Below, in pieces: positions 1 through 57,832 of a stretch of DNA of 57,832 nucleotides. The DNA lies in IMG/VR virus record IMGVR_UViG_3300047554_001015, positions 1-57,832 of that record. One strand, written 5' to 3'. A program made the translations under genes and the position numbers. The first letter of the stretch is position 1; each line of letters opens with the position of its first letter. Under the pieces are notes generated by a model. It searched no databases. It saw only the letters and a list, made by a program, of their open reading frames with translations, and was not told where the DNA came from. The DNA is from a virus (lineage: Duplodnaviria > Caudoviricetes).

Positions 1-23
1 TCCCCCGCCCCAAGACCCCAGAC

Positions 24-48
24 AATAAAAAAGCCCCTGGGTAGGGGC
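24..48 (-). terminator. intrinsic terminator (GCCCCT/AGGGGC hairpin, U-tract on minus strand)
   Basis: AATAAAAAAGCCCCTGGGTAGGGGC; same family as terminators at 41302, 42548, 44404, 45787. Confidence 0.8.
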
Positions 49-76
49 GGATCGTTAGGATTTGCTTTGGTCTATT

Positions 77-223
77 TTAGTCGGCTAGGGCGTGGGCTAG
101 GACTACCAGCGCTTCATTGCGCCAGACGATTTCATTAGGGGTTGGGGGACTGGCTTTAACGACCTTCTCAATCTCAATTAGCAGCTCGGAAATGCTGGCG
201 TAATATCCTGGGGGGTTAATCAT
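77..223 (-). CDS. small hypothetical protein (48 aa, MINPPGYY...)
   Basis: Translated by hand; preceded by the AAACGAAACC leader motif and a GCCCC hairpin like other early genes. Confidence 0.5.
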   Translation of the reverse strand: MINPPGYYASISELLIEIEKVVKASPPTPNEIVWRNEALVVLAHALAD

Positions 224-280
224 GGTTTCGTTTCCGGGGTTGGGTTTGCAGTAAAGCCCCCTAGGGAGGGGGCACTGGGT

Positions 281-682
281 TTAGATGGCTTGGTAGCCTA
301 GGAATCGGCCATTTTCCCAGACCTCTTCCAGAAGTCCTTTGCACTCATCCAGAAACCAGGCATCAGCCAGAGTGAGGGCGAAATGCTTGGCGAATTCCAT
401 CGCCGCTGTCTCAGCATCCACCAGCTTTTTGAAGCCGTTGGGGACTTGCTCCCCGTTGATGCTCAGATAGTCATCCAGGTCTTCCGGCTCATGCTCGGTG
501 GCGTAAACCACCCATTTGCCGTCAATCTTTTCAATTAGTACCTCATAGTCAAAACTCTGACCATCGGGGATCATGTGTTCCGGGAATGTGGGGGCGAAAA
601 TCTCAGCGTTGACACTGCGAACGCCGAATTTGTCTTTTTTCCAGAAGGTGGAGGTTTTGGGGGTCTTGGTTTTGGTGGCCAT
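281..682 (-). CDS. hypothetical early protein
   Basis: ORF 281-733; start moved to MATKTK after AAGGAG SD, downstream of promoter 729-757. Confidence 0.7.
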   Translation of the reverse strand: MATKTKTPKTSTFWKKDKFGVRSVNAEIFAPTFPEHMIPDGQSFDYEVLIEKIDGKWVVYATEHEPEDLDDYLSINGEQVPNGFKKLVDAETAAMEFAKHFALTLADAWFLDECKGLLEEVWENGRFLGYQAI

Positions 683-728
683 GGTCGTTGTCTCCTTGTG
701 GGGTGGGTGTTTCCGTTTCAATAAATTC

Positions 729-757
729 AACATAAGTCTATTCTGTTATTCTGTCAA
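729..757 (-). promoter_or_regulatory. sigma70-type early promoter
   Basis: TTGACA-N17-TATGTT within TGCCAAGTGTGTTGACA. Confidence 0.75.
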
Positions 758-804
758 CACACTTGGCAGACTTTTTTTTGGGGGAGGCGGCTCCCCCCGT
801 GGGC

Positions 805-1179
805 TTAGTAGATTTGCCGCCCTTCCGTGACCAGCACGTCATAGCGGCGACCGTCCACGTTGGCACCGGACTGGTCCCGCCAGTGGGGGGCGATCCGGGG
901 GTTGTAGGCAACCTTGGGGGCATCCCCTACCCACTCAGCGGGCACAGGGGACTTGGGCCACGCCGTAACCGTGTCGGCATCGATCCATGCGCACACCGTC
1001 TTGCTGGCCCCAGCGTTGATTTTGCGGGCCGTGGCGGGTTGGTTCCGCAGTGTGCAGCCATGAAGGGTCAAGTCGGTCATGGCGGGGTCGTAGTAGGCAA
1101 TCTCCCCCGGTGTGGTGTCCTTGACCTGCCAGTGCATGAAGTGGGCACCGGCTGCTAGATGGAATCGAACTTTGTACAT
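805..1179 (-). CDS. hypothetical early protein (124 aa)
   Basis: GGAGG SD, AAACGAAA leader, directly downstream of the twister ribozyme at 1204-1255. Confidence 0.75.
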   Translation of the reverse strand: MYKVRFHLAAGAHFMHWQVKDTTPGEIAYYDPAMTDLTLHGCTLRNQPATARKINAGASKTVCAWIDADTVTAWPKSPVPAEWVGDAPKVAYNPRIAPHWRDQSGANVDGRRYDVLVTEGRQIY

Positions 1180-1203
1180 GGGATCCTCCGTGTGTTTTCG
1201 TTT

Positions 1204-1255
1204 GCTCCCCTCTGCATTGTTCCGGGCTTGGGACCGGCATAGGCTGCATTAGAGC
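1204..1255 (-). ncRNA. twister ribozyme (type P1), downstream copy
   Basis: GCUCU^AAUGCAGCCUAUGCCGGUCCCAAGCCCGGAACAAUGCAGAGGGGAGC: P1 GCUC/GAGC, P2 UGCA/UGCA, GGUCNNAAGCCC loop, GCC/GGU and CC/GG pseudoknots; cleavage predicted 1251/1250. Confidence 0.9.
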
Positions 1256-1277
1256 GGGGGGCGGCCCCCGGACTGCC

Positions 1278-1604
1278 TTAGTAGCAGTCGATGGTCTCGA
1301 CTTGCTGAATGGTGCAAGCCTTGATGTCCAGTCGGACACTAGCAAAGCCATCGTAAAACCGCTTTGCATAGGCGAAGGCGTGATCCTCGTAGGATTCGAG
1401 AATGAAGCCATCGTAAACACGGGGCAGCATATCTTCCCGCTTCCACAGGTCGCGGTGAGCGGTGCGGGTATGCACTTGGCAGTGCAGGTCAACCGCAACC
1501 GTGATGTCTACAGAAGAGCCATCAACGAATGCCAGGTGAATCTGCCAAAAAGTAGGGCACTCAATGTCATCTTGAAGAACGTGCAGCACTTTGGTGTTGG
1601 TCAT
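1278..1604 (-). CDS. hypothetical protein (108 aa) between two twister ribozymes
   Basis: ORF with GGAAAACGAAA leader; no recognisable family. Confidence 0.7.
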   Translation of the reverse strand: MTNTKVLHVLQDDIECPTFWQIHLAFVDGSSVDITVAVDLHCQVHTRTAHRDLWKREDMLPRVYDGFILESYEDHAFAYAKRFYDGFASVRLDIKACTIQQVETIDCY

Positions 1605-1628
1605 TTTCGTTTTCCTTGGTAGTGTGGG

Positions 1629-1680
1629 CTGTCACTCTGCATTTACACGGGCTTGTGACCGTCAGTGGCTGCATTAACAA
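1629..1680 (-). ncRNA. twister ribozyme (type P1), upstream copy
   Basis: UUGUU^AAUGCAGCCACUGACGGUCACAAGCCCGUGUAAAUGCAGAGUGACAG: compensatory changes versus the other copy in P1, P4 (AC/GU vs CC/GG) and the 2-bp pseudoknot (AC/GU vs CC/GG); cleavage predicted 1676/1675. Confidence 0.88.
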
Positions 1681-1777
1681 ATCCTTGTCGTTACGGTTTG
1701 CTGTCTTTTCCGGGGCTGCTCTCGCTCGCAGGTAGCGGGCCTCTTTCGGGGGGCCAACCCTCTTGGGTATGTAAATC

Positions 1778-1806
1778 AATATAAGGGAATACTGCTACGC
1801 TGTCAA
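1778..1806 (-). promoter_or_regulatory. sigma70-type early promoter
   Basis: TTGACA-gcgtagcagtattccct-TATATT (N17); near-identical to 41775-41803. Confidence 0.85.
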
Positions 1807-1909
1807 CACACTTGGCAAAGTTTTTTTAGCTGGCCCAAATCCCACAGTGGGGGGGTCTCTCCGTAGTCGATTACGGTTACATGGCTAGAGCCAATTTGTT
1901 AGCGCCAAC

Positions 1910-1933
1910 AAAAAGCCCCCTGAATTGGGGGCT
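1910..1933 (-). terminator. intrinsic terminator
   Basis: AAAAAGCCCCC-TGAATT-GGGGGCT. Confidence 0.7.
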
Positions 1934-1963
1934 GCATTTCGCTGGGGTTAGCCTAGCAGGGAG

Positions 1964-2202
1964 CTAGCTATAAAGTTCGTGGATATCATCTCGATTGTAT
2001 TGAAGTCCCCGTTGATACTCCTCAATGGTCCATTGCAAAATATGGGGATTGATGGTCCCTAGGCGCATGAGGTCGGTCAGCCAAATTGAGACGCGGGCAT
2101 ACAGCACGGGGTCTTGGAGGGCGTAGGCTGTGACCAGATAGGGGTGAATCCAAACACCACCGCCAGAGGAGCGATCATATCAAAAAAAGATACAATAGCC
2201 AC
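1964..2202 (-). pseudogene. KilA-N-like gene remnant (internal deletion or frame break)
   Basis: GGAG-GTG start (VAIVSFFD) is out of frame with DRSSGGGVWIHPYLVTAYA...VSIWLTDLMRLG, which resembles the KilA-N GTWxHP...W..ELM..G C-terminal motif. Confidence 0.55.
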
Positions 2203-2268
2203 AGTAAATCTCCGTACTAGATTTGCTCTGCCCTAGGGGATGGCTGTCCCGCTAGGGCTTTAACCATT

Positions 2269-2541
2269 TTAACCGAACTCCCGATCAATAATCTCCAGTG
2301 CCTCCAGCAACGGCATGGTTTGCAGCAACTCATCCAGCCGCCGCTCATGGCCGCTGATTCCCTGTAGGTGAGGGGCTGCGGCTAGTATGCGATCGGGGAG
2401 GGAGTGCCAAACTGCGGGACTGCTCTTCCCGTCGTGATGATTTTGCTCAACCCCCCAAGTGTCCCCCGTCATTTTCTTAAACGACATCCACCCATCCACA
2501 AGAAACCGCCGAGCCAGTTCAACCTCAATCCTGGGATCCAT
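2269..2541 (-). CDS. stand-alone paralog of the Dam methylase target-recognition segment (90 aa)
   Basis: ATG overlaps the methylase stop (TGATG); ARRFLVDGWMS...WHSLPDRIL matches ARRYLVDGWMS...WHSLPTRIL in the upstream gene. Confidence 0.7.
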   Translation of the reverse strand: MDPRIEVELARRFLVDGWMSFKKMTGDTWGVEQNHHDGKSSPAVWHSLPDRILAAAPHLQGISGHERRLDELLQTMPLLEALEIIDREFG

Positions 2542-3092
2542 CAGAACAGCCCCAACTGACCGCTGAGGCTCACTGTGGGGCCATCTGCCTTGTGCTTGCG
2601 GATGAGCAATAGTTCTTGGCGTTTGGGGCGGGTGCGGGTTTTGCTCTGACGGGTGATTCCGGCTGAACTGGCTACGGTCTCTTTGTAGTGCCGTTCCCAA
2701 TGCTCCTCTGGGTAAAGCTCATCCACCAAATCGCAGGGGTAATAGGAGACCGCAACACAGGCGGCTTCCACGGTGTTCAAGGCTGCGGCCAGCCGGTAGT
2801 GCAGGTCTAGGCTGTCTTCCTTGCCGCTGGTTTTGTTGTGGGCGTAGTAGTCCTCCAGCCCCACATAGGGAGGGTCGGCATAGATGCATGTGTGGGGCGT
2901 GGCCCAGCGCTCAATCACGGCCACAGCGTCATCGTTTTCGATATAACACCGCTTAAGATGGTCGGTCGCGTTGAGAATGCGGGTGGGGAGGGAGTGCCAG
3001 CCGAAGATACCTTCCCCGTATGCCTTAACTTCAGATGTGTCAAAATTCCAGCAGCACCCAGGTCTTCTCACTGTACTCATCCACCCATCCAC
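2395..3092. repeat. two pairs of identical 15-bp direct repeats bracketing variable methylase segments
   Basis: GGGGAGGGAGTGCCA at 2395-2409 and 2985-2999; CATCCACCCATCCAC at 2485-2499 and 3078-3092. Confidence 0.9.
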
Positions 3093-3473
3093 CAAATATC
3101 GCCTAGCCTCCTCAATCTCATCCAGATCCTCTAGGTTGCCGTCTCCCTTGCCTTGGGCTAGGCGGTGTTCTTCTCTGCTGTAGGGGGTGAAGGCTATGGC
3201 ATGGGCCAGCGCTTCGGGGTAATCCCGGCAGGCGCGGAACAGTTGCACAATGCGGCTATCGGCATCGTTCAGCACAGCACGGGGGTGGTGACCACGGGCG
3301 CGGATTTGCTCAAAAATGCCCTCACTGACCAGCCGAAAATAGACGGCACCCGACCCCACAAATGGCTCACAGTAGATTGACCATTGAAACCGCTTGAGAT
3401 GCTCAATAATCCACGGGGCCAGTCGTGCCTTGCCCCCAACCCTGCCAATGATGGGCTTGACGCTACTCCCCAT
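2541..3473 (-). CDS. DNA adenine methyltransferase, Dam/D12 family
   Basis: GGKARLA, YCEPFVGSGAV (motif I), LNDAD, YADPPY (motif IV); C-terminal QLGLF. Confidence 0.92.
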   Translation of the reverse strand: MGSSVKPIIGRVGGKARLAPWIIEHLKRFQWSIYCEPFVGSGAVYFRLVSEGIFEQIRARGHHPRAVLNDADSRIVQLFRACRDYPEALAHAIAFTPYSREEHRLAQGKGDGNLEDLDEIEEARRYLVDGWMSTVRRPGCCWNFDTSEVKAYGEGIFGWHSLPTRILNATDHLKRCYIENDDAVAVIERWATPHTCIYADPPYVGLEDYYAHNKTSGKEDSLDLHYRLAAALNTVEAACVAVSYYPCDLVDELYPEEHWERHYKETVASSAGITRQSKTRTRPKRQELLLIRKHKADGPTVSLSGQLGLF

Positions 3474-3630
3474 CGATCTGCCCCGCCACAAAATTGACCA
3501 CATCATCAAAAGTAATGAGATCCCCGTCTAGCCCGGAGCCGACAAAAATACCCAGCCAAAAGCAAATGGCATAAAACAGGGTTGTGGTACTGAGCAGAGA
3601 GAATTGCTTTTCGAGTTTGTCCTTGTCCAT
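3463..3630 (-). CDS. small membrane protein
   Basis: MDKDKLE start; one hydrophobic segment. Confidence 0.5.
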   Translation of the reverse strand: MDKDKLEKQFSLLSTTTLFYAICFWLGIFVGSGLDGDLITFDDVVNFVAGQIDGE

Positions 3631-3800
3631 GGTTTTCGCCTCAATGTTATGCCCATCATACCAGGGCAACATCATCAACACATACAGAAAAAATAAAAGG
3701 ATCCCCCAGAGAGAGATCCCACAAGAGGAGAGGAAAGATGAGTTAATTCTACTCCTCTTTTTTTGTGGAATTTTTTCCTAGGGGGTCTTTTTCTTGTGCC

Positions 3801-4125
3801 AGTTGGTTGCTGCAACCATTGCTGCTGAATGCTGCCAATTTGCTGAATGATGACAGACTGCTGCCACTGCTGGCAGCATCCGAAACCCGCACTGTGCCTA
3901 CATTACAGCCGACTGCTGCCAATGCTGCCAAAATTTTCGCCGCGCCGATCTCAACTTTTTTCTGCGATTTTCATTCCTCTCTAAAAAAAGTGGCAGCATT
4001 GGCAGCATCCAACCTGAAACCCTTGTCCCGTCTGGCTTTGGGTATGCTGCCACAAGTGCTACAACGAATGCTGCAAACAAAAAGTGGCAGCATTCATTTG
4101 GCAGCATTCAGCAGTCAGCAGCGGT
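3801..4125. repeat. TGCTGCCA iteron element, copy A (origin-like)
   Basis: Many TGCTGC(C/A)A and TGGCAGCA motifs; perfect 17-bp inverted repeat 3914-3930/3991-4007 around a 60-bp core with A/T tracts; homologous to 27138-27436 and 45451-45755. Confidence 0.8.
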
Positions 4126-4208
4126 TTAGTACAGGCTTACTCTGTGACAGTCAGCCAACAAAAAAGGAGGGTGTGACCCCTCCCCTGTGGAAACCTCTCA
4201 CCAGCATT

Positions 4209-4856
4209 TTATCTGCGGCGATCGCTCAGTTGCCAGCCCCGGTATTGCTCCAATTCCCCCCTCAATAGCTTGCGAAAATAGTCAGGGGTGAGGCCGTGGG
4301 ACCGGGCAAATCTTTGGGGAACCTCGGTGATGGTGTAGACCTTCCCCTCAGGACTCAGCACACGGGGGGCCAACTTTCTGCGCCAGTGGTTGATCAGTTG
4401 AGAGGATACCGGTTCCCTGAAAACCCGATAAATCTGTTGGGAGGATCCCCCGCTGGTTTTGCTGGCGGAAATCAACCGGCAATCCTCAAGCCGCTGGCTG
4501 ATGTGGTAGCAAGCCCCTCCAAACATTTGCCGCTTTTCCCGGTTGCTGACAACCCAGGGAAACACATCCTGATCCAGGCTCAGCAGATAGAGCCAGAATG
4601 CAAAGGGCTGGGCTTTCAACCTGAGTTCCCGGCCTATCTCCCACAATTGGAGGTCGCAGTTGGTCCCGTACCAGCGATCGGGGATTGGCCCGTAGGCATC
4701 GCTCACCAGCTTACGAGCTGCGGCCCCCCAGCCATTGCTGGCATAGCGGAATGAGTCTCGTTCAATTTTGTCCGGCGAGATGGTGCCCCGGTAGGAGTCC
4801 AAAAAGCAGCGACCCCGGAACTCCACGGGGGTCTTGAGTAGGTCTGTGTTTAGCAT
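4209..4856 (-). CDS. putative DNA-binding protein (winged-helix-like middle, NUMOD1/IENR1-like C-terminus)
   Basis: FWLYLLSL...RLEDCRLIS...IYRVFREP and SPEGKVYTI..VPQRFARSHGL...LLRG...YRGW. Confidence 0.55.
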   Translation of the reverse strand: MLNTDLLKTPVEFRGRCFLDSYRGTISPDKIERDSFRYASNGWGAAARKLVSDAYGPIPDRWYGTNCDLQLWEIGRELRLKAQPFAFWLYLLSLDQDVFPWVVSNREKRQMFGGACYHISQRLEDCRLISASKTSGGSSQQIYRVFREPVSSQLINHWRRKLAPRVLSPEGKVYTITEVPQRFARSHGLTPDYFRKLLRGELEQYRGWQLSDRRR

Positions 4857-6328
4857 GGCTGCCCCTTCATGCTTAGCAACCCCACATCCTGCACATAGCT
4901 TTTGCCGTCCCGCAATCCTTGGCTAGCGGTTGCAAGCTCAATCCCCAGATAAGCAGCATGGGCGGGGGCGATCGCTGGGTTGTCTAGGCAGATTTCCCGC
5001 ATCAGCTTCAGCGGTTTCGTGCCTTGGTAGCGCCGCACTTCCTCCCCTGTGGGACTGGTCTGCACTATCACCAAATGCCGCCCCTCAACTTCAATCTGGA
5101 AATTTCCCGCAGGGTCGCCATAGGTCGGCTTGCTTTTGCCGTAGTGGTTTGCAATTAGCCGGTCTGCATTCTCCCAGCAGTCATCGTAAATATGGGCGCT
5201 TTGGCTAATCGTGATCAGCGGCCCCATGGTTAGTCGGAACCCGTGGCCCTTGACCCGTTCAAAAATATGGCGCTGCAAAGCTCGTAAACCCATGGCATTG
5301 GAGGGCCACGCGCTAAACATGTCATTGGAGCGAAACGTGGCGGTTAGGCTCAACTCCCCGTCAACCACCCGCAGCCAAATGTGGTTTAAGCAGGGACTGC
5401 CGCCCTTCTCATGGTCCTTCACGTCCCACAGGTTCATCACTGCACTAGCCGCGTCAATTTCCCCCGCCAATTTCTTGACCACCTGGTCAATTTGGTCCAC
5501 CCCAAACCAGGACCGCAGCCGCTGGCCATAGGTATACTTGACCCCCTCCTGATACGGGGCATCGGCCAAAATCTGGGGAATGTAATTACTGATTGCTTCC
5601 CGGTCTACCGGCAAATAATTTGGTTCCGGGAAATAGCCTTGCTCTGGCTCATCCGTCACCACTGCCACCAAATCAATCAACTCTTGCCAGTTGCCATCGT
5701 ATCCTGTGGGGCGGATGGTCCCGGTGGTTTTGATGCGGTGGACAATTTTTACCCAGGTCTCAGCAATGGTGCGGCCCTCAATGCGGTGACCATAGCGGGG
5801 GCCGGGTAGCACCGTTGGCAGAACTTCATGGGGCGGGAAGGCTTGGGGCTGCCCCCACGGGATTGGGCTTTGGGGCCACAGTGGGGCAGACTCCACAAGG
5901 GTATCCAATGACTCGTAAAGGTGCGGAGTTACCGAGTCCCGAATGGTTTGGAGCCAGAATTCGGGAATCTCGATGTCAATAAAGGCCGGGGCGGTACCCT
6001 TCACGACCCAGCACTCCACCCCCGTGTCGGTCTGCCCCTGCTCAAACCCCCAGTAAAAAAAATCCCACAACCGAAAACAGGACTGGGAATTGCGGTCTTC
6101 CTTGGTAGCGCTGAGGATGATTAGATCCCGAACTTGGGGGTTGGCTAGGAGATTTCTAATCAGCGTAGAGATGCCCCGTGCAGGGCTGTAAAGCTGGCCG
6201 ATCGCGGCGTAGGTTGTGGGGTCTAGCTTGCGGGCTACGGCTTCCTTGACGGTCCATCCTGTCACGATGACGGGGGCACCTGTGCCCAATATGATTTGAC
6301 CAGCTTTTTGAATCGGTTTATAGGTCAT
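4850..6328 (-). CDS. thyA: thymidylate synthase with N- and C-terminal accessory domains (cyanobacterial MtrA-like/DUF4346-type architecture)
   Basis: YTYGQRL, catalytic PCL, FRSNDM..AWPSN, SAHIY. Confidence 0.88.
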   Translation of the reverse strand: MTYKPIQKAGQIILGTGAPVIVTGWTVKEAVARKLDPTTYAAIGQLYSPARGISTLIRNLLANPQVRDLIILSATKEDRNSQSCFRLWDFFYWGFEQGQTDTGVECWVVKGTAPAFIDIEIPEFWLQTIRDSVTPHLYESLDTLVESAPLWPQSPIPWGQPQAFPPHEVLPTVLPGPRYGHRIEGRTIAETWVKIVHRIKTTGTIRPTGYDGNWQELIDLVAVVTDEPEQGYFPEPNYLPVDREAISNYIPQILADAPYQEGVKYTYGQRLRSWFGVDQIDQVVKKLAGEIDAASAVMNLWDVKDHEKGGSPCLNHIWLRVVDGELSLTATFRSNDMFSAWPSNAMGLRALQRHIFERVKGHGFRLTMGPLITISQSAHIYDDCWENADRLIANHYGKSKPTYGDPAGNFQIEVEGRHLVIVQTSPTGEEVRRYQGTKPLKLMREICLDNPAIAPAHAAYLGIELATASQGLRDGKSYVQDVGLLSMKGQPC

Positions 6329-6423
6329 GGCTTGTGAGTTCGTTTACTGGGATTATTTTACGGCAAAATAAAACCCGCAATGGCTTGGGGCGATCGCGGG
6401 GTGGGGTTGGGGAGCAGGGAAGA

Positions 6424-6750
6424 TCAGAGATATGCTCTTATTTCTTCTGGGGCACGTCCCCAGTCGATATCTTTGCCGTCTGCCTCCCCATCATAAAAGA
6501 GGTCGAGGTCTTGGATGGCATTCAACCAATCCCGAAGATCAGGAGTTATGGGGAGGGTGTGGCAATCAATGCCACAATTTATCAGAAGCAGTTCCGCATC
6601 CTCCACTTTGTCCACGGTTTTGGGTCGGGTGGTGGTTTCCGTGCGGACTTTCGCGCCGCTATCCCACTGCTTTCCTCTGTAGAAGGCGGAAGAGGGAAGC
6701 GCGAGTTCGCTCTTGGTTTCTATTTTTTGAAGCCGGATATCCTTGATCAT
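6424..6750 (-). CDS. hypothetical early protein
   Basis: GAGG SD; in operon from promoter 7387-7415. Confidence 0.65.
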   Translation of the reverse strand: MIKDIRLQKIETKSELALPSSAFYRGKQWDSGAKVRTETTTRPKTVDKVEDAELLLINCGIDCHTLPITPDLRDWLNAIQDLDLFYDGEADGKDIDWGRAPEEIRAYL

Positions 6751-6768
6751 GGTTTCATCCTCGTTTAT

Positions 6769-7110
6769 TTAGTCTAGGCTGACGCTCGTTCCTGGGGGGA
6801 AGGTGTCCCCCTCTTTTAGTACATCGCAGGCAGGATGCACCCACCATTCGCAGTACTCGTGGTAGGAGCCATGGCACCGCTGGATATATCCATAGCGGTG
6901 AACCGCCTTTTCGAGGGCGACCTTAGCCGCCTTTACGGCTTCTTTCAGTCGAAGAAATCCTTCGACTTCCGGGCCGATCCCGGCCTGGGCCTGGGCCTCC
7001 CGCTCATGGCGGGTCTCTTCAAGACGCTGGGCCTCGATCGCCCACTCTGCTTTTTTAGCGGCCTCTGGGGAGGCCAGTCCTACTTCGACAAAAGCTTTTG
7101 CTAGCTGCAT
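6769..7110 (-). CDS. hypothetical early protein
   Basis: Start MQLAKAF after AAACGAAAC..GGGAGG. Confidence 0.7.
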   Translation of the reverse strand: MQLAKAFVEVGLASPEAAKKAEWAIEAQRLEETRHEREAQAQAGIGPEVEGFLRLKEAVKAAKVALEKAVHRYGYIQRCHGSYHEYCEWWVHPACDVLKEGDTFPPGTSVSLD

Positions 7111-7189
7111 ATTGCCTCCCTGTGGTTTCGTTTTTTTGAATCTAGCCCCACCCCGTTGCCAGGGCAAGGCTTGTAATGCGAACGGCGAC

Positions 7190-7345
7190 CTAGAACGGAA
7201 CTAGGTCAAAATCCTCAAGACTGGGTTCCTCTCCATAGAGGTAAAACAGTTTGCCCTTCCCAGAGGGCTGCTCTGCGGTAACCAGCCCCGCACGGTTAAC
7301 CCACAGCAGGGTTCCGTCACTGGTCAAATGCGTTGCATCGGTCAT
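7190..7345 (-). CDS. small hypothetical early protein
   Basis: Start MTDATH after GGGAGG. Confidence 0.6.
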   Translation of the reverse strand: MTDATHLTSDGTLLWVNRAGLVTAEQPSGKGKLFYLYGEEPSLEDFDLVPF

Positions 7346-7386
7346 TGATTGTCCTCCCTGTGGGCTTGTGCTTTCGTTCTGCAAGT

Positions 7387-7415
7387 ATCATATATGCAAC
7401 ACGGCAACCTGTCAA
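7387..7415 (-). promoter_or_regulatory. sigma70-type early promoter
   Basis: TTGACA-N17-TATGAT. Confidence 0.8.
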
Positions 7416-7500
7416 CACACTGGCAAAAGAAAGCCCGCAGCTATTGCCACGGGCTGGGATGAACGTCTTAAGGTGTGGATCATCATGAAGTGGCTAGATT

Positions 7501-7662
7501 TTAGCCTAGTTTTGCCTCCCAGATTTCCACAAGGGAGTCAGAGTCGGTATAGAGGAACCGCAGTAGGGTCACCTTAACGGATTCAGATTTGCCCTCAAGG
7601 GTGTAATGCTGCCCTGGTTTATAGGTCTCGCCCCATGGGAGGCTCACGGTTACGGTTGGCAT
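7501..7662 (-). CDS. small hypothetical protein (53 aa, MPTVTVSLPW...)
   Basis: Translated by hand; starts 3 nt after the dnaN stop with AGGAG upstream. Confidence 0.55.
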   Translation of the reverse strand: MPTVTVSLPWGETYKPGQHYTLEGKSESVKVTLLRFLYTDSDSLVEIWEAKLG

Positions 7663-7665
7663 GGC

Positions 7666-8790
7666 TTAACTCCTGACTTGAACCGGCATCACCAGGTACA
7701 GCACTCGGTCAGCCCCCAGCGGCTCAATAATGACGGGGGCCGTGGCATTACTCAGGCTGATCTTGGTTTCGGCAGAGCCTGAGATTTTGAGACCATCCTG
7801 CAAGTATTTGCAGTTAAAGGCAATCTCCAAGTTGCCGCCTTGAATTTGGGCATCTAGCGCCTCTCTGCCGCTGCCCACGTCCACTGTTTCCACAGAGAGT
7901 AGAACTGATTGGCTTGTAACATCAATGCCCAGCTTGACCACGTTGTTTTTGTGGTCTGCCAGGGTTGCAACCCGGTCGATCGCCGCTATCAGTTGCTTGC
8001 GGTCTGCCACAACCTCAAGGGCAAAACGCTGTGGAATCAGTTGGTTGTAATTGGGGTATTGCCCATCCAGAGTCCGGGTTGTCAGGCACTGGTCACCCCA
8101 ATGGAAGAGCAGTTGACCCTGATCAAAATAGAGGGCCACGGTGTCATCTTCCTTGGATGGTGCCAGCAACTTCTCCAAGTCCCGCATGGCACGGGCTGGA
8201 ATGGTTACCTCAAAATCCCAGGGTTCTGGCTCAGCATCATCCGGTTGCGCCTCAAACTGATACCGGGCAAGCCGATGGCCATCCGTGGCGGCAAACTCCA
8301 AAGACTGCCCCCGTGCTGTCAGATGCACCCCGGTCAGCACTTGCTTGGTCTCATCGGTGCTGCAAATGCTTGCCGTGGATCGGATGCCAGTAATCAGGGC
8401 ACTAGCAGGAATTTCCACAGCCTCACCCTGTGGGGTTGGCAGGTCGGGATACTCCTCTGAGGGCATCCCCATAATTTTGTAACGCCCCCTGCTAGTGGCA
8501 ATCACCATTTGCTCCTGAAGGTCAAACAGGATCGCCTCATTGGGGAGACGGGTCACAATCTCGCTAAGGGTGCGGGCGGGAAGGGTGATGGTGCCCGGTG
8601 TTTCCACAGTGGCGGCAACGGTGACCCGAATGCCGATAGATAGGTCAAATGCGGTTAGGGTGATGCGGCTGGAATCAGCCACGATCAAAACATTAGAGAG
8701 GATGGGGTGACCTGTGGATCGTGATGAGATTGCCCGTCCTACCATCCCAAGGGCGGCTGCAAACTCATCCTGTGAGCATTGGAATTTCAT
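7666..8790 (-). CDS. dnaN: DNA polymerase III beta subunit (sliding clamp)
   Basis: 374 aa; HPILSNVL, AFDLSIGI, ATDGHRLA, LDGQYPNY, IAFNxKYL, YLVMPVQVR. Confidence 0.97.
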   Translation of the reverse strand: MKFQCSQDEFAAALGMVGRAISSRSTGHPILSNVLIVADSSRITLTAFDLSIGIRVTVAATVETPGTITLPARTLSEIVTRLPNEAILFDLQEQMVIATSRGRYKIMGMPSEEYPDLPTPQGEAVEIPASALITGIRSTASICSTDETKQVLTGVHLTARGQSLEFAATDGHRLARYQFEAQPDDAEPEPWDFEVTIPARAMRDLEKLLAPSKEDDTVALYFDQGQLLFHWGDQCLTTRTLDGQYPNYNQLIPQRFALEVVADRKQLIAAIDRVATLADHKNNVVKLGIDVTSQSVLLSVETVDVGSGREALDAQIQGGNLEIAFNCKYLQDGLKISGSAETKISLSNATAPVIIEPLGADRVLYLVMPVQVRS

Positions 8791-9558
8791 TTAGGCACGT
8801 CCCTGGTTTTGGCGAATGCGGCTCACCTTTTCCCACGGGTCCAAACCTGCAAAGCCTGGGTCATTGCCACCGGGCACCCCAGTGATGCCAAATCCCGACT
8901 TTTCGTTTCCTTTGAAATGACGGGCAAACCAAATATGGCTCGGATCACCCTTCAGTTCCTCAATTAGTTGCCGCACCGTCTTGGGCACAGACCGGCCTTG
9001 GTCAACCACAAATTCGGGCTGACCATCTGGCCCCACAACCTGAAGCTTGCCATCTGGCCCGAAGGCGACCCGCCCCTGTAGCGCATGGGCAACTGCTACG
9101 AACTCACCGGGCAACCCTTCAGCCTTGTGGAACTCCTCTTGGAGCAATTGGTCCCGCTTGAAATTGGTGTACTCGGTTGCGGTTTGGTTTAGCCGCTCCT
9201 CAAGTTCCTGGATGCGGGGGCGAAATTGGCCTTCAGTTTCGGCCTTGGCTTGGGCCACAATCTGGGCTTGCTGAGCCTCAATCTCTTGCTGACGCTTGGC
9301 AATTTCTAGGGCTTCTCTGGCCTTTTCAGGGTCCAGGCCGCTAAATGCTTCAAGCTGGCTCTTAAGGGCTTTCAATTCCTTGGCATATTGCCGCGCCTGT
9401 TCCCGCTCTTTGCCTAGCGCCCCTTTGAGGCGTTCCACATCATCAGTCGGTTCGGGGCTGTCATCGGGTTCGGTCTCAATGCGGTTGATGCCATCCCATT
9501 GTGGGATAGCGATATTGAGGAGCCATTGGGGGGAACGGGCAATAAACTTGGTTTTCAT
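8791..9558 (-). CDS. capsid scaffolding protein
   Basis: Acidic N-terminus, long coiled coil (LKGALGKERE...LDPEKAREAL), HFKG..KSGFG near C-terminus. Confidence 0.7.
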   Translation of the reverse strand: MKTKFIARSPQWLLNIAIPQWDGINRIETEPDDSPEPTDDVERLKGALGKEREQARQYAKELKALKSQLEAFSGLDPEKAREALEIAKRQQEIEAQQAQIVAQAKAETEGQFRPRIQELEERLNQTATEYTNFKRDQLLQEEFHKAEGLPGEFVAVAHALQGRVAFGPDGKLQVVGPDGQPEFVVDQGRSVPKTVRQLIEELKGDPSHIWFARHFKGNEKSGFGITGVPGGNDPGFAGLDPWEKVSRIRQNQGRA

Positions 9559-9588
9559 AAGCATCACGCTTTCTTGTGGCATCACGCC
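9559..9588 (-). promoter_or_regulatory. tandem GUGAU-loop RNA hairpins in scaffold leader
   Basis: GGC-GUGAU-GCC (9588-9578) and AAGC-GUGAU-GCUU (9571-9559), the latter abutting the AUG. Confidence 0.6.
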
Positions 9589-9631
9589 GGTCGGTTTTAA
9601 GTTTACCGCAAAAATAGATTTAGATAATGTG

Positions 9632-9660
9632 TTGACAGCGTGGCAGCAATATCCTATATT
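9632..9660 (+). promoter_or_regulatory. sigma70-type early promoter
   Basis: TTGACA-gcgtggcagcaatatcc-TATATT (N17). Confidence 0.85.
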
Positions 9661-9700
9661 GGATTCAGTTCAGAAAACGAGACCTACAGAGGACAAGCAA

Positions 9701-9922
9701 ATGACCTTCACTAACACTGCCGAAGCCAAAGCCCACTACGCCAAGCTGATTGAAACCGTCCCCAGCCAACTCGATATTTTCCGCAGCTTGGACACTGCCC
9801 GCAGCTTCTGCAACCGTTGCTGCAAAGGTCACGCCGTAATCATGCTAGAAGATGGGCTGGCCGCTGTAACAACCCTCAGGCTTGCTGCACGGCTAGAAAA
9901 GCTAGGCTATGAGTTTGCATAA
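9701..9922 (+). CDS. hypothetical early protein (73 aa)
   Basis: Own promoter, GAGG SD and terminator; contains QLDIF. Confidence 0.7.
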   Translation: MTFTNTAEAKAHYAKLIETVPSQLDIFRSLDTARSFCNRCCKGHAVIMLEDGLAAVTTLRLAARLEKLGYEFA

Positions 9923-9942
9923 AGCCTAGCCAAGGAATCCCG

Positions 9943-9968
9943 GCCCCAGTTAACCGCTGGGGCTTTTT
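9943..9968 (+). terminator. intrinsic terminator
   Basis: GCCCCAG-TTAACCG-CTGGGGC-TTTTT. Confidence 0.8.
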
Positions 9969-9973
9969 GGTGT

Positions 9974-10825
9974 CTAGGGCTTGCGTGCAGACTCATGCAG
10001 GATCTTGGGCACAGCATTTTCCCACAAAACCTTATGGTGTAGCCGTTTATGGTTCTGGCCCAACTGAGTAATTCTGACGGCAGATGGGCAATACATGATG
10101 GTGTAAAAGCTTTTGACGAATGTACCAGCGTCTAGATACATATCAGTCAGCCCGCCCGGATTTGACTGCGTTTGTAGCTGAGTGATTCTTGCATCATGGA
10201 CAGACAAAAACAGCCCACCCTTGTGCCCTAGTGCAACATAGGTGTTCACATCATCATTCATCCTTCCAAGGAACTGAAAAGGCTTGTCTGTGGAACAGAA
10301 AAAAGTCTGCATTACTTTTCTTTTGCATGATTTCCTTGTTCCACTGCCACCATAGCCACCCATAAAATCTCCCCCTTGAGCCATAGCAACAGAGAGGAAT
10401 GGTGTCTTTTCCAAAAAGTCAACGAAGGCATTAAATATCTCATCAATACTCAAGAGTCGTTTTTGTTTAATCACTCCTTCGGCATTGCAAGTAAAAGAAA
10501 ACTCTGTGTAGTCATCATCCAGTTCCACGAAATATTTGTAGCCAAGTTTTTTGGCAATAGCAAAGCACTCATTTCTGGCATAAACCACAGATGCCCGACT
10601 GTCTCGGTTGTCCCCTGCGTCGGTGACTTTAGCCGCATCAGCTTTGCAAAACTGAATAACCTTGTCGCCGTAGTTTTTGCGATATTGCTCCACTGTGGCA
10701 TCTTCATCATCCACGACAATAAACCATGGTCCTGTGTAGCCTGAGTTCCTCAATGATTGCAAGGTTCTAATGTTGTCTGGCCGACCGTGACTGAGAATGA
10801 GAACACAAAAATCTTTCCTAATCAT
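9974..10825 (-). CDS. GT-A glycosyltransferase, TET-associated (TAGT)/GREB1-like family
   Basis: ILSHGRPD, IVVDDED, YARN, ELDDDY (DxD), GRMNDDV, QSNPGG..D.Y. Confidence 0.75.
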   Translation of the reverse strand: MIRKDFCVLILSHGRPDNIRTLQSLRNSGYTGPWFIVVDDEDATVEQYRKNYGDKVIQFCKADAAKVTDAGDNRDSRASVVYARNECFAIAKKLGYKYFVELDDDYTEFSFTCNAEGVIKQKRLLSIDEIFNAFVDFLEKTPFLSVAMAQGGDFMGGYGGSGTRKSCKRKVMQTFFCSTDKPFQFLGRMNDDVNTYVALGHKGGLFLSVHDARITQLQTQSNPGGLTDMYLDAGTFVKSFYTIMYCPSAVRITQLGQNHKRLHHKVLWENAVPKILHESARKP

Positions 10826-11623
10826 CACCGTAGTCCTTGGAATACTGAGACCGAATCGACTCACAAAGCATTACATAGTTTTTCTCGATAGCTTGGTCAA
10901 AGTCAATAATGACCAGTGCAGAGTCTTCCATAAGTCTTTGGATCTCAGGGGATGCGCCTGCATAATATTCTGCGATCTTGCCAAAGTTAAAAACAGTATG
11001 GCGGTATGCTGCCATCTTGAGAAATTCCACAACATGGGGGTCATCAATGTCAGCATCAGAAATCCTCTTTATCATTTCCTTTGTCTTGTGTGGGTCGTAA
11101 AGGTCTGAGATGTCTGGATTCTCCCCCGTTGGCGTGTAAATTGGTGCCTCAATCTTGCGGGTATAAACTTCCTCATCCCCGTCATCATCAATGTCCCCCT
11201 CCATGTCCCAACCATCAAGCCCCTCTATTTCCTCATCAGTAAACAGCCAGGAAATATCAATCTCATCCGCCACAACCTTCAGAGCGTCAATGTCCCAATT
11301 AAGGCCAAGTTCAGAGGCTCGGTTATCAGTAACCGCCAGCTTTTTGGCCTTGGGGTCTGTGGATAAATCTAGGTCAGTCCGTTGTACCACAACAACGCGA
11401 TCGCCCGTGGTCTCAACGATGACCACATCCTCAATCCCAGCATCTAACGCGGCTGCGGCGGTTTTGTTGCCAGCGATGATGTAGCCGTTTTTGTCCACAA
11501 GGATGGACCGACCGGCCCCCATTCTGCCAGGGATTGCTTGATAACATTGCGCCCCCGCTCAGTCCCTAGGTTGAGGTTGTTTGGGTCTTGCTGTAGGTCA
11601 GAGAGTTTTAGTTTTTTAGCCAT
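10818..11623 (-). CDS. ParB/Srx-like N-terminal domain protein with uncharacterised C-terminal domain; frame broken at 11516-11522
   Basis: MAKKLKLSDLQQDPNNLNLGTERGRNVIKQSLAE (11623-11522) continues in the -1 frame as GAGRSILVDKNGYIIAGNKT...LAVTDNRASE..WD. Confidence 0.75.
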
Positions 11624-11637
11624 GGTTTCAATTTAGG

Positions 11638-12018
11638 TTAACCCCGCATCAATATTCCCATCCCGGATCGCCCTCCCGTTGTGGGACCGGTAATCCCTAG
11701 TAGTGCCCGGATGCGGTTTTTGATTCGGGCCATTTCAGAGGTGAAGCCGGTGGTACGTCTCCCCCCCGGTTCCCACTCCAGAACGTCAGCTTTGATTAGT
11801 GCCGCGTTGACACTACCTTGCTCAGTAGTGAGGGCTGCATCAATGGTGTCCAGGGTATCAAGGTCGGCTTGGATTTCAGGCACCAATCCCGGCAACTGGG
11901 TTTCAGTCCGCACCATTTGCGCCCTTACGAATTCCTCACCCTGGGAAGTGAAGGGCTGAATCTCCAGATATTTAATAACCCGGATCAGGTCGTTTTCCAC
12001 AAATAAGGTAAAGGCCAT
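11638..12018 (-). CDS. putative head-tail adaptor protein
   Basis: Follows portal; IKADVLEWEP...RIRALLGI pattern and size typical of adaptors. Confidence 0.5.
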   Translation of the reverse strand: MAFTLFVENDLIRVIKYLEIQPFTSQGEEFVRAQMVRTETQLPGLVPEIQADLDTLDTIDAALTTEQGSVNAALIKADVLEWEPGGRRTTGFTSEMARIKNRIRALLGITGPTTGGRSGMGILMRG

Positions 12019-13437
12019 TTAGAAATCCTCATCATCACTAAGGTCTGCCGGTTCAATCTGTGGGGTTGTCTGCTCTTGGTTTCGCTCGGTCCCCAGCCGC
12101 TCAAGTTCTTGCTCCACATCAAAATTGGGGGGCAACTGGCGACCCATCCGCAGCAATTCCAAAAGCGTTTGGTGGCTCAGCACCCCAGCATTAAAGAGAC
12201 CCAGCAAGGCTTGAATCTCCTGAGGCTCCAGGGGAACCTCCAAAACGGATTCGTCTTGCTGAACCTCAGTATTGTTTTCCTCACCCGTGAATAGACACCA
12301 CAGGCCAAGAATGGCTTTGACTGCTGAAGCCTTGGCGCGGGCATAGCCGGTTAGGGAAGCACTCAGGCTCATTGCCGCCAAGCTGGACTCCGTTGCCGTG
12401 CGGGATACCTTGCTGCCTCCCACCAAAAACGCCCCCGTCTCCCGATCAATGTCCCGCTTGATTTCATCAATACTGACCTGAAGCGCCGCGATCGACTGCC
12501 CCGATATTTCCAGCACCCCAACATCATCCCCCTGCATCAGTTCAATAATCCAGGATGCCCCTAGGGTCATGGGTGGCCGCAGTTCCAAAGGGTCTTCGGA
12601 CTTGCGCCACAGCGTGGGACAGTTGACCCGGTACTCAATCTCATCCAGTGCCGAATCTTTTTGGAATAGCTTGATATTGAGCAATGCGGCTTTGTAAAAC
12701 GGGGGAATCTCAGTCCCAAAGGGTGAGGCCGTGAACGGGTAGCAGATTAGAGGGATTTGGGGCAGATTGGAGACCGTTGAGGAAATCGTTACCACATTGT
12801 CCCGGTCGTCAATTTCCAAGACCTCATGCTGAACCCCCGCATCAATCAGACTGAGGACGTGGTAACGGTGGACCGATTTGGTGCCAAAGCGACCATCTTC
12901 CACCCGCTCACAAAGGCCGACCGTAACCTGGGTCAAAACCTGAGACCCACCAATATCTACCAGCCGCCAATTCAAAACCGACCGGCGATCGATTAAATGC
13001 AGCTTGGGTCGCACCGGATTGACCAGCCGATCCGCCGCAGTCCGTTCCCCCGTGGCTGGGGGTGAATCCACAAGGATGAAACAATGCCGGTCCCGCTGAG
13101 CCATGGCATCGGCATTCCGCAGAAAGCTTTTTAGGTCTGCCCCGTTGCCGTCAACATCATCCTCATACTCCTCAAGGCTTGGCGGATAATCGCCAATCTC
13201 GAAGGCTGTCAGTAGCCCAGCATTGGCATCGATCGCCGGTCTAATCCGGTTGTTAAAAACTGCCCGCGCTACCCGGTCCTTGTAGGGCTTATCCCGCTCA
13301 TTGTCGGCCTTGGGTAGATAGCGCTCTTTTACCCCGTAAAGGTCACCATAGCAATCTCCCACAACGGTTAGGATTGGGGCCATGTGGTCATAATCGGGGT
13401 GATGATAATCGGGGCGATCTTGGGGATTTGTGGCCAT
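12019..13437 (-). CDS. portal protein (DUF4055-like)
   Basis: YLPK..ER..Y..R..RA.F.N, DVDGNG, ILVD.P, NWR, TATE; follows terminase. Confidence 0.85.
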   Translation of the reverse strand: MATNPQDRPDYHHPDYDHMAPILTVVGDCYGDLYGVKERYLPKADNERDKPYKDRVARAVFNNRIRPAIDANAGLLTAFEIGDYPPSLEEYEDDVDGNGADLKSFLRNADAMAQRDRHCFILVDSPPATGERTAADRLVNPVRPKLHLIDRRSVLNWRLVDIGGSQVLTQVTVGLCERVEDGRFGTKSVHRYHVLSLIDAGVQHEVLEIDDRDNVVTISSTVSNLPQIPLICYPFTASPFGTEIPPFYKAALLNIKLFQKDSALDEIEYRVNCPTLWRKSEDPLELRPPMTLGASWIIELMQGDDVGVLEISGQSIAALQVSIDEIKRDIDRETGAFLVGGSKVSRTATESSLAAMSLSASLTGYARAKASAVKAILGLWCLFTGEENNTEVQQDESVLEVPLEPQEIQALLGLFNAGVLSHQTLLELLRMGRQLPPNFDVEQELERLGTERNQEQTTPQIEPADLSDDEDF

Positions 13438-13457
13438 GGCTGCTGTGGGTTTTTGCT

Positions 13458-13466
13458 AGAGTTCCC
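13458..13466 (-). promoter_or_regulatory. late promoter motif GGGAACTCT
   Basis: 20 nt upstream of portal ATG. Confidence 0.7.
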
Positions 13467-13468
13467 AT

Positions 13469-14908
13469 TTACCCAAACCGTGCAGGGCTAGCCCCCATGG
13501 CTCCCCGCTTGCGTTTGTAGATATCGGTGGCAATAGCATAGCGGGTTGCATCGGTCGCGTGGTCTTGCTGGCCCGGTGCGGGGTCATCCAGGAAATTGCC
13601 GTCTTTGTCCTGCTTGCGGTGGTAGGCCGCCATTTCCTCCCACAGTAGATCACAATGGGGAGACCGGAACAAAAGCCGGTTGTGGTATAGCAGCCCATTG
13701 ATGGAATTGTTGCCCTCAGAGACTCCGGTAAAGGCCGATCCAACCCGGCAGTTTCTGAGGGCTTTTTTCCACACCTCAATCGAAGCCGGTCGGTCGTGCC
13801 CACAGTGAATGTGGCGGATGCCCCAACGCTCTACCATCTCGGTCGCCCGTTGCAAATGCTCATGAGCTAGCACGTTCTGGCCCGTGTCGCTGTACCAATA
13901 TTCCAGAACCCAATAGGTATCCTCCCCCAGTGCTGAGACCACTCCCACAACGGAGAGGGCCGGGTTTACATCCCCCCAGTCCACGCCTAGGACAACCCGA
14001 TCAAACCGTTCAGGCACAGCCTTGACCTTGTGGTGTTGGTCCAAGTGGTCAAAGATTTGGCCGGGGAAATCCTCAAAGCTTGCCTCATGTTCTTGGCGGA
14101 AAATGCGGGGGGCTAGGACTTGGCGCGATCGCTCAATTTCTGCCAGCGCTTCCGGGGGCAGCTTGTCATTGTCGGTCGTGATGTAGTGGAAGCTTTTCCA
14201 GTCATCAAAGGTTTCCGCCCTCAGGTAGAACTCATGCAGGTGGTTGATCTTGCCCTTGGGGGTGCCCGTTATCAATGCTGTGGAACCGGGAGTGTCGGCC
14301 ATGGCAGGAACAATGACTTCATCAAAAATGCCCCGCTTCACGTCTTGGAATTCGTCACAGTTGATATGGGCAATTCTGAGACCACGGGCGCGATCTCCAT
14401 CCTGGTCATTCAGCCCTAGGCAAATGATATCGGGCCGGTAAAATGCCCCTCCCTCAGGCTGGACAAACCGAATGGTGTAGTCAGAACGGTTTATCACCTC
14501 AACTGTGGGATGGTCGGTCAGCAGATTTAGCAGCGGCTTCCAAAAGATTTTCTTACATTGGGTGAGGGTGGGCATTGCAAACACCACAATGGGGGGAGAC
14601 TCTGGGCTGTAAGCATAGCGAATTCTCCCCCCCGTGGGATTGGGCAACCCCAACATTGCCGCCATCAATCCCGTCCTGAGAGCCAACCGGCTTTTGCCCC
14701 AACGTCTCCCACAGACCACAACCCGAAACCGGGCAAAGTCAGCAAAAACTTCAGCCTGGGTCTTGTGCAGTGGGGCGATCGTTGCCGTCTTCTGGGAAAA
14801 ACTCAGTTGCTGCCCGGTCTGCAACTTTGCCCTGAGGTTCGGACTCAGTTCCGTTTGAAATTGTATAGCCAGCGGCCTGAACCGCTTTGAGATGGTCTGC
14901 TGTTCCAA
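13469..14908 (-). CDS. terL: terminase large subunit
   Basis: GRRWGKS Walker A, INCDE Walker B, TGTPKG, GVDWG nuclease motif, DHATDATRYA; start uncertain. Confidence 0.93.
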   Translation of the reverse strand: MEQQTISKRFRPLAIQFQTELSPNLRAKLQTGQQLSFSQKTATIAPLHKTQAEVFADFARFRVVVCGRRWGKSRLALRTGLMAAMLGLPNPTGGRIRYAYSPESPPIVVFAMPTLTQCKKIFWKPLLNLLTDHPTVEVINRSDYTIRFVQPEGGAFYRPDIICLGLNDQDGDRARGLRIAHINCDEFQDVKRGIFDEVIVPAMADTPGSTALITGTPKGKINHLHEFYLRAETFDDWKSFHYITTDNDKLPPEALAEIERSRQVLAPRIFRQEHEASFEDFPGQIFDHLDQHHKVKAVPERFDRVVLGVDWGDVNPALSVVGVVSALGEDTYWVLEYWYSDTGQNVLAHEHLQRATEMVERWGIRHIHCGHDRPASIEVWKKALRNCRVGSAFTGVSEGNNSINGLLYHNRLLFRSPHCDLLWEEMAAYHRKQDKDGNFLDDPAPGQQDHATDATRYAIATDIYKRKRGAMGASPARFG

Positions 14909-15239
14909 ACTTCAACCCCAGCAACTCAGAACGATGGCGACTGATTTCTAAGCAGTGCCAGTATTTTTCCTTGAGATAGGACTTGTTATAAAGATCATCC
15001 ATCATGGCAATCTCACGCGCCAAGAGTTCCTCCCTCTCAGCGGCAAGATCATCCATCATGCGCTTTCTGGCTTTGGCAATGTAATCATAGGCAGTACGTT
15101 CTACCACCCCCCACTCTTGAGAGGCGTACTGAATGATCTTGTCTTTGGGTTCACAGCGTAAAAGCAGCGTATAAACCACGTTGATACGCCGCTGATAGTC
15201 TGCCTGTCCTGTCTTGTAGTTTTGCTGTTTCTTAGCCAC
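14751..15239 (-). CDS. terS: terminase small subunit (HTH)
   Basis: HTH-like WGVVERTAYDYI, ELLGL; directly upstream of terL. Confidence 0.65.
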   Translation of the reverse strand: MAKKQQNYKTGQADYQRRINVVYTLLLRCEPKDKIIQYASQEWGVVERTAYDYIAKARKRMMDDLAAEREELLAREIAMMDDLYNKSYLKEKYWHCLEISRHRSELLGLKFGTADHLKAVQAAGYTISNGTESEPQGKVADRAATEFFPEDGNDRPTAQDPG

Positions 15240-15268
15240 CGATTCCGCCCTAGGCTTTTCCCTTTAGC

Positions 15269-15703
15269 CTACACCGAAAACTCAATAGTGCCATCATTCC
15301 CCACAATAATCGGGACAGAGGCACCCCCTGCAATGGTGTTGAGACTGTCAATTTCCTCAGGACTCAGCGGCGGATCCAATACCTCAATCAGCCCATCCCA
15401 CAGGAATTTAATCTCTACCCCGATTGTGGAATCGCTCTGAAACTGCCATAGGCTTGAGGCAATCACAGCCCCAACCGCTGGGTTTGAGTTTAGCACCCGT
15501 TTCCACCCACCATCGGCATACAGGGCAATCCTGAAGGCTTTCCAGTCTGGGGGAGTGGGGTCCACCCAATTGTCCACAATGGTTTGAGCTGCGGCCCGTT
15601 GCTCCTCTGTTGCCTCAGGCTTAAAAACAATCCGCCCGGTGTTGTCAACCGATTCAATCGGCGCAACAACCTCGATCGCCAAATGCAATGCTAAGACATT
15701 CAT
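15269..15703 (-). CDS. putative tail fibre assembly/chaperone protein
   Basis: Follows fibre gene; PPDWKAF motif shared with 53107-53514. Confidence 0.5.
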   Translation of the reverse strand: MNVLALHLAIEVVAPIESVDNTGRIVFKPEATEEQRAAAQTIVDNWVDPTPPDWKAFRIALYADGGWKRVLNSNPAVGAVIASSLWQFQSDSTIGVEIKFLWDGLIEVLDPPLSPEEIDSLNTIAGGASVPIIVGNDGTIEFSV

Positions 15704-16740
15704 ATAAAGATAAATCCTTCAACACCAACAGACTGATCTCCAGAACCTTCGTGGTTTGTTAACCCTGATGTTTTCTCGATCAAAGCAAAGAAATGATACC
15801 CAACGTCTGTAACCTCTCCATAAAAGCCAGCCCCAACCGACTGGGCACTTGCCGAAACAGTCTCGACTTGTTGCTCAAAAATGAAGCCACTTGGGGACAA
15901 TACCGTGTTTTTTCCAATCGCAGAGTATGCACCAACGGACCCTTGCATTGCTTGGACGTAAAACAAATTAAGTGGAACAGGTAGCCCACAAACAAAGTAA
16001 ACAGAAGCGTTGCTGGTGTCATTGTTTATGGCTCTCCATGCCCCTCCCGTGTTAGATGTCCAGCTAACAGCGGCAGTGTAATATTTAGCCAAAACACGAC
16101 TTACAACATTTGCCGCATTAAACACAAATCGGCGAGTTTTTGAGTCCTCGCACTGACCTGTTGTTGCGGTTGTCCGAATCGTGCCTAAATAACGCCGCTT
16201 GTCGGAGTTTTTAACCCAAATTCCTTCAAGCTGAGAAATAGAACTAGCGCGGGTCGAAGTTCCTGCGCCGCTATTGCTCCACGCCACAGCCTCAAGGGTA
16301 AGGGTGCCGGAATTATTCCACAGGAAAAGGTCATAATTCGTGTTAGCTGCTAACCCTGAAAGGCTCAGGCTCCTCTCAGTAAACTGGTACAAATCCCAAC
16401 GGGTTAGCCCTGTGTCATACAGGGCAACATAGTCCCCAGTGTAAGGCGTGTAATAAAGCGTAGTCTTGGCGGTCTGGTCAGTTGTAGAAACAGGAACCCC
16501 AGTCTCTAGGGTCAGCCGCCCTTGTGCTACAGCAGCGATTCCAAGCTGGCGGAATGCTACAGCAGACGCGATAGACTGGGCATCTCCCCCAAGGGCTTGC
16601 TCGTAAAGGTACTGATCGCGGGATGCCAGTTCCCGAAAAAACTTGCCGGGGAAATTGGTTTCATTCCCGCCCAGTGCGATATCTGTAATTTCTGGCCGAG
16701 TTACTGGAACCCAGCCATCGGAATCCGTGATTGCAACCAT
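15700..16740 (-). CDS. tail fibre protein
   Basis: GG..N.....LASRDQYL baseplate-anchor motif, GRLTLETG.P, follows gpI-like gene. Confidence 0.75.
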   Translation of the reverse strand: MVAITDSDGWVPVTRPEITDIALGGNETNFPGKFFRELASRDQYLYEQALGGDAQSIASAVAFRQLGIAAVAQGRLTLETGVPVSTTDQTAKTTLYYTPYTGDYVALYDTGLTRWDLYQFTERSLSLSGLAANTNYDLFLWNNSGTLTLEAVAWSNSGAGTSTRASSISQLEGIWVKNSDKRRYLGTIRTTATTGQCEDSKTRRFVFNAANVVSRVLAKYYTAAVSWTSNTGGAWRAINNDTSNASVYFVCGLPVPLNLFYVQAMQGSVGAYSAIGKNTVLSPSGFIFEQQVETVSASAQSVGAGFYGEVTDVGYHFFALIEKTSGLTNHEGSGDQSVGVEGFIFI

Positions 16741-16762
16741 GGCCTAAATTTAACTTTTCCCT

Positions 16763-16771
16763 AGGGTTCCC
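16763..16771 (-). promoter_or_regulatory. late promoter motif GGGAACCCT
   Basis: 22 nt upstream of tail fibre ATG. Confidence 0.7.
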
Positions 16772-16776
16772 ACAGG

Positions 16777-17376
16777 TTAGATATTCTTTTCACCGTCAAT
16801 TTCCTGGTCGCCATCCAGCAACCAAGTCCCATCCAAAATCAGTAAATTGCTCAGCAAGGAAATATCGCCAATCCTCAAGTCCAGCAATGCAGACCGGGCA
16901 TTTTTCCACTCATTAATCAGCCCTAAGATCAGTTCAATCTTGTCTGTGGAAACGTTCGATCGCTCTGGGTCCAGATACACCACAAAAGCGGCCAAATGCT
17001 TGCCCGCCAGGATTTCCTCCCCATTCAGTTGCCACCATCCATTCAGGCATAGCGGTGGGTTTTCATCCACTGTCGCATCAGGATAGCCGACCTTTTCCAT
17101 GGCAGTTAGCAATGCAAATGGGGTGCCTGATCTGCGGTTCAGTTCAATTGCCGCCTCAATCAGATCCCGCCTAGCTTGTTCAGTTTCTGCCAGCCGCCAA
17201 CCCCGCAACCCCCAAACGTTGAACTGCTGAGCCAAGTGAGGCAATGCCCCCGCCGTAACCGTCTGGGGATAATAGACCCGCAGCAACAAATCATGGTCAA
17301 GTTCCTGCAACCGCTCGATCAACTTTTCCAGGATTTTGAATCGCTCATCAGCAACCGTGGGGGGCAGCATCGTCAT
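16777..17376 (-). CDS. baseplate/tail protein I (P2 gpI-like)
   Basis: LPHLAQQF, RDLI..AI.L.R..GT, I.EWKNARS. Confidence 0.85.
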   Translation of the reverse strand: MTMLPPTVADERFKILEKLIERLQELDHDLLLRVYYPQTVTAGALPHLAQQFNVWGLRGWRLAETEQARRDLIEAAIELNRRSGTPFALLTAMEKVGYPDATVDENPPLCLNGWWQLNGEEILAGKHLAAFVVYLDPERSNVSTDKIELILGLINEWKNARSALLDLRIGDISLLSNLLILDGTWLLDGDQEIDGEKNI

Positions 17377-17379
17377 GGT

Positions 17380-18522
17380 TTAGCCCTCATTGGTGCCAAC
17401 AATATTGAGAACCGGATCCCCGGTGTGGTTTGCCCATTCAGTTTCGGCAACCACAATATCTGTGGCAGGGCTATTGAGGGTCACGTCATAGACCCCGGCC
17501 ACCCCCGTAATCACGCCGATAATTTGGCTCCTGACAATATCTTGGCCAAGTTGCGATTCCCGATCAGTAATATAGGCATCCACCGCCGCAGCAATTTCAG
17601 TCGCCAATAGCACACCGTCAGCCTCATCCAAAAGGGTGATATCAGCATCAATGGTGAACCCGGCAGACGTGGGAGCCTTCACCGTGACGATATCGCACAG
17701 GGGGCGAACCTGGTCATTGTCGAGTGCATCCTGAACCTGTGCAATCAACTCAATGCTAGGCAGTCCCTCAGAGGTTAGCGGATAAACGTCCACATAAATC
17801 CTCAGCAATCCCCCGGCATCGTTGAGGGGCATGACCACTGAGGCATCAATAATTAGCTGGCTAACCGTTAAAGTGTGGAATTTGTAAGCATCGGCGGGAC
17901 CGGCAACCGAGAACTGCGACGGGGCCAATTTGATGCGGGTCCGGTAGGGGTCATCAGCCTCAACATCTGCCCCGCCCGTGCTGGCTGTGGTGTTGGTCAC
18001 CGTTAGCGTTAGCCCTGGGATGGGGTCTAGCAATTGGTCAATTTGCCCCACAGTAAAGCCATTGCCCAATATGCCAGCGGTGCCCGCAGTTGCCTGAACC
18101 GTGATGGTGGTTTGGCCAGCGGCGATCGTGGCGTTCTCATCGGTGGCAAACAGGACTGGGGCACCGGCTACCCTTGCGCGGGTTCCGGCTGGAATCAGGG
18201 TATCTACGCCACGGGGGGCGGCTAGGGTAAATTGCAGGGTAAGGGCGGCAAAGCTTTCCGGCAACCGGGGGGCACCTACCAACGCCCCAAGCTGATCCAA
18301 GTGGATACCACTAGCTAGGTTTACCAGGTTTTGCTCCCCAGCATATTGAATCCCGATTCTCAGCAAGGTTTCTCGGTAATTCAGCAAATTAATTAAAAGC
18401 CGCTCAGCTTGGCCGGGAAACAGGGTCTTGTCTGCCAGAGATTCCCACAGGCTGATAATGTCGGCCTCTGTCGTGGCCGGATCCCGATTGATAAAATTTG
18501 GGGTCGCCAGATTGCTAGCCAA
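17380..18522 (-). CDS. baseplate J-like protein
   Basis: A.G..LD.LG...G..R, GGADVEADD.YR.RI, FSVAGP..AY, VRPLCD; TTG start after GAGGTG. Confidence 0.9.
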   Translation of the reverse strand: MASNLATPNFINRDPATTEADIISLWESLADKTLFPGQAERLLINLLNYRETLLRIGIQYAGEQNLVNLASGIHLDQLGALVGAPRLPESFAALTLQFTLAAPRGVDTLIPAGTRARVAGAPVLFATDENATIAAGQTTITVQATAGTAGILGNGFTVGQIDQLLDPIPGLTLTVTNTTASTGGADVEADDPYRTRIKLAPSQFSVAGPADAYKFHTLTVSQLIIDASVVMPLNDAGGLLRIYVDVYPLTSEGLPSIELIAQVQDALDNDQVRPLCDIVTVKAPTSAGFTIDADITLLDEADGVLLATEIAAAVDAYITDRESQLGQDIVRSQIIGVITGVAGVYDVTLNSPATDIVVAETEWANHTGDPVLNIVGTNEG

Positions 18523-18961
18523 GATCCACCTCTGTTGTGCCTTCCAATGCGCTTTCCGATAACTGCCATTTGGCTTTAACTGAAACCTTGCCCTGCACTG
18601 CCTGAGAGCGATCCACCGCAATGCCGGTTAGGTCAAGCCTAGGCTCCCAGGTCTCGATTGCGTCCACAGATTCCCGAATAACGTAGGAATCCACCCGATT
18701 TACCGGATAATCAATAAAATCCCAGATGCCGGTACTAAATAAGGGGCGGTGAACATCTGACCCCTGTGGAGTCCCGACAATCACGGTTAGGGTTTGGTTT
18801 AGCTCATCCAAATCCTGCACCGTACCCTCACCAAACAAACGGAACCCCCACCACCGTGCCACGATCTGGTTTTCCGCCAGCAACGCGGGGGCCGCATCCA
18901 ATTGGCTAGCCCACCAATCGGCTAAAAGCTGGAAATCAGGGTGTGAGGTGATGGGGTCCAC
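18515..18961 (-). CDS. baseplate wedge protein, gpW/gp25 family
   Basis: TPQGSDVHRP.F, AIETWEPR. Confidence 0.85.
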   Translation of the reverse strand: MDPITSHPDFQLLADWWASQLDAAPALLAENQIVARWWGFRLFGEGTVQDLDELNQTLTVIVGTPQGSDVHRPLFSTGIWDFIDYPVNRVDSYVIRESVDAIETWEPRLDLTGIAVDRSQAVQGKVSVKAKWQLSESALEGTTEVDLG

Positions 18962-18993
18962 AAAGTTGAAATCAGTTGGGTTTGGTCTAGCCT

Positions 18994-19002
18994 AGGGTTC
19001 CC
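18994..19002 (-). promoter_or_regulatory. late promoter motif GGGAACCCT
   Basis: 32 nt upstream of gpW start. Confidence 0.7.
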
Positions 19003-19055
19003 CCGTGCCCTATACTATTTAGAGAAAGGGCAAAAGCCCACAACGAAAACACACC

Positions 19056-19397
19056 ATGACACAGCACCTGCAACATCTCAAGCCCAAAGCCTACGGCTAC
19101 TTAGCGGTTAAAGCCGTTAACTGGAAAGAGGGATCCAAGGAAGCCATCAAGCGCTACCAGGAACATTTGGAACCTGTTAAGTCATTTCCCTCTGAGATCG
19201 AAGAATTGTTTGCCCATGTTTGCCAGGGCACTGATGAACTGACTGACCAGAGCAAGCTTCGGAAAATCCGGGCAAATGCCGAAACCATTTTTGGGCCGGA
19301 GCATACGCCGGAACAGTTGGCGCAAATTAAGGCAGATTTTGCCAGTTTTCTTGAAGATTTGGAGCCGTTCTTTGATGAACTGGCCGCAGCAAACTAA
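19056..19397 (+). CDS. hypothetical protein
   Basis: AACGAAAAC leader; terminator at 19417-19450. Confidence 0.7.
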   Translation: MTQHLQHLKPKAYGYLAVKAVNWKEGSKEAIKRYQEHLEPVKSFPSEIEELFAHVCQGTDELTDQSKLRKIRANAETIFGPEHTPEQLAQIKADFASFLEDLEPFFDELAAAN

Positions 19398-19416
19398 AGC
19401 TTGAACTCCTCAAATT

Positions 19417-19450
19417 AAAAGCCCCGGTTTTATCCAGGGCTTTTTTATTG
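19417..19450. terminator. probable bidirectional terminator
   Basis: AAAAGCCC...GGGCTTTTTTATTG between convergent genes. Confidence 0.7.
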
Positions 19451-19451
19451 G

Positions 19452-20870
19452 TCACTTGCGGGGGATTCGTTTGGCCTCTAACCGGGCATCCCACTCTCGG
19501 AGTAGTCCCGCATCGCTCAGCACATCCCGCAGTATTGCCCGACAGTCAGGATATTCATCAGCACTGGGCATGACACCGGGCCAGACAAACCCAATCAGTG
19601 CGGCCTCAGAATCTTGGCCCTCTCTGAAGGCTTGGAGGATCTTGCCTTTCTGTTGTGGGGTTGCATCAGCGGCGATCGCCGGTTCAGTTTCGTCATCCAC
19701 AACCTCAGTTTCCACAACGGGGGCATCATCCAGCGGGTATTGCCAGTTAATGTAATCCCGTAAATCAGCAACTTGAAACACCCGTGGGGGACCGCCGATT
19801 TGGGTAAGGCACAAGGGAACCTCGGTCCCGGTTGCATCCTTCACCGTGGCGGCTAATTCTTGGCGGGTCTCCCGGTTGGGAATCATCGTGAAATCGTCGG
19901 CAATTCTAGCCAGTGTCTCCAGCCGATCCTTCCGGCCTTGGGCAAAGATGGCCATATTGTCTCGCACCGTGGAATCGATTGAGTTTTGTTTAACCAAGTG
20001 GCTTTGGGTCACCATCCAAACCGAAACGCGATCCTCTCTGCCCATGAAAATCAGTTGCTCCACACGGGAGGCCGCTTGGTCGGCTTTTTTGGGGTCAAGC
20101 CGTTTCAAATCCTTAAGCATACTGGGCCATTCGTCCAGAATCACCGTCAACAACGGATCGGTTGTTGGCTGTCCAGTCCGTTCCCGAATATCAATGCGGC
20201 GGGTCAGTTCCTTGTAAATGGCATCCAGAAACTTGGGCAGTTGGTCTACGGTTTCAGGTCGGACCCGCAAATAAGTTTCAGACCGATTCAGCCCCATATA
20301 GGAGCTGCCCTTGGGGTCTGCAATCCAAAATTCACAGTGGCCCTTGGTGGTTTCGTAGCGATGCCGGATTGCTCCACAGAGTGAAGTCGTTTTGCCGCTG
20401 TCTGTGATGGCAACAATCAAGCTGTGATTTTGAGAGGCAATCAGCGGGGCAATGTTCTCTGTTGGCAAACCCTCAGAACCCCAAGGGGATTCGGCTTGCG
20501 GGCGGGGGGCCACTGGCTCAGTAGATCGGGAAGGCTGGGCAGTCTGTGGGGCATCAGCGGGGGTGGGGTTGTTGACCGAAATCTGGGGATTGAATTGAGG
20601 GTTGAACTCGATCACGGGATTATTTTCGATCACCGTGGTTGCTGCGGCTGTGGTCTCGGTTGACTGGTTCAAGGCTTGAGGCTGTGGGGCTACGGGCAAA
20701 ATCCCCATGTCCCGTTTCTCCTCTTCCCGCTGGCTGACCACTGCGACCCCACCCATGGTTCCAATGCCAAATCCCACAAGTGCAGAGCCAGTATACGACG
20801 CGGCCCATAGCCCGGTCCCCATGGTTGCCAACATTAATAGACTGCTAAGTTTCATTTTCAATTTCTCCAA
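19452..20870 (-). CDS. membrane-anchored FtsK/SpoIIIE(HerA)-family ATPase
   Basis: N-terminal hydrophobic segments, AITDSGKT Walker A, IADPK, VILDEW Walker B, GRE arginine finger, VTQS. Confidence 0.8.
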   Translation of the reverse strand: MEKLKMKLSSLLMLATMGTGLWAASYTGSALVGFGIGTMGGVAVVSQREEEKRDMGILPVAPQPQALNQSTETTAAATTVIENNPVIEFNPQFNPQISVNNPTPADAPQTAQPSRSTEPVAPRPQAESPWGSEGLPTENIAPLIASQNHSLIVAITDSGKTTSLCGAIRHRYETTKGHCEFWIADPKGSSYMGLNRSETYLRVRPETVDQLPKFLDAIYKELTRRIDIRERTGQPTTDPLLTVILDEWPSMLKDLKRLDPKKADQAASRVEQLIFMGREDRVSVWMVTQSHLVKQNSIDSTVRDNMAIFAQGRKDRLETLARIADDFTMIPNRETRQELAATVKDATGTEVPLCLTQIGGPPRVFQVADLRDYINWQYPLDDAPVVETEVVDDETEPAIAADATPQQKGKILQAFREGQDSEAALIGFVWPGVMPSADEYPDCRAILRDVLSDAGLLREWDARLEAKRIPRK

Positions 20871-20907
20871 AAAAATAAGGGGGCTAAATGCCCCCAGTGT
20901 TTACGGT

Positions 20908-21558
20908 TTAGTTAGGGGCTTGAGACTGTTGCACAAAGTAGGTTTTGAAATTGTTGACCCAGAACAGTGCAGCAACTAGAACTTGGATGAAAACTAGAAT
21001 CAGCAGGTTGGTTAGAATCCCAGAGAGGGACCAGAATCCGAACTCATCAACCGGGGGGTAGTGGGTCATCAGAACCCAGCCATCGACCCCTAGGACCACT
21101 AGGCTCACGTCATCAACGATTCCCAGCATCCGCGCCACATAGTTGTTGTAGCTCTCTTTGAGCTTTTTGACGTGGCGAGTGTCTTCCTCGTTAATGTCCA
21201 ACTTGTAGCGGTCGCCTTCCTCTACGGACTTGACTGCAAACTTGATGTTGTCGCGGGTGCAAATGAGGAGGACCGGGGCGGTTTCAATAATCTGGATTAG
21301 GATGAAAACCAGAATCCCAAACAGTGCCCCGCCAAACTGAGAAAGGATATTTCCCACAGCATCCACACCCGGAACCCCAGACAAGAAACTGAGGAATTCC
21401 CAATCAATTGCAGAAACCAGGCGATTTCCGAAACCGATATAAGGAAGAGCATTCATCACGATTAGCTGGATGCCTAGGGCTATGGCCACACCGCAGAAAG
21501 CGTTGACGGCAAACTTTAGCCACTTACTATTTGATTTGGGCTTGGGGGATGACGACAT
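20908..21558 (-). CDS. multi-pass membrane protein
   Basis: About four hydrophobic helices; co-oriented upstream of FtsK-like gene. Confidence 0.7.
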   Translation of the reverse strand: MSSSPKPKSNSKWLKFAVNAFCGVAIALGIQLIVMNALPYIGFGNRLVSAIDWEFLSFLSGVPGVDAVGNILSQFGGALFGILVFILIQIIETAPVLLICTRDNIKFAVKSVEEGDRYKLDINEEDTRHVKKLKESYNNYVARMLGIVDDVSLVVLGVDGWVLMTHYPPVDEFGFWSLSGILTNLLILVFIQVLVAALFWVNNFKTYFVQQSQAPN

Positions 21559-21985
21559 CTTGAGTCTCCTGAGGTTTGATTGATGCTGTGGGAGTGTTGG
21601 GCTGAATGGGCTGACCGTTGGCGTAGTTCACAACTCGCCCATTCTGGATTTCGCCGGTTCCGCCCCACGGGTCGCAGACGATCGCCCCATTTCCTAGGAC
21701 TGCCCCTTGGCTGCGGTCTGCAACGGTCAACCCATCGCTAACCGCTGTGTACTCGTTCTTTCCCATGGCCTCAATAAAAATGCACCGGCCAGAGCTTTGC
21801 CGTTTCATGGCGACTTCGGCTTGGGCTGCATTGATGGCGGCAGACTGTTGCAAGTTGGTCAGTTGATTGCGGGTAGCCTGTCGGGCATTCATTTCATCCT
21901 GTCCGGATGCCATCCCCACAAGGGTGATGAGGCCACCGATTCCTAATGCAATAAATTTGATGTTCACAGTGCCATTTCCTCCCAA
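21527..21985 (-). CDS. single-pass membrane or exported protein
   Basis: N-terminal TM, coiled segment, two Cys. Confidence 0.65.
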   Translation of the reverse strand: MGGNGTVNIKFIALGIGGLITLVGMASGQDEMNARQATRNQLTNLQQSAAINAAQAEVAMKRQSSGRCIFIEAMGKNEYTAVSDGLTVADRSQGAVLGNGAIVCDPWGGTGEIQNGRVVNYANGQPIQPNTPTASIKPQETQDVVIPQAQIK

Positions 21986-22242
21986 ATTCGTTGAGCTTCT
22001 TTTTCCTTTGCAGCCTCTTGCTTTTGGTTCTCTACTGCGGCCTCAAGGGTAACCCCCTCTCCCCCGCAGTAACTCAGTTCAACTGCCCATGGCTTGGGGT
22101 CGTTTGGAACCCACACCACAATGTCGTGGTTGTAGGCTGCATCAAAACAGCCTAGGGCTGGGCCGATTGTGGACTGTTCAAAGTTCCAAGGGATGCCAGG
22201 AAGCACCCGCAGAACTTCAGCCTTGAATTCCTCTAGGGTCAT
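21964..22242 (-). CDS. hypothetical protein
   Basis: Overlapping start/stop within operon. Confidence 0.6.
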   Translation of the reverse strand: MTLEEFKAEVLRVLPGIPWNFEQSTIGPALGCFDAAYNHDIVVWVPNDPKPWAVELSYCGGEGVTLEAAVENQKQEAAKEKEAQRIWEEMAL

Positions 22243-22424
22243 GCTGCCACCCCCTGAGGCTTAATCCGTAAACGCTCTTGAGGCTTGCTAATTTTCATGT
22301 TTCGGACCAATTCGAGGGCTTGCGCATGGGTTAGCCCGATTTCCACAGGTTGCCAGCGGAAAGTCTTGTCTTTCTCAATGTGGCTGGCGTTGTAGTCGTA
22401 AACCTGGACAATGTATTTCTGCAT
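22239..22424 (-). CDS. hypothetical protein
   Basis: AAAACGAAG leader. Confidence 0.6.
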   Translation of the reverse strand: MQKYIVQVYDYNASHIEKDKTFRWQPVEIGLTHAQALELVRNMKISKPQERLRIKPQGVAA

Positions 22425-22463
22425 GGCTTCGTTTTCGCGGTTGGGTTTACTCGATTTGTGGGA

Positions 22464-22646
22464 CTAGGACCAGGGGCACGGGGGGCCATATTCACCATCG
22501 CCTAGATGACATGGATCCTCATCTCCATGGTGGGACTGCTGTTCCCACTGCCCAGACGGGGTATCAAAAATCTCCGGGGGGGCTGGTTTGGATACGACAG
22601 CAACAATCCCAACGATTAGCGCAGCAGAGGCAAAAAGCTTTAACAT
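22464..22646 (-). CDS. small exported or membrane protein
   Basis: MLKLFASAALIVGIVAVV signal-like start. Confidence 0.5.
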   Translation of the reverse strand: MLKLFASAALIVGIVAVVSKPAPPEIFDTPSGQWEQQSHHGDEDPCHLGDGEYGPPCPWS

Positions 22647-22738
22647 GGTGGCAGTAATTCTGTTTTTAGGTTTGCAGGGCCGATTCCACAACGGGGGTCG
22701 GCTTTTTATTTGGAATAGGAGCCTGAGGTAGGACAACC

Positions 22739-23341
22739 TCAGATTTCGGCGTTTTTTCGGGCCAAATCCTCCGCGATCGCGGCGACGGCAGTTTGTTGGC
22801 CCCTAAAGGCAGCGGCTTGCAAATGCTTGTAGGTTGTGGCCTTGACCTCTGCCTCAACAAGATCGGCAAGCTCTTTGGTCCCTTGAGCCAAGACATGATT
22901 AAGGGCTGCTAGGGGATTGGTGGCACAGTCTAGGTTAGAGCGCATCTCTTCCATGTCTGCATCCAGGGACTGAATCCGGCTGGTGATTCCGCCGTAGGAA
23001 GGACGGGCAATTGTCAGGGCTGAACTTGTGGGACCGTCCACCACCAACTCCGCATCAATCACGGGGGTGTCCCGGTTTTTGATGCGCTTAAGCTTTTCGG
23101 TCCAACCATCGGACCAAACACGCCGATCCTTTGCAGACGGGCCAGCGGCGGCAAACTTGGCTGCGTAATCCCGCAGCATCTCTTCAAATAAATCGTCCGA
23201 AATCTCTTTGGACTCAATATCATCCCCCAACCCGGCAGCGCTGATGCTGCGGTTCAACCATTTGATCCAGTTCTGGCGGATCACTGCGGGTTTTACGCCG
23301 TACTCTTGGGCAACGATATCTGAGATGGTCAGGTCTTCCAT
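22739..23341 (-). CDS. putative DNA-binding coiled-coil protein
   Basis: N-terminal HTH-like TISDIVAQEYGVKPAVIRQNW, C-terminal helical region. Confidence 0.6.
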   Translation of the reverse strand: MEDLTISDIVAQEYGVKPAVIRQNWIKWLNRSISAAGLGDDIESKEISDDLFEEMLRDYAAKFAAAGPSAKDRRVWSDGWTEKLKRIKNRDTPVIDAELVVDGPTSSALTIARPSYGGITSRIQSLDADMEEMRSNLDCATNPLAALNHVLAQGTKELADLVEAEVKATTYKHLQAAAFRGQQTAVAAIAEDLARKNAEI

Positions 23342-23375
23342 GGTTTTGTCTCTGTTTTAGGTTTGCGGGGGAGCC

Positions 23376-23588
23376 GAAACCGTTTTGGAAACCGTTTTGG
23401 CTTCAACGGTTTTGGCCCTCCCTGAAATAGTTTTACCAGCATAAACCATTTTTTGCAACGGTTTCGATCCAAATTTGCCGCAAAAAACCAGCAAAGTATT
23501 GTCAGAACCGTTTCAAAACCATTACAGTGAAACGGTTTCACCCTCGAAAACCGTTGAGGACTATGGCCAAAAAACCCGAAAACCGTTT
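23376..23588. repeat. cluster of AACCGTT/AACGGTT repeats
   Basis: About 8 copies in both orientations plus 2 AACCATT; tandem GAAACCGTTTTG x2 at 23376-23399. Confidence 0.85.
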
Positions 23589-23811
23589 GGCGATCTCGCC
23601 GCTCTCTGAGATGTACCAGGATCTACTGAGGATCGATGCCCACATCGCTGGCAACACGATCGCCGCTCAAGCCCGATCGCTCCTCTGTGCCAAGCTGCTA
23701 CAGCGATCGGATTTCCGCCAAGAGGCACTGAAGCACCTCGCCCAAAAGCGGGGTATCAGCCCTGACGAATTGAAGGCCCAAATCCTGGCAGGGGACACTG
23801 CCCCACAATAA
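23563..23811 (+). CDS. small putative DNA-binding protein
   Basis: GAGG SD; basic N-terminus then helices; sits at the edge of the repeat cluster. Confidence 0.6.
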   Translation: MAKKPENRLAISPLSEMYQDLLRIDAHIAGNTIAAQARSLLCAKLLQRSDFRQEALKHLAQKRGISPDELKAQILAGDTAPQ

Positions 23812-23880
23812 AGCCAAAAAAAATGCCCCCCAAGTCTGAACCTCTTGGGGGGCTTAATCATCCTGTATTCTTCTTCAACT

Positions 23881-24093
23881 CTAGATTTCCGCATCCTGCT
23901 CAAGCACCTGCTGAGCAAGCCGCAAAACTTCGTCTATTGCCTTGGCATCTAGGGTATCACCCCGGATCACTTTTGCCGCCATCAGTGGGACGGCAATTTG
24001 CAGACGGGCCGAAAGCTGGGCAGACTCCACAGCCTCAAGTCGGTTCTTGAGAGCCATGACTTGACCGGCGAAATACTCAGTGGCTTGCTCCAT
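23881..24093 (-). CDS. hypothetical protein
   Basis: ORF in operon downstream of XRE gene. Confidence 0.55.
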   Translation of the reverse strand: MEQATEYFAGQVMALKNRLEAVESAQLSARLQIAVPLMAAKVIRGDTLDAKAIDEVLRLAQQVLEQDAEI

Positions 24094-24238
24094 GGTCCCC
24101 CGTCAGCATTTGGATCTGCCGTTTGGCACGGGCGATCGCCCGCCGATAGGTTTTGATCTCATCTTGATAAACCCGGATCAGGTCTTGCTTGGAGACGGGC
24201 CGCTGGCTTGCCGACTCATTACGGCTGCTGATTCTCAT
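24077..24238 (-). CDS. small hypothetical protein (53 aa, MRISSRN...)
   Basis: Translated by hand; ATGA overlap with XRE stop. Confidence 0.45.
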   Translation of the reverse strand: MRISSRNESASQRPVSKQDLIRVYQDEIKTYRRAIARAKRQIQMLTGDHGASH

Positions 24239-24435
24239 GGCAACAGTGCAGTCATGAGCTGATCCGCAGTCCAGTTAATCTGCTTCACGGCATCCCGCAA
24301 GGTTTTGAGTTGGGAACTATTGAGGGCGTAGTCATTTAGCCCTCGCTCCCACCGCCAGACGGTAACCCTCTGAACTCCAAGCAGGTTGGCAAATGCTTTC
24401 TGGTTTAGGCCCAATGCCTCTCTAATTTTTTTCAT
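24235..24435 (-). CDS. XRE/Cro-family HTH regulator
   Basis: IREALGLNQKAFANLLGVQRVTVWRWERG. Confidence 0.9.
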   Translation of the reverse strand: MKKIREALGLNQKAFANLLGVQRVTVWRWERGLNDYALNSSQLKTLRDAVKQINWTADQLMTALLP

Positions 24436-24613
24436 TGTTGTTTAGTCCCCTACAGGTCTCTTTAATGTTACACTACAACAACGCGCTAGTAAATGCCACC
24501 CCCCAAAAGCAAAACCCGGCAGGGGACACTACCGGGTTCCGAGAGTTAAGTCTTGATGGGGCATGAAGCACCAGCACTGGCCAATTCCGTTGAACACCAA
24601 CCACTAGGTAATC

Positions 24614-27600
24614 ATGAATAACCAATACGATGCCCGTATGTCTGACAATATTAACCAATTTTGGCCCTTGCTGCAATGGCTGCGGGATTGTGGACTCTCT
24701 CCCCTGCCAATTGCCCCCGCCCAACCCGCCGATCAGTTTCCACAGGTTGGGGCGGATGGCCAGCCCCGCACAGACAAAGACGGGAACCCCCTACCCCTGT
24801 TTACGGGCAAAAATCCCAGCTATCTGGACAAAAACGGGACTCCCCGAATTATCCGCCACAAAAACTACCAGGACTGCCTTCCCACAGATGAGGAGATGGC
24901 GGAATGGTGGGCAAACCCTGCCAACGGCTTTGGCTATCTCCACACCAGCCTAGCCCCCAATCTACGGACCCTGGACCTGGACCGCAAGAATTTTGACAGC
25001 CAGTCTGACTGTGATGCCGTGATGAGCAGCATCGCATCAGCTTTCCCTGAGGCATGGATCGATGGAACCATGCGGGGGGGTTACCACATGGCTTTTGCTT
25101 TTGAGGAGCCGCCCAGCTTCACGAATTTCGGCATGGGGGACATTGCCCACGTTGGGGAACTGCTAGGGCCGGGTCGGTTTGTGGCGATCGCTCCCACACC
25201 GGGTTACAGCCGGATTCAAGATGGGGGGTTTGCCCCCACCACTGTGGAATCCCTGGGAATCCACCCCCGCAAAAAAGCTACCCCCACAACCCCCGCACCT
25301 CTCTCCATGCCCCAGCAATCTTTTGGCTCAATCCCCCTGGAAATGCTAGGCAACCCTGAGAGCTTGGAGATCCTCAACGGGGCAAACCCAGCGGGCGATC
25401 GCTCAGCTTCTCTGGCCACCGCAATCCAGGAATGGATCGGTTGGGCAAACTGGTGTGATTCCAATGGTGTGGGATACCGGGGCACTCCTCAAGAATTGGC
25501 GATCGCCGCTGGCTCCACACTAGATATAGATGCGGATCGAGTAACCCGGATTCTGGCCACAATTGACCCGGCCAAATGCACCCCCGCTGCTCAGCATCTG
25601 GGCGGGGATGATGCTTGCTGGAAACGAGTCGCCAAACTCGATCGCCGCTACCAATCCAAAGCCTACCCCCAATCCCCCGCCCCATCCAATCAGAAGCCCC
25701 AACCCAAGCCCGTTGCCGCCCCCATCACCGCTGATGCTGCGGCTGAATTGCAGGATGCTGCCAAGATTCTGGAAACCCTAGCCTGCGACCAAATCAATAT
25801 CCACGAACTGTTACCCGCTGATCTTGCCCAGCCCCTAGAACGGGCCGCAGCCGATTTGAATATCGGGATTGTGGGATTGCTGGCCCCCCTGCTCAGTGCT
25901 AGCGCCTCATTAATAGGAGGCTCCACAATCAGCCCTAAGCTGAGTTGGACCGAGCAACCAACCATCTGGAGTGCTGTAGTTGCTGCATCCGGCCAAGGGA
26001 AAAGCCCCGGACAGCGGGCAATCTTGGGGCCATTGACTAAGTTAGATGAAATCGCCGGTCAGCAGTATGACCAAGACTTGCTGCAATACCAGCGCGACAA
26101 GGCCGAATGGGAACGGCTAGCCAAAGCCCACAAAAAGGAATCTGATGAGGAATTGCCGCCCCCGCCTGAGCCGCCGAACTATCGCCACTATTTAATGCGG
26201 GAAGCCACAATCGAGACGTTGCTGGCAGAACACTGCAAAAACTCAGGCAGTCGCGGGATCCTGTTTCTGAAAGAGGAGTTGGCCGGTTTGGTTCTGGGGA
26301 TGAACCAATACAAATCGGCTGGCAACGATCGCCAAACCTGGTTAGACCTAGCCGATGGCAGCTCAATCAAGCGGGCTACCAAGGCCGGAGTCAATCGGCG
26401 GGTTGACTCCAACATCTGTGTGTTTGGGGGGATTCAGCCCAAAGTGCTGGACAAGATGGCTGACTCTGAGGATAGCGATGGATTGTGGGCACGGTTCCTG
26501 TGGTTTACCCTTCCCTACTGCCCCGCTCAGTGGAACGAGAATGGGGGGTCCCTGGAGGGGCTACTACTGAATCTCTACCAAACCCTGGCAAAGTTTGCGC
26601 CGCAGAATTACACCCTAGAGCCGGAAGCCAAAGAACTGTTCGTGACCTACTGGACAGAGCAGCGCAACCGCGCCCTCAACTGCCCTAGCGGGATTGCCAA
26701 CGCCTACAGCAAATCCCCCCGCCACGTCCTAGCCGTGGCTCTGAACCTTTACTTGCTAGCCGCAGCCACAACCCCCGAACTGGGAACCCCACAGCCTGAG
26801 ATCCCCCTGTGGTGTATCTCAGCAGCAATCAAGGTGGTGAACCATTCCCTCAGTCAAATCTGCCGCCGCAATGCTGACACCGCTGTGGAACTGACCCCAC
26901 AGCAACGCAAGTTGATCGAATTATCAATTGACTGGCAACCCGTGACGGGGGGCTGGATTAAAACCCGTGATGCCATCTCCCGGATTCGCTATGGGGGCCA
27001 ACGGGTCAGCAGTGATGATGTCAAGGCACTGTTTGAGGAAATGGTTGCTGCTGGCCTAGGGGAAATCAAGACCACTGCACGGGGGGCGATCGAGTGGCGC
27101 TACAACGTCTTGACTGGCACAATCTCACAGAATGGGGATGCTGCAATGGGTGCTGTTAATGCTGCATTGAATGCTGCCAAACCGCTGAGCGATGACGGGA
27201 TGCTGCCACGGTTGGCAGCATCCACGATCCAGGCGGGGCAAGGGTTTGAGCCGACAAAAGCCCCAGTGCTGCCAAATTCTCAAAAAAAGAATGACGAAAA
27301 AAAATCCGCTGAAAACGGCGCAGCAAAAAAAGTGGCAGCATTGGCAGCAGTCAGCCAGAACCTAGGCGCAGAGCGGGTTGTGGATGCTGCCACGAATGCT
27401 GCCACGAATGCTGCAACTGAAAAATGGCAGCATTCAGAGGGGACAGCCACAGCAACAGCAACTGTCACACGACAGCACCCCACAACTCAATCCGCCGTAG
27501 GCAAAAAAGTTCAGTATTTAGGATCTGATTCCAAGATTTTGAAGTGGGGGACTGAGTTCACAGTTACAGGATTTATCGGCCTAGATTGTGGAATTACTCA

Positions 27601-27661
27601 CCCCCAATGGTCTGACCCCAAGGCTGTGAATCCCTATGACCTGGAAATCATTGATGGTTGA
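24614..27661 (+). CDS. replication protein: primase-polymerase N-terminus, DUF3987/YfjI-like P-loop domain, SH3-like tail
   Basis: GKNP, LDLD, GGYH (AEP); AASGQGKSP, EATIE, EEL, GGIQP, DGLWARFL. Confidence 0.85.
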   Translation: MNNQYDARMSDNINQFWPLLQWLRDCGLSPLPIAPAQPADQFPQVGADGQPRTDKDGNPLPLFTGKNPSYLDKNGTPRIIRHKNYQDCLPTDEEMAEWWANPANGFGYLHTSLAPNLRTLDLDRKNFDSQSDCDAVMSSIASAFPEAWIDGTMRGGYHMAFAFEEPPSFTNFGMGDIAHVGELLGPGRFVAIAPTPGYSRIQDGGFAPTTVESLGIHPRKKATPTTPAPLSMPQQSFGSIPLEMLGNPESLEILNGANPAGDRSASLATAIQEWIGWANWCDSNGVGYRGTPQELAIAAGSTLDIDADRVTRILATIDPAKCTPAAQHLGGDDACWKRVAKLDRRYQSKAYPQSPAPSNQKPQPKPVAAPITADAAAELQDAAKILETLACDQINIHELLPADLAQPLERAAADLNIGIVGLLAPLLSASASLIGGSTISPKLSWTEQPTIWSAVVAASGQGKSPGQRAILGPLTKLDEIAGQQYDQDLLQYQRDKAEWERLAKAHKKESDEELPPPPEPPNYRHYLMREATIETLLAEHCKNSGSRGILFLKEELAGLVLGMNQYKSAGNDRQTWLDLADGSSIKRATKAGVNRRVDSNICVFGGIQPKVLDKMADSEDSDGLWARFLWFTLPYCPAQWNENGGSLEGLLLNLYQTLAKFAPQNYTLEPEAKELFVTYWTEQRNRALNCPSGIANAYSKSPRHVLAVALNLYLLAAATTPELGTPQPEIPLWCISAAIKVVNHSLSQICRRNADTAVELTPQQRKLIELSIDWQPVTGGWIKTRDAISRIRYGGQRVSSDDVKALFEEMVAAGLGEIKTTARGAIEWRYNVLTGTISQNGDAAMGAVNAALNAAKPLSDDGMLPRLAASTIQAGQGFEPTKAPVLPNSQKKNDEKKSAENGAAKKVAALAAVSQNLGAERVVDAATNAATNAATEKWQHSEGTATATATVTRQHPTTQSAVGKKVQYLGSDSKILKWGTEFTVTGFIGLDCGITHPQWSDPKAVNPYDLEIIDG
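27138..27436. repeat. TGCTGCCA iteron element, copy B (inside rep gene; probable origin)
   Basis: 25 bp at 27325-27349 identical to 3983-4007; A-tract core; encodes low-complexity linker. Confidence 0.8.
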
Positions 27662-27738
27662 TTCCTCTATAGGGGGGCTAGGAAATCCACCCCCCTTGTG
27701 GGATAGTTATTTAAGCCAGTCTTAAATAGATACTCACC

Positions 27739-28185
27739 ATGAACGAAAACTATCCATGGCCCGACCTTGCCGGGTTTGACCCACAGAACACGCCCCACGA
27801 TGTTGCCCTAGCCAATGCAAAGCTTCTCTACCGCAACAACCCAGGGGCGGCTCCCCTTGCGGTTGCCCAGTGGCAAGCCGCTGTAAAAATCAATCGCCAG
27901 AAATGGGAGGCCCTCATTGATGCTGCAACTGATGAGGGAGCCAGCTTTGATATTGGGGGACGGGATTGCACCCCTATTGTCAGGAACCTTGCCACAGGGC
28001 TTTTGATGGCCTCAGGCAAGAACCGGATTCCCATTGAAGCGGTGCCCTATATCAAATCCGCAGGGCGGCAAATCCATGACCTGTGGGGACTGGCTGGGAT
28101 GCAAACCCTGATCGAGGTTTGCCCCAAACCTCTCCAGCACGACGTTGAGGATTTGTGGGACGGCATTGGAGGGTGGAAGGCATGA
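27739..28185 (+). CDS. hypothetical protein
   Basis: Ends in WDGIGGW; overlaps next gene. Confidence 0.7.
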   Translation: MNENYPWPDLAGFDPQNTPHDVALANAKLLYRNNPGAAPLAVAQWQAAVKINRQKWEALIDAATDEGASFDIGGRDCTPIVRNLATGLLMASGKNRIPIEAVPYIKSAGRQIHDLWGLAGMQTLIEVCPKPLQHDVEDLWDGIGGWKA

Positions 28186-28538
28186 TCGCTAAGCTTTGGC
28201 CCCCGCTGGGATGCAGCCCTGAGGAATATGCGGCCTACCTGCATTGGCAGTACCAGGATGAGACACCCAACGCTGGCACCGAATTTCTAAACGTCGTTGC
28301 CAGCCCCATGCCCCGGTTGGTCCGTCCCGCGACTCTTAACCAAAACCTTGGCGACAGTGATTTAGTTCTCAATGTCATAGTTGCTGCCGACAATCCCACA
28401 ACGGTAACCCAGGTCGCCAAAGTCATGCCCTTCTCACGGGCCAAAACTGCCCGCATCATGGCGGAACTGGTCAATGAGGGCCGGATCCGCCGCAAGCCCC
28501 ATCCCGTGAACAAGCAAATCCACTTGTACGAGTCATGA
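28182..28538 (+). CDS. winged-helix (MarR-like) DNA-binding protein
   Basis: TVTQVAKVMPFSRAKTARIMAELVNEGRI. Confidence 0.7.
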   Translation: MIAKLWPPLGCSPEEYAAYLHWQYQDETPNAGTEFLNVVASPMPRLVRPATLNQNLGDSDLVLNVIVAADNPTTVTQVAKVMPFSRAKTARIMAELVNEGRIRRKPHPVNKQIHLYES

Positions 28539-28846
28539 ACCTAAAACTGAATGAACGACAGACATTTGAGCAGCTCAAGACCGCTGTGGAGTCCCTTGGA
28601 TCAGCCATTGAAGCCGGAAAGCCAACTGCTGACCAATGGGCAGAAATAGACAGCATTGTGGACTATGTGAGCCGCACTCATTGGCAATTCCAGCCGACCC
28701 CCGAAACCCTGACAGGAATCGCCAAATCCTTGCGAGATGGTCACAAAGCCAGTTATGACGGCTGGGCATACACCCTCACCCCAGACGGCAAGATTCAGCA
28801 GACCGACCCCACAGGTTGTAGCCGCCAGTTCGAGATTCCGTGTTGA
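28535..28846 (+). CDS. hypothetical protein
   Basis: ATGA-coupled ORF. Confidence 0.6.
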   Translation: MNLKLNERQTFEQLKTAVESLGSAIEAGKPTADQWAEIDSIVDYVSRTHWQFQPTPETLTGIAKSLRDGHKASYDGWAYTLTPDGKIQQTDPTGCSRQFEIPC

Positions 28847-28872
28847 CAACTTAACCCCACTTGCCTTATAGT
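28843..28872 (+). promoter_or_regulatory. sigma70-type early promoter
   Basis: TTGACA-N18-TATAGT; 25 bp from the -10 onward identical to 48325-48349. Confidence 0.75.
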
Positions 28873-28924
28873 TGCATTAATGAAACGCAAGGGGCTTCGG
28901 CCCCTCTAACCCAAGAAAACGAAA

Positions 28925-29290
28925 ATGAACATCTCGTTTGGATGGACGGCTCAGTATCTCCCCCCGCACGGCCCCAAGTGCGTCACTCGCCGACTGTGGA
29001 AGTCTAGCTATTTTCAAACCTGGCAACGGGCTTATGACAAAGACCCTAGCCGACTCCACGGAGCACTCAATAAGCAGTTGTGTTATGGCGGTTCCAAAAT
29101 CGGGACCATTCAGCTAACCTGCCGCCCCTACCTAGAGCCGCTGTGGAAAATGCCCTTTGAAGACCTAGAAAAGGAAGGCGGCATGGCAAAGTCAGTTGCT
29201 GAGTTTGTTGACCGTTATTTTGAGGGCGATTCAAGTCAAATCGTCGCAGTTGTGCGCTTCAAGTTTTTTCCCAATGAAGTCAGCCCCTAA
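28925..29290 (+). CDS. ASCH/PUA-like domain protein
   Basis: ISF...G.KCVTRR, EPL..M..EDL.KEG, V.V.F. Confidence 0.65.
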   Translation: MNISFGWTAQYLPPHGPKCVTRRLWKSSYFQTWQRAYDKDPSRLHGALNKQLCYGGSKIGTIQLTCRPYLEPLWKMPFEDLEKEGGMAKSVAEFVDRYFEGDSSQIVAVVRFKFFPNEVSP

Positions 29291-29308
29291 CCTAGGAAAA
29301 CGAAAACC

Positions 29309-29623
29309 ATGGACAAGAACCAATTCAAGTCTGAAGTCGCCGGAGTCTTCTCCGGCAAGGTAATTAAGGATCCAGACGTTCCCACAGAAACGGACATCTT
29401 CACCCTTGTGGTATCTACTCCATCTGGGGATTTAGTTGGCATAGCTTGCTACGTCCCGGCCCTTCGCCGGTACACATGGAGCGCGCATCGATCCATCCTT
29501 AACGATCAAGTTTTATATGGGCGGGGGAAAACCCTGTTTCAGGCTGTGCGAGATGCCAAGCCGAAGACTATTGCCCAGCGATACCAGAAATGGGTCGCAT
29601 CGGTGGCAGGGATTCAACCATGA
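29309..29623 (+). CDS. hypothetical protein
   Basis: AAAACGAAAACC leader. Confidence 0.65.
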   Translation: MDKNQFKSEVAGVFSGKVIKDPDVPTETDIFTLVVSTPSGDLVGIACYVPALRRYTWSAHRSILNDQVLYGRGKTLFQAVRDAKPKTIAQRYQKWVASVAGIQP

Positions 29624-30555
29624 GCCAAGCCGAACTAATCCCACAAATTACCGGGGGGCACCTCCCTTTCATTCCGGTCTATCCCGGCAATAAATCCAAG
29701 TCAATTTATCGGTCCTGGATTTTTGGGAAGCGGTTCCAATGGGGGGCAGTTCTGGAGCCTTTTGCCGGAACCGGGGCCACATCCCTTTATGCCCGGTGCG
29801 ATCGCCGGTTCATTGGGGAAGCCGCCCCCGATGTTTGGTCAATTTGGCGGTGCTGGCTGGACGGGAATTGGGATGCCGTCCAGTGGGAGATTCAGGAATA
29901 TCGAAAAATGGCTCCTGATGTTGCGTGGCACCGGGCCACATGGGTTTATGAAAAGCCGGACCCCCACATTGAGACCCTAGGGCGTTGCCGCATTGAGTTG
30001 GCCGCAGCCTCCCTAGTTATCCGCAAACTGGCTTTTGGCGGGGTTGTCCGCCACAACAAAAAGGGCCAGTTGAATGTGGCCTGGAGTCCTCACAAGGTTG
30101 AGGCGTTCCACAACTGGCAAGCCCCAGCCCCCGCACCCTTCCCCGGTTGGAAACTGACCAAGGACTGGCGGGATGCTGTGGAATGGTGGCAAGAGGCTGA
30201 CATTGCCGACAGCCTGGTTTTATTGGATCCCCCTTACTACTTGCCCTATGCACCGGGCACAGAACGAGGGGGAACCGGACTAATGACCCCCGCATACCGT
30301 GGCCATCAGCCCCACAGTGAGGAATGCCTAGCCCTAACCTTGGACCCGTTGCGGATGGTGGCAACCAACCCCAACGCCAAGCGGATTGTGGTCTGCAACT
30401 ATTTTAGCTCCCGGTTGCAGATTGAGATTGAGGCCATAGCCCATGCCACAGGCCGAATGCTGAGCCATCACGACTTTGGAGCCATGAACCACATGAACCG
30501 GGGGCATGGCCAGCCCAAGGTCAAAGCAGTCGAACGTTTTTGGATTTTGGAGTGA
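29620..30555 (+). CDS. second Dam-like DNA adenine methyltransferase
   Basis: YPGNK, LEPFAGTGA, FGG..R.N.KG..NV, LLDPPY. Confidence 0.8.
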   Translation: MSQAELIPQITGGHLPFIPVYPGNKSKSIYRSWIFGKRFQWGAVLEPFAGTGATSLYARCDRRFIGEAAPDVWSIWRCWLDGNWDAVQWEIQEYRKMAPDVAWHRATWVYEKPDPHIETLGRCRIELAAASLVIRKLAFGGVVRHNKKGQLNVAWSPHKVEAFHNWQAPAPAPFPGWKLTKDWRDAVEWWQEADIADSLVLLDPPYYLPYAPGTERGGTGLMTPAYRGHQPHSEECLALTLDPLRMVATNPNAKRIVVCNYFSSRLQIEIEAIAHATGRMLSHHDFGAMNHMNRGHGQPKVKAVERFWILE

Positions 30556-30563
30556 AAACAAAA

Positions 30564-31376
30564 ATGAGCAAGATTCAATGGACCGATGAGACGTGGAATC
30601 CCATTGTGGGATGCACCAAGATTGACCCCGCCTGTGCTAATTGCTATGCAGTGCGCCAAGCCTATCGCAATGAGGCCATGGGCAAGGCTTTGGAAGCACA
30701 GGGCAAAAACCCTGGCAAGCTAGCCCAATACTATGGGGTCTCTGATGGCAAAAACTGGACTGGCAAGCTCAATCTCTATGAACCCGCCATGGTGTTGCCG
30801 GACTCTTGGCGCAAACCCCGCCGCATCTTCGTAAACAGCATGAGCGACCTGTTTCATGAAAATCTGCCCGCTGTCCTAACCCAAGACGTTCTGGATGTGG
30901 TGCGGGACGTAAACCATCACCGGTATCAGGTGCTGACAAAGCGGCCCCACAGAATGGAGTCGCATTTATACGACAACTGCGACCCGCTAGAGTTTGGCCA
31001 CTGCATATTTGGCTGTTCTGTGGGAACTCAGTCTACTGCGGATAAATTTGGCTGGCCGATGGAAAAGCTTGCTGGTTCTGGATTCAAAACCTGGGTTAGT
31101 GCTGAGCCGCTTTTGGGGCCGGTTGATTTCAGCGGGTGGGAGTTTCTGGACTGGATTGTGATTGGCGGGGAGTCCGGCCCCGGTGCCCGACGATTTGACA
31201 TTAGCTGGGCGCGGCAAATCATTGGCTGGGCCAAGGCCAACAATATCCCGGTATTTTTCAAGCAATGGGGGGCAAAGCCTACCCCGCTAACGGACAGCTC
31301 CCGGAAGGGGGATAATTTTGAAGTATGGCCCCAACATTTACAGATTCGCCAATATCCTGAGGCGTTGTTGGTCTAA
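30564..31376 (+). CDS. phage Gp37/Gp68 (DUF5131) radical-SAM-like protein
   Basis: SKIQWTDETWNPIVGC...CANCYA, FVNSMSDLFH, LTKRP, EPLLG, GGESG, FFKQWG. Confidence 0.92.
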   Translation: MSKIQWTDETWNPIVGCTKIDPACANCYAVRQAYRNEAMGKALEAQGKNPGKLAQYYGVSDGKNWTGKLNLYEPAMVLPDSWRKPRRIFVNSMSDLFHENLPAVLTQDVLDVVRDVNHHRYQVLTKRPHRMESHLYDNCDPLEFGHCIFGCSVGTQSTADKFGWPMEKLAGSGFKTWVSAEPLLGPVDFSGWEFLDWIVIGGESGPGARRFDISWARQIIGWAKANNIPVFFKQWGAKPTPLTDSSRKGDNFEVWPQHLQIRQYPEALLV

Positions 31377-31404
31377 TCTAGAACAGTCAAGAATCCACAG
31401 CTTC

Positions 31405-31430
31405 AGCCCCGTCACAGGGGCTTTTTTATT
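31405..31430 (+). terminator. intrinsic terminator
   Basis: AGCCCC-GTCACA-GGGGCT-TTTTTATT. Confidence 0.8.
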
Positions 31431-31695
31431 GCCTCACTGTGTACCACCGCCCCCGCTTCAGCACCTGCACTGTCTCCAATTGGTTCAGTGGAACGCCCAA
31501 CGTTTGCCCCGGCATTTCCAGCCCCACATAGAGAACAGCCCATCGCCCCCGGTAGACCGTTAGAGCATGGCCCTCAAGCCAGCCCCCGCCATGGCACGGG
31601 GTTTTAATTCTGACCCGCTCAGCTTGATAGGTGTGGGGAAATGGTTCAATAATCACAAAAAAAAATACCCCGCGCTGGTCGGGGTCATAGCTCAT
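31426..31695 (-). CDS. hypothetical protein, SH3/KOW-like
   Basis: RVRIK...G.A...V......V..NQLE.V pattern. Confidence 0.45.
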   Translation of the reverse strand: MSYDPDQRGVFFFVIIEPFPHTYQAERVRIKTPCHGGGWLEGHALTVYRGRWAVLYVGLEMPGQTLGVPLNQLETVQVLKRGRWYTVRQ

Positions 31696-31745
31696 TAAAC
31701 TGCTGAGACAATTCTAGTGGAACACTAGACAGAAATCCCACAGCC

Positions 31746-32444
31746 ATGGACTTTTCAGATAACCAAAAACTTCTGGAGCAATTCGCAGCCGCCCCCACTG
31801 TGGAACTGCGGAACCAAATTGCGACCCGCAACGATAAGCTAGCCCTGAAGATTGCCCACCGCTGTGCAGCTACCACAGACACGCCGCTGGCGGATTTAGA
31901 ACAGTTAGCTAGACAAGGGTTACTCAAAGCGATCGAGCGGTTTGACCCCAAAACTGGCAACGCGCTCAGCTCCTTTGCGGTGCCCTACATCCGGGGGGAG
32001 ATTCAGCACTACCTGAGAGACCAACGGCTGATCCGAGTGCCCCGCACTTGGCAGGAACTGCGGGACCGGGCCGACCGGGTAGCCAAGCGCCTGACTGATG
32101 CGGGTAGACTGGCCACGATTGACGATGCTGCGGCTGGGCTTGGGCTAGGTTCCACAGAGTGGGAAGAGATCAAAAATGCCACGTCTCCCCATCTGGCCGT
32201 AGCCATTGAGGAAAACGTGGCAATCGAAGATTCTGTGGAAGAGTCAGAGGAATCAGACCAGCTTACAGCGGCCCTTTGTGAAGCCATTGGCCAACTGCCC
32301 GCACTGCAACGGACTCTGATCACCGAATCATTCTGGGGTGGTCTACAGGAAAAGCATTTGGCGATCCGCCATGGCTTGACCCGCGCCCAAGTGCGCCAGG
32401 AAATTCAATCAGCGATCGGTCAGCTTCAGAAAATGGCGCAATAA
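31746..32444 (+). CDS. RNA polymerase sigma factor, SigF/SigB family
   Basis: RNQI...N..LA.KIAHR, DLEQ....GLLKAIERFDP..G.A.SSFAVPYIRGEIQHYLRD, IRVPR; region 4 HTH. Confidence 0.93.
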   Translation: MDFSDNQKLLEQFAAAPTVELRNQIATRNDKLALKIAHRCAATTDTPLADLEQLARQGLLKAIERFDPKTGNALSSFAVPYIRGEIQHYLRDQRLIRVPRTWQELRDRADRVAKRLTDAGRLATIDDAAAGLGLGSTEWEEIKNATSPHLAVAIEENVAIEDSVEESEESDQLTAALCEAIGQLPALQRTLITESFWGGLQEKHLAIRHGLTRAQVRQEIQSAIGQLQKMAQ

Positions 32445-32468
32445 AAAGCCCCTCTGTGGGAGAGGGGC
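32440..32468 (-). terminator. intrinsic terminator
   Basis: AATAAAAAGCCCCTCT-GTGGG-AGAGGGGC. Confidence 0.75.
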
Positions 32469-32504
32469 GGGGAGTGATTATGCGTTGCAAGTTGCCTTGA
32501 TGAC

Positions 32505-32819
32505 CTAAAGATTCATTACTTTTAGCAGGGCATTTGCTTTGTCAGTTACCTCAATCAGCTTCTGCCTAGACTCAGGGCTTCCATATGACAGCGTGGCATC
32601 TTCGTGCTGAGAGGAATACCCTGCACGACAGGAGATGCCCATTTCTTTGCAGATGGACAGGGCTAGGGTTACCTGCTCTAGTGTGGGGTAAAACTGGAGT
32701 CCACCCCCGGTGATGTTGCAGCGGATTCCCTCTGCGGAGAGGCGATCGTCAAGCGCTTTGGCTAGCGCGTAGGGTCCGGGTTCTGCAATGAATGTGTAAT
32801 AGTCTTGGTTTGTGGTCAT
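32505..32819 (-). CDS. hypothetical early protein
   Basis: Hairpin plus AAACGAAAC leader. Confidence 0.7.
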   Translation of the reverse strand: MTTNQDYYTFIAEPGPYALAKALDDRLSAEGIRCNITGGGLQFYPTLEQVTLALSICKEMGISCRAGYSSQHEDATLSYGSPESRQKLIEVTDKANALLKVMNL

Positions 32820-32878
32820 GTGTTTGTCCCATGTGGTTTCGTTTGTCTGTGGGTGCCCCTAAGGAGGGGCGGGGGAAG

Positions 32879-33076
32879 TTAGTCAGGCAGGCTTGGGGCT
32901 AGTCTCTCAATCAGTTCATTGAGCTGGCGGCACTGTAAGGCCAACACCGTCAGCGCTAGTTTTTGATCATCACTCAGAGATTCTCCCCCACGCAATCCCT
33001 GGGACTTGAGGACTGCCGCTTCGTTTTGCAGTTTATGCAGGGTCTTGGTCAGTTGGTCTAGTGTGTTTGAAAACAT
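32879..33076 (-). CDS. hypothetical early protein
   Basis: Hairpin plus AAACGAA leader. Confidence 0.65.
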   Translation of the reverse strand: MFSNTLDQLTKTLHKLQNEAAVLKSQGLRGGESLSDDQKLALTVLALQCRQLNELIERLAPSLPD

Positions 33077-33150
33077 GGTTAATTACCTTTTCACAGGTGA
33101 TTCGTTTGCTTATGGGTGCCCCTCGGAGAGAGGGGCCGGACTGTGGGGCG

Positions 33151-33375
33151 CTAGGCGACTCGCCGCAGTTCAGCAACGCCCCATTTGGTCCGCCATCCCA
33201 TGGAACCGAGCATGGCGGTGTCTTCGACGTACTCCACGGCCCCGCCCGTGGTTTGCGCCCAGCGGTTGAAGCGATCCCAGACCCCATTCATAAATTGATC
33301 CTCTTTGCGGCTGAAGAACTTTTGGCGGGGGGTGCCATCAACGTAGACTTGGTACTGAATCTTGGTAGCGGTCAT
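33151..33375 (-). CDS. hypothetical early protein
   Basis: AGGAGG SD; first gene after promoter 33420-33449. Confidence 0.7.
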   Translation of the reverse strand: MTATKIQYQVYVDGTPRQKFFSRKEDQFMNGVWDRFNRWAQTTGGAVEYVEDTAMLGSMGWRTKWGVAELRRVA

Positions 33376-33419
33376 TTGTCTAGCCTCCTGTGGGGCGCTT
33401 CGTTTTCTTTGATGTAATC

Positions 33420-33449
33420 ATAGTAAGCTGTGCGGTGCTATGCTGTCAA
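33420..33449 (-). promoter_or_regulatory. sigma70-type early promoter
   Basis: TTGACA-N18-TACTAT; about 28 bp of -10/leader identical to the 43056 promoter. Confidence 0.8.
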
Positions 33450-33464
33450 CACATTGGGCAAAAA

Positions 33465-33623
33465 TTATTCAGGCTGGACCAACTCAGTGCGAAACCAACG
33501 TGTGGGGCCACGGTCTAATTCCACAAGGGTGAGGGCAGCATAGGGATCCGGCTGGATTGCCCGGACTGTGCCTTTGCGGCCTGAGGGAAGTTTGCATCGG
33601 GTGCCAATAGGGAGGGGGGTCAT
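33465..33623 (-). CDS. small SH3/KOW-like protein (52 aa, MTPLPIGTRC...)
   Basis: Translated by hand: IGTRCK...GRKGTV..I.......VELD.G..RWF...LV. Confidence 0.5.
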   Translation of the reverse strand: MTPLPIGTRCKLPSGRKGTVRAIQPDPYAALTLVELDRGPTRWFRTELVQPE

Positions 33624-33661
33624 AGGGCTAGGATAGGGATAACGATTTGGTTGGCAGAAAA

Positions 33662-34411
33662 ATGGATCAGTTGGCCCTACATCTCCCGGCAGAGATTGCC
33701 CCCCCGGAACCGCTTGATAGGCTGGGGCAGCTTGAAAGCGAATTTCTCCAAAGCTTTGTTACCGCTGGCCTAGCCCTCAAAAAGATACGGGATGAGGGGC
33801 TATTTAGGGCAAGATACGGGGATTTCGATACCTATTGCCGGAGACGTTGGGGCATGGGCAAAACCTACCCTAATCGACTGATTAAAGCTGCACAAGTTTC
33901 AGAGGATTTGCGGGCTGGGGGAGTGGGAATACTTCCCACAAATGAGTTTCAATGTCGGCCATTAACCGATGCTGACCTAAATACTGAGGAGCGGCGGGTG
34001 GCATGGCTGGCCTCAATCCAGCAATCGGGGGGCAGTCCCACAGGTGAGCAGGTGCGGGCAACTGTGGAATGGATCCGCCAGTCCAGGGCAGTCTTGGCAC
34101 CGGGCACCCGATGCAGGGTGGTGACCGGGACGCATTTTGGCAAGGTTGCTGTGGTAACCGAGATTGAAGCGGGGGCAATCGCTTGGGCCGTGCCTGAAGA
34201 CTCTGAGGAGACCTACCCCTTTATGTTGGTGGAATTGGAACCCATTGCAGTTCCACCAACGCTGCCCCCCACCCTTGCCGCCAAGCCAAAGCCCACGCTA
34301 CGGCAACGGGTCAAAACTCTTGAGGAGACATTGCAGGAAATTGAGCAAGAGGTTGATTTGCCGCCAAACCTCAAGGAAAAGATCCACAGTTTGCTAGGGA
34401 AGCCGAAATGA
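33662..34411 (+). CDS. cyanobacterial-type DNA-associated protein with C-terminal KOW-like domain
   Basis: F..AG.AL..IRD..L.R..Y.DF..YC..RWG...NRLI.AA.V...P.NE.Q.RPL. Confidence 0.7.
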   Translation: MDQLALHLPAEIAPPEPLDRLGQLESEFLQSFVTAGLALKKIRDEGLFRARYGDFDTYCRRRWGMGKTYPNRLIKAAQVSEDLRAGGVGILPTNEFQCRPLTDADLNTEERRVAWLASIQQSGGSPTGEQVRATVEWIRQSRAVLAPGTRCRVVTGTHFGKVAVVTEIEAGAIAWAVPEDSEETYPFMLVELEPIAVPPTLPPTLAAKPKPTLRQRVKTLEETLQEIEQEVDLPPNLKEKIHSLLGKPK

Positions 34412-34839
34412 GCGTTGCTGTCACCGTAAAAACTTACACCATGGAAATTTTACCCCGCCTCAATGGATCCAGCCTGTACCAAGGCGACCGGATCGACAAC
34501 TATCAAGCCATTCTTGTGGGGCGTTCTGCCTACCCAACGGGTCATCCCCTCAAAGCTGCCGGGTTTCTAACCGCTGGCTACACCACAACCTTTGTAGCCA
34601 AAACCAACCCAGCCCTGGCAGATGATGGCGTGGGGGTGATTGCTGCCACACTGACCCCGGTGGATGAGGACACCGCTAGTTTGCTGCTGTTGCCTGATGC
34701 CACAAGCGGGATTGAGTTTGGTTATAAATCCTCCCTGCTGTACCAGTATCAAATCCAGATTTCCGATGGAGCAGACAGCATCTATACTTTGGATTGGGGC
34801 ACGTTCCATTTGATCCGGGATGTTGCCTTGACACCTTGA
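34408..34839 (+). CDS. putative virion protein, BppU N-terminal-like Ig fold
   Basis: LYQGD...Y.YQIQI.....YT...G.F....DV. Confidence 0.5.
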   Translation: MSVAVTVKTYTMEILPRLNGSSLYQGDRIDNYQAILVGRSAYPTGHPLKAAGFLTAGYTTTFVAKTNPALADDGVGVIAATLTPVDEDTASLLLLPDATSGIEFGYKSSLLYQYQIQISDGADSIYTLDWGTFHLIRDVALTP

Positions 34840-34857
34840 TTTTTAGCGACGAAATCG

Positions 34858-34882
34858 GCCCCTGTTTTGGCAGGGGTTTTTT
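34858..34882 (+). terminator. intrinsic terminator
   Basis: GCCCCTG-TTTTGG-CAGGGGT-TTTTT. Confidence 0.7.
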
Positions 34883-34887
34883 GTTGG

Positions 34888-34896
34888 GGGAACCCT
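34888..34896 (+). promoter_or_regulatory. late promoter motif GGGAACCCT
   Basis: 26 nt upstream of the sheath operon's first gene. Confidence 0.7.
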
Positions 34897-34922
34897 GAGA
34901 ACAATAGTAGTGGAGCGGGTCT

Positions 34923-35105
34923 GTGACTGAGTTTCTGTACCGTGGCAACCGTGCGCTAGTGGTGCGGGATGGCCTCAATCTCTTACTCCACAACGGGGGG
35001 CAGTTCACCCTCGATCCGAATTTACCGATTGTAAAAAGGCTCGTAAATTGCGGTTCCTTGCATCCAATCGGGCAAAAATCCAACATTTTAGGAGGTGGCT
35101 GTTAG
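34923..35105 (+). CDS. small protein preceding tail sheath
   Basis: 60 aa, stop overlaps sheath GTG; position typical of Mu-like tails. Confidence 0.55.
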   Translation: MTEFLYRGNRALVVRDGLNLLLHNGGQFTLDPNLPIVKRLVNCGSLHPIGQKSNILGGGC

Positions 35106-36616
35106 TGGCTATTACTGGATTTTTCCACGGGGTAGAAACCCGATATATCGATAACGTCCCCCGCAGTGTTCAGGTTGTTCCCAGCGCGATTATCTTCCTT
35201 GTGGGATCCGCCCCCACATACAAGGCAGTCAGCCCTCAGGCAATCAATGACCCGATCCGCTGCCAGAATGATGTCGAGGATTCCAACTATTTTGGGGCCA
35301 AAACCCCAGGCTTTACGATTCCCTATGCCCTGGATATTCTACGGGATTATGGCGCGGGCACTGTGGAAGTGGTCAACGTTTGGGATCCAGCCGTTCATAA
35401 AACCCAGGCTGAAGACATTGACTACACCCTTCCCACGACTGGGCTAAATGCTGACAAAATCCAGTTGGTCCGGGTCACCGGGACAGCCCCTAGTCAAGTC
35501 AAAACCACGATCGCCGCTGAAGGGTTGACAGGCACGACAACGGTAACCGGCAACGGTGGAACCCCCACCTATGTTCTCAATACTGACTACACCCTCAACA
35601 CCACAACGGGGGAGATTGAGCGGGTTGTTGGCGGGGCCATCAGTGCTGGCGCAACCCTAGAGGTTACCTATACCTACGCCGATCCTGACACGGTGGATGC
35701 CGCCGATATTATCGGGACCGTGGTAGACAGCGATCGCACTGGGCTTCAGGCTTGCCTGGATGTCTACCCCCTACGCGGCTACAAACCCAAGATTTTGATT
35801 GCGCCCTGGTTTGCTGACCAGGATGCCGTCTCTGTGGAACTGATTGCCAAGGCTGACAAACTCAATGCCTACGTTGCACTGGATGCTCCGGTAGCAGCAA
35901 CGCGGGATGAGGCGATCGCCGGTCGCAACGGCACGGCCCCTGTCGCTAACTTTGACACCAGCAATCGCCGCACGGTCTTGTGCTTCCCCCACATGACCAA
36001 TTCCGATGGGGTGCTGATTCCGGCATCGGTGCATTTTGCCGGGGTGGTAGCCTACACGGATCGACAGTTTGGTTATTGGTGGTCTCCCTCCAACAAAGAG
36101 ATCAAAAACGCCACTGAGGCAGAGCTGCGGTTGACCGCAGATTTTACCGATGAGACCTCAGACCTGAACGTCCTCAACTCTGTGGGAATTTGGTCCCCTG
36201 CCTACCGGGACTTTGGCACGGGCTACCGGGCATGGGGGAACCGTTCCGCCCGATTCCCTTCTGACTCCGATGTCACCACATTCATTTGTATTGGCCGGAA
36301 TCTGGATATTACCCTTGAGTCGGCTCAGCGGGCTTGTTTGCCTTTTGTCGATCGCCCGATTAACGATGCCCTGATTGATGTGGTACTGGAGACCCTCAAC
36401 GGCTTTGTGCGGGAACGGGTTCTTGAGGGAGCCATGTTTGAAGGAAGCCGATTTTTCTACAGCCAAGCCCGTAACCCGGTGACCCAATTGGCGGCTGGGA
36501 AAATCGTGTTTTCCTACGAGTTTGGGATGCCTACCCCCGCAGAGTGGATCATTCTTGAGGGGACTATCGACATCAACCTGTTTGCTCAGCTTGGCGCTTC
36601 TTTGGAGGTTCAGTAA
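35105..36616 (+). CDS. tail sheath protein
   Basis: FFHGVET, PKILIAP, GYWWSPSN, LN..GI, G.R.WGNR; GTG after AGGAGG. Confidence 0.93.
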   Translation: MAITGFFHGVETRYIDNVPRSVQVVPSAIIFLVGSAPTYKAVSPQAINDPIRCQNDVEDSNYFGAKTPGFTIPYALDILRDYGAGTVEVVNVWDPAVHKTQAEDIDYTLPTTGLNADKIQLVRVTGTAPSQVKTTIAAEGLTGTTTVTGNGGTPTYVLNTDYTLNTTTGEIERVVGGAISAGATLEVTYTYADPDTVDAADIIGTVVDSDRTGLQACLDVYPLRGYKPKILIAPWFADQDAVSVELIAKADKLNAYVALDAPVAATRDEAIAGRNGTAPVANFDTSNRRTVLCFPHMTNSDGVLIPASVHFAGVVAYTDRQFGYWWSPSNKEIKNATEAELRLTADFTDETSDLNVLNSVGIWSPAYRDFGTGYRAWGNRSARFPSDSDVTTFICIGRNLDITLESAQRACLPFVDRPINDALIDVVLETLNGFVRERVLEGAMFEGSRFFYSQARNPVTQLAAGKIVFSYEFGMPTPAEWIILEGTIDINLFAQLGASLEVQ

Positions 36617-36620
36617 GTAA

Positions 36621-37136
36621 ATGACATTATCCTATGCTCTCGAAAACGCCACGGTTTGGCTCAATGGCAATACCTTGGCTGGGCACGTTTCTGAAATTGA
36701 ACTGCCCGAATTGAATTTTCAAACCATTGACCGGGAAGCGCTGGGCGATATTGGGATCCTCCAGTTGCCCACACGATTAGAGGAATTGGAGTGTACGCTA
36801 ACCTGGACCGACTGGAATCCAGAACTAGCGATCGCCGCTTGCAACCCGTGGGCTGTGGCCAAGATCCAAGTGCGGGGCAACGTGGCAGAACATTCCCCAC
36901 AAGGGAAGGTTGCCGATTCCCTCCTGAAGGTTGACATCACGGGCCGGTTCCTGCAAAACCAGTTAGGGACCATTTCCCCCAATGAAGCCCTTGAGGTTGA
37001 AACCATGATGTCTTGCATTTACGTGAAGCAAACCTGGAAAGGTGCCACAATCTTGGAAGTCGATATTCAAACCCCAACCTACCGGGTCAACGGGGTCGAT
37101 CGACTTGAGGCAATGCGTGCAAATATGGGCCGATAA
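36621..37136 (+). CDS. tail tube protein (P2 FII-like)
   Basis: G.VSEIELP, EVD......VNGVD.L..MRA..G. Confidence 0.9.
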   Translation: MTLSYALENATVWLNGNTLAGHVSEIELPELNFQTIDREALGDIGILQLPTRLEELECTLTWTDWNPELAIAACNPWAVAKIQVRGNVAEHSPQGKVADSLLKVDITGRFLQNQLGTISPNEALEVETMMSCIYVKQTWKGATILEVDIQTPTYRVNGVDRLEAMRANMGR

Positions 37137-37139
37137 TCC

Positions 37140-37406
37140 ATGGAATCTATTCAATTGCCCTCTGGGCTGGCAGTACGTCGCAAAACCCTAACGGGTCGGC
37201 AATTCTTCAAATTTCAAGCGATGGCGGCAAAAAACACCGCTGATGCTGGGGAGTGGTTCATCCTGAACGCCTTTGAGTGGGAGGATGGATCGCCCATTGT
37301 CACCGACGATCTGGATGAGGGTGGGAACCTGAGTTTTGATGATGTTTTGTTCCTTAACAAAATCAGCACCCAAACTTTTACCCCCTCCCGTCCCCCAGAG
37401 ACATAA
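37140..37406 (+). CDS. tail assembly chaperone (gpE/gpG-like)
   Basis: Between tube and tape measure. Confidence 0.75.
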   Translation: MESIQLPSGLAVRRKTLTGRQFFKFQAMAAKNTADAGEWFILNAFEWEDGSPIVTDDLDEGGNLSFDDVLFLNKISTQTFTPSRPPET

Positions 37407-37561
37407 TCATTCTCAGCAAAGAGACCGGATGGGGGGCCGCAGATTTATTTGATCTGGATTGGCATGAGATCCGGTTTTGGGTTGAGGAAGTCAAAGCCCT
37501 GCAACGGGACAGGGTGAAAGCTGAGCGACAGGCACAAAAACAACAAAGGAGGAAACGCTAG
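37376..37561 (+). CDS. -1 frameshift extension of tail chaperone (gpE'/gpT-like)
   Basis: -1 frame reads ...RDIIILSKETGWGAADLFDLDWHEIRFW...KR*, with stop overlapping the tape measure GTG. Confidence 0.75.
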   Translation, partial: FYPLPSPRDIIILSKETGWGAADLFDLDWHEIRFWVEEVKALQRDRVKAERQAQKQQRRKR

Positions 37562-39882
37562 TGGCTGATACTTCAATGGAAATTTTAATTTCAGTTGCGG
37601 ATCAGGCTAGCGGTCCTCTCAGAAGCATCATGCAGGGCGTTGACGATATCCAAGGGGCCGGTAGGCGACTTCAGGATGTTGGTGGCGCTCTGTTTGGCGT
37701 TGGGGCGGGAATCGCTGCGGTTTCTGCCCCTTTTGTTCTGGCTGGGGTGGATGCGGTCAGAACCGCCGCAGATGTCGAGGAGGCCACTGCCAACTTCAGC
37801 AAGGCCAGCAACATTGCTGGGGAAGAGCTTGACGAAATGCGGGACAAGTTCATGGCGCTTTCAAGGGAAATTCCCTTAACCGCTGTGGAATTGCTCACCA
37901 TTGGGACGGAACTTTCAAAAATGGGCATTGCAGGGGAGGAGTCGATCCTGCAAACCACAGAACTGGTTTCTCAAATGTCCACAGCATTTGATATTAGCGC
38001 TGAAGATGCGGGGACCGCTGTGGGCAAGCTGGCGGCTAGTTTTGGGATGATCGAGGATGGGATCCCAGACCTTGGACGGCTTGAGGCTTTTGCCAACGTA
38101 GTCAACAACCTTGGCGACAGCATGGCTGTGACCGAATCGGAGATCCTGAACTTTGTGCAACGGGCCAGTGCTCTGACCGGGTTTGGGATTGACGAAAACG
38201 AACTGGCTGCATTTGGCGCAACCATGATCGAGTTGGGTTTGGCCCCTGAGGTTGCGGCGCGGGCATTCAATACCTTTGGCAGCGTGGTAGCCAATGCAAC
38301 CAAGGCGACCCCCAAAGCACAGGCAGCTTTTGAAGATTTGGGATTTTCCGTTGAGGAGCTTCAGGCCCGGATGGCGGCGGGGGAAGGCACTGAAGTGATG
38401 ACGGAATTATTCAACGCTGTGGCGGCTGAAGGTCCGGCAGCACTGGGGATTTTCACCGATATTGTGGGGGTTGGCTTTGCGGATGAATTGACCCGAATCG
38501 CCGGTTCCGCTGAAGGGGTAGGCAAGGGATTCCAATTTATGGAGGAATCCCTTGCGGGGGGCGGTTCCACATTGGAACAAAACGCCGAAATTATGGGCGG
38601 GACGTTTAATGCTGAAGTCAAAAAACTGGCCAACGCATTTGATGAGCTAAAGGTCAAACTGACTGACACGGGATTCCTGGATGGGATAGCGGGAATCGTC
38701 ACAGGACTGACCGGGCTAATCAATAGAATCAATGACTTGCATCCGGCCATCCTTGGAACAATCACGGTGATCGGGGCGCTAGGGGCCGGACTTGCTGCGG
38801 TTGTTGGGGGTGGTCTTGCATTATTGGGGGCGTTGGCCACAGCGGCGGGAACAGTGATCCAAGTTTTTGGCGCGGGCGGGGTGTTGGCATTTATGACCCC
38901 TACACTACTCAGTATTGCCGCTGCTATCAAGGCCGCAGCAATCGCGGCAACTTCATTTGCTGCAACCTTTGTGGGATTGTTTGCTGCCCTGGCTGCTATC
39001 CCGGTTGTGATTTTCAACATTGGGGCCGCAGCCCAAGGCATGACCCTGACATTCCAAGATTTCTTCAACGTGATTGGCAATGCCCTGATGACGCTGCCCC
39101 AAAACCTAGCAGCATTACCAGCGGCGATCGCGGTCCTGATTGGCCAGTTGGTGGTCTCGGTTACCACAGGGATTGCTCAGATGGTGGCGGCTGTGGCTAT
39201 GCCAATCACGATGATGGTGGCCAATATCTCAATGGGTATCACGATGATGATTGCGCGGGTCAGCATGGGCTTTGCTCAGATGGTGGCTGCCATTTCTGTG
39301 GCGATCGCTCAGATGGTGGTTGCCATGGCTACCGGCATTGCTCAGATGGTGGCCCGGATGGTGAGCGGTGCGGCCCAAATGGTTTCCGCCATTGTTTCAG
39401 CCGGTGCCCAAATGGTTGCTGCGGTTTCCAGTCTGGGGGCGCAATTTTTCGCGGCGGGGGCAAATATTATCAGCAGCCTAGTTTCGGGCATCCGGTCCAA
39501 AATTGGGGAAGCTCAAGCGGCGATCGCTTCGGTTGCATCAACAATCCGGGGGGCGTTGCCCTTTAGCCCTCCCAAGTGGGGACCGCTATCGGACATCATG
39601 GAGGCTGGCCCCAATATTGTGGGGTCAATTGCCTCAGGTATCACTCCCGGCCCGATCGCCGCAGCCATGCGCAACGCTCTCACCCCAGCTCAATCCCAGC
39701 TTTCCACAACCACAGGCGGGGGTTCCACAGGAGGGGGCGGGGCCATTTCGATTAACTTTGCCCCGGTCATCAATGCAGGGGCGGGGGCAGATGTGGGAGC
39801 CATCCGGGAAGTGCTAGAGCAGCAGGTGGAGCAAATTTTGCAGCAAATCCAGCAAAATCAACGGAGAGTCAGCTATGGCTAA
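37561..39882 (+). CDS. tail tape measure protein
   Basis: 773 aa, VNNLGD..A..E.EI motif, 11-residue AQMVA repeats, PFSPPKWGPLSD. Confidence 0.93.
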   Translation: MADTSMEILISVADQASGPLRSIMQGVDDIQGAGRRLQDVGGALFGVGAGIAAVSAPFVLAGVDAVRTAADVEEATANFSKASNIAGEELDEMRDKFMALSREIPLTAVELLTIGTELSKMGIAGEESILQTTELVSQMSTAFDISAEDAGTAVGKLAASFGMIEDGIPDLGRLEAFANVVNNLGDSMAVTESEILNFVQRASALTGFGIDENELAAFGATMIELGLAPEVAARAFNTFGSVVANATKATPKAQAAFEDLGFSVEELQARMAAGEGTEVMTELFNAVAAEGPAALGIFTDIVGVGFADELTRIAGSAEGVGKGFQFMEESLAGGGSTLEQNAEIMGGTFNAEVKKLANAFDELKVKLTDTGFLDGIAGIVTGLTGLINRINDLHPAILGTITVIGALGAGLAAVVGGGLALLGALATAAGTVIQVFGAGGVLAFMTPTLLSIAAAIKAAAIAATSFAATFVGLFAALAAIPVVIFNIGAAAQGMTLTFQDFFNVIGNALMTLPQNLAALPAAIAVLIGQLVVSVTTGIAQMVAAVAMPITMMVANISMGITMMIARVSMGFAQMVAAISVAIAQMVVAMATGIAQMVARMVSGAAQMVSAIVSAGAQMVAAVSSLGAQFFAAGANIISSLVSGIRSKIGEAQAAIASVASTIRGALPFSPPKWGPLSDIMEAGPNIVGSIASGITPGPIAAAMRNALTPAQSQLSTTTGGGSTGGGGAISINFAPVINAGAGADVGAIREVLEQQVEQILQQIQQNQRRVSYG

Positions 39883-40033
39883 AAGTTTCAAAGTCGATTG
39901 TCCCCACAAGCTCTGTGACGGGGTGATTCCGGTTCACATCAAGGATGAGTCTGGGGTCTATTGGTGCAAATGCCACGGGATCCAAGTGCGACTCCGGTGG
40001 GTGGACGGCAAACCACAGTTAAGCCAGGTCTGA
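39875..40033 (+). CDS. small zinc-ribbon protein (52 aa)
   Basis: Translated by hand: CPHKLC...CKCH; GGAG SD. Confidence 0.5.
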   Translation: MAKSFKVDCPHKLCDGVIPVHIKDESGVYWCKCHGIQVRLRWVDGKPQLSQV

Positions 40034-40108
40034 CAATGCCACAAAAAAGCCCCACGTCACTCGCTGCCGTGGGGTTAAATGTCTCAGAAAGATTGCTTTG
40101 ATTCTAGC

Positions 40109-40456
40109 CTAATCCCATCCCATATCATCCGCACAGAGCAGGGCAGAATCATCCACCCGTGAAGGTGCGGCCCCAGCCCTGACCATTTTATTGATGCACC
40201 GCCACAGTCGGACGGTTTTGATATTGCGGCCCACCCCCTGGGATTGGGGCTGAGTTTCCGCCATGATTAAGCCAGTTGCCCGCAGTTGCTGCCAGGGGTT
40301 CAGTTCTTGCCAGTCTGCCACGGTCGCAGTAGGGGGCAAGGGTGTAAGGGGCGGGGGAGATGTGATCAGACTGTAGGCAGACCAGGCAAGGAAAAGCCCC
40401 GCCATGGTTTTGATAATGCGATCGGCAATTTGTTCTTGGGTTGGGGGAGTTTTCAT
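40109..40456 (-). CDS. hypothetical membrane protein
   Basis: One TM; ATGA-coupled to nuclease gene. Confidence 0.6.
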   Translation of the reverse strand: MKTPPTQEQIADRIIKTMAGLFLAWSAYSLITSPPPLTPLPPTATVADWQELNPWQQLRATGLIMAETQPQSQGVGRNIKTVRLWRCINKMVRAGAAPSRVDDSALLCADDMGWD

Positions 40457-40857
40457 TTTGCTAATAATTTGGTTCTCGCCTCAATAATAGCGGCAACTTG
40501 CCTTAAACTCTCCTCAGTAATCTGCTGTGGGGCCAGAAAAACCGTTAGCCACCCCTGAAGGGCAGCAAGCCTCGATTTTTCGTAATCTCTCAGCAGTCCC
40601 GGCCCGGAGCCATGCCCCCCCGGCCTACGCCTGCCATCTTTGCCCCTTACCCCATAGACCGCACCATTGATCTCGATCGCGGTTTGGGATGGGAAGTGGG
40701 CAAAGTCAAATCTAAAACGGCGTTTGGGGATGAGCTTAACCTGGGTTACCAAATCCACAGAGGGAAATAGATCGACCCATTGCTGAGCAAAATCCATTTC
40801 GGCGCTACTATCTATCTCCGATGCGTCAATCTCTTTGTTTCTCGCCATAATCCACAC
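40453..40857 (-). CDS. PD-(D/E)xK endonuclease, Vsr/DUF559-like
   Basis: RRFRFDFA...AIEING...H......RDYEK...A...GW. Confidence 0.8.
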   Translation of the reverse strand: MWIMARNKEIDASEIDSSAEMDFAQQWVDLFPSVDLVTQVKLIPKRRFRFDFAHFPSQTAIEINGAVYGVRGKDGRRRPGGHGSGPGLLRDYEKSRLAALQGWLTVFLAPQQITEESLRQVAAIIEARTKLLAK

Positions 40858-40874
40858 GAAAACTCATTTCTATT

Positions 40875-41306
40875 ATGCTATCCCACAATGACCGTGAATT
40901 TTTAGCCCTAGCCAAAATTGCCGCCACAGGGTCCACCTGCATTTACCAATCTGTGGGGGCAGTCCTAGCCAAGGGCGATCGCTGGCTGTCCTCAGGCTGC
41001 AACCATGTTGCTGAAGGGCTGGAGTCTTGCCACCATCGCGGGCACTGCCGAACCCCCGGAACCGACTGCGGCAATTCTGGCCTTCCGTCCCGTGCCCTCC
41101 ATGCTGAAGTTGCCGCCATCCTGCAATCCCCTGAATGCCAAGGGGCAACCCTGTACTGCACTCACCAGCCCTGCCTAAATTGCCTCAAGGTCATGGCTGG
41201 GGCGGGAGTAGCCCGTGTGGTTTATGTCGGCCAGCCAGTCACAGACTCAATCCGCCACGAATTCCACAGCGTGCTAGCCATTGAGGCCGTCCCTGTGGGG
41301 CAATAA
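40875..41306 (+). CDS. dCMP deaminase
   Basis: STC...VGAVL, HAE, T..PCLNC zinc motifs. Confidence 0.9.
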   Translation: MLSHNDREFLALAKIAATGSTCIYQSVGAVLAKGDRWLSSGCNHVAEGLESCHHRGHCRTPGTDCGNSGLPSRALHAEVAAILQSPECQGATLYCTHQPCLNCLKVMAGAGVARVVYVGQPVTDSIRHEFHSVLAIEAVPVGQ

Positions 41307-41328
41307 AAAAGCCCCCTAGGGAGGGGGC
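41302..41328 (-). terminator. intrinsic terminator
   Basis: AATAAAAAAGCCCCCT-AGGG-AGGGGGC. Confidence 0.8.
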
Positions 41329-41337
41329 GATGTGGGC

Positions 41338-41727
41338 TTAGTCGTAGCAGGCTCTCCAGCGGAAGCCATCATGGGTGAATCGCCGACCGTTCAAATACCG
41401 GGCTACATCATCCCCGGTCAGGTTCATCTCGACAATTCGCTGGACAAGGCCCACAGCAGCCTTGCCTTGTAGGCGAAGATAAATTTGCTCACGGTAACCA
41501 TCAACCCGTGCCGTACGCAGGGCGTGGGACAACCCGTAGATGGCGGTGCGCACGTCCTGCGCACCTTCGCGGGTCCGGACGGTTTCCATTTGCCGGAAGG
41601 CTTTAACAATGATGTCCTCTAGCGTCATCTTTGAACTGATCCGCTTAATCCCTAGCAGGGCGCGGATTTCACCGGGGACATGGGAGGAAGGGGCGTAAAG
41701 ACTGGGGGTTTGTAGTTGGCTGGTCAT
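41338..41727 (-). CDS. hypothetical early protein
   Basis: Single-gene island with promoter, AAGGAG SD and terminator. Confidence 0.75.
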   Translation of the reverse strand: MTSQLQTPSLYAPSSHVPGEIRALLGIKRISSKMTLEDIIVKAFRQMETVRTREGAQDVRTAIYGLSHALRTARVDGYREQIYLRLQGKAAVGLVQRIVEMNLTGDDVARYLNGRRFTHDGFRWRACYD

Positions 41728-41774
41728 CGTCTTGCTCCTTGCCCGGTGGGCGTTTCGTTTCCTGGACTGAGTTA

Positions 41775-41803
41775 AATATAAGGGAATACTGCTACGTTGT
41801 CAA
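41775..41803 (-). promoter_or_regulatory. sigma70-type early promoter
   Basis: TTGACA-N17-TATATT. Confidence 0.85.
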
Positions 41804-41827
41804 CACATTGGACTAAATTAATTTCGG

Positions 41828-41836
41828 GGGAACCCT
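41828..41836 (+). promoter_or_regulatory. late promoter motif GGGAACCCT
   Basis: 20 nt upstream of ATG 41857. Confidence 0.7.
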
Positions 41837-41856
41837 AACCAAAAGACTCCCCCGCT

Positions 41857-42087
41857 ATGCACCCTGATTTATTTGATCTCATCTCGTTTGGTGCTGCCTT
41901 AGCCAGTACCAGCAAGCTTGCCCTAAACTGGCTTCAAAAGCGGGGCAGTATTGCCAAGATTCGCGCAATTATGGCAGATGGCAGGATCACCCCACAGGAG
42001 GGGGCTGAACTGCGGGCAATGCTGCTGGCTGATTCTGTGGATGCTGTGCTTTTGATTTTGGAGGGCCGCAAGGATGGCGAAAAGTAG
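41857..42087 (+). CDS. small late protein, possibly holin-like
   Basis: Hydrophobic N-terminus, DGRITPQE motif; function uncertain. Confidence 0.45.
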   Translation: MHPDLFDLISFGAALASTSKLALNWLQKRGSIAKIRAIMADGRITPQEGAELRAMLLADSVDAVLLILEGRKDGEK

Positions 42088-42544
42088 ACTGTGGGGACTG
42101 CTGGGCGATATTGAATTTACCCTTGCCCTTGCCCCGGAAGGCTTCAGCCATGAGCGGCGGGTCACCCTGCCAGAGCATGAGGTGATTGAGGATCGGCCCT
42201 CGGTTCAGTGGACCGGCTGGAAATTAGAAACCCTCAGGCTCACCTTTAACTGGCATGTCGGCTGGTGCGATCCGGATGAGCAACTGCTAAAACTCTGGGC
42301 GGCTCAGGATAAGCATGAACCAATGCGGCTTGTTTTGGGTTCGGGCACCTGGAAACGGAAGTGGCTGATTGAATCCGTTTCCGATAACCTGACCCACACC
42401 GACCCATTTGGGGACACCCTAGCAATTGAGGCGACGGTCTCCCTCAAGGAATCGGGCCGCACTGTGGGGACTCAGGCTAGACCCACAGGAATCGCGGTAC
42501 GGGATGGGGGCGGGATTGTGGCACTGGCTCGGAGGGCGGCTTAG
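42074..42544 (+). CDS. tail protein, P2 gpU-like
   Basis: LGDIEF, EH..I...P.VQWTG..L, L.LG.G, WLIES, SLKE. Confidence 0.85.
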   Translation: MAKSRLWGLLGDIEFTLALAPEGFSHERRVTLPEHEVIEDRPSVQWTGWKLETLRLTFNWHVGWCDPDEQLLKLWAAQDKHEPMRLVLGSGTWKRKWLIESVSDNLTHTDPFGDTLAIEATVSLKESGRTVGTQARPTGIAVRDGGGIVALARRAA

Positions 42545-42547
42545 GCC

Positions 42548-42573
42548 ATAAAAAAGCCCCTCAAGGGAGGGGC
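42548..42573 (-). terminator. intrinsic terminator
   Basis: ATAAAAAAGCCCCTC-AAGG-GAGGGGC. Confidence 0.8.
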
Positions 42574-42582
42574 GGGGGGGAA

Positions 42583-43008
42583 TTAGGCTACGCCGTAGTA
42601 GGCTTGAAGCGCCTTGTCCGCAACTCCGTCAACTTCGCGACGGGTGACCTTGCCGGGGATTGGGTTGAAACCAGGATCCGCCCACATTTGCTTTTCAAGG
42701 ACTTCAACTTCGCCATCATTTAGCCACTGGCGGATTGCCTTGCTGCGGGCTTTTTGCTGCTTTTTGTCGGCCAGTGTCGGGAACATCTGGTTCCGGAATC
42801 GGGCATAGTCGTCATCAGACAGATTTTTGCGGTAGAAGTCACAGACCGCTTTCTGGTCTTCGGGCTTAGTTAACTCCAGAAGGACATCGCAGAAATTGCA
42901 CCAGGTCTTAGGAGCCTTGAATTTTTTCTCTTCACCAACGATGGAGGTCAGAATGATGGTGCGGGCAGTCATCTTGACGATTCCAGACTTGTCTTTTTTG
43001 GTGGCCAT
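42583..43008 (-). CDS. hypothetical early protein
   Basis: Single-gene island. Confidence 0.75.
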   Translation of the reverse strand: MATKKDKSGIVKMTARTIILTSIVGEEKKFKAPKTWCNFCDVLLELTKPEDQKAVCDFYRKNLSDDDYARFRNQMFPTLADKKQQKARSKAIRQWLNDGEVEVLEKQMWADPGFNPIPGKVTRREVDGVADKALQAYYGVA

Positions 43009-43055
43009 TGCTTTGTTCCTTGCCCTTGGGGCGTTTCGTTTTCTTTGATGTAATC

Positions 43056-43085
43056 ATAGTAAATCACATGCTGCTACGCTGTCAA
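43056..43085 (-). promoter_or_regulatory. sigma70-type early promoter
   Basis: TTGACA-N18-TACTAT. Confidence 0.8.
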
Positions 43086-43105
43086 CACATTTGGCAAAGT
43101 TTTTT

Positions 43106-43114
43106 GGGAACTCT
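43106..43114 (+). promoter_or_regulatory. late promoter motif GGGAACTCT
   Basis: 20 nt upstream of gpX ATG. Confidence 0.7.
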
Positions 43115-43134
43115 GGCAATAAAGGGACTTGCCC

Positions 43135-43371
43135 ATGGAAGAGTTTATCGAATACCTCACCACAGAGGGGGTGCGTTGGGATGCCGTGGCGTGGGATTGC
43201 TACGGTGACCCCTATGCCTACCCCCAAATCATTGCCGACAATCCAGCCTATCGGGCCATGGCAACCCTACCGGGGGGGGTCCGGCTACAGGTGCGGGTGA
43301 TTGATGCACCGCCAAGGGAGTTGCCGCCTGAGGAGAGCTTGCCGCCATGGCGACGGGGGGCCGCAGCATGA
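43135..43371 (+). CDS. tail protein X (LysM-like)
   Basis: Y.T.EG.RWD.VA..YGD....II..NP...LPPW. Confidence 0.88.
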   Translation: MEEFIEYLTTEGVRWDAVAWDCYGDPYAYPQIIADNPAYRAMATLPGGVRLQVRVIDAPPRELPPEESLPPWRRGAAA

Positions 43372-44408
43372 GGGATCCCATTTTTAGGCTCGGATACGAG
43401 GGAACGGATATCACTGCGGCGATCGCGGCTTGGGTGATCACGGTGGACTTCACAGACAAAAAGGAGGGGGAATCGGATGAGCTTTCGGTAACGATCCAAA
43501 ACGGCGATCGCCGCTGGCTCAATGATTGGTTTCCTGGCACGGGCGATCGGGTCACGTTGGAACTGGGTTACCGGAATGGTCCCACACTAGGGCCGATTAC
43601 CTTTGAGATTGATCAGCCGGAATTTAGCGGGGCACCGGATACCCTGCAACTCCGAGGACTGGCCACCCCCGTTTCCGCCAGTCTCAGGCAGAAAAAAACC
43701 CGCGCCTTTGAGAACACGACCCTAGACCAAATTGCTGCCCAGATTGCCACAGAGAACGGTCTCACCCTTGTGGGATCTGTCCCTGCCTTCCCACTGGAGC
43801 GGGTGACCCAGCGCAACCAAACCGATCTGGAATTTCTCAGGCAGCAAGCGGCAGATTATGGGCTGATTTTCAAAATTGAGAGCTGCACTAACTTGGTCTT
43901 TTTTCGAGAGTCTGACCTTGAAGCTGCTGAACCAGTGCGGGTACTAGCCCTGGATGATTACCGGAACTATAGGGGCCGCAAGGAATCAGTGGGCACCTAC
44001 AAATCGGTAAAAGTTCAGTACCTCAATCCCCAAACCGGCGATTTTGATTCTGTGGAGCTGGATGCTGACGGGGCTGAAGTTGCGACCCCACAGGGGGAGG
44101 AGGGGGAGACTGAGATTTCCAGCGGTGATGTTTTGAATATCCGAGAGCGGTTTGAGTCCAGGGCACAAGCTGAGCAAAAGGCAACCCAGGCACTGCGACG
44201 GGCCAACCGGGGGCAATTCAAGCTGAGTCTAGATATAGAGGGAGACCCCACGCTCTCAGCGGGCAGCAATATCACGGTGGAAGGGCTAGGCAAGCTGAGC
44301 GGCAAATACCAGATCGAGCGAATCCGCCACACCCTGCGAAAATCCCAGGGCTACGCTTCTTCGCTGGACCTGATTGGACTTGAGTTGGGGATTGGGGATG
44401 GGCAATAA
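43368..44408 (+). CDS. baseplate hub, P2 gpD family
   Basis: FTD...GESDEL, LGY, FEID, Q..QTDLEFL...A.DYG, G.P.L.AG. Confidence 0.9.
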   Translation: MRDPIFRLGYEGTDITAAIAAWVITVDFTDKKEGESDELSVTIQNGDRRWLNDWFPGTGDRVTLELGYRNGPTLGPITFEIDQPEFSGAPDTLQLRGLATPVSASLRQKKTRAFENTTLDQIAAQIATENGLTLVGSVPAFPLERVTQRNQTDLEFLRQQAADYGLIFKIESCTNLVFFRESDLEAAEPVRVLALDDYRNYRGRKESVGTYKSVKVQYLNPQTGDFDSVELDADGAEVATPQGEEGETEISSGDVLNIRERFESRAQAEQKATQALRRANRGQFKLSLDIEGDPTLSAGSNITVEGLGKLSGKYQIERIRHTLRKSQGYASSLDLIGLELGIGDGQ

Positions 44409-44430
44409 AAAAGCCCCTCAGGGGAGGGGC
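44404..44430 (-). terminator. intrinsic terminator
   Basis: AATAAAAAAGCCCCTC-AGGG-GAGGGGC. Confidence 0.8.
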
Positions 44431-44437
44431 GGGGGGG

Positions 44438-44788
44438 TTAGGCACTGACCGCCAGTTTCCGGCTCAGGGTTTGGTGCAATTGCTTCATGGCCAGCCATTC
44501 CCTGTACGCCTTATACTCTGGACTTCTGAGGTCAACGCAGCCTAGTACCGGAGACCCTGCCCACTCAGATGGGAAATCTTTCTGACTGGAATCCATCCAG
44601 CCTTTCAGTTGCTTGAGATACTCAGACAACAGCCCATCGGTTGCCTTATAGGATCCCCAGCACTGGTTTAGCGTGTGCTGGTGAAACTCAACTTTGTAGC
44701 CGTGGCGGTTCAGAATCCCGCCTTTGTAAGAGACATTCTTTTCGCAGATGGGGCAGCGGGCTTTGATTGGGATGGTGGTAGCGGTCAT
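44438..44788 (-). CDS. hypothetical early protein with Cys/His zinc-like motif
   Basis: CPIC...HGY...C.GS; single-gene island. Confidence 0.7.
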   Translation of the reverse strand: MTATTIPIKARCPICEKNVSYKGGILNRHGYKVEFHQHTLNQCWGSYKATDGLLSEYLKQLKGWMDSSQKDFPSEWAGSPVLGCVDLRSPEYKAYREWLAMKQLHQTLSRKLAVSA

Positions 44789-44834
44789 GATTGGTCTCTC
44801 TTGTTTTGTGGGCTTCGTTTTCTGAACTGATTTA

Positions 44835-44863
44835 ATAGTAAAACAAAGCTGCTACGCTGTCAA
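44835..44863 (-). promoter_or_regulatory. sigma70-type early promoter
   Basis: TTGACA-N17-TACTAT. Confidence 0.85.
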
Positions 44864-44888
44864 CACATTACAGAAAAATAATTCCACA

Positions 44889-44897
44889 GGGAACTCT
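44889..44897 (+). promoter_or_regulatory. late promoter motif GGGAACTCT
   Basis: 22 nt upstream of gpV start. Confidence 0.7.
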
Positions 44898-44919
44898 CAC
44901 CCAAAATTGAGGGCTAGTT

Positions 44920-45450
44920 GTGGAAAACCGGGCAAAACAGAGCAACCAAGATCAAGGCCAGTGCAATCTCTATTTCGGCTATGTCACCGCTGTGGATGAG
45001 GCCATGGGACGGGCACGGGTGAGGGTGGATGACTTGGATGGTGTGGAGTCCTATTGGCTGAATATTTTGCAGGGGCGGGTTGCCCAAGACCAAGAAGCAT
45101 ACTGGCTAGACCCAGGGGATTTTGTGGCACTGCTGAGCGATGAGAAACTTGAGGCGGGGGTCATCCTGGGTTGTCTCTACTCAGAAAAAAATCCACCCCC
45201 CATTACCACAAGGGATAAATATTACCGACGATTTTCTGATGGCAGCTTTGTGGAGTTCGATCGCTCCACAGGGGTGCTGAGCATGGAGGTGACCGACCGC
45301 ATCAATATCACCGCTCCCAACGGCTTGCATATCACCAACGATTCCACAGAGTCATCCATTAATGGCAAGGCGATCGCCGTTCTTGGAGCCATGGACAATG
45401 ACAGCGAAACCAATGGCCCCGATGCCCTGGTTACTAGCGGTCAGATGTGA
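44920..45450 (+). CDS. baseplate spike, P2 gpV-like
   Basis: G.V.AVD....ARV..DD.DG.ES.WL, G.ILG..YS, FSDG...EFDR. Confidence 0.9.
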   Translation: MENRAKQSNQDQGQCNLYFGYVTAVDEAMGRARVRVDDLDGVESYWLNILQGRVAQDQEAYWLDPGDFVALLSDEKLEAGVILGCLYSEKNPPPITTRDKYYRRFSDGSFVEFDRSTGVLSMEVTDRINITAPNGLHITNDSTESSINGKAIAVLGAMDNDSETNGPDALVTSGQM

Positions 45451-45755
45451 CAGTTGATTGCTGACAGATTTATTCTGACTGCTGCCAAACTGCTGAATGC
45501 TGACAGTTTGCTGCAAACAGTGGCAGCATTCAAAAGCCTTGCTCTGTCTAGGTTGTAGCTGACTGCTGCCAATGCTGCCAAATTTTTCGCGATCGCGTTT
45601 CAACTTTCATTTTTCCTCTCCCTCAGAAAAGTGGCAGCATTCAAGCATTCAGCCTAGAACCTTTGTGGGGCAGGGCTTTGAGTATGCTGCCAAGCCTGTC
45701 AGCATTAGTGCAGCATTCAGAATTTGGCAGCATTCAGGTGGCAGCACTCAGCAAT
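45451..45755. repeat. TGCTGCCA iteron element, copy C
   Basis: GACTGCTGCCAATGCTGCCA at 45561-45580 identical to 3911-3930; colinear with copy A. Confidence 0.8.
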
Positions 45756-45786
45756 GACCCAGATTTTGGGCTGTGCCAGTTTAGGC

Positions 45787-45811
45787 AATAAAAAAGCCCC
45801 TTTGTGGGGCT
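45787..45811 (-). terminator. intrinsic terminator
   Basis: AATAAAAAAGCCCC-TTTGT-GGGGCT. Confidence 0.75.
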
Positions 45812-45839
45812 GGTCTTTAGCGTCAGTCGGCTGACCTTA

Positions 45840-46136
45840 TTAGATTTTTAGGGACTTGAAGTCGCCACTGGCCAAGCTTTTGGCTACGGCAACTATTTCC
45901 CGATCTTCGGACCCTAGCCATTGTTGGACTAAGGCATTAAGGCTGTGGCCCTCATTGAAATCCCGCATCATTGCGTTTGCTGACGACAGGGCATTGATAG
46001 CGGGGCTAATGGCAGAGTGTGGCACTCCATCAGCCATTGCTGATGAGATAGCAGCATTAAGAGAATCAATCCTAAGCTGCAATGCTTCGTATGCGGCGAC
46101 AGAATCCTGAGTCATCTTGCCTCTCTGTGGGTTCAT
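45840..46136 (-). CDS. hypothetical protein
   Basis: Helical ORF at end of early operon; start may be MTQDS. Confidence 0.55.
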   Translation of the reverse strand: MNPQRGKMTQDSVAAYEALQLRIDSLNAAISSAMADGVPHSAISPAINALSSANAMMRDFNEGHSLNALVQQWLGSEDREIVAVAKSLASGDFKSLKI

Positions 46137-46393
46137 ACTAATGGCACCGACTTTTTGCAGGGCTTGCAGTAGTACCGTTGTTTGCCGTTACGGTGCTTTC
46201 CATTTGCTGCGGTCGGTTCTCCACAGCAAGGGCATGGGGGGCCGCTGGGGATTTTTTTCAAGACTGCGGCAAAGGTTCGATCGCAGTTCAGGCAGGAATA
46301 GCGCAACCGAGGGGTGCGTCGGGCAACTTTGCTGGCTCCCCCGCAATGGGGACAAGATGGGGTGGGTGGCTTGGGCTTGGTTTTCTTGGTCAT
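46133..46393 (-). CDS. double zinc-ribbon protein (InsA N-terminal-like)
   Basis: CPHC...RYSCLNC and CPCC...NG...GKQRYYCKPC. Confidence 0.7.
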   Translation of the reverse strand: MTKKTKPKPPTPSCPHCGGASKVARRTPRLRYSCLNCDRTFAAVLKKIPSGPPCPCCGEPTAANGKHRNGKQRYYCKPCKKSVPLV

Positions 46394-46449
46394 GAGTTTT
46401 CGGGGTTAGCAGGGGGACTTGAAGCCCCTCAAGGGGAGGGGCACGTAGG

Positions 46450-46626
46450 TTAGTGAGTCAGAAACAACGAAATAAAATCTTCAACTACAGTCAATGAGTC
46501 TTGGAACAGCTTGGCGGTGCTAGGCTTCTCTTGCTGGTCCGCTGGCTTCAGTACATCCTCAATCAGGAGGGCTGCGGCCATGACCGTGATCGCGATGAAT
46601 TTGGTTTGATTGTCAATGGTCTGCAT
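46450..46626 (-). CDS. small hypothetical protein
   Basis: Start MQTIDNQ after AAAACGAAA. Confidence 0.55.
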   Translation of the reverse strand: MQTIDNQTKFIAITVMAAALLIEDVLKPADQQEKPSTAKLFQDSLTVVEDFISLFLTH

Positions 46627-46645
46627 TTTCGTTTTCGGGTAGGGT

Positions 46646-46867
46646 TTACAGGTCAAGGATAGAGCGACGTGCCACAGATTGAGGCTGTGGGATTGGGGTC
46701 CAGCTTCCACAGTGCAGGGGGCAGAGGGTTGCCCATTGGGGTGAGCTGGTCTCAGCATCAGAGGCATTCCCCCAATCCCGTAGGCAATCAACCGAGTCCT
46801 CCCCCGGTTGCTCCCGCGTTGCCGGGTTGTAATGGATGCTGAAGTGGGCGCAGTTTTCGCAGTTCAT
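46646..46867 (-). CDS. Cys-rich small protein
   Basis: CENCAHF start after doubled AAACGAAA leader. Confidence 0.55.
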   Translation of the reverse strand: MNCENCAHFSIHYNPATREQPGEDSVDCLRDWGNASDAETSSPQWATLCPLHCGSWTPIPQPQSVARRSILDL

Positions 46868-46925
46868 GGTTTCGTTTTCGTTTCTTGGGTGAACTTGAAG
46901 CCCCTAGGGAGGGGCGGGACCGTGG

Positions 46926-47159
46926 CTACAGGGTTGGCAGGTTGAAATACTGCTCATGGGGGAGGTACTCAATACCCTTTGTTTCCCATCGGCGGGTCTG
47001 CCCGTCTTGGGTCTCCACTAATTGAGTTCTCTCCATATGGAAGGAGATTTTTTTGTTTTGATAGGTGACTACTGCGGGAAGGCCTTCACCCTTTAGAGCC
47101 TCCAGCTTATTGAAGATATTGATGATGGTGTCACCGTTGCCGTTGATGATATCGATCAT
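46926..47159 (-). CDS. hypothetical early protein
   Basis: GAGG SD; first gene after promoter 47205-47233. Confidence 0.65.
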   Translation of the reverse strand: MIDIINGNGDTIINIFNKLEALKGEGLPAVVTYQNKKISFHMERTQLVETQDGQTRRWETKGIEYLPHEQYFNLPTL

Positions 47160-47204
47160 GGGTTGGTCCTCGTGAGATTGGGTTTCCGTTTCTTGGATGA
47201 ATCC

Positions 47205-47233
47205 AGCTTAAGCTAGTTCGGACATCTTGTCAA
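47205..47233 (-). promoter_or_regulatory. sigma70-type early promoter
   Basis: TTGACA-N17-TAAGCT. Confidence 0.75.
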
Positions 47234-47274
47234 CACAGTCAGGCAAAAAAATAGGGGGTTGCCCCCCTGTGGAA

Positions 47275-47952
47275 CTAGAACACCGGATCGGCCCATTTAT
47301 TTGAAACCGGGGGAGTGCCCTGGTTTTGTGGCGGGGCTGTTTGCTGTTTGCTGCCTAGCAAGTGCAACCCCGTGGCGTTGACGATGGGCTTAGACCGGGG
47401 TGCCCCAGTGTTGCGGTCTTGCCAATGTTCAATTCGCAGAGAGCCGACAATGCCGACTTGGGAGCCTTTCAGGACGTAATCCCCTGCAACCTGTGCGGGC
47501 TTGTCCCACAGCTCAATGTCAAACCAGTCTGGGTCTGAATTTTTGACCGGGCGACGGACAGCGATCGTAAAGCTGCCCTTGACCTTCCCGCTCTCGAAAT
47601 ACTTCACCTCAGCATCATAGCCAGCATTGCCTACTAGGGCGATTTTATTCAGCTTGATTTGGCCCCCAATCGGGGTGATGGTATCGGCGGAAATGCTGGC
47701 CACTTTCTGTTTGACCCCATCCCGTTCAAAGGCAGAGACCTTAATCCCTCCCTCAACCAAAAGCCATTGCCCCACAGCGGGGGGAGATTTTTTGATGCTG
47801 TCCGATTTCCAGGAAACTAGCTTGATTTGGATCGGCTCCTCCCCATCCTTGTAGGCAGGGATTTGAACCAATGCTTCGGCGAATTCCCGCCCCTCGTGGG
47901 AACGGAACTCGAAGGGCTGGGCTAACTGAACTGCGGCGGTGAAGTGATTCAT
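47275..47952 (-). CDS. ssb: single-stranded DNA-binding protein with two OB folds
   Basis: Second domain NKIALVGNAG.DAEVKYFESG...DWFDIELW...KGSQVGIVGSL; first domain also SSB-like; terminal DPVF. Confidence 0.9.
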   Translation of the reverse strand: MNHFTAAVQLAQPFEFRSHEGREFAEALVQIPAYKDGEEPIQIKLVSWKSDSIKKSPPAVGQWLLVEGGIKVSAFERDGVKQKVASISADTITPIGGQIKLNKIALVGNAGYDAEVKYFESGKVKGSFTIAVRRPVKNSDPDWFDIELWDKPAQVAGDYVLKGSQVGIVGSLRIEHWQDRNTGAPRSKPIVNATGLHLLGSKQQTAPPQNQGTPPVSNKWADPVF

Positions 47953-48039
47953 TATGCTATCCTTGTGGAACTTGTGGGTTGATCCTGTGAGTTTTCGTTT
48001 TCAATTTAACCCCTGGCGCAACGACGAGGCACCGGGGGT

Positions 48040-48243
48040 TTATTTTTGGTGCTGTAGTAGGTCTCCCGGTTGGCAACCCAGCCCCTCACAGAGGGCGTTA
48101 AGCAACACCATGTCAATGCGGCTAAGGGACCGCTTATTTTTGAGCGTGGAGCAGGTGGATAAGCTCCGGCCCGTAATTTGGGCCAGATCCCGGTAGGTGA
48201 GGCCGCGATCGGCCATGATTTCCTTGAGCTTCCAGACAATCAC
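48040..48243 (-). CDS. XRE/Cro-C1 HTH regulator
   Basis: KLKEIMADRGL..RDLA..TG.S...LCEGLGCQPGDLL. Confidence 0.88.
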   Translation of the reverse strand: MIVWKLKEIMADRGLTYRDLAQITGRSLSTCSTLKNKRSLSRIDMVLLNALCEGLGCQPGDLLQHQK

Positions 48244-48300
48244 TGTGGTGTCCCGTAACTGCTCATTTAGCCTACACCCAAAAAAACATTGGTGCAAGTG

Positions 48301-48330
48301 TTGACAGCATAGCAAGGCTCGTTATATAGT
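48301..48330 (+). promoter_or_regulatory. sigma70-type early promoter
   Basis: TTGACA-N18-TATAGT. Confidence 0.75.
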
Positions 48331-48377
48331 TGCATTAATGAAACGCAAGACCGCAGAACCCACAAGGAGACCCGCTA

Positions 48378-48677
48378 ATGAATGGATTCAACGCTGAACT
48401 AAATGATGAGATTGCCGCACTGGTCGGTGAGTTTGGAGTGAATTTTGTAGTTGCCACAGTCCAGCGACTTGGCTGCTACCACACCGGGGGGGACCACTGG
48501 ATCTTCAAGAATGTCCCACAGGTTGCAGACTGCCCGCGTGAGCCATGGGACATCGAGCAACCGACGATTCAGCTTTTGGCAGAATTCACCACCGCCAAGG
48601 TTGTGGTGGCACTAGCCGACTATCTCAGCGGGCTGCTAGACCAGCCCATCACCATCAGTCGCATTTCCCTAGCCTAG
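48378..48677 (+). CDS. hypothetical protein
   Basis: AAGGAG SD. Confidence 0.65.
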   Translation: MNGFNAELNDEIAALVGEFGVNFVVATVQRLGCYHTGGDHWIFKNVPQVADCPREPWDIEQPTIQLLAEFTTAKVVVALADYLSGLLDQPITISRISLA

Positions 48678-48722
48678 TAAACCGGGGGCTTCGGCCCCCA
48701 CACTTAACCCGATGGATCCGCA

Positions 48723-49535
48723 ATGAGTAACAGTAACCTAACCCACAGCCCACAAGCCCACGCCATCCAAACCCACAGCCCCACAGGTTTCAGTCCTGAA
48801 CAAGTGGCGCTAATCAAACAGCAGATCAGCCCCGACATGACTGATGCTGAGCTGGTCCTGTTTTCGCAGGTTTGCCAGCGCACCGGACTGGATCCCTTCT
48901 CTCGTCAAATTTTTGCCATCCATCGCAAAGACCGCAATTCCCCCACGGGCAAGAAAATGACCATCCAGGTCAGCATTGATGGCTACCGGCTAGCCGCAGC
49001 CCGCACGGGGCTTTATGCCGGAAACCAGTCCTTCTGGTGTGGCCCCGATGGGGTGTGGAAGGATGTTTGGTTGGAATCCAGCCCCCCCGCAGCCGCCAAG
49101 GTTGAAGTCTATAAGTCAGGCACAGGCAGAGATCGCCCCTTTGTGGGGGTAGCCCGATTTGCCGCCTATGCCCAAACTTATCAAGGGCAACTTCAGGGGC
49201 TGTGGTCAAACATGCCCGATGTCATGATTGCAAAGTGTGCCGAAGCATTGGCCTTACGCAAGGCTTTCCCTGCTGAACTGAGCGGGATTTATACCCGTGA
49301 GGAAATGGCACAAGCCGATAATGACTACCAACCACAGCCCGCATGGATGGCAGATCTAGCCACAGAAATCCGCAACTGTGGGCTAAGTCGCGAGCAATTG
49401 GTGGCATTTGCCCAAGCCAATGGGTTACCCAGTTCATCGGCGGATTTTACCGCTGAAGATGCAGCCAAGATGATTGAAGCGCTGAAAACGTACCGAATAG
49501 CACGGGATGAGGCAACAATCGAGGACACCTACTAA
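48723..49535 (+). CDS. bet: phage recombination protein Bet (RecT/Redbeta ssDNA annealing)
   Basis: EL..F..VC.RTGLDPF.RQI, IQVSIDGYR..A.RTG, W..MP..MIAKCAEALALRKAFP..LSGIYT.EEM. Confidence 0.93.
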   Translation: MSNSNLTHSPQAHAIQTHSPTGFSPEQVALIKQQISPDMTDAELVLFSQVCQRTGLDPFSRQIFAIHRKDRNSPTGKKMTIQVSIDGYRLAAARTGLYAGNQSFWCGPDGVWKDVWLESSPPAAAKVEVYKSGTGRDRPFVGVARFAAYAQTYQGQLQGLWSNMPDVMIAKCAEALALRKAFPAELSGIYTREEMAQADNDYQPQPAWMADLATEIRNCGLSREQLVAFAQANGLPSSSADFTAEDAAKMIEALKTYRIARDEATIEDTY

Positions 49536-49548
49536 TACCTGATAAAAA

Positions 49549-49929
49549 ATGCTGTTAAGAATAACCTATGCAGTGCAGGAGGATCCCGACATCCCCTGCA
49601 AAATCACCGCAACCTGCCCTGTACTGGGGCAGTCAGATGACCAATATGAAAAATGCTGGTGGGTACTGATTGAGGGCAATGCCTGCCCATTAATCTTGGC
49701 GGCTAGCGACCCAACAAGGTTCTTTTTGGAAATTCGCGGCAAAGTAAAAACAACCGCATCCCTGTACTGTCCTGTGGAATCCGTTGAGGTTGTCCAAGAT
49801 TTTGTTTCCCCCCTAGCCTGTATTTTGGCAGCTTCAAGACCCCCCAATATCGCCCAGCGGATGCCAGCCCTAGCCATGGGCAGTCCCCAGCCATCTTCAC
49901 AATCACAGCTTTTCACCTGGGAACACTAA
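49549..49929 (+). CDS. hypothetical protein
   Basis: Follows bet; ends before terminator. Confidence 0.55.
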   Translation: MLLRITYAVQEDPDIPCKITATCPVLGQSDDQYEKCWWVLIEGNACPLILAASDPTRFFLEIRGKVKTTASLYCPVESVEVVQDFVSPLACILAASRPPNIAQRMPALAMGSPQPSSQSQLFTWEH

Positions 49930-49946
49930 CCCGCCAGCCTGTTGCC

Positions 49947-49971
49947 GCCCCCACTGTGGGGCTTTTTTATT
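49947..49971 (+). terminator. intrinsic terminator
   Basis: GCCCC-CACTGT-GGGGC-TTTTTTATT. Confidence 0.75.
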
Positions 49972-50539
49972 GGGCAACCACTCGCAGCAACACGCCCCCA
50001 ACGGAGATGGGATCCCGGTTCACGGTGAGGGGGTCAAAATTTTGGAAAGGCTGAAATCCCACAAGCTGACCTCCCTCAAACTCAAATGATAGGGCGATCG
50101 CCTCAGTGATGCCCTGCACATCCACGGTCTCCAGACTCAGCACCGGAACCCCAAACACCGCCGCAAAAATCCACCAGCCATTCTCATGGTCCACCAGCTC
50201 AGAAGACCGCAAAAACATTTTGGACACAGCGCCATCGGGAATGAACCCCACAAGGTACTCAGAAATACTGGCCAGCACATTCCACGCTCCTGACTCCCCA
50301 TCCCTCAGGTTTCGCAGCCGCACAAATAAATTGCACTCCACTTCAGCCGACGATCGCCCCTTGCCCAGTCCCACAGGGGGATTGCCGGTGATTTTGTTTA
50401 ACTGAACGATCACTTCCCCGTTTGTGGGTTCACCATAATCTGAGGATCGGTTTGGCAGTGCCCGCACCAAAATCCCAGCATTACGGAGAGGGGAGAGGCG
50501 ATCTGTTATGGCTTGCTCTAATCTGGGGATAAACCTCAT
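49967..50539 (-). CDS. tail terminator, Mu gp37-like
   Basis: LEQAI.DRL, L.GF.P, G.W.F; follows morphogenesis gene. Confidence 0.65.
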   Translation of the reverse strand: MRFIPRLEQAITDRLSPLRNAGILVRALPNRSSDYGEPTNGEVIVQLNKITGNPPVGLGKGRSSAEVECNLFVRLRNLRDGESGAWNVLASISEYLVGFIPDGAVSKMFLRSSELVDHENGWWIFAAVFGVPVLSLETVDVQGITEAIALSFEFEGGQLVGFQPFQNFDPLTVNRDPISVGGVLLRVVAQ

Positions 50540-50955
50540 AATTCCAGGTGCCTCTCAAAAATACGGGTGATTTCTTGCCGATGCTTGTCACTCAAGCCAA
50601 TAAAAGGTCGGGCTGGCATTTTGCTTGTACCCTCCTGGTGAAATATGCCGTAAGCGGTTCCTGCTGTAATTCTCACCTCTGTGGAACTGGCCGCAGATTT
50701 GGCAATACTGCCCACCAATGAGCCGGTTTCCCTCAGGATGCTGCTAGTTTTCTTGTATCTCAGTGTAGATTCTGCCAAACCCGCCCAAGCATCCCCCTCA
50801 GGGCTTTGCTCTCTAGCAAAGTTCAGTTTAGTCTCTCTTTCCATGTAGGTTCCCGCCTCCTCCAACGCTGGCCGGAAGTCCTTGGTTTTGGCGATCAGTT
50901 TTTGCAGGGCGCTTGATGTGCCCAAGTCCCGCACCGAAATAGAGAAATTAGCCAT
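50536..50955 (-). CDS. virion morphogenesis/tail completion protein (Mu gpG, P2 gpS-like)
   Basis: NF..EQSPEG..W..L, L.ETG.L..SI, YG.FHQ.GT..MPARPFIG. Confidence 0.88.
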   Translation of the reverse strand: MANFSISVRDLGTSSALQKLIAKTKDFRPALEEAGTYMERETKLNFAREQSPEGDAWAGLAESTLRYKKTSSILRETGSLVGSIAKSAASSTEVRITAGTAYGIFHQEGTSKMPARPFIGLSDKHRQEITRIFERHLEL

Positions 50956-51371
50956 CAGGTCATCGCAGTGGTTTTGTAGAGTGTTCCCCTGATCCTTTGG
51001 CCTAGAATTTGGTCCACAAGAGGGAACGGGGATGGGGTATCAATATCCAAGAAAAAATCCCCCGTGGTCTGCCACTCCCCCGCAAAGGTTGCCACGGCCT
51101 TAGACCCCGGAACAATGCCGGGGGGCAAAACTGCACTCTCCCCCGGTTGCTGAGTAGAAATTGAGATCAGGTAACCTTCCACATAAATGCCATCGCCACG
51201 GGTGCCCGGTTCTGAGTCTGGGGCTATGCTGCGGTTTGCCCGCTTGAGGTAGCAGTTAGCAGTCACCTCCAAAATATCCTGTGTGGGATTGCCAAGCCGG
51301 TCGGTCCCTGGGTTACCGCTAGGGACTTGGAAAACTAGGGTGGCATTGGCGGGAAGGGGGTTGCTCGTCAT
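50955..51371 (-). CDS. putative head closure protein
   Basis: D.LGNP motif; position in neck module. Confidence 0.5.
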   Translation of the reverse strand: MTSNPLPANATLVFQVPSGNPGTDRLGNPTQDILEVTANCYLKRANRSIAPDSEPGTRGDGIYVEGYLISISTQQPGESAVLPPGIVPGSKAVATFAGEWQTTGDFFLDIDTPSPFPLVDQILGQRIRGTLYKTTAMT

Positions 51372-52279
51372 AGTTCCACGGCCTTGGGTGCTTTACTCAT
51401 TCCGGCTGCTCTCTCAAAAGGGCTGGGGCCATAGTCGGGTTTTAGGCCATTGGCTTGGAGTTCTGCCAGCGTGTCATCCCTGTATTGAGTTGCAAACCTT
51501 TGATCCAAGTCCCAATTGGGGGAAACCGGCAGAATAACGCAACGGCAGCGGGGGTGAGCCGGAACCCGCATGGAGTTTAGGGGGTATATCTGCATATTTC
51601 GGGATGCGCAAACCGGGCATAGGCGATCGCTACGGGTTGCCAACCACTGCCCCAACTCAATCCCAGAGCGTTCATACCGTGCCTTTGCCGCTGAATTGTA
51701 GGCACTCATCACCTCAGTCCGGGCAATCGTTTCTGCCTTGGATTTGGTCACCCCTAGTTCAGATCGCAATGCCGTCCCGACCCGTCTGGCTCCCCATCCC
51801 TGAATCAAGCCTTGCTCCACAACCGCGCTGGCTTTACTCGCAAAAGCCGCGCCATGGCCTGCCAGCCGCCGTACCCCGTCCCGCGCTTGGGCCACAACTG
51901 CATCCATGGGGATTTCACTAAACGGCATCAACCGGCGATCGCCCAATGCCGTGGCCAGGTCCCCCGCCAGGTCAGCCCCTTCCCTGTGGGCTGACTTGAT
52001 CATCTCCTCGTAATTTTGCTGGATGGTCTCCCCTTGCTGTGGGTTCAGGAGTTCGGACTGCTGGCGAATCTCATCCATGATGACTAGCGCCCGTTGGCGG
52101 GGCAGTAAGTCGGTGTTGGCCCCGTGCTTCTGGTAGCTGGCCAGTAGATCCCGCTCCATGTCCCGATAGCTTTTGTCTAGCGCCGCATTCACACGCTCGA
52201 TCGCTCGTTGCTCAGCCTTGGCCAGCGCTGCATCATGCCGTTCTGCGATTGCCCGCGCCCGTTCCCCCCGATTAGCCAT
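51368..52279 (-). CDS. minor head protein (Mu gpF/SPP1 gp7 family)
   Basis: AETIARTE, W.AT..DR.CPVC, P.HPRCRC. Confidence 0.9.
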   Translation of the reverse strand: MANRGERARAIAERHDAALAKAEQRAIERVNAALDKSYRDMERDLLASYQKHGANTDLLPRQRALVIMDEIRQQSELLNPQQGETIQQNYEEMIKSAHREGADLAGDLATALGDRRLMPFSEIPMDAVVAQARDGVRRLAGHGAAFASKASAVVEQGLIQGWGARRVGTALRSELGVTKSKAETIARTEVMSAYNSAAKARYERSGIELGQWLATRSDRLCPVCASRNMQIYPLNSMRVPAHPRCRCVILPVSPNWDLDQRFATQYRDDTLAELQANGLKPDYGPSPFERAAGMSKAPKAVEL

Positions 52280-52619
52280 TGCCCCACGCCGCTACAGCAT
52301 CCCAATCAATCCCGTGGGGGGTGAGGGCCGCAATCTCCCCTAGGTTGGCATAGCCACGGGGGGGGCGGTTCTCCAGAATCGCAGCCGCCCGCACTGCCCC
52401 GATGGTGGGTAGCACAATCAGTTCAGCCGACTCCACAGCGGTGTTGATTAACTCCAGTGCAGGGCTTGCGGGGGGGTCGGCAAAGGGAATCTCAACTTGT
52501 GGAACTGCCAGCCCTGGGTTGGGGCGGGTGGTTGACCACCCCTGTGCCTGAAATGCTGGCGTAAAATCAATCGCGGGAACGCGACGGGTCTCGCCATTTC
52601 GATAAACGGTCAAAAACAC
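52272..52619 (-). CDS. protein with helix-hairpin-helix motif
   Basis: INTA...EL..LPTIG..RA..I.E.R...GY. Confidence 0.65.
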   Translation of the reverse strand: MFLTVYRNGETRRVPAIDFTPAFQAQGWSTTRPNPGLAVPQVEIPFADPPASPALELINTAVESAELIVLPTIGAVRAAAILENRPPRGYANLGEIAALTPHGIDWDAVAAWGNG

Positions 52620-52632
52620 AGGGGCGATCCTC

Positions 52633-53082
52633 CTACAGGGTTAGATATGCGAAATAATCCAGGTTTCCGGCAGTCGTACCAGTTTCCACAGCCCGGACGC
52701 GAACATAAAGCGCCTCACCCTGAGCCGCCACGTCCATCGCAGCCGCCACGGCTTCACCCTCAAGGGCAATATAAAGCCGGTCAGCAGCCGCAGCCAGTTT
52801 CTGAGAACCAACTACCACAAAGGTGGAATTATCGGCGCTAGCTTCAATATTTACGGTCCAATAATTTGAAGCGTCAACAGTCCCGCCAATTGCAGAATGC
52901 TGAACCACTGCTTTGTAATAGCTGAGCTTTTCAGCCTTCAGTTCCACAGCCGTTTCAGCGGTGGTTGCTGAGATAGCGGCGGCACTGGGGGCACGTAACT
53001 GTAAATCGCCATCAACCAAATCATAGCGGCGGGGGGCCGTGGTTGAGGGGGATAGATTCGGATTGACGGCACTAACAGCCAT
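52633..53082 (-). CDS. putative capsid decoration/cement protein
   Basis: Beta-rich 149 aa, AGGAG SD, own late promoter. Confidence 0.55.
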   Translation of the reverse strand: MAVSAVNPNLSPSTTAPRRYDLVDGDLQLRAPSAAAISATTAETAVELKAEKLSYYKAVVQHSAIGGTVDASNYWTVNIEASADNSTFVVVGSQKLAAAADRLYIALEGEAVAAAMDVAAQGEALYVRVRAVETGTTAGNLDYFAYLTL

Positions 53083-53106
53083 GGGCGTTTTTCTCCTAAG
53101 TTTTTT

Positions 53107-53514
53107 CTAGGGTTCCCCAAACTGAATAGGGATAAAGTTTGCATCAGCAATAGACTGCCATCGCTGATCTGCCACGGAATCGGGCTGGCCCAATACAGCG
53201 ATCGCAGTTTTAAGCGTGGCTTGCAGCAACTCAGAATCTTGATTGAGAGAAGCCGTTGTGGTTGCTGAAGTCAGTAAAGGGTTTTGAGTAATCCAGGTAT
53301 TCCAATCCGAATCGCTCAGCATTGCGGTATTGAATGCTGTCCAATCTGGCTCTGGCAGAGGTGGCACCGGATCGGGTACAGGCTCCCATTCTCCTGCTTC
53401 AAAAGCAGCCTGAATTCCTGCCATAATATCTGGCCCCCAATTGAACATGGGGTCAACCACCGTGCCATCATCTTCGGCAAGAATTTTTGAATCGAGATAG
53501 AGAATATAAATCAT
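53107..53514 (-). CDS. putative fibre chaperone/accessory protein
   Basis: PEPDWTAF motif shared with 15269-15703. Confidence 0.5.
   Translation of the reverse strand: MIYILYLDSKILAEDDGTVVDPMFNWGPDIMAGIQAAFEAGEWEPVPDPVPPLPEPDWTAFNTAMLSDSDWNTWITQNPLLTSATTTASLNQDSELLQATLKTAIAVLGQPDSVADQRWQSIADANFIPIQFGEP
53109..53117 (-). promoter_or_regulatory. late promoter motif GGGAACCCT
   Basis: 26 nt upstream of ATG 53082, embedded in the last codons of the upstream gene. Confidence 0.7.
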
Positions 53515-55415
53515 GCTGCTACCAGACGGTAATGAATACTGTGGCTACTGTGGATTGTCCCCCCCGAAGGGCTGCCAACTGAAGAGTTCACTGGCGTAAT
53601 CAATGCGCCAACTGTATTAGGCTGGTACAGGTTGATGTTGAAAATAAACCGCTCAATATTTACCCCGCCGGTACTGGTAAATATCCCAGTACCGGGGATC
53701 ATGCTTGCGTCTAGAATCGTGACTGCCCCGCTGTAGCCAATAATTTGAACACGCCTGTAATTGTTGGCATCATAAACAGTTGTACCCGAAACGCCGTTGT
53801 AAGTAAAAACCGCATGGGTCCAGAAAGCCCCTCCAAATGTACGGTTCCATGTTCCTAGGGTTGAGGGCAGTCCCCATGTGATAGCTGAAGCGGCCTGACC
53901 ATTGCTAGAGCCTGTGGACAATACAAACTCATTTACACTGAGCCAATACAGTCCACTCCAAAAGTAAAAACCTTCACCCGGCCTGCACCAAAGTTGGTTT
54001 ACTGCTGTGGCCGTGGGGATCGCGGATTGAACGAAGTCAAAACCGGACCCACCTGATACCGTGGTAAAACTGATTGCCCCCGCCCCATTTGTGGTGAGAA
54101 CCTGCCCGTTTGTGCCGTCTGTGGTTGGAAGGGTGAATGTGTTTATAAATGATTGCAGATTGGCATCATAGGCCAAAATTGTTGATCCAATTGCTGCCGG
54201 TTGTAGGGCAGTATCCCAAAGGGTTTGCTTGGCGGTTGTGGGGATGCTGTAGCCGGTATCATAGGCAAGAGCCAGTGTCCCTGATGTAGTCACAGGGGAG
54301 CCGGTCACGACTAGGCCCGTGGGTGTGGACAATCCCACAGAGGTAACGGTGCCCGTGTTTGCTGTGGCCCCCGACGCAATGCCGTCTAGCTTGGTTTTAT
54401 CCGCCGCAGCCATGAAGCCATCCACCAACCCGGTCGCCACCCCGTGGGCTGTCCCGGTTGCACCAACATGGGAGAGAGGAGCCGCATCAGTAATCCCGTA
54501 TCCTGCCAATGTCGTGGGGTTGGTTCCCGAAGTTATCCGGCCCTTGCCGTCAACCGTGACTGATTGGTATGTACCAGCGGAAACCCCCGTATTAGCCAGA
54601 GTGAGGGCGATCTCGGTGGTACCCGTGCCGGTAGCATCTCCCGAAACCGTAATCGACTGGTTTGCAGTCAGGTAAGCCGCAGTGTCCAGGGACCAAGTAT
54701 TCGCTGCTGTTTTCCGCAGCAACCCGGTTGTTCCTGCTAGCCCTGCAATTGAGGTTAGATCCCCATCTAAGGGCTGATAGGTGGTTGCTGCTGTGGAGCT
54801 GAGCAAATACCCCGCCACAGCATGGTTTCCCCAACCAAAAGCAGTATCCCAGTTGCTAATCTGTGGGGCCGTGATAGCAGCGGCGGGAGAGGCACTGAAG
54901 ACGGGATCGGACTCGGTAAAGCTGGTTAGGTATCGCCCATCCAGATCTACTGTGTTGCCGCCTGAAATGGAAAGCTCACCCGTTGCCCCATTCCACGCCA
55001 GTGTCTGGCTGTCGCCCCCCGTGGTGAGGTAGCGCCCATCCAGATTTACGGTAACGGTGCCCCCGTCTTGCTGGGTTAGGGTGAGGACTCCGTTGGTAGT
55101 GTTGAATGTGGCTGTGTTGATTTTGTCGTTATAGGCTGCGTCCCATTCGGACTGTCGAACCGTTGTGGGGATGCCATACCCAGGGGCAAAGTTTAGGGCA
55201 ATGGTCCCGGATGTGGTAACTGGGGAACCGCTTGCAGCCAAGCCCGTGGGGACAGATAATCCCACAGAGGTAACGGTGCCTGATCCACCCCCGCCCCCGC
55301 CTAGGACAGAGGGATCCAATAGCCTAGGATCGCCCTCAAGGGTTACCCCGATCAGCCCGTGGAACTGGGCCGGGTCTGAGCTGACTGGGCTTAGGTTGCT
55401 GAAGTCTGCTGTCAT
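53511..55415 (-). CDS. fibre protein (head/neck fibre or second tail fibre)
   Basis: G/T/S-rich; duplicated GTVTSVGLS.PTGL...GSPVTTSGT, LDGRYLT x2, VTVDGKGR, DKTKLDGI. Confidence 0.75.
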   Translation of the reverse strand: MTADFSNLSPVSSDPAQFHGLIGVTLEGDPRLLDPSVLGGGGGGSGTVTSVGLSVPTGLAASGSPVTTSGTIALNFAPGYGIPTTVRQSEWDAAYNDKINTATFNTTNGVLTLTQQDGGTVTVNLDGRYLTTGGDSQTLAWNGATGELSISGGNTVDLDGRYLTSFTESDPVFSASPAAAITAPQISNWDTAFGWGNHAVAGYLLSSTAATTYQPLDGDLTSIAGLAGTTGLLRKTAANTWSLDTAAYLTANQSITVSGDATGTGTTEIALTLANTGVSAGTYQSVTVDGKGRITSGTNPTTLAGYGITDAAPLSHVGATGTAHGVATGLVDGFMAAADKTKLDGIASGATANTGTVTSVGLSTPTGLVVTGSPVTTSGTLALAYDTGYSIPTTAKQTLWDTALQPAAIGSTILAYDANLQSFINTFTLPTTDGTNGQVLTTNGAGAISFTTVSGGSGFDFVQSAIPTATAVNQLWCRPGEGFYFWSGLYWLSVNEFVLSTGSSNGQAASAITWGLPSTLGTWNRTFGGAFWTHAVFTYNGVSGTTVYDANNYRRVQIIGYSGAVTILDASMIPGTGIFTSTGGVNIERFIFNINLYQPNTVGALITPVNSSVGSPSGGTIHSSHSIHYRLVAA

Positions 55416-55418
55416 CCC

Positions 55419-56222
55419 CTAGATCTCCTGAAGATAGATTGAAAATGACCCCACACCATTGGCGACTGTGTTGTTGGGTTTTGAACTGATTTTGATGCGA
55501 GTCCTGGGAAAAAACAAAAGGTTTACGGGTCTGCTGTCCCCGTTGCTATCCAGAGCAAAACTGTCTTGAAAAATGTAGGGAGCGATGACAGCGCGATCGT
55601 CTCTGTTGCAGGTTGCCCGCAATTGAATATCGTGGAAATGGTTACTTGCTCGAAAAAATCCCCAGTGCCAACAAAGGCCGATATATCCTTCCGGAATGGT
55701 GTACTGGCAAGTCAGGCTCATGTTGCCACCCGCCGAAATTCGTTCGTGAATAGTTCCGCCACTAGCCACCCTTAAATCAATATCTCCCACGGCAACGCTA
55801 TTGCTACCCGTTTCTACAGAGTGCATCCATTGGATATCCCGGCAGTTGGCAACATTAGGAACCGGGACAGGGGTTATGCCGTTCAAACTTATTTCGGTCG
55901 CTTTTTGGACCCAGTTGTTATCAAGATAGACAATTCGGACTCGTCTAGCCCCCGTGCCATTTGTGGTATCACTGGCCGAATTTGAGACAATTTCCCATGA
56001 CTCGTTTCCCACAGGAATGGGCAGGGTGTTGCCTGTCAGGAATTCTGCAATATCGCAAAGGGCTGTAGTTGAGGAGAACCCATCACGGTATCCCGGAATG
56101 GTAAAGCTGATCGTTTTTTTGTTGCCTAGATTCTCAGACAGGCTGCTGTAAAGGATTCTCGCCATGTCCAAATCGGGCACATTAAACAGGGGGAAGGGGA
56201 GGCCGGTAACAGAGGGGAACAT
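55419..56222 (-). CDS. putative virion structural protein
   Basis: S.SASDT..GTGAR.V.I..LD, LNG.T.V, YTIP.G; follows capsid gene. Confidence 0.6.
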   Translation of the reverse strand: MFPSVTGLPFPLFNVPDLDMARILYSSLSENLGNKKTISFTIPGYRDGFSSTTALCDIAEFLTGNTLPIPVGNESWEIVSNSASDTTNGTGARRVRIVYLDNNWVQKATEISLNGITPVPVPNVANCRDIQWMHSVETGSNSVAVGDIDLRVASGGTIHERISAGGNMSLTCQYTIPEGYIGLCWHWGFFRASNHFHDIQLRATCNRDDRAVIAPYIFQDSFALDSNGDSRPVNLLFFPRTRIKISSKPNNTVANGVGSFSIYLQEI

Positions 56223-56284
56223 GGCGAGAATCTATAAATTGCAGGGAGACCCTCACCTGTGGGGCAAGGGTCAGAACTTAGAAC

Positions 56285-57226
56285 CTAGGCGGTGATCGGT
56301 GCGTCGGTCACACCAGCCAATCGGGCCACGCTGTAGCCGTTGTAAATAGCAAAGCTACAGTTCCAATCGATCCGGGTGCGATAGACCGGCTTACTGTCCA
56401 ATTCGCCAAGGTCGCGGGCATCAATCCCGAAGCCGCCGCTGGGGTTGCGCCCCTGAATGCCAGTGCAAGCCATGGGGCCAAAGGTCACGGCATAAATGGA
56501 GGTGCAAGCCGTTGAGGTTGTACCGTCAGGGCTGGTTTCAGTGAAGGTCAGAATCGGGCTGCTGATATCGTCTACGAGAATCGGAATCCCGCTGTACTGG
56601 GTCACGGGTCGGCCAAAGGTGTCCAGGGTGTGGGTTAGGAATCCACCAACGCCGGTAGCCCGACTGGCCGCAGCCATGCGAACATCCCGCATTTTGCGAG
56701 ACATAATCAGCACCGTGCGACCACCACCACGCTTAACCTGGCTCAGCAGTTCATCCAGCTTGGCTAGACTCAGGGCAGCGCCCCCGGCAGCATTGCTAAT
56801 AAGCTGCGACCCGGTGATCCGCTTTTGCAGTCCATCAAAGCCACGGGGGTCGTTGCTAGCATCCCCTTTAATGAATTGATATTCCCAGTTGATGCGGCTG
56901 GCCTCAATCTTGAGCTGCTCATGGGCTTGGCGCACGCTCTGGCCCTTCATAGCCACTAAAGCAGAATCCACATCTAAGTCACCGCCAAAAATCTTGAAGG
57001 CTTCAGATTGTGGGTTCAGCACCCCAGAACTTTCGTCAAAGGATTCGTTCAGACCCCGGAAACCAACACCGGGTAGCTCATCAACGCGGGAATAATGGAC
57101 CCCGGTTCCTTCCTCATTCTCGAAGGGCACAGCCCCCAGAATCTCACCCGCTGCAAATTCATTAATTACTGCCGCCTTCAGGGGATCTTGCTCGATCTTG
57201 GCGGCTTCTAACAAAGTTAAAGCCAT
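56285..57226 (-). CDS. major capsid protein
   Basis: MALTLLEAAK, LPGVGFR.LNE, GGD.DVD, FIKGD....P..FDGL..R, ARL.G. Confidence 0.88.
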   Translation of the reverse strand: MALTLLEAAKIEQDPLKAAVINEFAAGEILGAVPFENEEGTGVHYSRVDELPGVGFRGLNESFDESSGVLNPQSEAFKIFGGDLDVDSALVAMKGQSVRQAHEQLKIEASRINWEYQFIKGDASNDPRGFDGLQKRITGSQLISNAAGGAALSLAKLDELLSQVKRGGGRTVLIMSRKMRDVRMAAASRATGVGGFLTHTLDTFGRPVTQYSGIPILVDDISSPILTFTETSPDGTTSTACTSIYAVTFGPMACTGIQGRNPSGGFGIDARDLGELDSKPVYRTRIDWNCSFAIYNGYSVARLAGVTDAPITA

Positions 57227-57247
57227 TTTTCTACTCAGTAATTGGGC

Positions 57248-57288
57248 AAGGCATCACGCCCCTAAAAGACGGCATCACGCCATCTTTT
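57248..57288 (-). promoter_or_regulatory. tandem GUGAU-loop RNA hairpins in capsid leader
   Basis: AAAAGAUGGC-GUGAU-GCCGUCUUUU and GGGGC-GUGAU-GCCUU; G-U pairs form only on the mRNA strand. Confidence 0.65.
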
Positions 57289-57291
57289 TAC

Positions 57292-57316
57292 AGGGTTCCC
57301 AATGCGGGGGAACCCT
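57292..57316. promoter_or_regulatory. back-to-back late promoter motifs
   Basis: AGGGTTCCC-aatgcgg-GGGAACCCT, facing the capsid gene (-) and the terminal ORF (+). Confidence 0.75.
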
Positions 57317-57341
57317 AAGGTAGTTGTTGCCTTACCCCACA

Positions 57342-57832
57342 GTGAAGAGAATTTTACGGCCACAAATTCAGAAGTTGGGACTGTTCCCGATTTCGTTGAC
57401 GCTGTTGGGGGTTGTTGCCACCTTGGCATGGCTCGATCACAGGGCGGAAACTCTAAATGCTCAGGAAATTGAAATTTCTCTGGGCACTCAGCAAAAGAGT
57501 GAGGGCAAGCCTGTGGATTGGGAATTGGTTTTAGCGGCGGGAACGGTTGTGGGGGGAGTCCTGCTTTGGGCAGACAATCGGCTGGATACCCTTGAGGGCA
57601 AAGTTGCGCTGTTGGAACAGCGATGCATCAATTTGCAGGATCAGCTTTCAGCCCTCAAGGCCGACTCAGAACGGCATGGCAACCGGCTTTATAGGGCAGT
57701 CAGTCAGTTGGCAGCGGCTCGAAAAAATTCAGGTTTTCACCCGCGATCGCAAATGGCCAATGGAGGCCCATGGCCCACAGATGACCCGCCAACGGAGATT
57801 CCCTTTGCCCCCTACGATCGCCCCCCCACTCC
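57342..57832 (+). CDS. late membrane protein (two hydrophobic segments, coiled coil, Pro-rich tail); continues across the junction to position 28
   Basis: Open from GTG 57342 to the window end; if circular ends ...PPTPPPPQDPRQ* at 26-28; possible lysis function. Confidence 0.65.
   Translation, partial: MKRILRPQIQKLGLFPISLTLLGVVATLAWLDHRAETLNAQEIEISLGTQQKSEGKPVDWELVLAAGTVVGGVLLWADNRLDTLEGKVALLEQRCINLQDQLSALKADSERHGNRLYRAVSQLAAARKNSGFHPRSQMANGGPWPTDDPPTEIPFAPYDRPPT

What the first reader, a model, noticed from the sequence alone, without database searches (positions are those of the whole stretch)
1204..1806. Two twister ribozymes excise a single early ORF from a phage transcript
Seen: two 52-nt minus-strand elements (1680-1629 and 1255-1204) carry the twister core U^AAUGCAGCC...GGUCNNAAGCCC...AAUGCAGAG. 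They differ by compensatory changes in P1, P4 and the 2-bp pseudoknot (AC/GU vs CC/GG), so structure rather than sequence is conserved. They flank the 108-aa ORF 1278-1604 and lie downstream of a strong sigma70 promoter (1778-1806). Established: twister cleaves U^A, leaving 5'-OH and 2',3'-cyclic phosphate ends, the substrate of RtcB ligase; engineered twister pairs yield circular RNA this way. Inference: the transcript is self-processed into a ~95-nt 5' RNA, a 425-nt one-gene unit (1675-1251) and a 5'-OH mRNA for the 124-aa ORF. The middle unit could circularise or be stabilised, and its re-ligated junction would have a mismatched P1. This would be a protein-free operon-processing or circular-mRNA system in a cyanophage.
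Basis: partly seen in the sequence, partly recalled or inferred. Interest (0 to 1): 0.92.

Follow-up and report, generated by a model that had tools for sequence, protein, structure and literature searches.

The report
Two twister ribozymes bracket a phage gene
Two genuine self-cutting twister RNA motifs sit on either side of one small gene in an uncultured freshwater phage and most likely chop its transcript into separate messages, an arrangement that is real but already known in kind from other phages.

Summary
Rfam's twister-P1 model matches window 1204-1255(-) and 1629-1680(-) at 58.0 and 57.9 bits, E 1.8e-10 for the whole window. Both fall below the curated cut-off of 67.2 only because the optional P3 hairpin is absent. 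Every one of the 17 differences between the copies is either compensatory (P1, P4, pseudoknot T1) or lies in a linker.

The kind is not new. 46 of 114 unique twisters there share the P3-less form. 35 of 112 twister-bearing sources carry 2-4 copies, always on one strand. Clustered hammerheads flanking single prophage genes, with the same processing and circle ideas, were published in 2011 (PMC3088659).

Best reading: co-transcriptional cutting at 1676/1675 and 1251/1250 yields a leader, a one-gene mRNA ending in a hairpin, and a downstream mRNA headed by the folded ribozyme. This is the layout of the engineered pRAP vector. A circular mRNA is unsupported and disfavoured. "Cyanophage" is plausible but unproven. 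No RNA data were available, so cleavage itself is inferred.

The parts
1914..1933 (-). Intrinsic-terminator-like hairpin with T tail that ends the upstream transcription unit
   Evidence: 7-pair stem with 6 G-C pairs, followed by a T-rich tail.
1778..1806 (-). σ70-type promoter-like site (TTGACA, 17-nt spacer, TATATT)
   Evidence: matches 11 of 12 positions. Three sites of at least 9 of 12 were found in 4 kb, against 2.2 expected from shuffles. A consensus match only; function not shown.
1676..1771 (-). Predicted 5' leader of about 96 nt, released with a 2',3'-cyclic phosphate end
   Evidence: The start is inferred from the -10 box. The fold is no better than shuffles (z -0.48).
1629..1680 (-). 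Twister ribozyme B (type P1, no P3); predicted cleavage between 1676 and 1675
   Evidence: 57.9 bits, E 1.8e-10; 73.3 bits with R1. No upstream hairpin (-0.2 kcal/mol).
1613..1617 (-). Shine-Dalgarno-like AAGGA, 8 nt before the ATG of the 108-aa ORF
   Evidence: Read.
1278..1604 (-). 108-aa ORF with no known relatives; fills 88% of the interval between the ribozymes
   Evidence: No Pfam or PHROG family. It matches only itself among 5.8 billion clusters and has no viral-contig relative. The Atlas model has pLDDT 0.39 and no usable hit.
1256..1269 (-). 5-bp G-C hairpin (GGGGG / CCCCC, 4-nt loop) abutting twister A; predicted 3'-end protector of the one-gene mRNA
   Evidence: -8.9 kcal/mol; present in the MFE and centroid folds. 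The same feature occurs in 80 of 142 unique viral twisters against 48 of 710 random windows.
1204..1255 (-). Twister ribozyme A (type P1, no P3); predicted cleavage between 1251 and 1250
   Evidence: 58.0 bits, E 1.8e-10; 66.0 bits. The MFE fold shows P1, P2 and P4.
1185..1189 (-). Shine-Dalgarno GGAGG, 5 nt before the ATG of the 124-aa ORF
   Evidence: Read.
805..1179 (-). 124-aa ORF, first gene of the downstream 5'-OH mRNA
   Evidence: Weak Pfam Phage_L5_gp82 match (E 6.7e-5, 23.2 bits, below the 27-bit cut-off). Relatives at 43-59% identity occur in 3 viral and 26 metagenome loci.

Best explanation
Both elements are active minimal (P3-less) type-P1 twister ribozymes on one transcript that starts at the promoter-like site 1806-1778(-). 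As the RNA is made, each cuts at its own U^A.

Copy B (cut at 1676/1675) removes the ~96-nt leader and its 5'-triphosphate end. Copy A (cut at 1251/1250) separates the 108-aa ORF from the 124-aa ORF and whatever follows.

Each released mRNA starts with a 5'-OH inside the compact remainder of a twister. A Shine-Dalgarno site and the start codon follow exactly 24 nt after the ribozyme. The one-gene mRNA ends in a G-C hairpin plus five nucleotides carrying a 2',3'-cyclic phosphate.

The likely purpose is to give small accessory genes defined, context-independent mRNA ends. That would uncouple their stability and translation from their neighbours, which is a natural equivalent of the engineered stem-loop/twister/RBS cistron separator.

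Shown here: the motifs, their covariation, their placement, and the recurrence of the layout in other phage contigs. Inferred: transcription from this promoter, cleavage in vivo, and the effect on stability or translation.
For: - **Identity.** RF03160 matches at 58.0 and 57.9 bits, E 1.8e-10. The in-session model R1 gives 73.3 and 66.0 bits against a background maximum of 8.6 bits.
- **Structure.** In an alignment of 46 P3-less twisters including both copies, 95.7% of cells are paired. 8 of 16 pairs show changes on both sides. The covariation score is 0.377, against 0.105 in shuffles (0 of 500 reach it) and 0.010-0.073 when partners are slid. The T1 pair is A-U in 44 sequences, C-G in 1 (copy A) and U-A in 1.
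- **Folding.** The MFE fold of copy A with flanks is exactly hairpin + P1 + P2 + P4.
- **Placement.** Both copies end 24 nt before a start codon. That equals the median over 141 evaluable viral twisters, of which 110 lie within 40 nt of a start, against 320 of 725 random positions.
- **Arrays.** 35 of 112 sources have 2 or more twisters, and all 35 have them on one strand. Single-ORF intervals occur in L011, L026/L034/L054, L079, L097 and L102 as well as the window.
- **Hairpin.** A hairpin of -8 kcal/mol or better precedes 80 of 142 unique twisters, against 48 of 710 random windows. It abuts the ribozyme with gap 0 in 52 of 76 cases. It is commoner when an ORF ends within 60 nt upstream: 62 of 92 against 14 of 41, Fisher p 5.6e-4. 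The window follows this rule, since copy A has both an upstream ORF and a hairpin and copy B has neither.
- **Engineered parallel.** pRAP uses stem-loop, twister, RBS and ORF in that order. It cleaves in E. coli, and it needed the stem-loop for the upstream cistrons to be expressed (PMC9872166 passages).
- **Published parallel.** Clustered hammerheads flank single genes in prophages and cleave ~2-kb transcripts in vitro, and in one case in E. coli (PMC3088659 passages).
Against: - **No RNA evidence.** No RNA run holds the stretch, so neither transcription nor cleavage is shown.
- **Below the curated cut-off.** Both matches score below Rfam's 67.2 bits (one search found nothing at gathering thresholds).
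- **Weak thermodynamic support.** Folding z-scores are not significant (-0.45 to +0.72). For copy B with flanks, the MFE is a competing fold and only the centroid keeps P2 and P4.
- **No link to the downstream gene.** None of the 3 viral or 26 metagenome loci encoding relatives of the 124-aa ORF has a twister (Rfam was run on 19 of the 26).
- **Counts are not independent.** The 112 sources fall into 34 homology clusters, the multi-copy loci into 8, and one cluster holds 43 sources. Many alignment columns were fixed by the search pattern.
- **Direction of the stability effect is unknown.** As I recall (not read here), the 5'-OH product of the glmS ribozyme is degraded rather than protected in Bacillus.
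Confidence: 0.72

Rival explanations
1. Down-tuning device. The ribozymes do cleave, but the point is to shorten mRNA life. Removing the triphosphate leader exposes 5'-OH ends to host 5'-end-dependent RNases, which keeps a possibly toxic early ORF at a low or transient level.
For: The ribozymes are as well supported as in the main reading. The 2019 review says cleavage could give transcripts of different stability or translation efficiency (PMC6765202 passage). The 108-aa ORF has no known relatives and no known function.
Against: A protective hairpin sits exactly where the upstream mRNA would end, and across loci it tracks the presence of an upstream ORF. That argues for preserving the cut product. 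In pRAP the same layout raised expression of every cistron.
Confidence: 0.12
2. Cassette boundary or hitchhiker. The twisters travel with, or mark the edges of, exchangeable accessory-gene cassettes. They persist because of that linkage, with little effect on expression of this operon.
For: In a Mu-like phage group, the genes flanking a twister pair are 78-83% identical between loci. The genes between the pair are absent or only 53-72% identical (with annotation). Contigs of relatives in runs X4 and X5 match the window across twister B down to 1551 and then run on unlike it for hundreds of bases (table 8). Perreault 2011 notes that the flanked genes are not constant. Relatives of the 124-aa ORF lack twisters.
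Against: This does not explain the tight spacing to start codons or the upstream hairpin. It is compatible with the main reading rather than exclusive of it. The metagenome evidence comes from short contigs at 80% likeness.
Confidence: 0.08
3. Circular mRNA. The 425-nt fragment (5'-OH at 1675, cyclic phosphate at 1251) is joined by a host RtcB-type ligase into a circular, exonuclease-resistant message.
For: The end chemistry of twister products suits RtcB, and the engineered Tornado system makes circles this way (PMC11263348 passages). The chimeric junction would have 0 of 4 P1 pairs (read).
Against: The window has no RtcB, RNA_ligase or T4 Rnl1-type match, though the record is only 84% complete and the host is unknown. 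Both ribozymes are type P1, so the fragment keeps the folded ribozyme at its 5' end, where the 5'-OH is described as buried and poorly ligatable. P1 is reported dispensable for cleavage, so a circle would recreate a cleavable site. Circles were looked for and not detected in hammerhead arrays. The 3' hairpin suggests a linear product.
Confidence: 0.05
4. Inactive look-alikes. The motifs are decayed or chance matches that do not cleave.
For: Both score below Rfam's gathering threshold. P1 is only 4 bp, with one G-U pair in copy B. No cleavage data exist.
Against: E is 1.8e-10 for each of two independent copies. All 17 differences spare the pairing. All columns that are invariant in 46 relatives are kept. 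The P3-less form is 46 of 114 unique viral twisters, and the crystallised O. sativa 'basic P1 form' also lacks P3.
Confidence: 0.03

Closest known systems
Type-P1 twister ribozyme (Rfam RF03160; 'basic P1 form' as in the O. sativa structure 4OJI)
   Same: It has the P1-P2-P4 stems, pseudoknots T1 and T2, a U^A cleavage site near the 5' end and the conserved loop and junction nucleotides. Lack of the optional P3 and P5 stems is described for the O. sativa form (PMC6154101 passage).
   Different: It scores 9 bits below the curated Rfam cut-off because the model carries P3. It sits in a freshwater tailed-phage contig, whereas the cellular genomes with this exact P3-less pattern are mostly gut Clostridia (67 stretches, none titled cyanobacterium).
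Clustered hammerhead ribozymes flanking genes in prophages (Perreault et al. 2011, PMC3088659; passages read)
   Same: Several same-strand self-cleaving ribozymes flank individual genes or short gene blocks of varying identity in phage DNA. The proposed role is processing long transcripts into single-gene mRNAs. The circle and splice idea was raised there too.
   Different: The ribozyme class differs (hammerhead, not twister). Their arrays were shown to cleave in vitro, and one in E. coli. Here nothing has been assayed.
pRAP ribozyme-assisted polycistronic expression vector (PMC9872166; passages read)
   Same: The order of parts is identical: stem-loop, twister cutting at its 5' end, RBS, ORF. 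In pRAP the stem-loop upstream of the cut was required for expression of the upstream cistrons.
   Different: pRAP is engineered, T7-driven and uses one repeated ribozyme. The window carries two diverged natural copies (67% identical), and the first copy, which has no gene upstream, lacks the stem-loop.
Tornado twister-based circular RNA expression (described in PMC11263348; passages read)
   Same: A twister pair leaves 5'-OH and 2',3'-cyclic phosphate ends that RtcB can join.
   Different: As I recall (not read here), Tornado uses a P3-type and a P1-type twister, so both ribozymes are cut off and the ends pair in a ligation stem. Here both are P1-type. The 5' ribozyme stays on the fragment and no end-pairing stem is evident.
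Bacterial twister motifs in 3' UTRs and polycistronic mRNAs (Felletti et al. 2017, cited in PMC6765202; paper not held, abstract recalled only)
   Same: The paper suggests that bacterial twisters process polycistronic mRNAs. It also suggests that structures left at the 3' end after cleavage set mRNA stability.
   Different: I could not read it, so I cannot say how far it overlaps the hairpin statistics made here.

Membership tests
Twister ribozyme, type P1 (RF03160) | Nested stems P1, P2 and P4 in the family's order | tested here: met
   The cmscan alignment covers model positions 1-68 for both copies. All 11 nested pairs are standard pairs in both copies (A1). The MFE folds show P1, P2 and P4.
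Twister ribozyme, type P1 (RF03160) | Two pseudoknots (T1, T2) between the P4 loop and the internal loops | tested here: met
   T2 (2 pairs) and T1 (3 pairs) are complementary in both copies. The central T1 pair is compensated (C-G in copy A, A-U in copy B). Across the 46 sequences it is A-U 44, C-G 1, U-A 1, with none unpaired.
Twister ribozyme, type P1 (RF03160) | Conserved core nucleotides, including the U-A scissile step | tested here: met
   Both copies carry every column that is invariant in A1 and match the upper-case consensus of RF03160, apart from the compensated T1 position. Many of those columns were fixed by my search pattern in the other 44 sequences, but not in the window copies, which Rfam found independently.
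Twister ribozyme, type P1 (RF03160) | Score at or above Rfam's curated gathering score (67.2 bits) | tested here: not met
   The scores are 58.0 and 57.9 bits. This is a curation threshold, not a structural feature. The deficit comes from the absent P3 hairpin, which is optional in the family (PMC6154101). E is 1.8e-10.
Twister ribozyme, type P1 (RF03160) | Site-specific self-cleavage giving 5'-OH and 2',3'-cyclic phosphate ends | not testable with these tools
   No RNA run holds the stretch. A cleavage assay is needed.
Ribozyme arrays that process phage polycistronic transcripts (Perreault 2011 type) | Two or more same-strand self-cleaving ribozymes flanking a gene or short gene block in phage DNA | tested here: met
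   Two same-strand copies lie 425 nt apart around one ORF. The record has portal, terminase, sheath, baseplate and tape-measure genes.
Ribozyme arrays that process phage polycistronic transcripts (Perreault 2011 type) | Both ribozymes lie on one transcript | tested here: inconclusive
   There is a promoter-like site upstream, and no terminator-like site on the minus strand between 1778 and 805. These are consensus scans only, with no RNA data.
Twister-derived circular RNA (Tornado-like) | RtcB-type ligase available, and ends freed of ribozyme and brought together | tested here: not met
   The window has no RtcB or RNA-ligase family match, and the host is unknown. Both ribozymes are P1-type, so the 5' end stays inside a folded ribozyme.

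The most novel reading that the evidence does not exclude
The 425-nt twister-bounded unit is more than a processed mRNA. A host RtcB-type ligase closes a fraction of it into a circular, exonuclease-resistant message for the orphan 108-aa protein, which would make it a natural bacterial-virus counterpart of engineered twister circles. The twister pair would also define a self-contained, swappable expression cassette. The evidence does not exclude this, but it is disfavoured by the ribozyme types, the 3' hairpin, the lack of any ligase gene in the record, and the reported dispensability of P1 for re-cleavage.
Probability: 0.05. Interest if true: 0.85.

Novelty: new member of a known kind. Interest (0 to 1): 0.38.

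Why it matters
The biological role of self-cleaving ribozymes in bacteria and phages is still described as largely elusive (PMC6765202). This locus is a compact case: one promoter, two diverged twisters, one orphan gene, one hairpin. It could be cloned as about 1.1 kb and tested directly.

The survey made here adds a general point. In viral contigs, twisters typically sit as hairpin / ribozyme / ~24 nt / start codon, often in same-strand arrays around small, fast-changing genes. That is the design synthetic biologists arrived at independently for separating cistrons.

If the host is a cyanobacterium, this would extend twisters beyond the gut Firmicute setting that dominates genome hits. None of this changes the kind of system. 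It is an ordinary, well-formed example rather than a new mechanism.

Tried and rejected
**RNA evidence.** No RNA holder was listed for window 700-2000, so expression and cleavage could not be examined.

**Contigs of four DNA runs** (X3, X4, X5, X7).
- Bins 1341-1474 had no cover in any of the four runs.
- One X5 contig joins 1198 to 1788 with 39 other letters between (side 25, likeness 80), which is too weak to build on.
- Only the best-supported differences were printed (331 not shown), so conservation inside the ribozymes could not be counted.

**Close relatives of the phage.**
- Megablast of 1-6000 against deposited phages: no match.
- Portal protein in viral contigs: 3 loci at 30-33% identity only.

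**The 108-aa ORF.** No relative was found anywhere and no structural lead.

**Relatives of the 124-aa ORF.**
- 3 viral and 26 metagenome loci, at least two of which are the same contigs.
- No twister or other ribozyme by R1 or by Rfam (on 19 of the 26). I left out L127, L130, L134, L136, L138, L141 and L143 to stay under the size cap.

**Leader RNA 1676-1772.** It folds no better than shuffles.

**Twister search in deposited phages.**
- Blastn of copy B found 7 records: crAss-like phages, a Bacteroides phage, Clostridium phage c-st and two 'Bacteriophage sp.' records from human fecal samples. None was a cyanophage. The method is insensitive for a 52-nt query.
- R1 on 5 cultured cyanophage genomes found 0 of 5. 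The tool notes that an empty answer shows little.

**Literature.**
- Searches found no paper in the held library describing natural twister pairs around phage genes or the hairpin-twister module.
- Roth 2014, Weinberg 2015 and Felletti 2017 are not held and may well cover this.
- Supplements were not consulted.

**Rows and loci dropped or missed.**
- One model hit cut by a locus end (L053 1-38) was left out of the table typed.
- Two of the 113 pattern loci (L022, L059) had no model hit.
- R1 missed at least one long-P3 copy (L064 near 2503-2526), so copy counts are lower bounds.

Full report
**What is there.**

The window is a 57,832-base linear IMG/VR virus record, estimated 84% complete. It carries portal, large terminase, tail sheath, baseplate and tape-measure genes.

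On the minus strand near its left end, Rfam's type-P1 twister model (RF03160) matches two places. One is 1204-1255 at 58.0 bits and the other is 1629-1680 at 57.9 bits. Both are full-length matches with E 1.8e-10 for the whole window. Nothing passes Rfam's curated thresholds.

The alignment shows why the two fall 9 bits short. The 16 model positions of the P3 hairpin are replaced by a 4-nt linker. P3 is optional in this family, and the crystallised O. sativa 'basic P1 form' lacks it too (PMC6154101, passages read).

No other ribozyme family (E up to 1) and no tRNA is present.

**Is it more than chance?**

I collected twisters from viral contigs with a core pattern. Of 114 unique full-length sequences, 46 have the same P3-less build, counting the two window copies.

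In their alignment (A1) I wrote out a structure with P1, P2, P4 and both pseudoknots:
- It pairs 95.7% of cells.
- 8 of 16 pairs change on both sides.
- The covariation score is 0.377. Shuffles give 0.105 (0 of 500 reach it), and sliding the partners gives 0.010-0.073.

Many columns were fixed by my pattern, so their invariance means nothing. P1, most of P4, one P2 pair and the central T1 pair were free, and they carry the signal.

A model built from A1 (R1) scores the window copies 73.3 and 66.0 bits. Nothing else in the window exceeds 8.6 bits with filters off.

The two copies differ at 17 of 52 positions. Twelve differences make six compensated pairs and five lie in linkers.

**Layout.**

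The parts run in this order on the minus strand:
- A terminator-like hairpin (1933-1914) closes the upstream unit.
- TTGACA-17-TATATT (1806-1778) matches 11 of 12 promoter positions.
- About 96 nt further on comes twister B.
- 24 nt after its end is the ATG of a 108-aa ORF (1604-1278), preceded by AAGGA.
- 8 nt after that ORF's stop codon comes a 5-bp G-C hairpin (1269-1256) that abuts twister A.
- 24 nt after twister A is the ATG of a 124-aa ORF (1179-805), preceded by GGAGG.

No terminator-like site lies on this strand between the promoter and 805.

The predicted products are a ~96-nt leader, a 425-nt one-gene RNA (1675-1251), and a downstream mRNA.

The 108-aa ORF has no relative and no family. 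The 124-aa ORF has relatives at 43-59% identity, and none of them has a twister nearby.

**How usual is this?**

R1 finds 152 complete twisters in 111 of the 113 pattern loci. With the window, 35 of 112 sources hold two or more, and in all 35 every copy is on the same strand. Spacings run from 104 to 3,299 nt.

Several intervals hold one small ORF:
- L011: 166 aa.
- L026, L034 and L054: 74-81 aa.
- L079: 62 aa.
- L097: 123 aa.
- L102: 69 aa.

Placement is also typical:
- The distance from a twister's 3' end to the next start codon has a median of 24 nt. 110 of 141 lie within 40 nt, against 320 of 725 random positions.
- The distance back to the previous stop codon has a median of 22 nt.

A stable hairpin (-8 kcal/mol or better in the 28 nt upstream) precedes 80 of 142 unique twisters, against 48 of 710 random windows. 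It touches the ribozyme with gap 0 in 52 of 76 cases. It is commoner when an ORF ends within 60 nt upstream: 62 of 92 against 14 of 41, p 5.6e-4.

The window obeys that rule. Copy A follows a gene and has the hairpin. Copy B follows a promoter and has none.

These counts are not independent. The 112 sources fall into 34 homology clusters, the largest with 43 members. The multi-copy loci fall into 8 clusters, and hairpins are seen in 18 of 34 clusters. The window forms a cluster of its own.

**How it most likely works.**

Twisters cut at U^A and leave a 2',3'-cyclic phosphate upstream and a 5'-OH downstream. This is established chemistry, summarised in PMC8782182 and PMC6154101.

The simplest reading is co-transcriptional separation of leader, ORF108 mRNA and ORF124 mRNA. 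The hairpin would guard the new 3' end, and the folded ribozyme remainder would cap the new 5' end.

The engineered pRAP vector has the same order of parts. It cleaves in E. coli, and it needed the stem-loop for upstream cistrons to be expressed (PMC9872166, passages read).

The idea itself is old. Perreault et al. described clustered hammerheads flanking single genes in prophages. They showed cleavage of ~2-kb transcripts, proposed processing into single-gene mRNAs, and looked for circles or spliced products without finding them (PMC3088659, passages read). The 2019 review repeats the suggestion for twisters and notes the phage association (PMC6765202).

**What is not supported.**

*Circular mRNA.*
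- The window encodes no RtcB or RNA ligase.
- Both ribozymes are P1-type, so the 5' end of the middle fragment stays inside a folded ribozyme. That 5'-OH is described as buried.
- P1 is reported dispensable for cleavage. The mismatched junction (0 of 4 pairs) would therefore not protect a circle.

*Cyanophage.*
- The eight best-listed TerL hits among deposited phages are all cyanophages, and so are the ten best-listed portal hits, at 27-39% identity.
- The DNA occurs in freshwater metagenomes.
- Against this, the sheath resembles proteobacterial phages.
- None of five such cyanophages has a twister.
- Cellular genomes with this exact P3-less pattern are mostly gut Clostridia (67 stretches).
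- I put the host guess at roughly 60%.

*Weak thermodynamic support.*
- Folding z-scores are unremarkable.
- Copy B with flanks has a competing MFE fold.

**A lead beyond the finding.**

In the largest cluster the twister pair follows MuA- and MuB-like transposition genes (L027). The flanking genes are 78-83% identical between loci. The genes between the ribozymes are missing or only 53-72% identical.

For the window itself, contigs of relatives match across twister B and then diverge inside the 108-aa ORF (table 8). This is weak evidence from short contigs.

Twister-bounded intervals may therefore be hot spots of accessory-gene turnover.

**Verdict.**

The processing inference is sound but untested. 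The circle idea is unlikely.

This is a new, tidy member of a known kind: ribozyme arrays that dice phage transcripts. It is not a new system.

Noticed in passing
L006-L118 (viral contigs), e.g. L010 1897-1954, L027 8845-8903: A G-C-rich hairpin directly abuts the 5' end of most viral twisters. It is commoner when a gene ends just upstream. Together with the ~24-nt spacing to the next start codon, this forms a recurrent hairpin/twister/SD/ORF module like the engineered pRAP design.
   Followed up: yes
L027 7252-11927 and its cluster (L010, L012, L073, L082, L095 and others): In Mu-like transposable phage contigs, a twister follows the MuA- and MuB-like genes and a second one lies 1.1-1.8 kb downstream. 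The small genes between them vary far more than the flanks.
   Followed up: partly
window 9974-10864(-), 4850-6328(-), 2541-3509(-), 29590-30555(+): A TET-associated glycosyltransferase (TAGT), a thymidylate-synthase-like protein fused to a DUF4346 pterin-binding domain, and two D12-class adenine methyltransferases are present. Together they suggest a DNA modification or hypermodification module.
   Followed up: no
window 31746-32444(+): The phage encodes a σ70-family sigma factor with regions 2 and 4.
   Followed up: no
window 729-757(-): A second promoter-like site (TTGACA-17-TATGTT, 10 of 12) overlaps the listed ATG at 733 of ORF 281-733. The real start is probably the internal Met 17 codons downstream, and this gene may have its own transcript.
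   Followed up: no
L068 1952-2114; L102 12152-12820; L053: Some contigs have very tight arrays. L068 has two twisters 104 nt apart with no ORF between them. L102 has three at ~300-nt spacing. L053 has four copies.
   Followed up: no
L010 3026-3083, L012 8840-8905, L091 779-832 and similar: In several loci a GGAG/AGGAG Shine-Dalgarno-like run starts within or right after the 3' strand of P1. Cleavage and loss of the short 5' strand of P1 might therefore unmask the ribosome-binding site.
   Followed up: no
window 1198-1788 and 1551 (contigs of runs X4, X5, X7): Relatives in other freshwater runs, and in one run labelled marine, match across the twister regions but run on unlike the window inside the 108-aa ORF. 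One contig joins 1198 to 1788 with 39 other letters. This comes from short contigs at 80% likeness.
   Followed up: partly
L145-L211 (genome contigs): The exact P3-less twister pattern occurs in 67 stretches of bacterial genomes. Most are Lachnospiraceae, Oscillospiraceae, Ruminococcus and Collinsella MAGs. Eight loci have 2-3 copies, always on one strand.
   Followed up: no
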